A stretch of 64,000 bases of DNA from Podospora anserina (Eukaryota): NCBI GenBank assembly GCA_017654855.1, contig CM030337.1, positions 1,054,001-1,118,000 of the forward strand. Direction: 5' to 3'. The notes below the pieces were generated by a model. The model ran no database searches, had not been told where the DNA came from, and saw nothing but the letters and a program-made list of their open reading frames with translations. The position numbers were made by a program, and so were the translations under genes. Below, piece after piece: positions 1 through 64,000 of the stretch; the first letter of the stretch is position 1; each line of letters opens with the position of its first letter.

Positions 1-2016
1 TAGCTCACTCCCAGTCAGACCTTTTTGCTTTGTTGATTCATGCAGGGCATAGCAGGCGAACTACCTCCTCACACAGGTAACAAAACACCTGTTGGGTTTC
101 ATCAAAGGAAGGGTGGTTAGTGATTATAATGCGAATATACCCGAGGCTGTAGGGGAGAAACAAAGTCGTTTGTGACGGCGATTCATACATCTCATTCGCT
201 ATGGATACCCATCATGTTCTTCGGTGATAGATCGTGGCTATATCTCCATTGTTTTGATGGTCTCGAAGTTGCAATATTAACAAGAGTCCATTCACGAATC
301 ACTTGATTATTCCTGGTAGTGACAATCTCATAGTACTTTATCAAGTCTAATAAAAGTTAAGTAAATACCATTATTCTTCTCCATTCCACATCCCAATAAC
401 CCCTCCCGCCCCCGCCCCCGCCCCCTAAGCAGCAGCAAACTCCTTCCCTTCTCCCCGACAGCCCAGCAAAACCAAGCCCATCATGAAAAAGGTAATGTCT
501 TCCCTTTTCTCACAGCCCACCCAACAGGTGGGTAACAGGTGAGCCACATTGGAAAAGCAAAGGAATTTTGATCTGATGATTTTAGATCCCCCAGAGTCTT
601 CTCTTTGTTTTAAAGAGCATATCCCCCAGATCCCACTACACCGCCACCACACCACCCCTCAACTCCCCAACCCATCGATACCAAACCCGCCCAAGTACCC
701 AGTCCAATGCTCACGACCCAACAGCAACAAAAAGACCACTTCATCATGAGGATGGCTGTCATCACGTGGAATCACCCAGCCTTCCCCGTCATAAGAAGCC
801 GTCGTTGCTGAGATGTGGAAAGGTTAACAGTGAAGACACAGTAGAAGGGAGGTGTTATCAGGAAAGGGAAGAGAGTTTCACCACAGAGATCGTGCAACAC
901 TTTCCCGTCATGGACATGTACAGTGCTGTGAGGTGATGTGAGCTATAAAAATATATATAAAAATGGAGGGAAAGGGAAGGGGAAGGCGATGTCTGGGGGT
1001 TGGAAGCTAAGGGGAGGGAGGTGTGTGTTAGACGTAGACTACCTAAGTAGGTAAGTAGGTTCTCTTGCAAGATAGTGTTGCTGTTGAAGCGGGTTGAAGA
1101 TAATGGTACGTTTGGTTTGGTTTTGTCAATGAATGACGACGTTCAGGTTGGTTTGGTTTGGTTCAGTTTTGTAATGTCAAATGATGACACGTTTGTTGAG
1201 CTGCGCCAGTTGCAACAGTTGCAGGAGCTGCATGCTTTGTAGAATTTGTTTGGTGGTTGAAAAGTCAACGAGGTCAACGATGGCAACGAGGTCAAAGTCT
1301 TCACCAGGCACGGCCATGCCGGCCTGGAGATGAAGAACACGATCGCTCAAGGGCGGTAGGGTCTGTCTGCAAGATGCGACGGTGAAGAGCATGGCTCTGG
1401 TGATGAGGATGCGGCAAGGTACACGCGGCAACACACGCATAGGTGAGGGGAACGGGCAGAGTGCATGAGGTGAGGATCGGAGCTGTCACGTGCGGTCCGT
1501 GGTCTTGTGAGTCCCGTTCACAAAGTTGGAGTGCGCTGGTACACATCTCTGGCAACACATCGGGATCATCAAACCTGAGAAGACCCAAAAGATGATCCGT
1601 CCTCTGCGGTTGATGGTTTGATCCCCCAAGTTCGTCGTGTCAAGCCCCCTGTATCGCGACGGCTGGTAATATTCCCCTCGAGCACCTGAAAAGACAAAGT
1701 CTTGGACTCCGGTGGCATGTGATGCCACGGCCTGCATCTAGTGCAGACCAAAGTTGATGTCTGATAGTACATAGTCCGGCGGCAGCTGTCACATTCTCTG
1801 CCTGGTAGCGTGAGCCATTCTCCCACGATGTCGTGTATGACATTGGGTCAACGACGGTTCCCAGTCAAATGACAAGTCCCCCAGAAGGGTAGCTCTGAGC
1901 AGGTCAATATGACTGAGATGAGTTTGCGTCATGGTAATACTTACGTGTGAATCACATCAGGCCTGATGTCCTCGTTGCGCGGCGAGGTTGAAGTTCATCG
2001 AGGGTCAAAGTTTACT

Positions 2017-2095
2017 GAGGTCAGAGTTCATTGAGGTCAGAGTTCATTGAGGTCAGAGTTCATTGAGGTCAGAGTTCATTGAGGTCAGAGTTCAT
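2017..2095. repeat. 16-bp tandem repeat (GAGGTCAGAGTTCATT) x~5, with degenerate copies just upstream
   Basis: Copies start at 2017, 2033, 2049, 2065 and 2081. Confidence 0.9.
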
Positions 2096-2520
2096 CCCAG
2101 AAAAGATGGGTCATGGTCCATTCAAGGGGATGTCCCGTATGGATGTGTCGCCAATGATCGTGGTCATGAGCAGGCAGGACATGATCCACGAGTTGGGTCG
2201 AGTTCACTGAACTGACTGACGAATGTCGATGGTATGTTTTGAAGAGTTCGCAAGTCTGCCGTCTTGGCTTTGGCTCGTTCCCCACGTATGAGAATTGTCT
2301 CAGAATTGGGAAGACGACTCATCATCATGCCGAGCTATGACCTGTCACAATAGAAGAACTCGTCTGGCAATAAAGCCATGGGAAGCTTTCAGAAACGCCA
2401 CCCTGTGGAGGAGTGGCTGCTCGTGTTCACCAACTGTTATACCGCTTTTGACTTGTAATTATCCGAGAATAATACACATAACTGTGTTGAACTGAGAAAC
2501 AAACTCTGCCCCATCCAGAA

Positions 2521-3625
2521 TCACAGCTCGTCATCACCAGAATCCGTCTCACTCCCCGGTGGAGGAGTGGCTTCCTTTTTCGTCATGTTCCTCAAATCAT
2601 GCCTCGTAGGCAGCGCCCCGTCCTTCTTTGGCGCAGGCTTCCTTGGTTGAGCTCGTGGCGGCGGAATAGGCTCGTCACCATCAGGCTCGCTACCCGTGGC
2701 GTCATCATCGGTGGTCTGGCGATCCTCACCCTCGGCGCTGACCTTGGCTGGCTCTGGCGTATCGATATCCATCCTGTCAGCATCACTAACCGGCCGAGCA
2801 AAGCCATCATCCGAGTCAGACGACCCTCCACCCGAAGCATCCTCCAAAGCCTTCCTCTTGGCTCGTCGTGATGGCGCTGGTTTCCTGTCTGCTTGGCTGC
2901 TGGCAACTTGCGCCACACGAGCCGAGATAGCATGGCCAGAAGATCCTGGCCGCGCCGCAGCCAACAACCGCTGCTGCTCCCGAATCTTAACTTTCTTCTC
3001 GTTGAGGATATCGCAGAATTTCTCCAGGATTTCCGACTCCCTATCCTTCTTTGCCTGTGTGAGTTCGTCCAGCTGATTTCTGAGCTCCGTGATCCTAGCT
3101 TCCAAGTCGGTTACTTTCGCCGTTTCGGTAGCCACAGTTTCTTGGAACTTTTCCCGCTCCAACGCAACAGCTCCGCACCAGTCAAAGAGCTGGACCTCTT
3201 CATCCTCCTTGTACTTGAGGGCCAGAGTTCCGAGGCGTTGGTTGATACCTTGTACTCGTCTCCTGACAGTAATAGTGAGCGACACTTCCGACTTGACTTC
3301 AGCACCAGCTTCGATGCCCTCGACCGGGTCCCCTCTGAGAAGAAAAGATTTCAAGATTGCTTCCCACTCTTCGGGTGAGCATGGGCTGTTGCTGACCCTG
3401 TATTCGCCAATACGGTCGTGCCTCACTGGTGTGATATTAGCACGACATGGTTCGGGTTTTTCCTGTGCTACAATTAAACGTACGCTTGATTATGAATGGG
3501 GCGTATCCGTCAGTGGCCACAAACTTGACGTTGAGCGGCTTGGATCCGGAAGGAGTGACTTGACCGAGCACGTAAGCCCCCTCCTGGTCGGTCCTGGGGA
3601 TTCGTATGATGTGAGGGGTTGCCAT
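2521..3625 (-). CDS. XRCC4: XRCC4-like non-homologous end-joining protein, 2 exons (3625-3484, 3425-2521)
   Basis: MATPHIIRIPRTD...PLNVKFVATDGYAPF, then INQRLGTLAL head domain, a coiled coil, KFCDILNEKKVKIREQQRLL and an acidic/low-complexity tail. GTACG...CAG intron 3483-3426 restores the frame. Confidence 0.8.
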
Positions 3626-5426
3626 ATTGTGTGTACGAGGGCGGGATGGGTGTTTGGAATAGAAAACTGGATTGCAGTTCCTGCTGGAGGAGTGACGCCG
3701 ATTGCTGGACGATTTGGGTGCCGCAGCGGCTGAAACGAGCCGTGAGATTTCAGGAGGAGCAAAATAAGAGTCCGAAGGTATAGCAGTTGACTCTTTTGAG
3801 CCAACGGCGCCGTGAGGAAAGCAGAATCTTGATGCTTTGAGAGACGGCCCGGAGCCAGCTCGCCGGTCTGGGTGCGGGGAAGGCGGGAAGCTCGCGGACA
3901 ATGCTATTTTTCGGTTGATGAATCAAGAAGCCGAGACTTTTGGGAGGGTATACGGAATGGGATCGGATGCACGGGGGTGTGGTGATTGTAATGGTATAGG
4001 GGATGGAGTTTGATTATAAGAGGGAAAAGCAGGTCCAGGCAGCGAGGGCGACTCCAGGGGTTCAGGTCCTAGAAATTTAGGCAACACAGCTTAAACTCAG
4101 AGCAAATAGCTGTAAGGTAGCTATAGCAGCACACAACAAAGACTTCCGTAACGCTTGGTTTGGGATCGAAAAATGAAGGCATCAAATAGTTGCCCAACAC
4201 AGCAAAAGGCTGGTGTGCCAATCTCAGAATGCGATGCAACAAGCGATGCAAAAAGGCAGGACGACAGTGGTTTCCGATGCCAATACCGATGAGGTCAGAG
4301 GTTGGCTCACCTTGCACCATGTGGCACACTTGCTATGGTCCCACGAAGACGACGAGGAGGAGAGATGGAGGAGAGATGAACTCTTGTATTTTGGTGACTC
4401 GTGTTAATAAGATTGCCATCTGATCATATTACTTTCTTTTCTTGTTGTGCCCGTCAGTGCGCTCCAATGTCCCCGATGACAGAAGTGTTGAGTGTGTGGC
4501 AGCTGTTGCTATTGGAGGGCGGGGGTTCGTGTTTTTGCGCGTCATGGACGCGACTCGCATGCTTTGCAGACGGCAGCAGACCGAACAGGCACTGCATGAG
4601 ACATTTAGGGGAGGAGTGGCTAGATATTCCTGGAGTGCCACGGAGTGTAGACAGATATATCAGTTGATGAAGATATGAAGCCAGCAAGGGTGGAATGTTT
4701 GGCTGGGAGTGGATACACAAAGAAGACGATGTTGTGCATGTTTGGAGGGGGTTGAGGTGCTAAAACCGGCCCCTGCGGATTATTTGGTGGCCGGTGGAGT
4801 CTTGGGACAAGCCGGGGGGAGCATGGGCCTCCACCCACTCTGTGTCGCATTGCATCTCGCCTCCCACCCACCTTTTGATTCACCACCAAAAGCACCCGCC
4901 CGCACTGCCTCTGTGTGCGTCGTGTGCGCTCTCCCATCTCTCTCTCTCTCTTTTGCCAGCCACACCTTTCCACATATACCAAGGCACCACATCCCGCCTC
5001 TTCGTTTTCGACCACTTCCCACCACAACGTCACCTCAGAGAGCCCACACGAGCAGCAGAAATTCCTGCATTCTTGCAATTACGAAATAGCCCTCCCCCGC
5101 AGCATAACCCCTGTATCGCGCTCTCTTTTGTCTCTTTTGCCTCTTTTGCTTCGTATACCAACAACAAACCTACACCATTCCTTACCGACCCGGAACCACT
5201 CCTCCCGACTTGTACACCTGTACACCTTATGCGACCGTTAGCTGTTCTTATTGCTCCCTGAGAAAGGAAAACAATTGCCTGCCCGGGTGGCCGATGCCAA
5301 CGTGTTGACGACTATGAATCCTCATTACTGACTCGATCGCCCATCGTCGCTACACAACAGTAGCCGTCGCGATCGCACATGATTGCATCTGAACTGCAAA
5401 TAACCAGTGTTCCAACATCACCAGCC

Positions 5427-8400
5427 ATGGAAACCTTACGTCTAAGAGCTCGTCTGCCGGTCGAGGACGAGATTGAGAATTGGGACGATGAAGACTTTGT
5501 GATTGATGGTGACGATCTCACCTTTCAGAGCCAGTCCAACTCGGCCAACCTTCCCACCAACCGTCGCGATTCGCAATCATCCTTCCGATCCGAGTTCGAG
5601 TCCATCCATGGAGAGGAGGAAAAGCAGGTCCACCTGCCCGGCGACGATGAGAAGTCCACTCTGGATGCCATCGCAGCTGCCGAAAAGGCCGGCGTTCCGA
5701 TCCCCAAAAATGTACCACCATCCGCCCTTATGGGGGGCACCATCAAGCGTCTTGGGGGGAGAAAATTGAAAAAGGTAATCCAGGAGGATTGGGTCGACGA
5801 TCTCGAATTTCCCGACATGGGCCAGTCGCTCCAGTTCAAGCCCCGCGATGGCTCCCAGTTCCCCGAAGTCCTGCGCCAAGTTAGTAATTCAACAACAAAC
5901 AGCCCTCTGAAGCCATCCAGGAAGTCGCTCACCATTGCTCAGGAGGATCGCAAGGAGAACAGTTCGTCCTCCATCAGCAACAGCTACATCGACCTGGAGC
6001 GGTTCCGCGACAACGAGGACGACGATGACTTTTTCGGAGATGGCATGGAGACAATCAAAGTGTCTAAGAGGCGCCAGACTCCCAAGCCCATCTCTTTGAT
6101 CACCCCGCCGACCCCGAAAAAGTCCAACATTGACAAACCCGCCGATGGAGAGGATGATTTCGAAAAGGACTTTGAACTTCCATCGGATGGAAAACTTCAG
6201 CTGTCGACAAGGAGGGACGTGCCAAAGACGCCCACTTTCAACACCATGATGGATGACTTTGAGTGGGCCGAAGGCAGTCTCGGGACAAGATTCGGTGGCA
6301 CTCGTCGCGATCTCATGTCGTGCCGTAGCTCCTCCGTCTCGGCCATGAGTCCCAGCATAGCAAGCTCGATCATTACCGAGAGCGAGGATGAGTTGTTTGA
6401 GGGCATTATCCTGCCTCATGGACCGCTGGATTTGGGAGAGAGGCTCCGACGTCGTCGTCAGAGCAGTCGCTCCCCTGTGCGCAACATTGCTCCCGTCCCG
6501 CCGATCAAGGAGGAAAAGGAAGAGGAGAAGGAGGATTTCCTTGCTGGCCTCGTTCTTGGCGATGGCGATGTCTTTGACTCGCGTAAATTAACTCTTCATC
6601 GCAACATTCAGGTGAAGGAGACGAGGCCCATCAGTCCGGCCCGTCCCAAGGCCTCTGTCGCCCTCAAATTCACCAACAAGCCTGTCACCACCTCTCGCCT
6701 GCCTCGTCCCATGGGTCCGGCAGTGAACCACGAGAGGTCCAACACTCAATCATCCTTGTCTTCGTTGGAGCCTGTCTCTGAGAGCGGTGGGCCGATCGCT
6801 CGCACCACTCACAGCAGACGATCATTGTCTCGCCTGGGAGGCGGTCTTGGTCATTCGGCGCAGTCTTCAGTCGCCAGCGTGACTAGCATGGGCAGCCTCA
6901 GTAGTATCGCGACCCCCCCTACTCCGTCTTCAGCACAGACTGTTACCCCCGCCCCGTCCACCCCATCTCGGAGGCGAGAACTTGGTCAAAAGACCTCGAT
7001 GGCTCTTAGACAGGCCGGGCCAACGACCACAAGTGCTCAGCTGCTCCGATCTAAGAGGTCGTTGCCTGCGTTGCGAAATCTACCATCTCCTGCTAGAGGC
7101 TCGGCGACGGTCCGGGGGTACGAGCGCCCCCCATCCCGGACGGACTACTCGGCACGAGGCCCTCCCACTCTCCGGCCAAAGACGCCGGTGGAGCATTTGC
7201 GGTCCTCTGAGAGTTCGGCGGCCCAAGCCCGCAAAGCGCCTGTGCCTTTTCTCCCGGCCGGGGCGTCGCTCTCGCAATCGCACAACATCAATGCCAAGTC
7301 GTCGCGGGTGTTCCGGCGACACGATTCCGAAACCAGTATTGAGTACCGGCCAGGCTCTAGAACGGTTTCTCGGTCTACAATACGCTCGCCTAGTCCGCGC
7401 AGGTATCGCCCGTCTGAGAAGGCCACGGCCGATGGGGCCTGGAGCAAACTGAGCATGCCGCGCCGAGTCAAGAACTTTGGTGACGGGCACGAATTGGATG
7501 CCTTTGACGATCTGCCGACATCGACTCAGGCGGAGGCCAAGTTCCTCAAGCAACCCGTTAGCGGCGGGGCCAAGACGCACATGCGGAGCAAGACTTTTCA
7601 AAACATCCTTCCCGATCGGGCCATCACGACCCCGTCGCCCATTGCACCGTTTGTTGCCCCCCGGGTCGATAGCGTGCCCAGCTTTGCCCGCGATACCACC
7701 GCGAGCCGAATTGCCCGGGAAACCAGTCTCGCTCAACGCAACCCCTCCGGCCCGCTGGCCCCACTAACGGCTCAGCGGGTCGCCCAGCTATCGTCTGCCA
7801 GGGGTACGCTCAATATTTCCCAGCCACCGACTCTAACGGCCAAGGGTACGCGCAAAATGCGGAGATCTCCACAGGCGAAGCCCCATTTGATATCCAATCT
7901 GAACCCCCCGAGAGAGGCAAAGAGTGAGTTTTTTTTTTTTTTTTAGTTTTTTTTCCCACCGCGTTTTTGTTTTTTTTCATGCAGAACTCTAACAATGCCC
8001 GCAGCGGTTGGTGGAATGTTTTATAACCCCGAGACCTTCAAGTGGGAGGGCAACGACAATGTGCTGCACGCCTTCGAGGCCCCGGCTTCCACCACCCCCT
8101 CTACGACCTCGGTGCCAAGATATGTCATGAGAGAGAGGGAAAACGCGACACCGCGTCCGGCTCTCATCACCAACATCGGCGCCACCAAGGGCGTTCAGGT
8201 TGTGGGCGGCATGGTTTTCGATCCTCAAGCCATGTGCTGGCTCAAGCTTGGGCCACAGTCCAACAGCAAGAGCAAGCAGCAGGCTCAGCAACCTGACGCC
8301 ATGGATGGATTCAACGCCTTGGATGACGAAGACGATGTCTTCAAGGACATTCCCGATCTCGAGGAGCGTACCATGGCCTCTAGCGACGGTGGCAACGGGC

Positions 8401-8594
8401 GCGCCAGCGAGATCAAGGACGACTGGCTCGTGGGCGAGGAGTTTGACGTCGGCCCCGAATTTGTTCGTCGGCAGCGGGAAGAGGAGGACCGCTGGAGAAA
8501 GAAGTGCTCCTCCTGGATCAGCGACCAGGTGGACCGCGGCGATGCCTGGAAATGGGCGATTCGCGACATTGTCAAGCAGAGCCTTGCCGACTAG
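5427..8594 (+). CDS. byr4: Byr4/Bfa1-like cytokinesis (SIN/MEN) GAP scaffold, 2 exons (intron 7924-8004)
   Basis: N-terminal IENWDDEDF, FGDGHELDAFDDLP, C-terminal GGMFYNPETFKWEGN and GGMVFDPQAMCWLK repeats. An in-frame upstream ATG at 5379 is possible. Confidence 0.85.
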
Positions 8595-8848
8595 GCTTTT
8601 TTGATACCCAACGATTTTTCCATTTTTCTCATGGTTACTTGCATGTTAGCAAGCGTAGCCAGCAGGTGTTTGAGGTTTTCTTTTCTGGGTTGCATTACCT
8701 CGGGAACGACATGACCATGACTCACGACTTTTATCACAACAAACAAAATGGGCAAAGGCAAAGGCGCATTTGTTTTTTTTATTTGGTTTTTTTTTTTCGG
8801 CATTACCTGGTCGGACATACAAAAATTCAACACTACACTACACTACAC

Positions 8849-8850
<2 letters not shown>

Positions 8851-8925
<75 letters not shown>
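8851..8925. repeat. (CA)n microsatellite
   Basis: Seen directly. Confidence 0.95.
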
Positions 8926-8927
<2 letters not shown>

Positions 8928-9751
8928 CACAACAACAATGATATATAAGGGCTACGGGAGCATGCTATTTGTCTGTTTGAGACAATGATTGGACTTGGTG
9001 GTGATGGCTGTTAATGGCAAATGGAAGAGATGAGCGAGGAGTGTTGGAGGGAGAGGATTGTAAGGGCTGGATTTGTACACGATTGAAACTGATGGATGAA
9101 TATGGGTGGGTGGGCACTGGGTGTGGGATTTTTTCTTTTTGGGGCGTTTTGGTAACGACCTTGATGACGGTGATGATGAATAGATGATACGGATAGACGA
9201 GTTATGACCATTTGTAGAGGCCGGGCTTAGTAGCTTTGGCTTGCTGGCTTAATAATATGTACGAGTTTTGTCAGATGATGTCGAAGGCATGGAGATCCCA
9301 GCCTGTCAAAGGAGCTCAGCTTAGCTTAGCTTAGCTATAGGTATCACTCACACTTGAGAAATTAGCTTCGAGCTTCTTGACTCTGTGATCACCTGCAAGT
9401 CAAGGGTTTTTATTCAGTGGATTTGTGGCGTGAATCCAACCTCTACCGTGTCATTGAAGCTCAAAGTGTCACCTGCCAGCTGATAAGATAAGCCCATCCC
9501 GACCCCACCTTTTGCCCCCACCACTGACTGGCGCCGTTGACGTCGGGTTGTAGGTAGCGGATAGGTTCGCAATCATTCCATGCAGCACCACCACCACCAC
9601 CACCACCACCACCACCACCATCATCATCACCAACCTCACCTACTCACTACTCAACTATTCCTCAACAAAAACAAAACTGGATCCCTATCTCACCCACCAC
9701 CTCCTGTCTTCTTTTTCCTCTAGACAAGAAGAAGCAACACCAGCCGCGAAC

Positions 9752-10319
9752 ATGACCGAACTAGCCTTTGCCCAATCCTTTTTGTCAATGCTGGGGGGTA
9801 TCCCGTCCAAGATAACCCACGACCACGTTGAGGATCCGCGTCGGTATACAGTCACCACTCCTGTATGTCTTTTCCTTTCCCTACCTTTTTTTTTGGGGAT
9901 TAACTTGCTAATAAAGTAGTACACCCTCCCTCACCACCCCACCCTGCCCAAGAAATTCACCCGCCGTACTTGCGCCACGAAGGCGCCCCCCGAATCTATC
10001 ACCGTAACCGCCGTCTCCTCTCGCAACCCACCCCTATCCATTACCCTCCCCTCCCCCCTTCCGGTCAGCACGACCTCAGTCCTGGATATCAAAAACGCGA
10101 TCTCCCTCCAAACGGGTGTCCCAGTCCAAAAGATAAAGTTGCTGCACCAGAAGAAACCTGCTCAGGACTCCAAAACGTTGAAGGATGTTCTAGCGGGGGA
10201 GGGGAAAGAACAACTGGAGCTGGGGTTGATGATCATTGGGGGCGCGGCGTCGGTGCCGGAACAGAAGCCGCCAAAACAGGAGGATGAAATGGAGGTGGAC
10301 AGTAAGGAAGCGGAACCGC

Positions 10320-10354
<35 letters not shown>

Positions 10355-10507
10355 CCTGTTGCGGCGCCCGGACAGCAAAGTGGACGGGAGGTGTTGGATA
10401 CCGAAGAGTTTTGGGCTGATTTGAAGGGGTTTTTGGAGCAGAGGGTTAGGGATGAGGGTGTGGCCAAAGAGGCGGTGGAGAGGTTTAGATTGGCTTGGAG
10501 GTCGTGA
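9752..10507 (+). CDS. get5: Get5/Mdy2-like ubiquitin-like protein, 2 exons (intron 9863-9919)
   Basis: MTELAFAQSFLSMLGGIPSKITHDHVEDPRRY N-terminus, UBL-like SVLDIKNAISLQTGVPVQKIKLLHQKKP, C-terminal EEFWADLKGFLEQRVRD and a CAA-encoded polyQ. Confidence 0.75.
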
Positions 10508-11131
10508 GGGGGAGGGGGGTTGAAGTGGTGGCATGAACACGGTAACTACTATGGTCATTGATTAGTTGAGGTTGCAAAGGCCGCTCACCCAGCAAAGTCA
10601 TCCTGTCACATTTAAAACAGTTAGAAACGTTGGCGTGTTGGGTGTGGTGATTCTGGGGCGAGGAACTCCAAAGATAGTTGACACACACACACACACATAT
10701 GTCCGCCTCTTGAACGTGTAGATTATCCTTTGCGAGGACCTATCGAGATGTAACTATCTGTGATTTTGATAATGACACGCCCGGTGAATGTATCTCCTCA
10801 TCGACTATCATTATCCCCAACTTTGGACTTGAAATGGGGGGTTGACTAGACAGAAACAAGCACAACCCCTTCAGTATTCTTCATCAAGAATGATACTCGG
10901 CATAAACCACGACGAAAACAACGAAAAAAACAAGCAACAAACTCGCAATATCAGTTCAGACAACTACAGCATGCTCCTCCTCTACCCTAACCACCACTAC
11001 CACCATCACCACCACCACCATCCTTCCCGCTTACTCGCGTATAACAACATAACCATTTCTCTGATATGACCATGTTTATCCCCTCTCCTTTGTCACACAA
11101 CAACTCGACCGCCGCGCCGCCAAAAAAAAAA

Positions 11132-12189
11132 TTAAGCAGCAGTCCCCTTGCTCACCGTCTTGACGAGCGAATCGTACTCGATGTCGTCGGCGTCGTTGGC
11201 CTGGACCTCGGTGGCGATGCCGGGGAGGGCGCGCTTGAGGGCCTCCTTGGAGGAGGCGTAGACCATCTTGGCCTGTTTGTGTCGAGCATGTTAGTATGAG
11301 TTTACTGTGTTGGGGGGTAAGAAGAAAAGAAAAACATACCATGATACCGGCATCATCAGGGGACCAAGCGATGAAGGTGATCTTGTTCCTGTTTTTTTCC
11401 AAATCAATCAACACAATATTCCGGAGTAGTAAAAGTAAGGGGGGGAAACAAACCGGACACCCTCCCCAGAAGCGAGATTATACTCAAAGTCGTAGACAGC
11501 GTAGCGGGGACCCTTGCCTACGGCGCCCTGTTTTTTGTGTCAGTCAGCTGGGATCATAGCTCGGAGAGAGACAAGGTAGGGATAGCTGTTGAGACACCAA
11601 AAAAAAAAAAAGGACATACGGTCTTGCTCTTCGTCTTGGCGTTGATGAGTTTCTCGCGAAAGTCGTCGTACTCGGGGCCGCTCTCCGAGGTGCTGTCGAC
11701 GACAATCTCCTTGTTGTCGTCCGAGAGCTTGAAGATGACGTACTTGTACTTCTTGTTGAGCTTGAGGTCGTTGTAGGCGGTTATGCACTCCTCGTTGACG
11801 GTGGCGCTGTTTGATGCATGTGTGTGGTTAGCCATCTGGGTTGGTGGTGGAAGACTCAGAGGGGGGAGTATGTTGGGCTGTGATGACGGTCGATTCGGCG
11901 GTGGTGGGCCTCGCTCGCAGAAGGGTAGTTGGACATCATAGAACAGAAGGCGGTACTACTAACCCGGATTGAGACTGCGAGAGAGAAAGAATCATGTCAG
12001 CTATCATGTCGTCGTCGGCTACCGTGCACACCACCTCCTCGAAAGCTGTTCGTTCCCTCGGCGCGCATCATCTCCCATCCAACAACAAGCGGGGATCATG
12101 CGCGCAAGCAAAACCAAACAAGCACCCAATCCTATCACCCCCTCCCAATTCCCTCACCCTCCCTCCCCTTTAAATCCAAAACTCACCAT
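11132..12189 (-). CDS. cof1: Cofilin/ADF, 6 exons including an ATG-only first coding exon (12189-12187) and an 11-nt microexon (11974-11964)
   Basis: Spliced [35 protein letters not shown]...GPRYAVYDFEY...NKITFIAWSPDDAG...KMVYASSKEALKR; all introns are GT-AG. Confidence 0.92.
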
Positions 12190-13450
12190 GATTGCAGTTT
12201 TCTTGTGGTTGTTGTCTAAACTCCCTGAAAAAAAAAAGGAACTCGATCGGTGATGCGCAAGCAGTAAATCGCGTGGCTCGGTGGGTGGGTGCGTGGTGTG
12301 GTGTGTCCTCAAAGACAAAAACCGTTGATATTCGGCAGCTGTTACAAGTAAGAGGAGAACAAAAAAGTTAGCAAGTGGTCGGTAGTGAGTGGTAGTGGCT
12401 TGTTGCGGCGGTGGCAGCGGGCAGCAGTGAATAGCGGGGGAGGAGGAGGAAGAAGAAGGAAGAGGAACATAGGTAGGCAACAACAGAACAGCAACGCATA
12501 CACACACGTAATCAGATAGGTATCCGACTGAACAGAATAGAACAGGCAGCAAAACACTCTCTTCTTCTCTCTCTTCAGAAACAACAAGAAAGTTGGTTAG
12601 GTAGAGAGAGAGTGTAGATGACAATAAAGGAGAAGCAAGAGAAAGAAGTGGGCCTGATTTGCACCTGGTGAGGGAAGGCGAGAGAGGGGTTTAATATTAC
12701 AGCCCACTTGCATGGACCTCCATCATCTCGCCCAATTCATCAACACCAGCTGCCCCCTCCGGCCACTGATTGCACTGAGCAGACAGACAGACAGACAGAC
12801 AGACAGACGGCTGTCGGAGAAGCTGGAGATGTTACAGAAGGAGATGTTGAGAAACAAACTTACAGAGCGGTTCAACAGGAAGGTCCTTGTTGTGTAGGAG
12901 TAAAGGAGACACGCGGTCAGTGGAGGTCGAAGCGATAATGAAACGGATGGAGGGGGAGATGGAGAGGGGCAGCAAGGCAGCTCGCAGCCTGAAAAACAAC
13001 AAGATGGCAGGGTCAGGTTGGTGGGGTTGTTATTGGCGGTGACGAAGGAACGACCACTCACAGGGGCTTACGTGATTGGGGTGGGATGGCTGAGCACCCC
13101 GCCTCGTCCCACCTCACCTCTCACCACTTACATCTCACTTTCAGTCATACTCTCACTCTCACTCTCACTCTCATACTGAGAGTGAGCACACTCGCTGCAC
13201 AGTTAACTCTTTGAAATATCATTACATCGTGGTCTGTTACCTCTACTCTAACCCAGTGTGATCGTAATATACAATGCCACCATGGTGCCGTAAGGGAATA
13301 TGCAGCTATCAACACAGAGAGAAAAAGTAGAGAGGAGATTACATGGCACACACTGTACAATCCGATAACACCCAAACCCTTTTTAGAAATCCCCAAAACC
13401 GAGTCGCCCAAAATCATAAAACCATTGCTTTTGCTTTTGCTGTTGTGATC

Positions 13451-13456
13451 TTACAT

Positions 13457-13489
<33 letters not shown>

Positions 13490-14567
13490 ACCGCCCATGG
13501 GAGGAGGCGTCTTGTCCTCGGCCTCGACAATCGCCACCTCGGTGGTGCCAAGCAGAGAGGCAACGCCAGAGGCATCAATGAGACCAGTGCGGACAACCTT
13601 GAGGGGATCAAGGATACCGGCAGAGATCATGTCAACGTACTCGCCCTTGGCGCTGTTGAAGCCCTTGTTGAAGTCATTGACATACTCGTCCTGGAGCTTG
13701 CCGATGATGACAGAGCCCTCAAGACCGGCGTTCTCAACAATGGTTCTGGCAGGGCGGGTGATGGCGTTTCTGACGATGCTCACACCAAGCTGCTGGTCAA
13801 AGTTGGCGGGCTTGAGGTCCTTGAGAGCGTTGATGGAGGCCTTGATGAGGGCAGTACCACCGCCCGGGAGGATGCCCTCCTCAACGGCAGCGCGGGTGGC
13901 GTTGAGCGCATCCACGAAGCGGTCCTTCTTCTCGCCAACCTCCACCTCGGAGGAGCCACCGACCTTGATGACGGCAACACCGCCAGAGAGCTTGGCGAGG
14001 CGCTCCTGGAGCTTCTCCTTCTCGTACTCGGAGGTGGTGGGGTCGGCCATGACACCACGAATCTGCTCGCAGCGCTGAGCAATCGAGTCCTTGCTGCCGT
14101 CACCGTTGAGGAGAATGGTGTCCTCCTTGGTGATGGTGATGGAGCCGGTGGAGCCGAGCATGTCAGGGGTGAGCTTGTCAAGCTTGACATCGAGCTCGGT
14201 GCTGAAGACGGTGGCGTTGGTGAGGACAGCAAGATCGCCGAGGATGGACTTGCGGTTGTCACCGAAGCCGGGGGCCTTGACGGCGGCAACCTCGAGCTGG
14301 CCACGGAGCTTGTTGAGAATGCAGACGGCGAGAGCCTCGCCCTCAAAGTCCTCGGCGATGATGACGAGAGGACGGCGGAGCTTGTTGGAGATCTCGAGAG
14401 CGGGGATGATGTCCATGGCGGAGGAGATCTTTTGCTCAGAGAGGAGGATCAGGGGCTTCTCGAACTCGACCTTCTGGGCCTTGGCGTCGGTGATGAAGTA
14501 GGGGGAGACGAAGCCGCGGTCGAAGCGCATACCCTCGGTGACCTCGAGCTCATCGAGGAGAGTCTTG

Positions 14568-14604
<37 letters not shown>

Positions 14605-15244
14605 TCTCCATGGCGTTGGCAATCAGCTTGCCAATGTGCTCGTCGCCGTTGGCCGAGATGGTGGCGACCTGGGCGATCTCCTCAGAGGTGGTGATGTCGC
14701 GGCTGTGCTTCTGGAGGTACTCGACGACGTTGTCGACGGCAGCCTGGATACCGCGGCGGAGATCCATGGGGTTGCAGCCGGCAGCGACATTCTTGACCGT
14801 CTCGGCGAAGATGGCGCGGGCGAGGACGGTGGCAGTGGTGGTACCGTCACCGGCGACCTCGTTGGTCTTGGAGGCGACCTCGGCGAGGAGCTTGGCACCG
14901 AGGTTCTCGAACTTGTCCTTGAGGGAGATGGCGCGGGCGACCGTTACACCGTCTTTGTGCGTCTGTCAGTTACTGTCGAGATATTCTTCTCGTAGAGCGA
15001 GGACAAACTCACCCTTGGTGATCTTGGGGGAGCCGAAGCTGGACTCGATGAGGACATTGCGACCCTTGGGACCGAGGGTGGTAGCAACGGCCTTTGCGAG
15101 GGTCTCGACACCCTGAAGGAGAGCGGCACGGCCCTCAACACCGAACTTGAGCTCCTTGTGAGCGAAGCGGAGCTGCTGTGTGGAACGGACGCGGGCGGCC
15201 TTGAGCGGGGAAGAGACCGACGCTCTCGTGAGTGCGCGCTGCAT
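13451..15244 (-). CDS. hsp60: Mitochondrial chaperonin HSP60, 2 exons (intron about 15012-14953)
   Basis: Presequence, [35 protein letters not shown] and a GGM-repeat C-terminus. Confidence 0.98.
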
Positions 15245-18200
15245 GGTGGCGGTATGTGTGTGCCGGTTTCAAGCAACAAACTAAAAAGGGAGGCTCGGTT
15301 TGGGTCTGGGTATCACGATCAATGTCGGCTTCGGAAGGGGGTCGTCAAGGTGGGAGGATGGGGGGGATACTCTGTATAAAATATGTCAGCGCTCGGCAAC
15401 CATGTCGAAAAAAAATTCCCAAGGTTCGTCAGTGGATTGGCCCGAGCTCCCTGTTCACTAGGCAGGATCGGGCATAGCGCTCTACTTGATCACTGGTTGG
15501 AGGTGTTTCTGGAACCATCGAAGATCCACAAAACCGATTCGTTGAGTTCATGCAGCGCTGGTTTTGTCCTCATTTTTGGTTGTTCCTCTCTGTTTACCTG
15601 GTGAGATTCTGCGAAGGTATTCAGACACAAAGCTCACCAACTTTCGGCTCTTCAGCACCACATCTCGAGCCCTCATCTCGCCCTAATTTGTCATCACCAC
15701 TCTCCAGAGAAGCATTGCGGGATTGTTGCATCACGCCCCCCCCTCCCACGAGTAGCCGGGTTCTCCAATCTTGGCATGCGGTAAGTGGGGTCGAGAGCTC
15801 CAGCTTTCCGCAGGCAGCCGACCAGCCCCTTTTCCCCGACGACCAATGTAAACAAACCAACCGACGATAGCAGTCTGGATGGTGGATGGGACATATCACA
15901 AGTATGCCGATGGTTTGAGGTCGTGATGGTGTTCAGATTACGGTCATGAAACATGTTTTACTTTCCATCCGCATATCTCCTGCTGCTTCCCTCGCTCTCT
16001 TCCGCTCATCCGATATCTTGAACTCTGAAACATACAAAAAGCAATGCCCTCCCATGAACCGTCACCCACTCTCCATCTTCGCATCTCCAACATGTCGTAA
16101 AGTATCATCTCTCTTCCGCAGCCGACCTCGCTTGTTCTGTTACCCATGACCTAGCCTATCATGACAAAATGAGCCTAAACCCCCACCCAGCAAGAAGAGC
16201 TGCTTCCAGCCGTTGGTCTAGATTGGCAGTAAAAATAGTCGTCGACAAAGCCACACACGTCCCTTATTGGCCTTCCTCCCGTTCCACACAGACAAAGGTG
16301 CATCGCCTCTCTGCTCCTCACAAACGGCAGTTCTCACGCGGGACCGAGACGGCAGGCTGCGTACGGTCCTCGACGGCGGAATGTCGAGGGTTGGAATGGC
16401 CGAATGTGACTGGCCGTGCAGTAGGTAGGTGGACCGGTGGTGGCGACCGGTAGAGTGGTTGGTAGGTGGTAGGTGGCAACCGGTTGGTGGTAGGTAAAGT
16501 GCGGTGGAAGAGTCAAACTGAGAGAGAAGGAGAAAACCAGAAAAAAGAAAATGTTGGCACAAAAGCCAGGTTGTTGTTGTTGTTGTTGGCGTCGAGTATA
16601 CATAGAGCGAGTCCTTCGACATGATGGAATTTCCACGGCGTCTTTCCATTGCTGAAAGTTTGACTTCTCCCCCTTGAGCTGTGGGAGAGCACTGAAATCG
16701 AATCTCTTGTTGATCGTAAATTCATTGCTGATATCGAGGCCTGGTATAGGCTGGTGGGCGTGGTTCCCGATGGTGGGGAAGAAGCCTCGCCGAAAGCAGG
16801 AAAAGAAGAATGAGAAAACGAGACAGCCACACGAGACCACCACAAGGTGTGTCTGTGAACCCGTGAATGGAGCTGCTCAGGTAAAAGAATGGAAGCATAC
16901 CTCGGGAAGACGACGTCTTCCGTCCTCGGCATCCCCCATACACAACATGAAATAAACCCTCTCTTTTGATTTTTGTCCATCCCGACTCCCCCTCACTTCT
17001 AACGACGCCAAACTCCCATCTGAGACCTCTCCCCGCAACAGACCGCGCACAAAACAATAATTCGCACAATCCCACGTCACATGTCACATACCCGATCTCG
17101 TCCTCAGCCAACAAAAGCCGCAACACAACACGTCGCCCGCCGTTTACTTTTCCAATCCACCACATCATCATCGCCTAGTCAGAAAAACAGAATGCGCACT
17201 TCTGGAGGTCCCGCACAGCATCTCTGCCTGTTTTGGAAGCCTGAAAGTGCCGGGGAAAAAGGTAGGTAAGGTAGGGTGGGGGGGTATGCCTTTTCCATGG
17301 TTCGGGCTCCCTCTGCCGCCGCCTTCGTCCGCGAAGGCCAGGTCGTGGATTCAGCTGGCGTGGTGCTGTCATGACAGGGTGTTCCTGATGAGAGACTCTC
17401 TCATGGCCTATCACCTGGGTGCCGGGGGGTGGTGTGTCTGAGGCTCAGGGGTCTTTGACCGTGTGTGTGAGGGGTAGGGTTGGGTGAAGGTGGAGAAAAG
17501 GTCGGTAGGTAGGTAGGTAGGCTGGTGTCCCTTTTCCGTGGAAGCTAAGGTTGGTGAGGGGCCAGCAGGGGGCGAGGTGGTGGTTCGCTGGTATGAGGTG
17601 AAAGAGAAAAGGAGAGAAGGAAAATGGGCTGGCTATGTGCCGAGCTGTTGAAGGTGTTGAGTGTATATATAGAGAAGGTCAAAAAAACCTGCATCTAACA
17701 ATGTGCAAGTCTTGTTTGTGTCCTCGTGCTTAAAACAGTCCTCGGATCACAAACCGTCGCTTTGTGGTCGCAAGAAAGGAAACCCCAGGAACAGCCCCAT
17801 GCTCGCCTTCTGCCTCGACGGCTCAAAGTCTTTCCATGTGACCAGGGAGCCAGTCTTCTGCAAAGGCATCCAGTCCAGAGACAAACTGAAGAAGTCTCCC
17901 CAGCAGACCCTCCTCTCCAAATGCAAGTGACAGTAGCGCTCTTCATCTGTGCAACTTTGGCAGCTTCTATGATCCTGACCGTTCCCGCACCCCCACAAGG
18001 CGTGATTGAGAATGCCAATCCCGAACTCTTCGGCTTCGGCCGTGCAGATGATCTTGTCACAGCAGGATCACCCTCGGGAGGATGGTCTGGTTTGTGGGTG
18101 GACTGGGACGGCAAAGGCCGTCGTGGGTAGTGACTGGTTGAGAGGTCGTCACGGAGGAACAGGTAGGTAGGTAGGTTGTTGAAGGTGAGGTAAGGTAGGT

Positions 18201-19255
18201 AAAGGTTGACGGCAATTGTGATTCCGGTGTGGCTTGGAAGCCTGGACCGCGTGGGTCACGTTGAAATTGTTGAATAGACATATAGAGAGAAGGAGGAGAA
18301 GGAAAGATAGGAAAGACTCAAGGTGGAAACTGTCGAGAGAAGAGGAACGTCGAGAATTGAGATGTTGAATGATAGATTGATGTTGTAGAGTGATGATGAA
18401 GAGCGGTCTAAAGAGAAGAAGATGCTGAAGAGAAAGATGTTGAAAGAGAAGTCGCTGAGGTGAGAATGCTGGTGTAAAAAAAAAGAATTAAAAAAAGAAA
18501 TATAAAAAAAAAGAGGCTGAAGTGAATACCAAAGACAAGATGCTGGAGAGGGAAAGATAACGAAGAAATGGACGGCGGGAGACTGATGGTAATAAGGTGG
18601 TGTCTCGTCTCTCCGATACCCGGTAAAGACTTTTCAATCCGTTCGATCTCTCGGTGCGACTTCAAACAGAGTCTCCCGGAAGGTAGTGGAGCCTAGGCAG
18701 ACAATTACCTATGCAGAGAAACCTTAGAAGCCTGGAGGCATCACAAGCACCCGATGCCTCGTGTAACACCATGGAGGTCTTCTGCAGAGAAGGGAAATCC
18801 GTAGAACCTCCATAGGCATTACACAAAGCCCCAGAGATTAAATCAACGCAGTTTTATTTGTCTCGTATGGACGATATCGGTTCGAGAAAAGAAACTCGGC
18901 TCAACCGGCAGAAATCCTTGCCAACCCAACCCAACGCCAGCAAACCCAACGCCTTTGGCAGTGATGTCCCGGAATCCTCCGCTTGAACCTTTTCCCAACG
19001 CCTTATTGTGATTGTCGAGGTGTGACTCAGAAAGAAGAGAACTCTGTCATCAAACCATGATGCTCGTGCCAAATCGTTCTGTTCCCATCGTCAGCCTGAT
19101 CTCTCGAGAGTCAACACCGACGAACTTACCTCAACTCCCAATTAACCCCAAATCACCATGATCATGAACCTCAATGCAAAGATCAACGCCGAAAAGGAAG
19201 TGAAACCCTCTCAACCCCATGTAACCCATGTCCCTTCCCCCCATCTCACCATCCC

Positions 19256-20284
19256 TCAGTTCCCCCAACCCTCATAACCCTGCCCCCCAAACTGCTCCTG
19301 ATAAATCCGCTGCAAGTCCACATCCCCGCCAGCAACAGACGCCGCGGAACCAGAACCAGAGCCATCATAACCACCAACACCACCCTGAGAAGAAGGCGTC
19401 TCCAAAACATGATGAGAAAAAAACCCCATATCCCGAGGCAGAGAGGCAACAGGCGTCAAAGAAGGATCAGATCCCCCCCTCACACCCATCAAATTCCCCC
19501 TCCTCCCGCTGCTCATCATCACTGGAGGAGATCTTGACTGTGAAAGCAAAAAACCCTGGTTAGCAAAATTCCAGCCGTTTCCATCACCCTCGCCACCACC
19601 CTCACCACCACCCTCACCACCACCACCATTCTTCACCCCCTGCTGCCCCCCATTCATACCAGTAAAACTCTCCCCCATATACACCACCTCATCCTCATCC
19701 TCCACCTCCACCTCACCACCCTCCTCCTGTTTCTTCCCGTCAAGGAGATGGCGAGAGAACTCGGGAATATCACTCATCTTAACCCCACCACCATTGTTCT
19801 TATCGTCAAGATCATCCTCACCCTTTTTACCGCCCTTCTTCACGGCAGCAGCAGTCTTCTTTTTGGCCATCATCGGCATCTCCTCCGACTCGTCCGTCTC
19901 GGGCTTGACAGGGACGGGGTCGTCCTTGCGCTTGCGCTTGGTGGGGGTTTTGGCCGCGCTGGCTTCGCCGTTCTTGGGGACGTTGGCGGGGGTGAGGTCG
20001 TGCGCTTTGAGGAGGCGCTCGTAGCGTTTGGCGCTAGAGAGGAGAGGGTTAGTGATGGTGTTGGGGTGGGGAGGGGGAAGAAGGACTCACGCGGCAGCCT
20101 TGGAGACGATACCGAGCTCCTGGGAGACGGCGTCGAAGTTGACCTGTGGTTGTGGTGGTGGTGGTGGTTAGTGATGGGTGGTGAAGAAAAAAAGGGAGGG
20201 AGAGGGACTTACTCTACCGGCTGAGGCGTGCTTGACGCACGACAACAGGAACCTGAGGTGCTGCTCGGCGTCGAGGGCAGGCAT
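19256..20284 (-). CDS. Small Myb/SANT-like domain protein; exons 20284-20213, 20143-20091, 20033 onward
   Basis: MPALDAEQHLRFLLSCVKHASAGR|VNFDAVSQELGIVSKAAA|AKRYERLLKAH, followed by a basic TPTKRKRK tail. A further intron (about 19660-19538) could move the stop to about 19467. Confidence 0.75.
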
Positions 20285-21776
20285 TTTTGGCTGTTTTGAG
20301 GGTGGAGTTCGTTTCTGTGGGAGGGTTAGTGGGGGTGCCTACTACGAGTCGAAGAACTCCAACGACAAATCGAATTCGAGATTCCGCTTGGAAGTCGTGG
20401 CATCATCGCAATGGCTGTGTGAAGTACCTTGCGAGGTAATGTGGTAGGTGGTGGAATGATCTCGAACAAAGATGTTGTTCTGGGTGAGGTCGAGGAAAGG
20501 AAGTATGTGGGGGAGGGAGAAGACAAGGGTAGGACGGACAAGCTTTGTCGGAGTCGCGTCTTGTGGGCAGGCGAGGAGGATGACGCGGCTGCCTCAGGCT
20601 TGCAGGACTCGACGGAAGCGAAGAAGGGAACCACTTTGACTCGACTCTCGCAAACAATATGCGAGGGAGTTCAAGGCAAGAAGAGAGAGGAGTTGCGAGG
20701 GGGAGAGAGAAGTGGAGGGGATGGTTATAAGAAGGATTCGACTTACCAAACGTGGTTCCTAGTGGAGAGTGGTGATGTCGAGGTTGCAAGATCTTTGCAG
20801 TCGTTGCAGAGTTGAAGTCGAGATGTCGTCTGAAGGCAATGGGGGAAAGCGCTCGAGGTAGGTTGGAGCAAGTGAATTGGCCTGTCAAACACCTGTCTGA
20901 CTGCTATGTGTGTGGCAGTTGGTGACCTTGAGGGAGGGTGGTGATGATGGGACGGAAGAGGAGAGCAGGCTTCTGCAAAGGACCGAAGGATAGCAGAAAT
21001 AATGTACTGGTGTGCCCTAAGTGGGCCTACTGTCGTCAAATAAGACGCTTCGATTTACTCTTCGTGGTGATACTTGGTTGACGGCGGGATGTAAGCACAA
21101 AGGAGTAGCAAGCTTCGTTGCCTGAAAGTCCTATTGGAAGATGGGAAATTGGCCAGCGCCGAGCAATGAGTGACTGAGGAAGGTGGAAGTGGGACAGATG
21201 ATGCGAGTCCTTCTGAAAGATTCAAGTTGTCTGAGGATTAATTCTATCAGATCAAGTCTGGTAGTGGTTGACAGATGAAGTCTGTCCCAGTCTGGCTATG
21301 GAGAGAGACTTCAAGATGATATACACGACAAGACGCGTCGGCCTGTTCAACGTCTTTGCCCTGCTCCGGCAAGTACCACAAAGCAATAGACATACGGCAC
21401 CAAAGACATGAAAGTTTAGTTGCATATACCTGTCTTTGATGTATTTAACCCAGAAGCACCTGTCAAAGGAATCATTTGACGCTGGTACGCAGTCCAACTT
21501 CAAACACATCCAGGCGCCCAATATTTCAAGCAGAACTAAATCAACGCGGAAAGTAAGGACGGTTTATATATAATCTAGCTCTTCTCATCTATTTCGATCA
21601 GCGTTCTTTTTCAAAGCTTATTCACCCCTGATTTGCCATCCAGGAAAGGGGGCTTCAAGACAAGGGGCCGTGCGTTGGCACAGCAACTGCATGTCTTGGC
21701 ACCTCCTTTTGATCCAGCGCCTGCCAGGTGACATACTTGGAGGCCATGAAGCTACATTACCTACTTACCTAAATAA

Positions 21777-22979
21777 CATGATACCATTGAAGCAAACCCT
21801 GAAGACAACACAATCATCAAGCAGGCTGAGCAGTCTAAGGGAACAGACGACCGCCAGTCTAGCCATGACTCTGATGATGCGCCCCAGCCCTTGCAAGCCA
21901 CCCTTGACCATGGCAAGAATATGACCAGACCCGATGGACCTGGCAGGGTCGACAACGTAGATGGAACTGATGAGCCCACACCCATTGACGGCGATGACGG
22001 CTGCGAGAACATCGATGATCTAACCGACCTAGAGGCAGAGAAGGAGCGCGATGAAGAGCAAAAGAGGAAAGCGGAGGAGGAGGATAAGAAGAAGGAGGAG
22101 GAGAAGAAGGACGAAGAGAAGAAGGAGGAGGAGAAGAAGAAGGAAGAGGAGAAGAAGAAGGAGGGAGGAGAAGAAGAAGAAGAAGGAGGAGGAGGAGGAG
22201 AAGGAGAAGAAGAAGGAGAAGAAGAAGGAGGATGGAGACTGGATCAAAATCTTCACCGTTTCGATTCCCGCGATCACTCTCGGGTACCAATTGCAACTTC
22301 GCAATCACTGCGACTGGACTTGTGAGGTGGTCTTCCTCGATCGATGGCATGACTTGGAAGACTTCCGTTACTGGGTTCGCTATCTGTGGGACAGCGATTC
22401 GTTCCTCTTCGGCCAAACCAAAGAAGTTCCTCTATTCTTTCCATGGCGGCAAGAAAGTTGCCGCGTCAGCAAGGATAGCGGCCAAGTTCAAGAAGTGGGT
22501 AGAGAATTTAGAGAGCAATGAGCCGCTGGTTGTGGGCGGGGAGGACATGAAGATGTTTGTGCGTCAGGGTTTCGAGTTGGAGGACTTACTCGAATGGGAA
22601 GGGTTGGACGATTATCGTGTTAAGCGTTATGATGACGAGGACGATGATAATGATGACGATGAGCCCGAGGGAGGATATAAGGCGACGGCGCGGAAGGAGG
22701 CTGGAGAGGTGGCAGCAAGGCAAGGACCAGGAGGCGACAGTTCTGGTGTGGTGTGTCCCGCGGAAATTTAGGCGAAGCCGCAGGTACAGCCGCTGTGTCA
22801 GTTTCAGCAATGGGGCTCTTTGGGAGGAGGATTCTGAGGGTGTTTATAAACAGCGGATGAGCGAGATGGAGGAATTTCTTTGGGATGAGCTCAACGGCGT
22901 GCTGTCAGCCGTCGCTTTTCTGACTATGGTGCTACCGTCACCTAAACTTTTGGCCATGGTACTTGCCCTTTTGGCGTGA
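21777..22979 (+). pseudogene. Frameshifted relic of a K/E-rich protein gene
   Basis: Protein-like segments run consecutively through different frames (ORFs 21891, 22051, 22232, 22557). One shift lies in the GAG/AAG repeat. Confidence 0.4.
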
Positions 22980-25900
22980 TCTGGCAGGAGCCACAGTCTT
23001 CTCTACCAATTGACCAGATTTGTACAATTCAGGCTAGATCTAAATTGGGTTTTTACTCATGGCTTTAAATGTATAAGCCGTGTACCATTCGTCTTTTAAC
23101 ACAGCTGTGTGACCAAATAACCTAGAATCCCCAGCCGTCAGCAGGCCTTGCCTGTCAGTCTCGGATAGACCTCAGTTCATCTTGAGAATACGATGGGACC
23201 TGTACACTCCAGGCTTGCCCGACGTCTAGATCCAACGTTTACACATATTCGCTTTCTTTATTGGCTTCCTCTTCTAATACCAACCTGCTAGCATCAGCCG
23301 TGTCATCAATTATCCAATTCTGTGCGACGTGAACACAAGTGCAGGCGACTAGACCTCTTATAATCACTCTCCAAGGTAGCCCAACAAGCAAGATGTGAGA
23401 GAAGCACCGTCTCGTCACGGACCGGCTCTCGTGAGAAAGCGCCTGTAGCCTCTCCGACTCTCCCCGTTACTTATCCGTTCCGGTGCCGGGCGGCCAGAGG
23501 ATATCGATGCTCCCCAAACACCAGCAGATAGAACAACATCCCGGACGTCTCTCTCTCCCGTTCCGTAGACCCGTCAGCCGAGAACCATCAACCAACCGGC
23601 AAATGCGATATTCGAGGCCGTTTTTCCACAAGATAACGAATTCCACATTGCACTAGAGCCTGCAGAGAAGCTGCTGTTGGACATAATTATGAAGGGGTTA
23701 GTTATCGCTGATCTTGGGCTGAGGTGTTGTGAAGAAAGTATGCGTGAGATGTGGAAGTTGGAGGTTGTTGGTGTGTACCGTCTGCAGAAGCTGACTTATT
23801 ATGACGTGAGACTGGGACTAAGGGCTCTTTGTCGCTGTCGTGGACGGTGTTGTCGGGTGTTTTGACAGCGTTCCCATTCAGTGGGATTCCAGGGACATGG
23901 ACATCTGAAAGACTCTCTTTGATATCCATTGACAGCCCCTGACCTCTGCTGACAGTTCTTGACCCCTTTTGACCGCCCCCAAACTCTTCCAGACTCCCAA
24001 GACTTACCCCCTGACGTCTTAAGTCTCAGTAAATCCCGCCTTAGACAGCATACCGGACAATCAACACTTCACCACAGGACACCAGTCCACTCCAACAAGT
24101 CCAATAGACAACAGTCTCTGTACTGGGACACCTTCCTCATAAAGACTCAGGCAAGACATGCCCTCCATTCTCTTCAACCAGTACTTCCCCATCTAGGTAC
24201 CCTTCAAGAGCCATCCCCTCTCTCGTTTACTACTTGCTGCTACCACTACCACCACTGCCACCAATGCCACCCTCACCTTCACCGTCACCGTCACCACCAC
24301 GAGTTCCGCCAACGACAAACGACAACAACAGCAACAGTAGCAGCCGCCACAACAACAGTAGCAACGACAGCAGCATCCCACCACTTCCCCCATTCCCAAC
24401 AAAGACTGGCCAGCATTGACCTCCGCTCCGTCTGGTAGAAGGCACACCAACCCACCCCCCCTTTCCTTGAAACGAGCAACCAATCATGAACACATAACCG
24501 CGCCGATGTCCCTACCTCGGTTTCGCCTGCTAACTGTTTCCCTGGGCCCAGTTGTGGCTCTGGCATTGAATGTGTTGAGAGGTTCGTGGGCGAGCGGGCG
24601 AACGACAGAGGATTGGGAGGAGGAGGAGGAGGTAGGAATGATAACCTGAGCGGATGAACGTGAGTAGGTTCCCGGGATGATGGGATGGAAGGGTTGTGGG
24701 GCCGGGAGGGGAAGGGAGCATGCTGGGTTTTGGGAGGGTTGGTTTGATATGGAGTGTGGTTGTGTAAACATAAGGTAAGGTAGAAAGGGTGAGGGGGTGG
24801 TAATGTTGAATCTGGGTTTGAGATGTCTTGGCGGGGACGGGAACAAGATTCGGAACGGAAGGGGTTGTGTTCTTGACCTTCTCGGCGGCGGTGGTGGTAT
24901 AAAAGGGTGATTTGGAGGTTGTTGGTATATGCGTTGGGAATGTTAGCGAGGAAGAGGGATACGGGGGGTGGTTGTGGGTATGGTATACTGTATCCTGGGA
25001 CCGGACTCGGTGCAGGCTGTCGGGAGGATACCTCGGCATGGATGTCTACATCTCACCCACGATCAAGATGTCAGTCATGCCTTTATCCACCAACCGTCAA
25101 AGAGTTTCAACACCCAAACCCGCCCCGGACACCTCCCCTCGACATCAACCCATCCCCCCCAAACCCACCACCAACCCCCCAACCCTCCCCATCCCCTCCC
25201 CAAGCAACCAGCGACCAACCCCAACCTCACCCCCAACTCCACCAATGATGAGCGCACAGCAACCAGCAACAGCACCACAGAGCCAACAGACGTAACCCCA
25301 GCTCGGACGGGAAACAAACCACCAATCATTCTCTGTCGCCGGCCGCTGTGAACAGGGATTCGGAGTTCCTGTCAAACTTGAAGTTAGCCTGGAGGGTAAC
25401 CAGAAGATGGTTCAACACAATCTATACCAACTTACTTAACTGTGGTTAAAGATACCCCAAAAGTAAATAACAACAGAAAGAAGGAAGAAGAAAAGGAAGA
25501 AAAGTCCGAAAATCCCAAGCGTGAAACTGGCAAAACCAAAGACGTTGACCATCGTAGAAGACCTTTTGTGTACTAAAGATTGGCTGGAGATGCCTCGAGG
25601 GCAAGCTCGACCCAAGCTTAGCCACCAGGTAGAGCCCCGGCGAGTAAGCAAAACCCTAACTCCAAAGTTGATGCCGCTCAGTGTCAGCAACTGCTGGCCC
25701 AGTGTCGGCCACTGCTCCCTCAGTTCTCCAAGCAGCCGCGAATTAAAACCGAACCACATCTGAGACCTACCCCTTCGCAGTGCAAAAACACCAGGATTTG
25801 TTTCTATTCGTGTAGGGATATAGATAACAACAAAGATCTAATAAACAGCAAAGGTGTAGGTGTGAGCAGCGAATGCGCAAGATTGAACGCCGGGAGACCA

Positions 25901-26931
25901 GTCCGAGTAGGGGTCGACACCGCCGAGCCAGCTCTAACTCGCCCGGCTCAACCGGAAAAGTGTCGATTGGAGATGAGGGTGTGTGAAAGATGGTTAATAT
26001 GTTTTGGAAAAGACATCAACACCTACATATGTACTACACCCATCAAAGACACTTAACATACGTATCACCCCATCTCTCAACATCCTTGCCCTGCACCCTT
26101 ACACAACACACATACACACACCTTCAACCGCGATATTAGCTGACACATAAAGAAAGGTCAACCCATACCGTGTCATATCTATACCTCGAAGCATAATCAT
26201 CACACCTTCAAAGATATTCAAAACACCCATTAGTTCCCCTTCAAAGCACAGTTCACAACATACCATACCTCAACTTGCTTCTGCCATGCCAATTATCTTG
26301 TAGACACACTCACACATCACATCACATCACATCACATCATCACAAACATCAAGTCAACGTCCCTTTGGTATTGTGCGATATAACCACCCCCAACAAACTC
26401 AACGGAAAACAAATCCCGTAAACTCCCCCCACCCAACCATCCATCCTTTTTCCCTCCCATAATATCCCTTGACCCCAAGTCGGCGAGTGAAAAAACCCAG
26501 CAAGAGAGAGAGAGGGAGAGAAAAAGAAAAAAAGAAGAAAAAAAAGGCAGAAAAGAAAACCCATAACGCCTCCCCCCATGCAGATAGACCTCCATGAAAG
26601 AAAACCCCACCGAGTCACCCTTACGCCTTTATCCCCCCCCTTCCCCATCCCCCACCTAATGCCCAAACGCCAGTTTAACAAGTCGAAGGAAAAGAAGAAG
26701 AAGAAAAAGAAAAGCTGGCGAGGTAAAAGGGAAAAACACTTGATCGCAAATAGATGACGTTGTCAAGTGTGTCGCGTCAAAACGACACAACTTAGCCGGC
26801 GTAGCCAATGCCCACGTGGCGCCTAAACTCACGAAACAAAAAGTGGTTAGACATGCTCTAGACACACAGTTCAAACAGGAAAAAAAAAAAAAAACCAGTC
26901 AAACTGGGTGTGGATACAGACATGTGATGAC

Positions 26932-27280
26932 TTACGAGGCATCAGCCGAGTACACCGTCGTGGCAGCGCGGGGCTGACCATACGCATCATGGTCATCCTC
27001 CGAGTCCTCCTTCTTGACAATCGTGTCAGACTTGGGGGCCTCCTTCTTCACACCGCGACGCTTCTTGGCGGCGGGGGTGGGATCGGCCTCCTCATTGTCG
27101 GTTCCGTTGTCACCAGCAGCGGCGGCCTGACCCTTGCGCTTGTTGGAACCGGGAGTCTTTTTGGCCGCGGCCTTGCCACCACGGGCCTTGGCGGGGGTCT
27201 CAGGGGCATTGGCGCTGGATCCCTCGGCAGGACCGTCGTTGGCGGCGGTGTCCTTGCGCCGGAGCTTCTGGAGGTGCTGA
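26932..27280 (-). CDS. Constant exon C of the variable-first-exon Myb-like locus
   Basis: Branch CTGAC plus TCTCTCACAG acceptor (27283-27281). Phase-2 entry T|CAG CAC CTC CAG AAG CTC = QHLQKLRRKD, then a basic/acidic tail (NKRKG, AKKRRG). Stop at 26934-26932; an overlapping GTAAGT may indicate an extra terminal intron. Confidence 0.8.
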
Positions 27281-27348
27281 CTGTGAGAGAACGAGATGTC
27301 AGTGTAGGGTTCTCAAAAGGGATCAAGTGAAGCATGTCAGCAAAGTAC

Positions 27349-27506
27349 GTGATGGCCTTGACGGTGCAAGTATAGCCGAGTTCGTGCATTTGTTCCATCA
27401 CGGCTCTGAGCTGGTCCTGGGAGGGGCTCAACTCCTGGACGAGACAGAGGAGGAGGTCGTGGTTGGCCTGGAGGTCCCACTTCATGCGAGACTTGTCGAT
27501 GGCCAT
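27349..27506 (-). CDS. Variable first exon V1 (MAIDKSRMKWDLQANHDLLLCL...LGYTCTVKAI)
   Basis: 158 nt = 52 codons + 2; donor AC|GTACTT; 68-nt intron to the constant exon. Confidence 0.8.
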
Positions 27507-27801
27507 GTCTGCGACTTTTCTTGGTGAATGGCTTGAGGTGATGGTGATGTAGGTGTTGATGTTGATGTGGGATGAGGGTTGAGTGAAGAGTGAAAGAGAA
27601 GAGAGGGGAGGAAAACTAGGGCAGAGTCGACGAGGAGGAGGGGAAGGGACGGGAAGGAAATGAGGAAGAGTTGAAGAGAAGCGGAGCGGAGGGGTGAAGG
27701 TGTGCCAGGCAGCGATATTGTGTCACTTGCCACCGAACGTCAACTCGATGAGAATCGGCGGAAGGAACAAAAGCAACAGCAAAAGGGAAAGAACAGCGTA
27801 C

Positions 27802-27974
27802 AGTGCAGCGCCTTGGGTGTAGTTGTAGCCGCGGAGATTGGTGTAGGCAATGATGGCGTCCCAGCACTCGGCTTTGATCTCGCCACGCACAATCACTGCT
27901 TGAAGCAAGGTCAGGTGTGCGTCGTGATCCCAGACCGTGGTCGGCTTTCCAGAAAGAGCACGTCCAGGTGGCAT
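27802..27974 (-). CDS. Variable first exon V2 (MPPGRALSGKPTTVWDHDAHLTLLQAV...RGYNYTQGAA)
   Basis: 173 nt = 57 codons + 2; donor CT|GTACGC. Confidence 0.72.
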
Positions 27975-28242
27975 GTTGTTGGGTGATGTTGGTGAAGAAG
28001 TGGGTGTCTGGTGGTGGTGTAAAGTCGCTGAGGACAGGGTGTGCCTGGTGGTGGTTGTGAAAGAGTATGAGAGAAAGCTGCGGAGGCTTTTCGAGGGGAG
28101 AAAGAACAGATAACTGGGAAGTTGCCGGCAACGCCGAGAACCACGTCTTCGCTTGATGACCTGCTCATCCGAGTCCTGCTCTTTCCTGCCTGTGGTCCGA
28201 CGACTAATCAGACTACAGAAGGTAGGGGGAATGAGTGCTTAC

Positions 28243-28394
28243 GCTAGAGCTGAGCCCAAGAAATGATGGCCTTTGGTCCGGCAAGCCAGTGCGATCTCGA
28301 TCATATCCTGCTTTGACGGGTTCATCCACTCGTACATCGCCTGAAGCGCAGCCAGGTTCTGCTCCGCGCCCCAAATTGTAACCTTTCGGGCCAT
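28243..28394 (-). CDS. Variable first exon V3 (MARKVTIWGAEQNLAALQAMYEWMNPSKQD...KGHHFLGSAL)
   Basis: 152 nt = 50 codons + 2; donor GC|GTAAGC. Too short for the ORF track; translated by hand. Confidence 0.68.
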
Positions 28395-28641
28395 GTTGTC
28401 CGTGGTCAAACGGGTTGTTGTGATGATTTCAATCGTTGTCGGACGAAATATCGTTTGCGGACGAAAGAGGGTTGACGGACGAAGAAAAGAGGAAGGGAAA
28501 AAGAATGGGACTGTGAAGGAAAGGACGGAATATAAAGACTCTTGGGTTCGTTGGGTGCAACTCGGACCACATCAGTGGGTCGACAACTTTGTCGGTTCAC
28601 TTGTGATCTCCCGTCAACACCTATTCAGACGGATAACGTAC

Positions 28642-28802
28642 CGAAGGCCATTCCAGCCAATGTTGTAGCCACGCTCACGCATGGCCTTCACCAGCTGGTC
28701 CTTGTCTTCAGCCGACAAGGGGGCTTTCATGTTGTAAATGATTTCAAAGACGTCGTCTTTGATGTCCTCCCAGCGGTTGATATACTTGGTCGGCGGCGGC
28801 AT
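28642..28802 (-). CDS. Variable first exon V4 (MPPPTKYINRWEDIKDDVFEII...RGYNIGWNGL)
   Basis: 161 nt = 53 codons + 2; donor CG|GTACGT. Confidence 0.72.
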
Positions 28803-29084
28803 TGTGAACGGTGCTATGAAGGGTGAGATGTCGAGTGTGGTTAGAGGGTAGCGAGAGCAGCTCAGGTCAAGCTGAGGTGGTGTTTTGTGAATGGGGAAAA
28901 AGATAGCAGGTCAAAAACCAGGCTAGCAGTAAATAACTGGGCAGCTTGCTCACAGCCTGCTGGGAAAGGGCGACCACTGGCAGCACCACTAGGCAGGGCC
29001 AGACAGACGTGGTCCGATAAGGGGAGCAGGCCGATAAGGGGGCCAGACCAATGACGGAGTTGAAAGCAGCAGATGGAAACATAC

Positions 29085-29233
29085 CGAATCTTGTCCCAGT
29101 TGACGTCCTCGTGGCCCTTACTCTTCATCTTGTCCACGATCTGCGCCTGGACTTCCCTCCCCATCTCCTTGCTGTAGACGTCATACAAGCAGGTGAGGAG
29201 GTCCGAGTTGGACTGATTATCCCAGCGAACCAT
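29085..29233 (-). CDS. Variable first exon V5 (MVRWDNQSNSDLLTCLYDVY...KGHEDVNWDKI)
   Basis: 149 nt = 49 codons + 2; donor CG|GTATGT. Confidence 0.72.
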
Positions 29234-29472
29234 GTCGGCGATTGGTGTTGGTGTCGGTATTGTGTTGTGAGTGTGTGGTGCTTGAGAGAGTCGCAAGTTG
29301 CAAAAGGGAATGTGCTTGTTGTGGGAGAGAAAGTAGACTGACTGGCAAACAAACAGAATTTCCAGGTTATGGCACTAGCCAACAAGGATCTCGACTCGAC
29401 TCGACTACTGCAGGGCTTCAAGGCAGAAGACACGGAGAAAGTACAAACAAACAAACACTGCAGAATACGTAC

Positions 29473-29657
29473 CGGATAGCCTCCCAAGTGAAAGGCGAAC
29501 CCATGCGAGCCATGGTATCGACCACAATGTCCTTGCTGTTAGCCAGGCTAACGCCTTGGGCGATCAGAACGTTGTAGAGGCCCACGGCGAGGGCTTCATG
29601 AGGCTCATTGCCCCATTTGGTGTTGCCAACCTTCTCGGTGGTTCTCTTGTCAGACAT
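29473..29657 (-). CDS. Variable first exon V6 (MSDKRTTEKVGNTKWGNEPHEALAVGL...MGSPFTWEAI)
   Basis: 185 nt = 61 codons + 2; donor CG|GTACGT. Confidence 0.72.
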
Positions 29658-30158
29658 TGTTGACGGTTGATATCGAGTTGATCGTTGTCGAGTCTTTGCT
29701 GTATCCGCAGGAGGATGGCGAGATCTGGAGATGGTACAAGATCAGCAGCTTGGATGTCAGGATAAAGTCGAGATCGCGGGAGCAGATTTCGAGAGGAAAA
29801 CTAACGCAAGTTCTTGACAATGCCACCACCCCACCGTGCCAGCAAAGAACACAGGTTTGGCAAGCGCGGTGCTGAGGTAGGTAAGGCAGGAACGACAGGG
29901 GCAGCCTGGAGATTTCAACGCTCTTGCAAAGGGTATCGTGATACGGAAATATTATCCTGTTATTGCTGACGCCGAGATGTTAACCATAGCCCACCACGAA
30001 AGGGGTTCCATACTTCTTTTGAACCTTCGCCGATCCTCGCCGATCCGCCAGCGCCATTACCACATTATCATACAGTCGCATCTTTGTAACGTCCCAGACA
30101 AACCAAACAAAGGAAACACCAAGCCATCACGCTATATAGTATATATATGACGGACAGA

Positions 30159-31344
30159 TCAAGCCTCACCATAACTACTAAAGCTGCGACAAGGTGTCAG
30201 CGGCGAAAAGATATCAACAGGGAAGAGCTAAGTACTCACTCCTGACTATAGTCTCCCGGCGTGGGTTCATTGTGTGCTGACAGGGCATTCATCATAGCTT
30301 CATCATCCAGCGAACCACTTTGCGAATCGTCCAGCCTTTGCCGCTTAGCCATATGCTCGTCCGAGTCATCCTCCAGATTAGGGTCCACGGCAAGATCATC
30401 AGGGGATTCCATCTGGGCTGGTGGTGCGCCACCAGCATTGATGGGCCGAGATGGTGGGCGAACTGGTGTCTGCACCTGAGCCTGGACATTTTGAGCATAC
30501 ATGGGATGCATCTGAACACCGGGCGGCGGAGCAGGCATGCCAGGGATGACGGGCACCGGAACGCTGGTGATTTGTTGCGGCGTCGGAGGAGCGCTGGAAA
30601 CGGGAGCCACCCCCGGAGGACCAGGAGCCACACCCGGGACGGGGCCAGGAGCAACACTAGGGGCTAAGCCCGGGCCGCCACCAGGAGCCACACCGGGGGC
30701 TTGTCCTGGCCCGGCGGCGGCAATGGCGGCGGCGGCAGCAGCAGCAGCATGATCGGCAGCAGTTGGTGGAGCGGGGTTTTTTCTTGGGCGGCCTCGGCCG
30801 GGTCCTGGTCTCCGTGTGATGGGGTTCAAGGTGGGATCAATCTTTCTGGGACTGTTGTCGGGGTTGACAGTGCTGGAATCGGCCTTGTTCTGAGCACGAC
30901 GAAGGCCTTGGAAGTGCTGGCTGGGACGGTGTGTTAGATCAGATCAAACAGCATAAAGAACATTCCCGGTTGGATGGCCGATATCACAAATGGTAACTTG
31001 ACATCCGCCCGCTGACTGGCTGAAGGTACCGCAACAGACATCATCTCGGCTCAACTCGAGCAAACAATTGTTGATCAACTAAAAGGGGGTACAGGATTGG
31101 GGCAGAGATACAAGAGAAACAACAAGCAACAGCCACCGGCCAGTGCTAATCATTTACGGAGATACCAGACATGAATTACAAGAGAAACTCACCGACATCC
31201 TTCGTTGGTGAAGCCATAGCCCATGGAGCGCATATGGTTGCCGATGGTAGTCCATTCGCTGCCACTGATGACGCCAATGTTCTTGACGGACAGGATGGTG
31301 AAGAACAGGTCCTTGTCGGCCCGGTCGTTCCAGTTCTTGTTCAT
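30159..31344 (-). CDS. Myb/SANT-like plus AT-hook protein, 3 exons (31344-31193, 30920-30240, 30183-30159)
   Basis: MNKNWNDRADKDLFFTILSV...MRSMGYGFTNEGCR|QHFQGLRRAQ...RRPGPGRGRPRK (AT-hook), a Pro/Ala-rich region, AKRQR; canonical splice sites. Confidence 0.82.
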
Positions 31345-33412
31345 GGTGACAGCGACAGCGGCAGTATCAGAATACAATAATTGGTAGCTGATGAACAGAG
31401 TGGATAGCGGCCACGAGAGGGAAAATTGCTAAGGTCTGCTAAGCAGAGATGCATTTGCTGAAGAAGGCGGCCAGATCATTCAACTGGCGCCGAGACCAGA
31501 CCACCATGTTCCATCTGATTGGCCAATGCCACATGGTCAGAGCTTCCTCGCTAGGGGCTGGGACCAAACTCAATTGGGACAGAGGAAGGGAGGGGAAGAA
31601 AAAAAAGAGGTTGGGGAATTGGGATGGCGCCTTGTGGTCCGTGGAATGGAATGTGTGAGTGGGTGGGTCCCATATTAAGAGAAAAAAACCCGAGGTCAGA
31701 TGATTTGGCGCCAGTATCGCGCACCAGTGGCACAGCCCCCCAGCCTGCGACGCGCTGTAGCCCTGAAATATCCCCAACCTGACGCGGATGACGACTGCCT
31801 GTGGGCCATTCACTGTCCTGTTGAGTGATCTCAACTCTTTGTAGCACAGTGATAACATCATGTAGATACATCACCGCTCTTGTGATGACTCGATCCGAGG
31901 CAACCGTGACTGTTGCAATCATGCCTTTGTCCTCTGTACCTACCTTAGACATTGCTCCGGCGGGTTGCATCACCGCCTTATCGTCGGCGTCTCAGGACGG
32001 AAGCTCGGGAGGGGTAGCATCACGGGCTGCTCTGTACCCCATCATCAGGCAGCCAAGAGGCAACAAAAAAGGCCACGAAGCAATGAGCGTGCGTCTACCA
32101 TTGACCCGCTCCCCCATCCCCCATTCCCCATCCCCATCCATGCCTTGCTCCCACTACCTACCTCATCGACTCTGCATATTCTGAACCTGGAAATCCCACT
32201 CAGTTTTTTCCTCTTGCTCCAACCGACGTCTCGCATTTCCCAATCCCATCCGAGTCTAGTGACTCACTAATCAATCTGTCTGTGCCGTTCCTGACACTGG
32301 CCAGCTGGAGACAGATTGATTCCCGATCGATCCAGACTTCCCTTCCCCTCCCCCGAGCCATGCAGTTTGACGGATGGTTCACCCACCTGCATGTCGTCGC
32401 CCGGACTGCGCAAGCATCTACTTATCATTGTGACAGCTACGACAGCTTCGACAGCTACTAGCTCACACAGCTGCCGCACCTCGAGGCAGCCACTCGATTC
32501 GCCAGGGGCCGTTTGACATGGTCACAGCCAATGCCTTGACTCGGAGCAGCTTCAACAAGAGATGGATGTCACACCTCCAGCATGTGAGGCAAGGGCCAGG
32601 GATCTGCATGTCTTGGGAGAAAAGCACTTCACGCGGTAGCGCCTCGGTGCCGCGTTGCGCTCGTCGCTCCATCCCACCCTCTATCGCCGGCTTCTTTCTT
32701 GTGTGAGTGGCCCGGCCTTTTCCTTTTGTTGAGCCTGTTCCCCCACCAGAGGGCCTATGGACCAGGCAACCACTGCTGATTGTCTTCTGGAAATGCTGTA
32801 GATAGATAGATACCTATGCCCGGAAAAGGAGGTCCTATCTGTGTCCAGCGCAGGGTGGCGCTTTCAAGCTGCATTCTGTGCTTCACCCACAATGGCTGCT
32901 GCTCACACCCGGCAAACAAAACCTCATGCATCCCCCTCCTCATTCGGCAAAGACTGCTGTCCCCCTTTGCTCTCTTCCCCAATGAAGACCGATGCCACCA
33001 AGCCATTGCTTCTTTGCTCTCAGCCCAAAGGAAAACTACATGAGAAGGGTTTTTATTGCTTCTATTAGGGGGTGAAACAGGCATATAACCCGCCCGACAG
33101 CCTCACCCACGGCTCATCTACATTCACACCGCACACCATCCCGTCCAACAGTGACTCACTTCCCCACACAGCTCCCCAGAGCCTTCTGTAGTATTCTGTC
33201 GGTGTGATCCTTGGCCCCTGCGAGAGAAGAAGAGCCTTCATATTGAGCTGGCCACTCCCCTCTGCTGCTGGGTGGTGGTTTTCTCTCTCTTTTCTTCCCT
33301 CGGTCGGCTGGCTTTCGACCGCCTCTCCCCTCCCTTCCACACCCTCCATCCCCCAATCAGACGTCGACATCCTCCCCAACCGCCCGATCGAGAGCCCTCT
33401 GCATCCTTCATC

Positions 33413-34659
33413 ATGGCCCACAACGATAATGCCATGACCCGGTTCCTCTTTGCCATACTCCAGCAAAAATGCCTCAAAGATGTATGTTTTCTCTGCTTCT
33501 TCTACCGCCACGGAGAGACCACTCACCAGGCCAACTTCGCGTCCAGATCGACTGGAACAAGGTGGCCCAAGATCCCAATCTCGCTCAGCCCATTACCAAT
33601 GGCCATGCCGCCCGCATGCGCTACTCGAGGTTCAGGTCGGCCATGCTAGGCATCGAACCTCAGAAACGAAACAGAGTCACCAAGCCGACAGCGAGGAAGA
33701 AAAAGACCACAGCAGCATCCACCTCACAAAAGGAAGCCGGCGATGGAGACACCCAAAACACGCCTGCTAAGCCCGACAATCCTCCAGCGAAGAAGATCAA
33801 GGTCGAAAGGTTATCGCCAAAGCCTGCCAATCCACAACTGCCTTCTCCAAAGTCGGATGCCATCCCAGCCAGCACCTTCGAAATCGAGACGGTCAGGATC
33901 AAGAAAGAAAGGACAGCATCTAGCACTCCTACCACAGCTACTATGTCGATGCCCGGGACACCCATCGACACGCCTCTCTTCTCCAACATGATGCATTCTC
34001 ACCGCCAGGGCCCAACTCCCATCCCGCCACCTGCGCACAATCACACCATGCGTCTTCTGACGCCATGCAGCGACCATCAATCCCCCGTGTCCGTCCAAGC
34101 ACAAGCATCAGACGTGTTGATGCATCACAATCTTAACCAAAACTTCATGACAGCCGCTCACAGCAGCCCTCTAAGCAATACTCACGACTTTCATCAACAC
34201 CATCATCAATCACAAACTCAGCCCCCCTACGATCACCACACCCACCACTTCGACACCGCGAGCCCCACCTGGGGCCACACAAGCCACATGTCGCAGAACA
34301 GTCCCGCGTCGGTATCGATGTACTCGCCCACAAACACGACCGCGACAGCCTTTGGCTACTCCCCATCCGCTGCCGCCCGCGATCACACACACTCACATTC
34401 GCAACACACCCAGTTCTCCCAGCAGCAACAAACACAAGAGGAGCGCAATCTCGGACTGATGGGGATGGGAATGGGAATGGGGATGAACACAATGAATATG
34501 AACCTCGCTGGGATGGACACGGGGCAGTTTGATTTCAATAATATGGTGATGCATCAGGGGTTGAGGACGAGTGTGTCGCCTTCTCCTGCTCACCCCATCA
34601 AAGCGGAGCATGCGTCGGGGAGTCCCCAGTGGGGGGCGATGGATGGGGGGTTTGTTTGA
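33413..34659 (+). CDS. Myb/SANT-like domain protein with a long disordered tail, 2 exons (intron 33482-33546)
   Basis: MAHNDNAMTRFLFAILQQKCLKD|IDWNKVAQDP...ITNGHAARMRYSRFRSAM; tail contains RLLTPCSD. Confidence 0.82.
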
Positions 34660-37588
34660 TATTTTTGATACGGAGCCAAGATTGGGTAACACGGTTCGGG
34701 AAGTTTATGAAGAGGGAAGATATTGGGTTGTCAGTTACGTTGATTTTGATTTTCTTCTCTTTCTCTTTTACATGGTTGTAAACGGTAGATTGGTTTTCAG
34801 ACTTGTCGTCTACATTTTCTTCTTCTGCTCAGACCCTGCCCCTGGACCTTTGAGGGATGAAGAGTGGGGGGTTGTAACATTACCTTTTCTTCTTCGTTGT
34901 GTAGTCGGTTGGGAACCCAGATGTGAGCGCATTGAAGAGAGGATATCTTGGGGTGGGTTGGGGTAGGGTGTGATAGTTTGGTATGATTGATTGATAATAT
35001 GATTGATACATCTCCAATCTAGTTCGCTTTTGCAAATTGTTGATATCGGTGATGATCACCGTCTCAAATGTCGTGTTTGTTTCATTTTTTTTCTTTTTCT
35101 TCAATTACCCTCAGCATTTCGTCCAAGCTGGGAGAAGTGTCTCTAAGCTCAGTTGAACAACACATACCGCTCTAACATCGACATCGCCTCCAGATCGTTC
35201 ACATTGGCGCTAGTCACCCGCTCTGGCCAACTGCCACTTAACTTTCAACAGAACCATCATTATTTACCTGGGTACACTTTGACCACCTCCCATCCAATTC
35301 ACGGGTTTAACCCCATCCATCTCTTCACCACGGTCACATCCCCACCGTGCTACTCATCAGTACAACATTCCGTTACTTCCAGCAAAAAAAGTAAAACACC
35401 AGCAAACTTCAGCTCCACGTCCGATCCCATGAAAGAGCCAGTGTGAGCACCACCTAGGCATCACCAAACCCGCAGAGCCCACAACCGAGCTTCCTACTTA
35501 ACTAGAATTGCTTCGACGGAAAAACACTCCCAAGCTATCCTCATTATGTTCTCACCATATCACAGCTTGGCCGAACAGACACCTCTAAACATTCCTGAAT
35601 ATTATCATGGGATACTAAGATAATATGTTTTGAACTACTCCCTCTGTGTTATCACGGCGAGAGCTAGACGGATAAATATTTCCAGATCATACCATTTGTA
35701 TCACCACTCCATGACGGTTGAGACGACTAGGTAGACATGTCCAAAGCACCCACTCCATTTTATTGTCATTCTTTTTTAATAAATATATAACTCTATACTA
35801 TCATTGTCATATACGCTTAGACAAACATACATTCCCGAACCATGCCCTACGTGCTATCATCATAGCCAAGGTACCTGTGTTTAGACGAAAAAACCTTCTC
35901 AAACCACCCCATCTATATCACAGCTCAGACGGACTCCCATTTCCAACCCCAACCCCCCTACCTATATCACCACCGTACAGCAGCTTAGACAAACAGTTCT
36001 GTCCATATCGTCTCCCTCAAAGGGCATCGCACAGGTCAGACACATTAACTTTAACGAATCGGGTAGTTACAAGTCCCGAGTATCATGCATGGTAATCCGT
36101 CTAGGATACCCAGGGGTAGCAGACCTCGTGTCCAAGTTAGAGGGAGCGGAACAACCCCGAGCCAGGCCTATGTCAGCAATACGCGCTGAGACAACCCCCA
36201 GACCCCGTAGACATCCGCTTGGATGAATTTTCCGCCTTTCTCCCTCGCGTATACCATTTGCATAGGTGTCTTGTGGTCTGCATTACCCCTGTTGATAGCA
36301 CTGGAGTTAGGGTTTGATGTGGCATGTTACCCTAGCAACGCTAAACAGCGCCGGATCCACATTCCAGGGGGATAGACCCCCCTTCTCGAACTTAACCACT
36401 ACCACCATTGCCGCCATGGTACGCACAACAAGAAGAGATACCTGCCTAGACATGGGATTGAAGAATGTGAGATACCTACATTCAAGGAGGCAGACACGTT
36501 GACGGTTCGTGTTGCGTTAGGAGTGCCCTGGGGGACAAGAGCAATGAGCTGGAGTGACCATCATGTACGGTGAATAATGCTTAGCTGTTGGGGGATGGAA
36601 AGGTTGAGGATGAGTGGGAGAATTGGGAGTGAGGTTGTGTCGGCGGGGAGGGAGGGGTTGGAGCAATGTTGGAGTTGTGTTGAGGGGAGCATTGCGTGCA
36701 GTGATTCTGGGACGGAGGATGACTTTGGTGGGATACGGTTAATACATTCGTTGAGGCGTAATTGAGGCGAATGTATGCTTTTTATGGGGATAAGAGTCTG
36801 CCCGAGCAGTGGATTGGTGTTGATTGAGGTGATGGGCGTCGAGACTTCAGGATGGTGGGACTTGAGAAGGGGAGTCGTGAGAGTTATTGTTTGGAAGAGT
36901 TTGGTGCCAGCAATGATTTGATGGAGGTGGGCTAGATTACAGTTCAAACATTTTGAAGCCTCAGGGTCAGCTTGCGGCTCTAGGGCTTGTGTCGAGCGGC
37001 GTCGATAGGGAAATCGCTTCAAATTCTGGGAGGCGATGACAACGAGGCTTTGAAGCTGTTCAAGGTAGCATGTGTTTGAGATGCCAGAGTCTATCCGTGA
37101 TACCACAGCCAAGAGAGACTCCCTCTCAGTACCTTATCTTCGTCCGCTCTTTGAGAAATGACGACCCAATCTACTGACTGCCTAAATCTGCCGAGCCCCT
37201 CACTGCCATGATAAGAACATCAGACGCTTCCCAAGGTCACCATCAGCTTCTTTCTCCGCCTACAAGACACAGAACACGCAATCCCCTTGACCCATGTGTA
37301 TTCTTTGGGCCAGTTGACTCGCAATGCCGTCGCCGCCTGCGTATCGTCGTCCGAAGTGAATAGCCCCGTTATCATTCTCCTGCTCCCTTTCCCACCCCCC
37401 GGCCAGTGAGACTCAAGGATTGCGGCTCTCCGTCCATTGCCCCTTCCCCGCTTGAAATCAGACGGCCAGCTTGGTCGCTCCAAAACAAAAAAAAGAAATC
37501 GATTCCAATCTTGAGTTATTGAGCAACTACGATCCACAAATCCCACAGAACTGGTGGCGTAGGACCGGCGCAGGGAGTCCTTAAATAG

Positions 37589-37590
<2 letters not shown>

Positions 37591-37671
<81 letters not shown>
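37591..37671. repeat. (CT)n microsatellite upstream of the 38214 gene
   Basis: Seen directly. Confidence 0.95.
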
Positions 37672-37674
<3 letters not shown>

Positions 37675-38213
37675 GTTCTCCTGCATTTCTTTTCTTTCCC
37701 ACAACACAACCACTTTGTGACATTCGCTTCCTGCTGCCTTTGGCTTTCTGCTTTTGCGACAACAACCCAACAGCCACAGACAACAACTGCTCTTTGGCAA
37801 GAGAAGCATTGATTGCTTGCCTCACTCAATACCGCTCTCCCAGTAAGTTATCTTCTTCCTTCGGAGTTTTGTTTTCTTCCGTCCCGGGGCCGTGATTGCA
37901 GTCGCAATTGCCGGTCGGGCATCTTTGGTCGCCATTCATGGCACAAGTGTGTTTTATGTTGCGACTTTCTTTCGTCAGATTCACACCGACAATTGTTTCC
38001 TTCCCTTTCCTCGCCTCGTCTACCTATTCAACACATAGATCCCACCTCACCCTCGACACAAACACTCTATCAATCTCACACCACACCTCTCCAACCGCCA
38101 AAATGGACTACCTAAAGACAGCCTTCAATTATACAAAACTAACTCTTCTCTCTTTCACAGACCACAAAAACAACCCCTTTTCATCTCAACAACTCACAAA
38201 AGCAACAAGGACA

Positions 38214-39062
38214 ATGGCCGAAGAGAAAGCCCCCCAGCCCACCTCAGCTGAGGCCTTCCTCTTCTATTCCATAGTGAAGAATCTGAGAACCCGGCCAGAT
38301 ATCAACTGGGAGGGCGTCGCCCGCGACAACGGTTTCAAAAACGCCGAGACGGCCAAGGTGCGCTACGGACAGGTGAAGCGCAAGCTCAACATTGAGAACT
38401 GGTCGCCGCCCGTCAAGCCGCAGGGCGGCAGATCCAGCGGTTCGGGCGTGGGCAAGACGGAGATGGACCAGGGGACTAGTCTTGTAAGCAGCAAGCCCAA
38501 GGCTGGGACTGGAGCTGGGGTAGTGAAGAAGAGGACGAACAACAATGGGAAGGGTGGTGGGAAGAAGACTCCGGCCAAGGTTATGGAGGAGGAGGATGAT
38601 GATGATGATGACGAGGAGGAGGAGGAGGAGGAGAAGTCGAAGGCGAAGGGGATCGATGCTGCCTTGGCGAGACTCTCTCCCACGCCGACGGGACGGGCTC
38701 AGCGGCAGGTTGAGTTTGGCAGTGCGATTGCTGATGTGGATGAGTATATTTCTTCGCTGCAGAGTCGGACTCCCATCGTGGCTGCCAGGCAGGTCGGTTC
38801 TTACCCTCCTCGTGGGGTCAAGATCGCGGGGGAGGTTTATCTGAAGACTGCCATTCCGGTTAGGGGGTTGGGGGATGTGTGGACGGTCAAGCCGGTTAGT
38901 CCTGAGGGGCATGAGGCTTGGTTTCAGGGGTTGGGGTTGGAGGATCAGAACCGGTTTATGGAGGAGGCGGTGGAGTTTTTTGTGAAGAGTTCGGAGGAGG
39001 GGGTCGTGGGGGAGAATGCGTTGGTGGTGCATCAGGGTGGTGATGATACGGGGGTTCACTAA
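38214..39062 (+). CDS. Myb/SANT-like domain protein
   Basis: MAEEKAPQPTSAEAFLFYSIVKNLRTRPDINWEGVARDNGFKNAETAKVRYGQVKRKL, then basic and acidic tracts. Probable 5'UTR intron 37843-38160 (GTAAGT...ACTAAC...CAG). Confidence 0.78.
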   Translation: MAEEKAPQPTSAEAFLFYSIVKNLRTRPDINWEGVARDNGFKNAETAKVRYGQVKRKLNIENWSPPVKPQGGRSSGSGVGKTEMDQGTSLVSSKPKAGTGAGVVKKRTNNNGKGGGKKTPAKVMEEEDDDDDDEEEEEEEKSKAKGIDAALARLSPTPTGRAQRQVEFGSAIADVDEYISSLQSRTPIVAARQVGSYPPRGVKIAGEVYLKTAIPVRGLGDVWTVKPVSPEGHEAWFQGLGLEDQNRFMEEAVEFFVKSSEEGVVGENALVVHQGGDDTGVH

Positions 39063-40819
39063 GTTTTTTCTTTCACGACACGACGTCACTACTGGGGATG
39101 TGGGGATGGAGTCTGGGGTTTTTTTTTTCTTTTTTTTTCTTAATAGGTGAGCAAGGGTCAAGTGACTCGTTGCATGATTCACTTTTTTTAATTTCCCGTC
39201 ACAGGAATTTTAAATCTTTTGCTCCTCCCAAGTGGGATGTGAGCTGGTGGGATGTTGGTTTATGTACGATTGGTACGGTTGATACCCCCTTCTCTTTTCT
39301 ATAAGGTACCTACTCTCGGGATGGGTTCAGGAGATGGGGAAACAGGGAAACTGGACAGGAATACGGGGCCATGTTTATGGCGATACCTACTCGCTGCTCG
39401 GTTTCCATAGGGAAGTTTACAGGGCAGACAAAGACAATAAATTGCGTTGAGTTTTTATTTTTGGTGTGCTGTGATGTGTGATGTGCTGATGAAGGTGCTG
39501 TGGGCGCTGCAAGGAAGACAGGAGGTGTGATGATTACCTACCTGGGCTTTTTTTTGGAGAGGGGATAGATATGGAGAGGTGGGTGGTAGGTTTTGAGAGA
39601 TGGTTGATAGGCCTATGAAGGTGCTAGTAGGTCTGTTGACTTTCCTTTGAGGCATGGGTTGAGGATATGATATGATGTGTGTCGTTTGTCTTGAGGGGGT
39701 TGTTTTTATGTTCAGTTTATCAGTGGATAAAAGTCTCGGTTTTGGAAAAGGTGTAACCGAGGATGTTTACAGTCTGTCAAAGTCTGTGTGGCTCGTTGTT
39801 TGGGCATCAATTGGTCCTGTCGTGACAGTTTGGGATTGCTCGGGCCTGGAATCGAAGTCTTTTGGTGCCGTCGGTAAAGCTTTTCTCCCTATAGCATCAG
39901 GTCTCGTCGGTTCGTGCGGCTGGTATTGTGATGATGGTTGTAGGCGCTCGAAGGCTTTGTGTTTGTGGTGTTATGATGTTGCTGTTCTAGGGGACAGACG
40001 AAAAGACGGCTTCGATGACAAGAAAGCGAGGACACCGAGGTTGTCCCCATTGAACTACGGCTCTGGAACGGAAGATGATGGATCGATTCCGGTGGGAGTC
40101 TTTGCAGATAGGGGTATCTCCAGAGAGGAAGACTTCAAATACTGTCTTTGAAGAAGACAATCGAGTAGGTCAGCTGTAACACAACACCAAAGAGATGAAA
40201 AACCGGACCAAATTGGCCACCTACACGTGTTGGCAGCATGCAAGATGGCCCTTTGTTAGAGTAGGTTGTTTTGTGTGGTGTTCTGCTTGTCAGGGGGGAA
40301 CGATTTGCAAAGATGGGCTTTGCCGCCTTTGAGAGAAGAGGGATTCCTGTCAAGCAACCACTCTGTTTTAGGTAGGTAGATATTGGAGACGGACCCGGGG
40401 CGGCTAAGAATACGACAGGCCATCACCCAGTCACTTCGGGAGGCGTCAGGGCCAGAAAGACTTCTTCCTCTGGGGCAGGAGATCTTAAGCGGCGAGCAGA
40501 GAATCAACAACCCGGATGAACTAGATGAAAGCATCAGAGCCAAAAGGGATTGGTCCCAAAAGTGTAGGAATACCCAGGCACATCGACCTCTTCCGGCAGG
40601 TCGGGGCACCTCCTCACGGTGGCGGTGGGTTGGACTACCTTGGACGATTGTTGCTTGGTTCTTGGGGTTACCGAGCGTACATCTCGCAGCGTATTACCCC
40701 AGACCCAAGAATACTATTACCACAAACACACCATAAAAGCAGAGACAACTCTACTATTCGAATTTCATCAACCTTAATTGAACCCTCCATCTTACACCTC
40801 AACTGATATTCACCCCCCT

Positions 40820-41565
40820 TTACGCCTCCGGTAAAGGTGGAAAATCCTCATCCAACACCTTCCCCAACCCACCCCCATCCTCCCCAACCCCATCCCCCAA
40901 AACTCTCCCCCTCTCCCAAGGCTTAACCGGCACCCTCCTCCCCCCAACAGGCACCACCCCCTCCCCCCTCACAACCCGCTCCTCAATCTCCCTAATCCCC
41001 TCAATCGTCTTCCCCGTCGTCACCGCTTCGATAATCGCCTGAAACTTATTAGGATATTCCCCTTTCCTACCCTCGCCTTCCCCTTCCCCCTCCCCATCCT
41101 CCGCCTTTTTCGATAAATCAACCTTCACCCCCCCACTCCTCTGCCACTCCGGCACTTCCTCCTCCTTTGGTCCCTCTGCTGGTGGGACAGGAGTATTGTT
41201 GTTTATCTTCTTTTGGATATTCACATACAGCCAAGAGGCCTTTTTGAGGATTTCCTCGTCTGGGGTTGGGATTGTGGTGGCGGAGGAAGGGGAGGGGGAG
41301 ATGGGGACGTTGAATTTGGCGGTGTAATATTTTGCGCGGAGGGTCTGGATGGAGGTGAGGACTTGGGGCTTGGTGAAGGGGGAGGAGAGGGATTGGGGGG
41401 ATAGGAGGGGGCCGAGGGTTGTGATGAGGGATTGCTGCGGGGGAGTTGTTAGTGAGTGGTGGGATGAGGAGGGGAGGGAGGAGGTACCATGAATTCTCGG
41501 TCTGAGGCCCAGGGGTAGGTGTTGAATGCTTGGAGGGTTTGGGGTGGGGTTTGTTGGGTGGCCAT
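40820..41565 (-). CDS. KPWE-motif protein (PEX39/C6orf226-like), 2 exons (intron 41487-41435)
   Basis: AFNTYPWASDREF N-terminus, RAKYY, YPNKFQAIIEAVTTGKTIEGIREI and VKPWE near the C-terminus. Confidence 0.7.
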
Positions 41566-42387
41566 ATTGAGGTTTTGAACGTGAAATAGTGAATAGGAAT
41601 ATGAGGGGTTACTGTTTACGAGATCGGAATTGATGAGTGAGGTCGCCAAGCTGGTTATGACGGGGGTGGTTTTCCGTCGAGAGCCGAGGATGTGGTGAGG
41701 TGGTGAGGTGGTGGGGGTGGCTGGGGGAGAGGTTGATGTCTCTGAGTAAATTTGTGATATGAAAGTCAAAGAGGTCAGATTTCAACTTGAGATTTCCGGA
41801 ATGATATGAAACACTCAACGTTGACAGTATCATGAATGACTGTGGTTGGAGTCGCATGTGAAAGCCAGGGAATCCCCACCATCATAGAGACAGTGTGAAG
41901 GACAGTGCTAAAGACGGCAGAGACTGTGCCAAGATATCAAAGCTCCTTCTCGCAACAAAAGAATATATACTAGCTGGCATGTGTGTGGAAGAAACTATTT
42001 GGTCATATATTGATGCCTTTACTCACTAATGCTTCATAATATCCTCCACTGTGCATTTTAAACACCATGTTTGTCTCTATCTACTACGCCCCAATTTTCC
42101 AGCTACTACTAATTTTTCAATATATTTCTACTTGAGAAGATTTAACGTAATACTATAAAAACTCTAGGAAAACTTCAACTATAGTTTTATCCTTTTTTTG
42201 TTTTTTTAATTTTATTAAGTAATTTAATAGTTAATAATACCCTTAAAAAGTACCGATACTTAAATTTATTTTTCATAAGTTTAATGTTTTCAAACGGACT
42301 ATATTTTTAAGTAAATGAAACTTTTGTTATATAATCCGTTTTAGTATAATATAAACGCATGATATATTTAAATAATCTTGGACTTTT

Positions 42388-43022
42388 TGTTAGCTGGTAA
42401 GCCCTGATAGGCCTATAATATAGAATCTATACAGGGTTGCTGTAAAATACAGCAGTGCGCAAGCGGAAGCGGGAGGATACGACGGCAGTGCCGAAGGAAA
42501 GTAAAGCACTGTAATACAGTGAGGTATAAGGAATAAGAATTGCCTTTATTACCCTTGGCCTTGGCCTTTGGCTTTAGCCTTAAGCTTTTGCCCTTAAGGA
42601 AAGAAAGAAAGGAACTATTTTACAAGAGAGAGGAGAGGTCTATATATAGGCCTTCGTAGGCCTACTGTGGGTCCTGTAGGCCCTGGAAGCCCCTATACCA
42701 CTTTGGGGTATTTGGTGGGCTTAGGTGGGTCTAGTGTAAACTCACGGAAATCTATAGAACTTTCGGCAGTAGAGGTGCCCTGTAAATTACACTATTGTAG
42801 CAACTTACTACGTAAGCCTGTAGCTACTTTAGAAGGTTCTAGTATCCATTGACTAAGCCTCAGGCTACAGTAGCCCTGTAAGCCTTTAAGGGTCCCTTGT
42901 AAAGAATATTCTAAAGGGATCCAAGCCGGGAAGTTCCATTACTGCTTATAGCAGTACTGCCCACTGTAATATCAATCTGTAGGGCAGTAAGTAAGGCACT
43001 TAGTAGTACCCACACATTAACA
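42388..43022. mobile_element. Solo LTR, family A, copy 1 (635 bp)
   Basis: TGTTA...TAACA termini; 5-bp TSD CTTTT at 42383-42387 and 43023-43027. Confidence 0.88.
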
Positions 43023-43197
43023 CTTTTATATAAAACTTTATATTTAGGAATATTTTAATATTAATAGTATTAAAATTATTACTATTAAATTAACGTTGTA
43101 GCAAAGGAAATGAATTGATAGTAGTAATATTATTAAAACGAAATCATTAACCGTTAAGTTAAAATCAAAAATATAGTTTTTTTATCAAATTAATTAC

Positions 43198-43831
43198 TGT
43201 TAATGTGTGGGTACTACTAAGTGCCCTACTTACTGCCCTACAGATTAATATTACAGTGGGCAGTACTACTATAAGCAGTAATGGAACTTCCCGGCTTGGA
43301 TCCCTTTAGAATATTCTTTACAAGGGACCCTTGAAGGCTTACAGGGCTACTGTGGCCTGAGGTTTAGTTAATGGATACTGGAACCTTTTAAAGTGGCTAT
43401 AAGCTTACGTAGTAAGTCGCTATAATAGCATGATTTACAGGGCACCCTTACTACCGAAGGTTCGATGGATTTCCGTGAGTTTACACTAGACTCACCTAAG
43501 CCCACTAAATACCTAAAATAGTATAGGGGCTTCCAGGGCCTACAGGACCCACAGTAGGCCTACGAAGGCCTATATATAAACCTCTCCTCTCTCCTATAGA
43601 ATAGTTATCTTCTTTCTTTCCTTAAGGGCAAAAGCTTAAAGCTAAGGCCAAAGGCCAAGGCCAAAGGTAATAAAAGCAATTTTTATTCTTTATACCTCAC
43701 TATATTACAGTGCTTTACCTTCCTTCGGCACTGCCGTCGTATCCTCCCGCTTCCGCTTACGCACTGCTGTATTTTACAGCAACCCTGTATAGGTTCTATA
43801 TTATAGGCCTATCAGGGCTTACCAGCTAACA
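43198..43831. mobile_element. Solo LTR, family A, copy 2 (634 bp), inverted relative to copy 1
   Basis: Reverse-complement match to 42388-43022; 5-bp TSD ATTAC at 43193-43197 and 43832-43836. Confidence 0.88.
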
Positions 43832-43996
43832 ATTACCTTAATAATAATATTATTATCAATTAATTTTATTATTCTAAATAAGTAAACTTTTTAATAATCA
43901 TTATATTTAAAATCTGATTTAACTTATTAGATTATTAAAAAATAATGATGAAATAATGAGAAAACACACAAAACAACCACAACACCACAAATATAC

Positions 43997-44438
43997 TGTC
44001 ACAGTTAACCCAACAGCAGGCCGCGCCACATGTGGGGCGCAGGACGTCCCTAGCCAATCATTAGAGAAGTCAGGAGACAGCCAATCATGGCTGGACGAAA
44101 GTGCTATAGCGCCAAGACACACGAGCACTCTGCAGGATGCAAGATGCTACGAGTGATCAGGGGCATAGCACGACGAGCACTTTGCAGGATGCAATGTACT
44201 ATAGGTAATCGGGGCCGTAGCAGAGCGAGCACCTCAGGGCCCCAGGATCTATATATACGGAGGAACTGGCTGGTGTAGATAGACAGTTCCGCAGTATGCA
44301 ATCCACAGTTGTATTCACGGTATCTTGTGTTTACATTGAGACATCTTGTTGTGCACTGTCTAGCTGCACCGAACCAATTGTCAGAAGTTACCTTCAACTC
44401 GTATCCCTTTCAGAGGTTCTGTACAGGGGTTCGTCACA
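43997..44438 (+). mobile_element. LTR, family B, copy 1 (about 442 bp)
   Basis: TGTCACAGTTAA...GTCACA termini, CCAAT and TATA-like boxes; flanks TATAC/AATAC form a near-TSD. Confidence 0.7.
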
Positions 44439-44543
44439 AATACCTGGTACTTATAGCTCACTACTAGGGCGTACAGCTTTTGCGCCTTACCGCGCTGAGC
44501 AACAGAGCTGTAGAAGGTAACCTTTTGTATTTAAAGTGATTTG

Positions 44544-44976
44544 TGTCACAGTTAAGCTAACGGGCAGATCAGACAGTATGAGCGGCACGGGACGCGCTTA
44601 GCTAATCATTAGATTAGACAGAGGGTAGCCAATCAAGATGCGATCAAAGAATGATCACTATGATCAAGGGCAAAACTAATTAGGGCGTGATCAAAGTGAT
44701 CAAGGTATGATTATAATGATCACTGGCAGGGCCAGTCAGGACGTAATCAAAGCAGCTTAGCCATGATCAGTCTAGAGCGCTGAGGTTTACATATATGGAG
44801 GACCTAGATGGGCATCAGATAGTTCCGCAGTATGTAGCACAAGTCACATTTGTTGTTATCTTGACTAATGAGACAAGCTATTTGTTATACACTATTTAGC
44901 TATATTGAACTAGGATTGTTCAGAAGCACTTTCGACTAGCTTCTTTTTCAAAGGTTCTAGATAAGAGTTTGTCACA
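44544..44976 (+). mobile_element. LTR, family B, divergent copy 2 (about 433 bp)
   Basis: Same termini; shares TAGCCAATCA, ATAT..GGAGGA and AGTTCCGCAGTATG blocks with copy 1; no clear TSD. Confidence 0.65.
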
Positions 44977-45693
44977 TTATAGCAGTAACTCACTGTAAAA
45001 TAGGTCTTACGAAAATAAATTTTAATATATACTACTAACGATTAATTATAATAGTAAACGTAAAAGATAATCTAATTAATAATTAGTTACATTATTAATT
45101 ATTTAATTAGGTTGATTAAATTTTAAAAAAAATAGCTTTAAGTTTATTATTTTACGGTCTTTTATAATATTATTAGAAGTTTAGGTGGCGCTAAGTATAC
45201 TAGCAAAGTTGGATTTCGGTGATGTAGCTAGAAAAATAAATCTAGTAGGTGGGGGACTGACGTGGTGTTTAGGATGCACAGCAAGACACACATGACAGTT
45301 GACGTCTCTGTGCTTCCAACTGCGTTTGTCCGTCAGGACGCACGGACCACTAGGATCAAGCTGTGGAAGGCTTTGGTGAAGACAGTGAGACAGCTCCTGC
45401 TTTCCATCCCAAGTGACAAGAAAGGACCAAAGAGTATTTGAGAAAGGGCATTGTTGTTTTGTTTCTTCTTGATCAAGACATTCGTTGTTGTTGACTGCCA
45501 CCGGTCGTGTCTCACCTGCCACCACCACGAAAGCCACCACCGGCCCCAATTCGTGCATTTGCACCGCTCCCGCATCACCGACCCTGACAGACCGACCATA
45601 TCTCTCTCCCCCAATCTTCCGCCTTGAATCCCAAACCTCCCTCCCATCCGATACTTAACCAGCGGTACGGCATCACCCCCGGCGACCGCGAAA

Positions 45694-47627
45694 ATGCGCC
45701 GCGCTGCCGTACAAGCCTTTCGGACCACGTTTCAATATACTGCCCGGGGCCTTGGCCGACGCCCCTTCACAACCTCTCTCCCCACCACCGCCGCCCGCCG
45801 TCTCCTCTCCTCAACCTCCACCACCGCCGCCCGTCGCACCCTCAAGAATCACAGCAATGTCACCGGTATTCCCCCTCCCCTCCTAGAGAACATCAACAAC
45901 AACAATAGTCTCCCCCTCCCACCACCCCTCCAATCCTCAATGTACTACCGCCGCGCCTCGGTCGTCCTCGCGTCGGCACTCGTGGGCTACGGAGCCTGGT
46001 ACTCGTACAACGGCACCGACGTCAACAACGTCCCCGTCAAGCGCGGCTACTCCACCACCACCATCACCGACACCTCCACTGCAGACACCTCCCTCCCGAC
46101 ACGCAACGTCTTGGTCATCAGCGCTGACCAGCTCCACACCGGAACGATAGTAGGCGACGGACCCATCAGCAAGACCACCTCGGAAGACGGCACGAGAGTG
46201 ATCGAGATGCTCAACCCGGAGCAGGCGACAGAAAAGTTGAGGAAGCTGGAGGAGTCATATCTCGTCAACCGAGGCCAAGGCGTGGTGAGATACGACCTTG
46301 TGCAATTACCAAGCAACGACCCAATCGAGGACGACCACACGGAGAAGATCATTGAGATGCAGCCCGCGACGAGTGAAAAGGGGGGGAATGATTGGATGTT
46401 TTGGGGGGTGTTTGATGGACATAGGTTTGTCTCATTCCCCAGTTGTTTAATCAAGCAAAAATCAAAACAGCTAACAAAAACAGCGGCTGGACAACCTCTG
46501 CCAAACTCCGCCAGACTCTCGTCTCTTTTGTCGCCCGTGAGCTGAACCAGACGTATCAAGAATCAAACAATGACCTCTCGGGTCCCGGCGTGGAGGCGGC
46601 TATTAGAAAGGGGTTTTTAAAGCTCGATGATGAAATAGTCAACCAGAGCGTGCAAAAAGTCATGAGAGCCAACAACAAGACCATGGCCGCCGAACTTTTG
46701 GCACCTGCCCTGTCCGGATCATGCGCCTTATTGTCCTTTTACGACTCCCGCTCTAAGCTCCTCCGCGTAGCTTGCACGGGAGACTCGCGCGCCGTTTTGG
46801 GCAGGAGGACAGAATCGGGAAAATGGACGGCGACGCCGCTGTCGGTTGATCAGACCGGCTCCAATGTGGACGAGGCGAGTAGACTGAGGAGGGAACACCC
46901 CAACGAGCCCTATGTCGTTCGGAACGGGAGGGTGCTGGGGGGGTTGGAGCCGTCGAGGGCGTTTGGGGATGCGAGTTACAAGTGGACGAGGGAGATTTCG
47001 GAGAGGTTGAGGAAGCACTTTTTTGCGAGGTCGGTCTCGCCGGCGTTGAAGACGCCGCCTTATGTGACGGCTGAGCCGGTGATCACTACCACGAGGATTG
47101 AGCCGGAGAGGGGGGATTTTGTGGTGATGGCTACGGATGGGTTGTGGGAGATGTTGACTAATGAGGAGGTGATTGGGTTGGTGGGGAAGTGGATTGATGC
47201 TCAGCAGCAAAAAGGGGGGAAACAGTCGGGGTTGTTTGATTCGGTTTGGTCGAGGACTTTTGGCGGTGGAGGGTCGAGTAAGGATGGGCCCGGGGGGTTG
47301 CCGGTGGAGGTGTCCAAGGTGGAGGAGGTGGAGGGTCAAAAGACGCCGTTTAGGGGGGTGAGGCAGTGGGGGGGGAATGATGGGTTTGTGGTGGAGGATG
47401 CGAATGTGGCGACGCACCTGGTGAGGAATGCGTTGGGGGGGAAGAACAGGGAGCAGGTTAGCGCGTTGCTGACGCTGCCGGCGCCGTTTTCGAGGAGGTA
47501 TAGAGATGATTTGACCGTGCAGGTTATCTTCTTTGGGGAGGGGGAGGGAGAGGGGAGGGGGGAGGTGGTGGTGAATCGGGAGGCGAGCAAGGGGGTGAAG
47601 GGGGAGGGGGCGAGGGCCAAGTTGTAG
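45694..47627 (+). CDS. ptc5: Ptc5-like PP2C (pyruvate dehydrogenase phosphatase family), 2 exons (intron 46425-46483)
   Basis: Arg-rich presequence, QLPSNDPIEDD, FWGVFDGHSGW, ACTGDSRAVLG, LEPSRAFGD, MATDGLWE, RRYRDDLTV; ends in AKL. Confidence 0.92.
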
Positions 47628-48287
47628 GGAACTTGGTCTGTTCAACCCGGAGAGGTTTCAAGATGGGTATTGATACGTTTTCTTTGCTACATGGCGGTTG
47701 GTTTCCTACGGACTGGCTGGCGGCGCACCTGGGAATATATTTCGGTGGGCAGCGGGTGATGGCTTGTTTTTTTCTTCTTTTTTTTTGTTAGCTATCTGTT
47801 TAGTACATTACGGCGGGTGTAGCATATGGCGGAGGGGGTGTTTTCAGCAATGGAGTTTAGGTGTGGTTAGGAAAGACCAGTGATTACTTGTATCAATCAG
47901 TATCTTGGGAAAAGTACCGACGATGGGTAAAGCAAGCAAACTTTAAAAAGACTCGACCGTTGTGCTCAGCTTGATCCTCCGTCCATTCTCCTGGGTGAAA
48001 ACTCAAAGCTTGCCAGAAAGAATCACATCATTCAACCTCCTCTATACACATATCACACATTTGGTAGGGCTCTGAAAAACATCCCATCCCCAAGAACTGG
48101 CCGGACAGAGCAGCCGGGATGCGTGCCCCTGCCTTGCTGCCGGAAAACAACAACTGCAAAGAGGGAACATCCCTCCTTGGAGCCATCATATTCCAGCGGC
48201 CAAGCAGGGCACCTCTGCCCAGGCCAGTTCCTCGGGATGCTCCAACCCAACCCCCTCTTGGTATATCTCCCTCGGGACCCCCTTACC

Positions 48288-49912
48288 CTACAACTTACTC
48301 CTCTCCCTCTGCGGCGGCCCGACAAGCGGATCATAGACCCTCTCCGCCAAAAAGTTCACCGGCCCAACCCCATGGCTAAAAAGCCCCCGTGCATCCACCA
48401 TCCCCTCGTTCAACTCCTCAATCGTCCTCGCCCCAATGAGCCTCATATTCATCTCCATCTCATCCTTGAGCAACTGCATCGCCCTCTCCACCCCCTCCTG
48501 CCCGTACGCGCTCATGGCATACAAGAACGGTCTCCCTATCCCCACCCCCTTAGCCCCCAAACACAGCGCCTTGATGATATCCGTCGCCCTCCTCACCCCC
48601 CCATCAACATAAACCTCAATCTTCTTCTCCAGCCCCATCTTCTTCAGCACAGGCATAGTCTCCGCCAAGACTTCAATCCCCGACCTCGCAAAATCCAACT
48701 GTCGCCCTCCATGATTAGATAGCACCACGCCCGCGCACCCAACCTCCACCGCCCTCAACACGTCCTCCACTCTCTGAACCCCCTTCAAAACGATGGGCAT
48801 CTTGGTAACGGACCTGAACCAGGGAATATCATCCCAGCACAGCCCCGGGTCGATAAAACTGCTGATCGCCCTCGCCGCACCCTGGCTGTTGTCCGTCTTC
48901 TCCCCTGACCCCTTCTGCACATTCGAGCCCTCATCCGTGAATTTCAACCTCATGTCTTTCTCCCTCCTCCCCAGCTGTGGCGCGTCAACGGTGATGAACA
49001 GCCCCTTGCAACCCCTCTTCTCGGCGTGCTCGACGATCCTCTTGGTGATGGCCCTGTCTTTGTTGACGTAGAGCTGCAGCCACTGGACTTGGCTTGCATC
49101 TGCAGCGTCCATGATCTCGTCAAAGGAGCAGGAGGCAAGGGTGGGGATCATTTGGACAACGTTGTGCCTCGCCGAAGCACGGGTGAGGACAACCTCGCCT
49201 TCTACATGACCGAGTTTGCCGAGAGCGGTGGCGGTGACGTAAAAGGGAATGTCGACCTTGGTGCCGAGCATGGTGGTGGAAAAGTCGACTTTTTCGACGT
49301 TGACGAGGATTTTGGGGCGGAACCAGATGCGTTGAAAGGCTGTTTGGTTTTCTCGGAGGGTCTACATCTCATGTTGGTTCGCATTTGTCCCAAGATGACC
49401 AAGAGCTCAAGAGGGAGAGGGGAGGGGGGCTTACAATCTCATCATCAGCCGCACTAGAGTAATACCCCCAAGCAGTCTTCTTCATCACCCTCTTTGCCAC
49501 GCCCTCAAAGTCAAGCAAGTTGTAGCATTGTTCGAGCAAGGGCATCTCCTCGATCCTCTTCATTCTCTCCTGCTCTTCTGGGAGGACCTCTTGTTTCTCG
49601 ACGACGACGGTGGACATGTCGACGGGACCTTTGTGTTTGTCTTTTGGAAGGTATTTCTCCAGAGTGTCCGGGGGGTGGATGGGGTCGAATTCTTCGGTGG
49701 CGTCTTTGCCGGCGTATTTGAGGATGATTTTGGAGCCGCCGGGGTGTTCGGGGAGGAAGTCTGTCACGTCGTAGGCGCGGCCCTGGGGTTGTCAGTAGGG
49801 GAGAGATATGAGGTGGGGAGCTGGAGAGGGGCACTACATGGACGATGACCCAGCAGTCGTCTGCCGACTTGTGTTTGGCGACTTCCACGCCTGTGAGCTC
49901 GACTTTGGTCAT
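48288..49912 (-). CDS. cyb2: Flavocytochrome b2-like L-lactate/2-hydroxyacid dehydrogenase, 3 exons (introns 49837-49783, 49434-49362)
   Basis: Cytochrome b5 domain ([23 protein letters not shown]) plus FMN domain ([23 protein letters not shown]); ends in SKL. Confidence 0.93.
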
Positions 49913-50724
49913 TTTTGCGGTGGTGGTGTGTTGTCCAAGGTGTTGTTCAAGGTGTTGTTCAAGGTGTTGTCCAGAAGACGGGTTGAAAGATGGGAATTGG
50001 TCGTGAAAGAGGTGCTCTTTAAACCAGTCTTGTTTCCTTGGGACCGAAATTTCCCCTAGTATGGGAAGGGGGCTGGTGTGAATTGTGAAAACGCGAGGAT
50101 GGGACGAGTTATCTCCGGTGGTTGGCCGATCTGTTCGAGGTTGGTCGGTGAGGCTGTGGGGATGCCAGTGACTGAGAGGGAGATTCAATTGAAAGGGGGG
50201 TCTACGTGGTATATAAGAGAGCTGAGGGTAGATATCGGGAACAAAGGCCCCAAGCAACCAGTTGTCACACGGCTGGGTCAAGGGGGAAGAGGGCGCTCGA
50301 GCAAAGCATCATCCAAGCAATTGTCATTCGACAGGGATGCTTGGGGGGATGCTGAAGAGGCTCGGCATCTCGGCTGCGTGTGTTGCTTGTCTGCGGGGGG
50401 GGGGGAAATGTGGGGACCTCACCCCATTGCCTCAGGCGACGTCATCCGATTTGGCCGAGCTGGGTGTAATTACGGGCAATTTGGTACGGTATCTTACGTA
50501 TTTTTGGGCTGTTGATTTCAAGCTGAAGGTGATGAGATGATTGATGGCATCGTCATGTTGAAGACCAGTCTAGATGTTTTGGTTCTCGTGGTAACAGGCC
50601 CCAAACATTTCAACCTTGTGGTTCCATGTCCCCCAACCGTTCCTATCCGTTCAACCAGATTAACAGGCACCACACAAAGGTCTCCTCCATCTCCATCCCA
50701 ACAGCCCTTATTCCCCCTACCGTG

Positions 50725-51354
50725 CTATTGCTGTACATCTTGACCCTGAACATCCCGCCTCTTCCCCAGTAACTCCTCCTCCAACTTAAAACTCCTCCTC
50801 TCCTCCTCCTCCTCCCCATCACTCCCCTCCCCCTCTTCCTCCCCCGGGAAACCCCTCTCCTCATCCCCATTAACAACCACATACCACCCTACCCTCCCCG
50901 CCTTAACCCCCCCTCCCCCCTCCCCACCAGCTTCCACCACCCCGCCCCCAATCTTCATCAGCTCATCCCTCAGTTTGGGAAACCAGTCACTTTCCAGGTA
51001 CTGGCTCGTGATAGCAGTAATATCAACCACGTCATCAATCCTCACCGCAAAATCGGCTATGTAAGCAAACGGTGTAAAAGCAGATGACAAGTCCCCTGGG
51101 TTGTACGCCTCGAGAACTTTGACGGGGGAGCATGACTGTGAGGCCAGCACATCAAAACCGGAGGGAGGCGTATCTGGTGGGGAGTCCGGCGGTGGGATGA
51201 ATGGGTAGGTGTTGCGGAGGCAGGACAGGAAGGAGTGGGAGGAGGAGGGGGAGATGAGGTGCTCGGGGGAGCAATCTGACAGGTCGTGGAGGACGGTGAA
51301 GATGCGGATCAGGGGGCGGGGGAGGGGGAAGGCGTGGGTCAGGTAGGTTGGCAT
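50725..51354 (-). CDS. FlbE-like developmental regulator
   Basis: MPTYLTHAFPLPRPLIRIFTVLHDL N-terminus, FAYIADFAVRI, and GWYVVVNGDEER followed by an acidic tail, resembling the FlbE family. Confidence 0.65.
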   Translation of the reverse strand: MPTYLTHAFPLPRPLIRIFTVLHDLSDCSPEHLISPSSSHSFLSCLRNTYPFIPPPDSPPDTPPSGFDVLASQSCSPVKVLEAYNPGDLSSAFTPFAYIADFAVRIDDVVDITAITSQYLESDWFPKLRDELMKIGGGVVEAGGEGGGGVKAGRVGWYVVVNGDEERGFPGEEEGEGSDGEEEEERRSFKLEEELLGKRRDVQGQDVQQ

Positions 51355-52702
51355 TTCTGGGCGGTTGTGAGGCTGAGGTTGTCGTTGTTGATGACTGACT
51401 CGACTTGGCTGTGGCGTCGTTGGCCAGAAGGATGTACTGCGTAGAGGACTCGGACTATCGTATCTCGTGATTGCTCTCGTAGACAACAACAACAACAACA
51501 ACAAGTCGTCATCGATGGCGGGGCTGGATTCCAAATCATGCATAGATTGGTGTGGTGTAACGGTCTTGGCGGGGCGAGATGGTGCTCAGCTTTCTAACGG
51601 TTCTCAAAAACCAGCCTCTCCTCTTTACAACGATGTACCGGATGGCCCATCATCATTGATTAGGACCTTTGAAATGTTCCCTTCCGTCGTGCAAGCTTCT
51701 GCACTCAGGGACTGAACCCACCAAACAGAAAGCGTCCTTTACAGATCGTGACGACCCGTCAGGATCTCGAATGCAACCATCTCTAACATCGCCCTCGGCC
51801 TGCATTCAGTCCCACTCGGCCGATGCGACGTGCAGGACTTCATCTCGCGACCAAGGTTGGTCCATTCTCGCGTGTTTTCAAGGATGGAATCCATGGTTTG
51901 GGGGCCGAATCAGTGTGCTGGCCGCTTGGGGGGGTCTACCATCTTGAATATCGAACTTGTGTGATGTTCGACTCTGACCTCTTTTGTAACCTCTTGGACG
52001 CTAAACTGGTGAATAGAAGTGAGATCGACACGGCTGCAATGACGGCGAATGGAGTTTGTTGATGAGGAATCTCACAGCTCGGGAAGGGGGAGAGTTGGTC
52101 CTGAACTTGGGTCCATGAGGGACAACCAGCCCTGTGAACCAAGAATCCAAGTCCAACTCCATCAGACCGACGTGGCTTGCCTGACTGTCTTTCTATGGAT
52201 CAGTTTTGTAAGAGCATTTTCCGCATAAATAACAATGTGATGGCCGACCCCAGGACAACATAAGCCACTGCCTTATCGTAACCAAAAGGGCAACTGTTCG
52301 CAGCCTATAAACATGGCTTAAAACAGGGGGTTTTATTTGCAAATAACTCCCCAGCTAGCACCAAGACAGGGAGGTGGCTTTGCCAAGAAACGGCCCCTGC
52401 TGTGTTGAATGTCTTGGTGGTGAGAACTAAACCCTACCCCAGCTCCTTGCCAATGGCAACCTCACGCACCTCGACGGCCCAGCCGGCCATCTATCTGATG
52501 GGCCACGGCCGACCAAAGGATTTTTTGTTCCCGTCTCTCTCCCAGTGTCGATCTCTTTTATCTTTTATTGCGCCGCTCTTTACCTTTGGTTCTTGTTTCT
52601 TTTCTGTTCCTCCCGACATATGTCGACCACAAATCCCTACGGCTACACCATGGCCGCCACAGTAAGACTTAACCAATCTGGTGTTTCTCCCGGTCTTTGA
52701 TA

Positions 52703-53801
52703 ATGACAGCCCCGCAGTACGATCAAGGCCTCGAGCCAGCGCGCCACGACTATCCAGAGGTCACAGACCCTTCCCACTGGGCACCGGAATACGTGCCTCC
52801 CCAGCCACTGACCAATGAGCCGATGAAGCCGTATGGGAGTACCTACGTGACTCCTGCCGCCCCTTATGAGCTCTCACACACGAGGGAATCATCCTCGGCA
52901 TATGGTGGACATGCAGCAACGGCGACACTACCTTACGATATGCACGATCAGGTCCGGTTGCCAGCATCGCCCCCAACAGCAGATCCGTCATCATCGATGA
53001 GCTCGGAAAAGCCCCCTTCTCACCACCGGAAAAAGACAATATTCGGCTGCACAACACTGGTGTTTGTTCTCTCGTGCATCATTGCGCTTCTGTCGATGGC
53101 GGTGATTGGGCTGGCAGCTGCCGCGGGGATGGAGGCGCACAGGGCGAACACCAACGCGAGCAGGATGGCGGTCATGCTTGCTGAGAGCAATAGTACGTCT
53201 GGGGGGCTGGAGTCGGTTTCTGACGCCGAGCCCGAGCCTGGTACCGGTTCTGGTTCTGATTCCAACACTACTCCCGGCAGCACAAGAACCGGAACCGTCA
53301 CCGTCTCCGCTGCTGCTGCGGCGACCGAGACTGTCAGGGTCACTCCTGCTTCCGCCATCTCCGCCGTTGACGACGGCTGCTCGGAAAACCCTGAGAAAGT
53401 CCACGGGTCGACTTATACTTCTTACAAACGTATGCGCCCCCCCACACTCCCTTATTTCACCCTTCTTTTACTAACCTATCTTAGGCTTCAACTCTTTGAA
53501 ATTCACCCGCTACTGCCAACGAGATCCAGACGGCTCGCTCGTGATGGTGATTTTTACCTCGACTTTTGAGCAGTGCATGGACGCGTGCGCGTCGTACTCG
53601 ACTTATGTAGCGGAGTCGTTCCCCACGGGAGGCGCAAAGACGAGGTGTGACGGGGTTAGTTTTATTCCCGAGTGGGCGGATAAGGCTGCTGCGGGTAAGG
53701 AGAATTCGAGGGGGAATTGTTACCTGAAGAGTGGAGTTAAGGGGGAGGGGGGAGAGAATGGGAAGAAGGTCAAGGTTCATGCTGCCATTTTGCAGGGATA
53801 A
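52703..53801 (+). CDS. Single-pass membrane protein with a Ser/Thr stalk and a C-terminal Cys-rich (Apple/PAN-like) domain, 2 exons (intron 53430-53484)
   Basis: RKKTIFGC plus a hydrophobic TM segment, a Ser/Thr-rich region, and FTRYC...CMDACASY...CDGVSF...NCYLK. Confidence 0.75.
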
Positions 53802-54537
53802 TTAAGTTGGGGGAGGGGAGGAGTGATACCCAGGGTGTGTGTGCGTGAGGAGTAGGTAGTGGATTGGATGGTTTTGTTGTGCGATTATAATGGGAGGACA
53901 TTGGGAAGCGTTGAGGAAGGGTGGAGCAGGATGTGTTTATCTGGGCTTTGAATTTGACTGGATTGATTGTTCAGCTTGCTCTTTTCTTCTTTGGCGCTAA
54001 TAAATACCTGTATGAGAAACTGGTGCGTGAGTCTGACTGTTTTCGTGCTTAAAGCACGTACGCATGTTTATCTGTGATGAAATCATGAGCCAAGTGTGCG
54101 GTGAAATGGTCTGCAATCAATCCTTAGATCCAAAGTCGGCGGTTATTACAGCGTTACTTGTATTTGACCAGCGGGTATAACTGCAGTGATGAATAACTTT
54201 GAGCAGTTCTTGCTCAGCAACCACCTATAGCTTTCTAAAGGGGCATCATCATCTTGGGGGACTGTGCTCGTTGTTAATGTACCTAGGCTTCCACACCGTC
54301 TTCTACATAGTGATTGTCAAAGTGGTGGCTGTCAAAGTAATAGTTGTCAACAACCTTAAGAAGGGCAGCAACAGTGGTGGTCACGAAGTAGAGGTCGTTA
54401 AGCGGGGGCAGTTGGGAAAATCGATGTGGTGACGGAGTATCGTGGGTCTGTCAACACCATCCACCCTCCAACACCACCCACCCTCACCACCACCACCATC
54501 ACAAAATTAAATGAACAATCGTGACAACAGCAAAAGA

Positions 54538-54762
54538 TAGGCACACCAGGATTCGAACCTGGGTTTTACACCGCATCAGATCAATACCCTCACACCTCTC
54601 CCCCCGCCCCTTGGAAGGCAACCGCAGAAGCCAAGCGCGATGCCGCACCTAACACTGACAGTACAGCACTCCATGTAAGCAGCGAGTTGTAGCAAGGAAG
54701 GAATTGGTGTTTAGACATTATCACCCCAACCGGGTCGTTTTGAACCACTTGACCATGCGCCC
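54538..54762 (-). tRNA. tRNA-like gene or pseudogene with an unusually long insert in the anticodon region
   Basis: Acceptor stem GGGCGCA/TGTGCCT+A, A box TGGTCAAGTGG, T arm CCAGG-TTCGAAT-CCTGG, then TTTT. The anticodon stem is imperfect; weak tRNA-Pro resemblance. Confidence 0.55.
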
Positions 54763-56274
54763 CGTCATGCGTCAGCTCTTTATTTGTTATTATGGCAAGT
54801 GCTGGGCCAAATATGTAAGCCATTGGTCCGTGGGTCGAGCGACTTTGTTGTGTTGTGTTTGGGGAAGGGGTGATGAGGGCTGGGTGGCACGTGCGTTGTG
54901 TGTGAGGTGGGAAGGAACGGTGATGGTAGAGGGCATACACAATGGGTGGGGAGAGCATGGGTTTGGAGCTTGAGGGGGTGGGATGATTCGCCATCAACAG
55001 CACGTGGTCAAATGGTCACCGGTGCTGAGCTTGCTCCCCCCAACATCAAACAACGGCTTCACATCCCGGAGCTATGGTGCACCCAACAAACGCTCTACCT
55101 CCTCCCCCTCAACTGCTGATGGCCTCACAATTGCCCGCTGATACCCATCTCACAATTCCTTCCGCTGGTCCCCTCCAGATCGATTGTCTATGTCGGGGTT
55201 GGTAAGACTCTAGCAGACATCGAAAATCTTGTGTGTTGGCTGTGTGGACATGTGACTTATTACTGTACCTTCAGCCATGGCAAAGATGCCTCCAATGAAG
55301 AGGGCCGTGTTGTTGATGGCCTGGTCCATTACTGTTCACAAGATTGCGGCTTGAATACAAGCTTGCGGATTGGATACATATATTCTAGGAACAAAACTCT
55401 ATTTGGTCCCCTCTGTAAGCCAAACATTCTCAACAGCTCTATCAATATCTTGAAAGGAGGCAGCTTAAACTCCTTACCATTGCTCAACCTCCTCGTAGCA
55501 TCAACTCATCAAAACACAATCCACACAACCCACACAACCCACACACCACAACATCAATCACCTTCCCGCCCCTCCCGCCCACAAAACAGCAGCACACACA
55601 AGTAGAGTAATTTTATGTTTTATGCTTATCACCCACCGCTTTGTGGCTACAAGCATAGGTAGACAGCAAAGCAAATCAGGTAGTTAACTATACACATTGT
55701 CCCCACCTTCACTCACCACCCCTCCCCCCCCCGGACCTCCTAACTGTCACTCCCCCCCGCCCTCCTAACTGTCACTTCCCCCCCGCCTCCTGCCCCATCT
55801 CAAGCCACTCCCCCCCATTCCACCAACCCCAGTCCCCAAGCAAAGTCCCCTTGCAAATATGATTTCTTTGTTAAAAAAAAGTTTAAAACACAGCGCTGAT
55901 ACGAAAAAAGCCCGCTGAATAATAAAAGCAAGAGAAGCAAAGAAAAAAACCAACCCCAACCCCAACCCCACCCAATCACCTCGTCCCTACCCAGTCCCAG
56001 AGAGAGTCTACCATCAATCTCCCTTTCCCATCCCTTTCCTCCCCCCACCCAAAACGCCCCATGGAAAAAAAAGAAAAAAAAAGATCGAATTTTGGTATTG
56101 TGCCGACATTGTTGAATGAAATAACCGAAAAAACGCTGACCGTGGAAAGAAGTGAAAAAAGAACGAAGCGAGCCGGCGAAATATATACCATTCACAGCAA
56201 CAAAAAGCACTGAATGTATTTTTCAGATGAAAGAAGAAAAAAAACCCCAACAACAACAACCCCAACAAAGAATA

Positions 56275-59243
56275 TTAAATCCCAGCCCCACCCCTCACTT
56301 CCCTCCCTCCCTCTTCCGCCGCCGGACTCCCCGCCCTCACAACCGCCGTCTTCAAAACAGGCGCAATACTAATCGCAATCTTCTTCTGTCCACCCCCTCC
56401 TCCTCCATTCGGACTCCCCTCTCGACTCCTCGCCTTCCCACTGTTATTGTTGTTGTTGTGAAAACTCCCCTTCTTCCTCAACATCCCCCCCACCCCTGAC
56501 GACCCCAACGAAGAATTACTCCCCGCACTACTGCTATTCCTCCTCTTATGCTGCATCAGCTTATCCAGCGCGTCATCCTCATCCTCCTCCCTCCTCCTCT
56601 TCTCCGATAACCTTTCCGGTGGCGGCGTACTCGGCACCACCACCACCGGCTTTTTATTCTCCTTTGACTCACTGCCCCCCCCATCCACAGCTGTCGTCGT
56701 CGTCGTCATCACCGCATCCCCCCCACCACCCTCTTCCTCCTCATCAGACGTGTACTCCACCAGCGGCAGCTTCCCCCCATTCACCACCACGCCCGTAGGA
56801 CGATGATGATGATGATGATGATGATGATTCTCCTCCTCATCATCAGAAACACTATTCCAATACTCCTCCTGCGCCTGATCAACAGCCAAATGCTCCATCA
56901 TCGCCCCCCTCCCCACCCCCCTCCCCTCGTCCTCCTCATCCACCTCACTAACCGTATACCCCCGGCTCTGATCCCACCTCATCAACATCCCCCTAAAGTA
57001 ATCAACATGGCTCAGCGCCACTACCTTCTCCCGGTAATTCTCCATGATGTGCCTGGCCAGCTCCCGATCCCCCTCATAATTAATCGACGTGAAAAAGTCC
57101 AGGCACGCCGAAGACAAGAGATTGTCCCGCGGCAGCGTCCGCAGCAGCGTGTCCAAGACTGGGCCGAAAATTCGCCTGTCGGATAGGTGTTTGGTGAAAA
57201 AAGGGTCACGGAGGAGGATGAGGTGGCGGAAGAAGCGGATCGCAACTAAAACCCCAAGAGAAAAAAAAAAGGAAAAAAATTAGCAGGGTTCAGATAGGAT
57301 GCAACAAAGTATTTCGTACCAAGCTGGAGGTGCTTCTGTTTGCAGGCAAGAAGCTGCCCAAACCTAGACGCAATGTTGTGGTCAAACACAAAGTGCTTGC
57401 TCCGAAAAGTGTGATGCCTGATGTAAAAGCAGAGAATCTCGTTCAAGTACCCGAAAATCCCATCTTCGAGGGCATTAAACTTCATGTTAGGCCTCTTCTC
57501 CAGGTCAAGCAGCGGCTTGAACAGCTTGGCGACCGAGTGCTCATAAAAGTGGGCAATGAACGCGTCTTGCTGGGGATCGGAAGAAACCTGATGTTTTCCC
57601 TTGGGCATGAAGCCCTCTCTGTTTTCTGGAGGGGGGCCGCTGCCGGGAACATTTGGGTCTAGAAGCACCTTGAGTGACTCTGTAAGTTGCGACTTGATCC
57701 CCAGATCTACTTCGACGAGGAGGAGATCGATGAGGGCGTCGGTCAGGGGCGCTTGTTTTCTATGGGTCTGCTCGTAGATGGTCTTTCGGATCATGGAGGG
57801 GTCAAACTCGAGTATGGAGCCGAGAATGTCTGTAGCACCAACCCGGACCGTCACGTCAGGGTGCCTAAGCCCGTAATTGATAACGGGAACAAGTCCTTGC
57901 TGGAGGAAGTTGCCATAGAGTCCTTGGCGGGCAGGTGGTTGGAGGTTCTTCGAGATGGCGCACATTTGCTGGATGAAAATGACGGCTTCCTTTTTGCGCA
58001 GCGGCTGCACAGTCGGGTCGCCAAACACGGCAAAGAGATCCGTCATGAAACCGGGCGTCATGTGGAGGTGCTGCACGATCTCGACCTGGTTGAAAAAGAT
58101 GAGCGAGTTGAGGACTGAAAAGGTAGGGTCGTCCAGGATCCTAGCAAGCACAACGTCCTTCAAGTACTGTAGTCGGTAGGTCTGATGGATCTTGCGTCGC
58201 ACTTGGTCATCCTGGATCCTGACCACCTCCTTATACCGCCCCTGGTTGTTCAACCACTGCCGGTGGTTCGCCTTGTGCGTCGGAAAATCGGGATCGTACT
58301 CCATCGCACCCACAACTCCCAAAACACACTCGTCAGACACGGCATGTTCGATGAGGCCGGTGTCGTTCAGCAACACCACCGTCTTCATGATGTTGCAGAG
58401 ATGATGCAGGTCCCCCAAGCTCTCCATATCCTCGGCCATCTCTACTAGTGGAATAAGTTTGGCGATGTAGTCTTCGCTCATGATTGCTTTGGCGAGGGCA
58501 TCGCGTCCGGACGGGGATTGCGAAAGGTTCCGCAGGGTATTCTCTATATCGATCAGCGTCCCCAGCTCAGCAGGCGGGAGCTGGATGGAGGTGGGCATGT
58601 CCATCGCCAAGTCGTCTGAGAGACCATCATCTGCAGCACGGCGAATCAGCAGGCACTCCCCTGGATAGGTTATGCAGCTCCTACCTGGTCCCCCCATGGC
58701 GGCCTGGAATTGTTGTTGAACGTGGTCGATGAATTTCCTAGCACCCGGCGAGTGAGCTTGATGCGACGAGCGTGGCATGCGAACAGGTTCAGACAAACCA
58801 TATTGCCTGGCATCCATCTGCCTCCTGAAAGGAAAGCGCCATGTCGACGCCATTGTCGGTCCAAACAATGAGGGTGTCTGTGGCGCAAGTTAGAGAACAA
58901 ACTCCGGATACCGCAAAGGTTGAGTGACATGCCCTGCTGCTTCTGGAAGCCATCTTCCTTCACTATTTTGGTCTCGAGCAGTAGTCTGTCGGGCTGGTCT
59001 TCTGACTGGACGATCACGCGGGGTTCTTTTTGCTCTTCCTGGATCTGAGGGATGGGTGAGTTCAGTCATCAGCGAAACCGTGTTCTCTGCCATGCGGGGG
59101 ACGGGAACAGCACAGCATACCGTGACGAAGCAGGCGGTGCAGAAACCGGTGCCGCGGTCAAACCAGTCATTGTTGCGAAGCTCGTAGACCTTGACGCGCT
59201 TCTTGTCGGCCGTCGTCTGATGAGGCACGGGTTGTGCCATCAT
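56275..59243 (-). CDS. psy2: PP4 regulatory subunit 3 (Psy2/SMEK), 6 exons
   Basis: RVKVYELRNNDWFDRGTGFC EVH1-like start, DTLIVW, MALSFQEADGC, KIHQTYRLQYLKDVVLARILDD, RDNLLSSACLDFF. Introns 59120-59045, 58932-58878 (GC-AG), 58798-58738, 58684-58631, 57319-57246. Confidence 0.93.
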
Positions 59244-62200
59244 CAAGCGCTCGATGGCCTCGTCTCCGACGTCGACGTCGAGGGTGGTGTCGCTGAGCAG
59301 GTGGGGTGCGATATCGAAATGGTGCGGCGATTGCGATAGCTCGGGCTCGGCCGGGTTGAGGAGAGCAAGGGCCGCCACTTTGTTCTGGGGTTTGCGCGCT
59401 CCAAAGATGGGGAGCGCGTCGGTGCTGCAGCGAAGTGTGAAGAACGGGCTGGCGGACAGGCGCTCGGGTGTGGACAGGACACGGACTGTCTGTCGCTGGC
59501 TGGCGTGATAGGTACGGTAGGCAGAAGTTGGGGCAAAAGTCAAACTGGTTGCTCGGGTGGTGGTTGTGTGGTGTGTGGCCTGTGGTCTGTGGTCTGTGGA
59601 GAGGGTGACGTCGAAAATAAAATCCGATGTCGAGTGGTTCAGGGAGCCATAAGGTTTCGGAAAGACCAGGCGGCTTCTTGTCGAGATGATAAGCCCTCGA
59701 GATGATAGAGCGACAGCGCACGCGACCAGCGGCTCCTCAGACGATCGCGCAGGAGCAAGGCGTGCTCTTCAGTAAATCCCCGTCGCGACGAACGATGCGC
59801 GACAAACAGCGAATGCTTTCTTCCTTGGTGGGCGTTGAGTGGCGATGGATTATTTCCTTGGGCCGATTGCTGCCAATCCGGATTCTCTCTGCAGGCGCGC
59901 AAGGTTGCGATGGGGAGAAGCGGGCGGAGTGCGTGATCGCTTGGGTCAAGCGGGTCCCGAAGGGGTTTAGTGGCAAATGGATGTGCCGGCTTCTTTAGTG
60001 TCATGCTAAGAATAAGCGCGGCCTGATGTCACTTTTCTACCTAAAACACCCCCACCGGCCCCGGCCCTTCACCACGCGCTGGAACGGCAGACCGGCCGGG
60101 CATTTCCTTTCATCTCTCAACCTCCCCCGCTCCACCTCCGTCCCGGCCCCGTTGTCTTGGAGCTATGGCCTCCGTCCGAAGCCTTGTCCGTGTCTCGGCC
60201 AGCATCCGAGCTTCTGTCGACCTTGGACGGCCCCACTCGGTCTGATATCTTGACCTGATTACTGATGATATATATCACCATCTTTACAACCTCACTCGTC
60301 GACGGTGCCGATTACGATCGATATTCAAGAACTCTGCTTCTACTTACGACCATTATGGCTTTTGCAACAACCATTCTTTGTATTGACATTCTCACACAAT
60401 AGTCATTCACCCTTGGTCTTCACATACCATTGCAATCCTTGGTCTTTAACTCTACAAGACACAACACAGCATCATTAGCTTTCCAAGCACTCTTTGAGGG
60501 CCATGCCAGCTTTGTGCTGTCCTGGGAACCTATCCGCTCTATCTTTAGATGACGAGGTGATTGATGGCTAGAGATGACCATGGCCAACACGGGTGTTGAG
60601 AGCATCAATGTTCTCGGGGTTGCACTGACTCGATGCCCTTCCTATATCACCATGGCCACCTCGTCATAGATCGCAGTCACGCTGGCATCACGAGGCCTCA
60701 TACGAAAACCACTTTTTCTTATATGCCAGCTCGTAACCAACTGCGCATTCATCTCCAAGCTTCAACTGCAGCCACTCTCACCCATTATCTTTCTACCCAC
60801 AACCATCACCAACCACGCCACACCACTCTTCAGCTCTCACAATCCGATCAGGCAGTCTGCCAACCCAAACGAGCCTCTGCCCAGCAGCCATACCCAGCCC
60901 ACCCTTCCTTTTCCAGCTTCATCGCCGGTAGTGGCAGCGGCATCGGATCTGGCCGCATCGATGAAGGAAGTGACAGCCTGGTTGTATGCAAACCTGCCTG
61001 GCGTCGTGACAGCCGGGCAGCGGGAAAAAATTCCGAGCTGCAGCCCTCTGAGGTAGCCACCTGAAGCCAAGTCACATATTTATCTGATGTCTCTCGCGCG
61101 CTTGGGCAGTGGTGTGTCCTGTCAGGGTTTGTCAGGGGCAGGGGATGACCCAACAAGGCAGGCCAAGATAAGAGCAAGCGCCGCCGCCATTTACCGCCAG
61201 TCTTGCAACATATTCATCACCAAGAGAAGCCGGAAGCTGCACCCTGTCTTTGACACCTGCGAATTGATTCCGTCAGCCGGTCGTGCACTATATCGATGTC
61301 TGTCTCAGAGATGATGCTACCGAGACTACCCACAAGCCCTGAGGGAAGATGGGCAATGTCTCCGGTCATGCAGGAACTTTACCCAGCCCACGAGGCTGGA
61401 CAAGCTCATGAGAAAGATAGATCGACAACTTAGCACCGCCAGCGTAGCAGTCATGGCTGGCTGTGGCTTCTGTCGGTCCACCCATCTGCCCATGGATATC
61501 TACATACATTGCAGTGCCGGACCTTCCTCTCGCCGAACAAGCAAACGTGGAGGGTGGAGGGTGTAGGTGTATATGTAAGGTATGCATATGCAATGTACGC
61601 ACATCTTTCTATTTCTACGCTTACCACTCAAGAGCCCCCCTTCCCCCCTGACCGGGAGAGATGACATGGCAGATTTGACCCCCACGCCCGGGCCTGCATG
61701 GCTGGTGTCTGCTCTCTCTCTCTCTCGGCCTCTCTTAACTTTTCGGGGCCCGCTCACACAGCCAAGCGTATCACTCCAATGCTGACGTTGGATGACATGG
61801 CCTATCTGGCGGTTCCTGATCCTGCCGTCTGTAATGTATGCAGTCATGGTGGAAGCGTGTTAAGCGCGTCAGTTAATACAGCAAACACGTACCGAAGGAG
61901 AAAAAAAAACCCCAGTCATGCAGGGACCTTGGACCAAACCAGTGTTTTGTTCTGTTTGGGAGAATACATCCATGTTTACGAACAGGAGCTCGGAAAACCG
62001 AATACTACCTTACGTACTCTAACCCAAGTTTTCCTCCGGCCCATCCGTCCGAGATCTTTGGAACATAAAAACAGAGGCAAGCTAGATAAGGCGAACATGT
62101 AGGTAAGAAACAGGCGTCGACACTAGCACGAAGCGAGTACGAGCCAGCCCGCATGGTCGAGTTACCTATCTCTTATCTCTGTGGCAGCATATACAGTACA

Positions 62201-64000
62201 CAGCAGCAGAAACAAAAACAGGGACACCACTGGGACACTGTTTTTCCGTCAGTCCAAAAGCTGCCGTCCAACCTGCACCCCATCCGTGTCTGTGTACACA
62301 GCAAGCCACAACAAGCAGGCCAAGAATGCTTTGGTGAGATTTCTTCGATTTCCAAGATTTTTCGCACAAGAAGCCAAGGTATCGGATCAGGCACTTGATT
62401 TTTTTTTTGATTTTTTTTTTGTTTCTCTCTGGAAACAATTCCGAGCGATTGTTTTTTCTCAGATTGGGTTGGATCAGGTAGGTAATTGGACCGTATTACG
62501 ACCCTCAGGACCCGAATCCTCACCGGCATATCTATCTCTAACCTGGTCAATATCATCCCAGCGTTGCATCTCAACATGCGGATCGTATCTGTCTGTCGGT
62601 GTCAGCCCTGCTGAGAGGATGGATGGTATCTTTTGCTTTGGGGTCCACTTGATAGAGAGCAACATGAAAAAAAATGCGGATGGACAGGAGGTTTGTGCGG
62701 TTGAGGAGGTTGATGAGATGAAACACATCAACAGCTGTTTGGTCGGGATGAACTGATGGCAGTTGACAGCGCGGTTAGGTGGGTGGATTTGGGGGGGGGA
62801 GGGGGGCAGAGCCGCAGCGCTGAACATGCCTGGGGGCTAGGTAAGAAATGATCTCTGGCAGGGAACCAAGATATTGCGATTTCCAGTGATTTAAGCCGTT
62901 TATTTTTTTTTTTTTTTCTTGGGGGAAAATAACAAGGAAAGAAAACGGACAAGTGCCGACAACAGCGGCAAACACAACACCGCATCAACCTTGTGCTAGA
63001 GCAAGCAACAGAACTTGTCAGAAAAGAACGGCCGAGGTCGTTTCTTTCTCCTCTTAACCGAACGATTCTGCAGCTGAAACGGACGGTCCGTCCAACCGTT
63101 GCCTCTCTCCCCACTCCGGCGAGTGCCTCCGAGCAACGGACTGCTGTCAGTCAGACTGTGTGGGAATTTGTGAACTAATTAGCGTCAACGGTCCCCGCAA
63201 TACGCAATACATACAACACACGGTTTCTTTGGTTTCTTTGGAAGCGTTTAGAAAGAACTTCAACGGGGAAGACGGCAGCTTGGTAGCTGGAAATGCATGA
63301 CTGACAGCAAAAAAAAAAAAAAAAGATGAGACATCGTCCGTTGTTTTAACCTTTTCTCCGATTCCATCAACCCATGTTTTGGATTGTCCTGTTAGCGCAG
63401 ATCATTTGTGGTATCCAAAGCGAGTTTAGCTTGCCTAGCGCTGCAACCCCCCAAGAGGTTTAGCAAGCGAGGGTTTTTGTTTATTTTTATTTTGGAACGG
63501 TCACATCGGCGATAGGGAGTGGTGGCGCTATTGAAGATCGAGACAGCCGCGATAGGAATGGTTGGTTGGGCGGTGGAGGAGCTGGAAACTCTTCTTCAGA
63601 AAGAATGTCTCTGATCCAACCGACTTCCAGAGCTTTGTGATATGGAGCCCGGTGGCTGTCAAAAAAGATGCTAATAAAAGAAAGGACCCTGACTGTCTCA
63701 CAGCGCCTGTTTGCTGCGGCGGCGAGACATTCATCCAATTCATAACTTGGAGCAACAACAAACTGGGAAGGCTTTTATATAGGTATATATGGGTTTATTC
63801 AAAAAGGCAATCAAATTCTGTGCGAGGGTGGATATGATTTCATCTTCCCCTTGTACTGCGTAGAAATGGCGGCGGCACGGTCCATGTCAATTCAGACCCC
63901 TGCCCAGGCCCGAAAATTGCGGCTGGGCTCGACGTTGCATTCTGCCAAAAGATGGGTCTCTTTCTGAAAGAGAGAAACCGGGCGGGCGGTGTCCCGAGTG

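What the first reader, a model, noticed from the sequence alone, without database searches (positions are those of the whole stretch)
26932..29657. Variable-first-exon / constant-exon array building six different Myb-like proteins from one locus
Seen: six tandem minus-strand mini-ORFs (V6 29657-29473, V5 29233-29085, V4 28802-28642, V3 28394-28243, V2 27974-27802, V1 27506-27349). Each starts with ATG in a good context and encodes a divergent version of one pattern: W-x5-7-(D/L)L-hydrophobic helix, then a second helix, then G(Y/H/S)-x-aromatic-(T/W)-x-x-(A/G)(I/L). Each ends at the equivalent residue with a GT donor, and all six lengths are 3n+2. I found only one exon that completes the domain: the acceptor at 27281, reading QHLQKLRRKD. 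It resembles the SHLQK helix of GARP/Myb domains and carries NLS-like basic motifs. Established: animal clustered protocadherins and UGT1A use this layout. Inference: alternative promoters plus cap-proximal donor choice yield six isoforms with different helices 1-2 and a different start of the recognition helix on a shared tail. Implied introns are 68, 521, 962, 1361, 1804 and 2192 nt, most of them long for a fungus. Gene callers would probably annotate only V1+C. I know of no description of such a system in fungi but cannot search the literature.
Basis: partly seen in the sequence, partly recalled or inferred. Interest (0 to 1): 0.95.

Follow-up and report, generated by a model that had tools for sequence, protein, structure and literature searches.

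The report
Fungal gene with six alternative first exons
A Podospora gene carries six interchangeable, protein-coding first exons that are each spliced onto one shared exon, so that one locus makes a set of small Myb-like nuclear proteins, a layout known from animal protocadherin and UGT1A genes but, as far as I could find, not described in fungi.

Summary
All six minus-strand mini-ORFs sit at the stated coordinates, each with an ATG, a length of 3n+2 and a GT donor. A profile of them finds only these six plus a seventh upstream copy in the 64 kb window. Spliced RNA contigs from four studies join V2, V4, V5 and V6 to the acceptor at 27280. The V1 and V3 joints were not seen. Sister Podospora species annotate V2+C and V3+C. 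A transcript-derived protein equals V5+C. The array, with 4-7 V exons, one constant exon, the same order and the same phase-2 donor, recurs across Sordariomycetes in annotated proteins and in 13 distinct metagenome loci. V exons are under purifying selection, with dN/dS of 0.04-0.26. AlphaFold models of V5+C and V2+C give a confident three-helix Myb/SANT-like domain whose third helix spans the splice junction. Own promoters for each V are inferred, not shown. Support comes from the conserved ATGs and a strong lack of upstream ATGs before each V start. Distal donors are consensus and proximal ones weak. Six literature searches found no description.

The parts
29473..29657 (-). V6 first exon (ATG 29657; donor GTACGT at 29472)
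   Evidence: Joint 29473 to 27280 (skips 2192) in run X10. HMM E 7.8e-15. V6-type exon is first in the array in 7 metagenome loci.
29085..29233 (-). V5 first exon (donor GTATGT)
   Evidence: Joint 29085 to 27280 (skips 1804) in X2, X10, X13. Transcript-derived protein P0001 equals V5+C+last exon at 100% identity.
28642..28802 (-). V4 first exon (donor GTACGT)
   Evidence: Joint 28642 to 27280 (skips 1361) in X1, X2, X13. The RWEDI(K/R)DDLFE type is conserved widely.
28243..28394 (-). V3 first exon (donor GTAAGC). No junction seen here. Divergent in Podospora.
   Evidence: No joint at 28243 in the 4 runs, and the contig 27802-28671 runs through it. V3+C is the gene model QC763_0090820 of P. pseudopauciseta, with 5 of 51 residues different from the window.
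27802..27974 (-). V2 first exon (donor GTACGC)
   Evidence: Joint 27802 to 27280 (skips 521) in X1, X2, X13. V2+C is annotated in P. bellae-mahoneyi and P. pseudoanserina and found as a Logan-derived protein.
27349..27506 (-). V1 first exon (weak donor GTACTT). No junction seen here.
   Evidence: No joint 27349 to 27280 in the 4 runs, and the contig 27252-27831 is unspliced. V1-type+C gene models exist in Triangularia, Cladorrhinum, Madurella, Neurospora sp., Copromyces, Lasiosphaeris and Cercophora scortea.
26936..27280 (-). Constant exon C: 1 nt + QHLQKLRRKD..., then a K/A/P/E-rich tail. Acceptor CTCACAG, branch-like CTGAC 21 nt upstream.
   Evidence: All four V-C joints end at 27280. It is the only QHLQKL exon per array in every locus examined.
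26823..26935 (-). 113-nt intron in the constant part.
   Evidence: Joint in all 4 runs. Splice sites and reading frame.
26792..26822 (-). Coding part of the last exon (…S RHVGIGYAG, stop TAA 26794-26792). The 3' UTR reaches at least 26719, or 26656 in X13.
   Evidence: The same C-terminus is present in P0001-P0003.
28813..28813 (-). Extra acceptor 11 nt upstream of the V4 ATG, used by the V5 donor (skips 271). It gives a frame that stops after 22 codons.
   Evidence: Joint in X1 and X13. Translation.
29725..29805 (-). 81-nt intron upstream of V6, either in a V6 leader or in the 3' UTR of the V0 gene
   Evidence: Joint in all 4 runs. GTTAGT..CAG.
30159..31344 (-). Upstream paralogue (V0 gene): V0 exon 31344-31193, C0 exon 30920-30240 (QHFQGLRRAQNK, AT-hook GRGRPRK), last exon from 30183, stop TGA at 30161. 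285 aa.
   Evidence: Joint 30240 to 30183 in all 4 runs. Found upstream of the array in L001, L002/L004, L008, L011 and L017.

Best explanation
This is one gene of a Podospora anserina-complex fungus with six alternative, homologous, protein-coding first exons (V6 to V1) and a shared constant part (exon C plus a short last exon). Each V exon supplies its own start codon, helices 1 and 2 and the first turn of helix 3 of a small Myb/SANT-like three-helix domain. Exon C supplies the rest of helix 3 (QHLQKLRRK) and a disordered basic/acidic tail with NLS-like KRK/KKRR runs. Splicing of one V donor to the single C acceptor, always in phase 2, gives up to six proteins of about 174-186 aa that differ only in the N-terminal 50-60 residues. 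Shown: the exons, the phases, four of the six junctions in RNA, the fold models, deep conservation and purifying selection. Inferred: productive isoforms start at V-specific transcription starts in the 240-300-nt spacers, and the first donor on each transcript is then joined to C. Consensus donors on distal V exons and weak donors on the proximal V2 and V1 would help this choice. Also inferred: the products are nuclear DNA- or chromatin-binding proteins in which a constant recognition helix and tail are combined with variable helices 1-2.
For: Exons, phases and in-frame fusions are. RNA: GT..AG joints to 27280 come from 27802 (X1, X2, X13), 28642 (X1, X2, X13), 29085 (X2, X10, X13) and 29473 (X10). 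These are 4 runs from 4 studies, and all contigs are at least 99% identical to the window. The summed depths of the junction contigs (X1 103, X2 96, X10 36, X13 19.5) are of the order of the depth of the C-exon contig (150, 103, 48, 27), so these are not rare by-products. The tool warns that contig depth is a poor measure. Proteins: P0001 (Logan) = V5+C, P0002/P0156/P0157 = V2+C, P0003 = V3+C. Conservation: the profile search gave 389 proteins at E<=1e-3 and 83 at E<=1e-10. Of the 153 proteins with profile-detected V domains, 103 have 2-5 V domains. The V6>V5>V4>V3>V2>V1 order is kept in 24 of 26 proteins with two or more confidently typed domains. Taxa span Sordariales, Xylariales, Glomerellales, Hypocreales, Ophiostomatales, Togniniales, Coniochaetales and Lulworthiales. 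Genomic loci: in 16 of 17 metagenome loci, 69 of 70 V hits have a phase-2 GT at the equivalent place, all 70 lie on the strand of C, and there is one QHLQKL exon per array. dN/dS per V exon is 0.04-0.26 in three pairs. Fold: V5+C has helices 6-19, 26-38 and 46-64 with block pLDDT 89-97 over residues 1-60. V2+C has helices 17-30, 35-47 and 54-72. In both, helix 3 crosses the junction. The top structural neighbours are GT-1 trihelix (Z 7.2), RAD MYB (Z 7.1), ARR1 GARP, PHR2, Zeste, LUX and SANT domains. Own starts: the last 150 nt before each V ATG hold 5 ATGs in 6419 nt, against 41.4 +/- 6.2 in shuffles (0 of 1000 as low). The 5' parts of the same spacers hold 38 in 4961 nt. Donors: G at +5 in 31 of 32 distal donors (V6, V5, V4, Vx, V3) against 5 of 27 proximal ones (V2, V1), Fisher p 1.8e-10.
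Against: No V1-C or V3-C joint appeared in the four runs laid, and contigs drop rare variants. Contigs cannot show transcript starts. In all four runs they run unbroken across spacers and through unspliced V donors: 29085-29724 includes an unspliced V6 in X1, X2 and X13, and 27802-28671 includes an unspliced V3. One contig continues from V6 into the upstream V0 gene. Many RNAs may therefore start upstream of several V exons, which would put earlier V ATGs in front of the V that is spliced. The V5 donor is also joined to an acceptor just before V4, giving a frame with an early stop. No Pfam Myb model reaches its threshold on any member. Myb_DNA-bind_4 matches weakly in 5 of 34 members, best E 1.2e-4. 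Structural Z scores of 5-7 are within the range the tool calls common for small helical folds. No protein-level evidence for any isoform was available. The runs are only guessed to be RNA by the index, though spliced GT..AG joints argue that they are. GTA and TAG are also low in the leaders, so part of the ATG deficit may be compositional.
Confidence: 0.8

Rival explanations
1. One promoter, alternative donors. Transcription starts mainly upstream of V6, or reads through from the V0 gene. The six donors compete for the single acceptor on one long pre-mRNA. Only the V6-C form would be translated as designed. Forms spliced from V5, V4 or V2 would carry upstream V ORFs and act as regulatory or decay-targeted isoforms.
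For: Contigs are continuous over all spacers and over unspliced V6 and V3 in the runs laid. A contig links the V0 gene's last exons to V6. In X10 the contig between the V6 donor and the V5 donor (depth 20.1) has about the depth of the V5-C joint (18.5). The V5 donor also pairs with an acceptor before V4. Spacers are short at 233-289 nt.
Against: Every V exon in every locus keeps its own in-frame ATG and is under purifying selection as coding sequence, which a purely intronic or regulatory role does not explain. The 150 nt before each V ATG are about ten-fold poorer in ATG than the rest of the same spacers, as expected of scanned leaders. Junction usage differs between runs: X10 shows V5 and V6 only, X1 shows V2 and V4. 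Contig depth and continuity are explicitly unreliable for starts.
Confidence: 0.15
2. Relics and noise. V2-V6 are decaying first exons left from tandem duplicates of a V+C gene whose constant exons were lost. The junctions seen are splicing noise onto the only acceptor in reach.
For: V exons are only 18-30% identical to each other. V3 is unusually divergent within the Podospora complex (5 of 51 residues) and showed no junction. A conventional one-V paralogue (V0 gene) lies next door.
Against: V types and their order are conserved across several orders of Sordariomycetes. dN/dS is 0.04-0.26 for each of V6, V4, V3, V2 and V1. ORFs, ATGs and phase-2 donors are intact in 69 of 70 copies. The junction contigs together have a depth near that of the C exon.
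Confidence: 0.03
3. One multi-domain protein. The V exons are internal repeats of one long protein (V6-V5-...-V1-C), as many automatic gene models in other genomes suggest.
For: 103 of the 153 proteins with profile-detected V domains contain 2-5 V domains in one predicted protein, for example P0004 with 409 aa and P0011 with 528 aa.
Against: The linkers in those models are read-through of the donor (R-Y-V from CG|GTACGT) and translated leader sequence, and they are not conserved between species. In the window every read-through frame meets a stop. All V lengths are 3n+2, so V-to-V joining cannot keep frame. The RNA joints go from V donors straight to C. The only V-to-V joint seen gives an early stop.
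Confidence: 0.02

Closest known systems
Clustered protocadherin (Pcdh alpha/gamma) and UGT1A loci of vertebrates (recalled from general knowledge, not from a call)
   Same: A tandem array of homologous first exons, each with its own start codon, is spliced to the same downstream constant exons. The variable part gives the specific N-terminal portion and the constant part a shared C-terminal portion. Long introns skip over the downstream V exons.
   Different: The proteins are unrelated (a small nuclear three-helix domain rather than cadherin ectodomains or a glycosyltransferase). The scale is tiny: V exons of 149-185 nt, spacers of about 250 nt, a whole array of 2.4 kb. The junction cuts through a single helix of one domain, so no V exon encodes a complete fold on its own. 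The host is a filamentous fungus. Promoter choice per V exon is shown for the animal loci but only inferred here.
Drosophila lola and mod(mdg4) (recalled, not from a call)
   Same: One locus gives many isoforms of a nuclear DNA/chromatin-binding protein by combining a constant part with one of many alternative exons that encode the variable part of the binding module.
   Different: There the constant part is 5' and the variable exons are 3', in part joined by trans-splicing. Here the variable exons are 5' and carry the start codon.
Myb/SANT-like three-helix domains: plant trihelix GT-1, RAD-type MYB, GARP (ARR1/ARR10, PHR1, LUX); Pfam Myb_DNA-bind_4 and Myb_DNA-bind_8
   Same: Predicted three-helix bundle with a conserved Trp in helix 1 and a long basic third helix. 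The best structural neighbours are these domains. There are weak Pfam matches to Myb_DNA-bind_4 (5 of 34 members) and Myb_DNA-bind_8 (1 of 34).
   Different: No member reaches a Pfam threshold. Only the first of the three regularly spaced Trp of classical Myb repeats is conserved. Foldseek E-values are all above 0.29.
Neighbouring one-V paralogue (V0 gene, 31344-30159) and other small helix-domain-plus-basic-tail genes in the window (from 33414 on +, from 20284 on -)
   Same: The V0 gene has the same exon plan: a first exon of 3n+2 with ATG, a phase-2 donor, and a second exon starting with 1 nt + QHxQxLRR, then a long disordered tail. The gene at 20284 has an intron inside its third helix at the equivalent place. 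The gene at 33414 matches Myb_DNA-bind_8 just below threshold (25.8 against 27 bits).
   Different: Each of these has a single first exon and its own downstream exons. Only the array shares one constant exon among several V exons.

Membership tests
Variable-first-exon / constant-exon locus (Pcdh/UGT1A-type organisation) | Tandem array of homologous first exons, each with its own start codon | tested here: met
   Six ATG-initiated exons in the window. The profile finds only these and V0 in 64 kb. The same holds in 12 further arrays.
Variable-first-exon / constant-exon locus (Pcdh/UGT1A-type organisation) | Each variable exon is spliced to the same constant exon | tested here: inconclusive
   Met for V2, V4, V5 and V6 through RNA joints to 27280. 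V3 is supported only by a gene model in a sister species, and V1 only by gene models in other genera. There is one C exon per array in all loci.
Variable-first-exon / constant-exon locus (Pcdh/UGT1A-type organisation) | Each variable exon has its own promoter / transcription start | not testable with these tools
   Only assembled contigs were available, and they cannot show starts. Indirect support comes from conserved ATGs and ATG-poor leaders.
Variable-first-exon / constant-exon locus (Pcdh/UGT1A-type organisation) | One variable exon per mature mRNA | tested here: inconclusive
   P0001 and P0157 are transcript-derived ORFs with a single V. However, contigs with unspliced upstream V exons and one V5-to-pre-V4 joint exist.
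Myb/SANT-like (homeodomain-like) three-helix DNA-binding domain | Three-helix bundle fold | tested here: met
   AlphaFold2 models of V5+C and V2+C have three helices, with 10-residue block pLDDT of 89-97 (residues 1-60 of V5+C) and 89-95 (residues 11-60 of V2+C).
Myb/SANT-like (homeodomain-like) three-helix DNA-binding domain | Structural similarity to solved Myb/SANT/GARP/trihelix domains clearly above background | tested here: inconclusive
   Top matches are GT-1 (Z 7.2), RAD MYB (Z 7.1, rmsd 2.9 over 61), ARR1, PHR2, Zeste, LUX and SANT domains at Z 5-7. The tool says Z under 8 is common for such models. Foldseek's best E is 0.29.
Myb/SANT-like (homeodomain-like) three-helix DNA-binding domain | Match to a curated Myb/SANT profile at its threshold | tested here: not met
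   There are no Pfam families for P0001 and only unrelated sub-threshold matches for P0002 and P0003. Among 34 members, Myb_DNA-bind_4 matches 5 (best E 1.2e-4) and Myb_DNA-bind_8 matches 1 (E 0.041). No match at a curated threshold was seen: the per-member table gave none for P0001, and the summary for the other 33 lists only E-values.
Myb/SANT-like (homeodomain-like) three-helix DNA-binding domain | DNA or chromatin binding | not testable with these tools
   Needs ChIP, EMSA or localisation experiments.
AT-hook protein (name given by UniRef to P0002) | GRP core flanked by basic residues | tested here: not met
   Reading the C tail shows KARGGK and KRKG but no R-G-R-P. The motif is present in the neighbouring V0 gene product (GRGRPRK).

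The most novel reading that the evidence does not exclude
Sordariomycete fungi have kept, for the age of the class, a miniature protocadherin-style locus. Choice among 5-7 closely packed promoters, enforced by a built-in gradient of donor strength (consensus distal, weak proximal), decides which version of helices 1-2 is fused to a constant recognition helix and tail. A single gene thereby yields a stage- or condition-specific repertoire of chromatin/DNA-binding proteins. This would be the first variable/constant exon system outside animals, and one in which the splice junction lies inside a single protein fold.
Probability: 0.5. Interest if true: 0.9.

Novelty: new variant of a known kind. 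Interest (0 to 1): 0.85.

Why it matters
Alternative splicing in filamentous fungi is thought to be mostly intron retention and small shifts of splice sites, with short introns. The genome-wide Podospora study I read passages of reports only these classes (PMC9801653). A conserved locus that builds several proteins by joining one of six coding first exons to a shared exon, over introns of up to 2.2 kb, would show three things. Fungi can use the variable/constant exon logic known from animal protocadherin and UGT1A genes. A single small protein fold can be split by such a junction. Donor strength may be tuned along an array. It also has a practical side. Current fungal annotations treat the locus inconsistently, with different single isoforms, split genes, or chimeric read-through proteins, all named 'hypothetical protein'. 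Orthology tables and proteomes for many Sordariomycetes are therefore wrong at this gene. Podospora and Neurospora-type fungi are genetically tractable, so promoter choice and distant-donor splicing could be dissected directly.

Tried and rejected
No whole genome is held for the window.

Pfam scans of the V exons, C exon and full V+C proteins gave nothing meaningful.

A word-based homologue search with the V2 domain found only the query itself. The profile search was needed to find relatives.

The look-up of sequencing runs listed no run that is on record as RNA. The four runs I laid are guessed RNA and were accepted as such only because they contain GT..AG joints.

V1-C and V3-C joints were not found in the four runs. 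This is no proof of absence.

The region 27317-27709 has little or no cover in X13 and X10. This is not used as evidence.

Earlier findings of this scan: three look-ups, by place, by sequence and by words, returned nothing.

Six literature searches gave no paper describing such a locus in fungi. One search failed on a term's syntax and was re-sent. The library lacks most subscription journals.

The last homologue search, meant to find Neurospora crassa isoforms, returned Neurospora sp. IMI 360204 and Copromyces V1+C models but no N. crassa entry.

Spacer conservation between related metagenome loci (77-86% for L010/L017, 55-67% for L008 against either) is about what synonymous sites show. It gives no separate evidence for promoter elements.

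I considered reading contig depths as a flow balance to locate transcript starts. I rejected this as unsafe, given the tool's warning that a contig has one depth figure.
Full report
**What is in the sequence**

Each begins with ATG with A at -3. Their lengths are 185, 149, 161, 152, 173 and 158 nt, all 3n+2. Each is followed at once by GT (GTACGT, GTATGT, GTACGT, GTAAGC, GTACGC, GTACTT). Joined to the exon that starts at 27280 behind ...CTGAC...CTCACAG, each gives an open frame that continues x-QHLQKLRRKD and a lysine/alanine/proline/acid-rich tail.

The six peptides are only 18-30% identical, and pairwise BLAST is mostly marginal. A profile built from their relatives finds seven hits in the whole 64 kb window, all on the minus strand: the six V exons (E 1e-20 to 9e-12) and one more upstream (E 8.5e-9). 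The next best hit has E 2.9.

**Two corrections to the anatomy**

First, the TAA at 26934-26932 is part of a GTAAGT donor. A 113-nt intron (26935-26823) is removed in all four runs examined, and a short last exon adds RHVGIGYAG before the real stop at 26794-26792. The same C-terminus is present in the database proteins P0001-P0003.

Second, the seventh V-like exon (V0, 31344-31193, 152 nt, 3n+2, donor GTGAGT) belongs to the upstream neighbour. That gene has its own second exon beginning with 1 nt + QHFQGLRRAQNK, an AT-hook (GRGRPRK) and a long proline-rich tail, for 285 aa in all. The ancestral unit is therefore a two-part gene, a V exon plus a C exon split inside helix 3. The array is that unit with the V exon multiplied.

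**RNA evidence**

The run index listed no run on record as RNA. It did list 14 runs guessed to be RNA that hold 69-91% of the words of the stretch. I laid the assembled contigs of four of them, from four studies. All laid contigs are at least 99% identical to the window. They contain canonical GT..AG joints, which only spliced RNA can give.

Joints to the acceptor at 27280:

| Donor | Exon | Skipped (nt) | Runs |
|---|---|---|---|
| 27802 | V2 | 521 | X1, X2, X13 |
| 28642 | V4 | 1361 | X1, X2, X13 |
| 29085 | V5 | 1804 | X2, X10, X13 |
| 29473 | V6 | 2192 | X10 |

The depths of the junction contigs add up to 103, 96, 36 and 19.5 in X1, X2, X10 and X13. The contig that carries exon C has depths of 150, 103, 48 and 27. 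As far as contig depth can be trusted (the tool warns it is a poor measure), these junctions are the main ways in which exon C is used.

No joint from V1 (27349) or V3 (28243) was present. Contigs run unspliced through both. Contigs drop rare variants, so this is not proof of absence.

Other joints:
- The V5 donor is joined to an acceptor at 28813, 11 nt before the V4 ATG (X1, X13). This gives a frame that stops after 22 codons.
- An 81-nt intron (29805-29725) lies upstream of V6.
- A 56-nt intron (30239-30184) lies in the V0 gene.

Contigs are continuous across the spacers, and one contig runs from V6 into the V0 gene. Contigs cannot show where transcripts begin.

**Database proteins**

A search with exon C found three proteins:
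- P0001, derived from Logan assemblies, is 100% identical and equals V5+C+last exon.
- P0002 (Podospora bellae-mahoneyi QC761_0090480) equals V2+C.
- P0003 (P. pseudopauciseta QC763_0090820) equals V3+C.

V2+C is also the model in P. pseudoanserina and a second Logan-derived protein. The window therefore comes from the Podospora anserina species complex.

The same annotations call a separate 'gene' made of V6 and V5 fused by an invented intron (P0010/P0154).

V3 differs at 5 of 51 residues between the window and P. pseudopauciseta. V2 (against P. bellae-mahoneyi) and V6 and V5 (against P. pseudocomata) are identical. Together with the missing junction, this suggests that V3 may be the least constrained exon in this lineage.

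**Conservation in proteins**

A profile of the six V exons searched against 1.84 billion representative proteins gave 389 hits at E<=1e-3 and 83 at E<=1e-10. Among the 153 proteins with profile-detected V domains (the 150 listed plus a few other stored proteins), 103 contain two to five V domains in one predicted protein.

Inspection shows these are gene-caller chimeras. Each V unit begins with M. It is followed by read-through of the donor (R-Y-V from CG|GTACGT) and translated leader sequence. The last V is fused to QHLQKLRRK and a basic/acidic tail.

The V types are recognisable across species, for example:
- V4: RWEDI(K/R)DDLFE
- V2: WDHDAHLxLLQA
- V1: MxWDxxADHDLL
- V6: ...TWEAIR

They keep the order V6>V5>V4>V3>V2>V1 in 24 of 26 proteins with at least two confidently typed domains. 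The 2 exceptions, and most exceptions at the looser cut-off, involve domains typed as V1 by best hit. At least in P0006 that domain sits in the V3 position, a type that Podospora's own V3 matches poorly.

Named sources are Cercophora, Apiosordaria, Triangularia, Echria, Sordaria, Podospora fimiseda/australis/appendiculata, Chaetomium, Zalerion (Lulworthiales), Xylaria, Monosporascus, Colletotrichum, Coniochaeta, Grosmannia, Phaeoacremonium, Escovopsis and Madurella. All are 'hypothetical protein'.

In different genomes, different V types are the one joined to C in the model:
- V1-type in Triangularia, Cladorrhinum, Madurella, Neurospora sp., Copromyces and Lasiosphaeris
- V2-type in P0016, P0026, P0050 and P0074
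- V3-type in P0015 and P0110
- a V5/V6-type in P0057, P0103 and the transcript-derived P0134

**Conservation in genomic DNA**

A scan of metagenome contigs with the QH[LI]QKL pattern gave 17 fungal loci, 13 of them distinct at under 95% identity. In the 16 loci with V hits there are 70 hits. All lie on the strand of C, and 69 have a GT in phase 2 at the equivalent position. Each begins with an in-frame ATG, except one cut by the contig end and one where my start-finder failed although the M is visible.

Each array of 4-7 V exons is followed by exactly one QHLQKL exon behind an AG plus one base. The V0-type gene with its own QHFQGL exon lies upstream in L001, L002/L004, L008, L011 and L017.

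For three related loci (L008, L010, L017), dN/dS per V exon is 0.04-0.26, and 0.11-0.14 over all V exons. Every V type tested (V6, V4, V3, V2, V1) is thus maintained as coding sequence.

**Fold**

AlphaFold2 with a 34-sequence alignment gives these helices:

| Protein | Helix 1 | Helix 2 | Helix 3 | Confidence |
|---|---|---|---|---|
| V5+C | 6-19 | 26-38 | 46-64 | block pLDDT 89-97 over residues 1-60 |
| V2+C | 17-30 | 35-47 | 54-72 | block pLDDT 89-95 over residues 11-60 |

The tails are disordered. In both models the V/C junction (residue 49/50 and 57/58) lies in the first turn of helix 3. No V exon encodes a complete domain, and most of the long basic third helix is constant.

Foldseek finds nothing at E<=1e-3. 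Its top rows are GT-1 trihelix, ARR1/ARR10 GARP, RAD MYB (TM 0.73 on the target), PHR1, Zeste and homeodomains. An all-against-representatives structural search ranks GT-1 (Z 7.2), RAD MYB (Z 7.1), TEAD, ARR1, PHR2, Zeste, LUX and several SANT domains at Z 5-7. The tool itself calls this range common for small helical models.

Pfam gives no family at threshold. Myb_DNA-bind_4 matches weakly in 5 of 34 members and Myb_DNA-bind_8 in 1. 'Myb/SANT-like three-helix domain' is therefore the best description of the fold, but membership of a curated Myb family is not established.

The tail has invariant or near-invariant T-P, KK and KRK positions and an acidic run. It looks like a nuclear, possibly phosphorylated, basic/acidic tail. 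This is inference only.

**How it most likely works**

Shown: alternative V donors are joined to one acceptor, always in phase 2, to give different N-termini on a constant C-terminus.

Inferred: each productive mRNA starts in the spacer before its V exon. Three sequence features support this.

- Every V exon in every species keeps its own ATG, which internal or purely intronic copies would not need.
- The last 150 nt before the V ATGs (43 spacers, 12 loci including the window) contain 5 ATGs in 6419 nt, against 41.4 +/- 6.2 in composition-matched shuffles (0 of 1000 as low). The 5' parts of the same spacers contain 38 in 4961 nt, a ten-fold difference. Other permutations of A, T and G fall 1.8 to 6-fold. 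This is what scanned 5' leaders look like. GTA, the start of a donor, is the next most depleted.
- Donor strength follows position. G at +5 is present in 31 of 32 donors of the distal exons (V6 is GTAAGT in 6 of 8 loci) but in only 5 of 27 donors of V2 and V1 (typically GTAATT and GTACTG), Fisher p 1.8e-10.

A simple reading is this. On a transcript that starts at a distal V, the first, strong donor must beat the weaker downstream donors for the single acceptor. The weak V1 and V2 donors suffice when they are first on the transcript and the intron is short (68 and 521 nt here). It is plausible but untested.

**What speaks against, and the main rival**

The contigs are continuous through spacers and unspliced V exons. 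In X1 the contig that covers V2, V3 and two spacers has a depth (115.6) above that of the V2-C junction (63). Many RNAs may therefore span several V exons. On such RNAs an upstream V ATG would precede the V that is spliced.

A model with one upstream promoter and competing donors, in which only some products are translated as designed, cannot be excluded with contigs. I give it about 0.15. Relic exons plus splicing noise (0.03) and a single multi-domain protein (0.02) are contradicted by selection, phase, stops in the read-through frames and the joints themselves.

**Comparison with what is known**

The organisation works like the vertebrate clustered protocadherin and UGT1A loci, and mirrors Drosophila lola/mod(mdg4). 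These are recalled, not from a call. It is not related to them.

It differs in scale (the whole array is 2.4 kb), in host, and in that the junction splits a single small fold.

Six full-text searches combining Podospora, Neurospora and other fungi with alternative, variable or multiple first exons and constant exons returned no description. I saw search listings and abstract starts only.

In the passages I read of the genome-wide Podospora RNA-seq re-annotation (PMC9801653, by term search), the authors report intron retention, alternative 5' and 3' sites and exon skipping. Those passages do not mention this locus.

The scan's own earlier findings held nothing on it. The library lacks most subscription journals, so 'not described' is provisional.

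**Verdict**

This is a real, conserved, selected variable-first-exon/constant-exon gene in Sordariomycetes. Direct RNA support exists for four of six isoforms in this species. Promoter choice and function are still to be shown. I rate it a new variant of a known kind of system, with interest 0.85.

Noticed in passing
window 30159-31344 (-): The upstream neighbour is a one-V paralogue of the array gene: V0 exon MNKNWNDRADKDLFF..., phase-2 GTGAGT donor, own second exon QHFQGLRRAQNK, AT-hook GRGRPRK, 285 aa. It is syntenic with the array in five distinct metagenome loci, and its V0 exon is almost invariant between them.
   Followed up: partly
window 33414-34659 (+) and 20284-19256 (-): Two more genes have a small N-terminal helical domain split by introns and a long basic tail. 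The one at 33414 matches Pfam Myb_DNA-bind_8 just under threshold (25.8 against 27 bits). The one at 20284 has an intron inside its third helix (…SKAAA | AKRYERLLK) at the place equivalent to the V|C junction. That makes four genes of this general kind within 15 kb.
   Followed up: partly
window 28813 (-): The V5 donor (29085) is also spliced to an acceptor 11 nt upstream of the V4 ATG in two runs. The product frame stops after 22 codons. This could be noise or a regulatory, non-productive isoform.
   Followed up: partly
window 26823-26935 (-): The donor of the last intron (GTAAGT) contains the stop codon TAA. Intron retention would therefore end the protein at ...SADAS, while splicing adds RHVGIGYAG. 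The depth over the intron is about a fifth of the exon's in the four runs.
   Followed up: partly
metagenome loci L001-L017 and window, V donors: A gradient of donor strength runs along the array. Distal V exons have consensus donors (V6 GTAAGT in 6 of 8). V2 and V1 mostly lack G at +5 (GTAATT, GTACTG). The split is 31 of 32 against 5 of 27.
   Followed up: yes
window 28243-28394 (-), P0003: Podospora's V3 is a divergent version of an otherwise well conserved type (W(D/T)AETHEAILLAL...GYTFTEGAL in other genera). It differs at 5 of 51 residues between two species of the complex, whereas V2, V5 and V6 are identical to other members of the complex (different species pairs). It may be losing function in this lineage.
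   Followed up: partly
window 21760-22770 (both strands): There are long open frames of very low complexity (runs of E/K/R/G on one strand and S/P/L/F on the other). This is probably a highly charged repeat region of a neighbouring gene.
   Followed up: no
window 30125-30150 (-): A TATATATACTATATAG stretch lies about 10 nt after the stop codon of the V0 gene and about 470 nt upstream of the V6 ATG. It could serve as a polyadenylation element for V0, a TATA box for V6 transcripts, or both.
   Followed up: no
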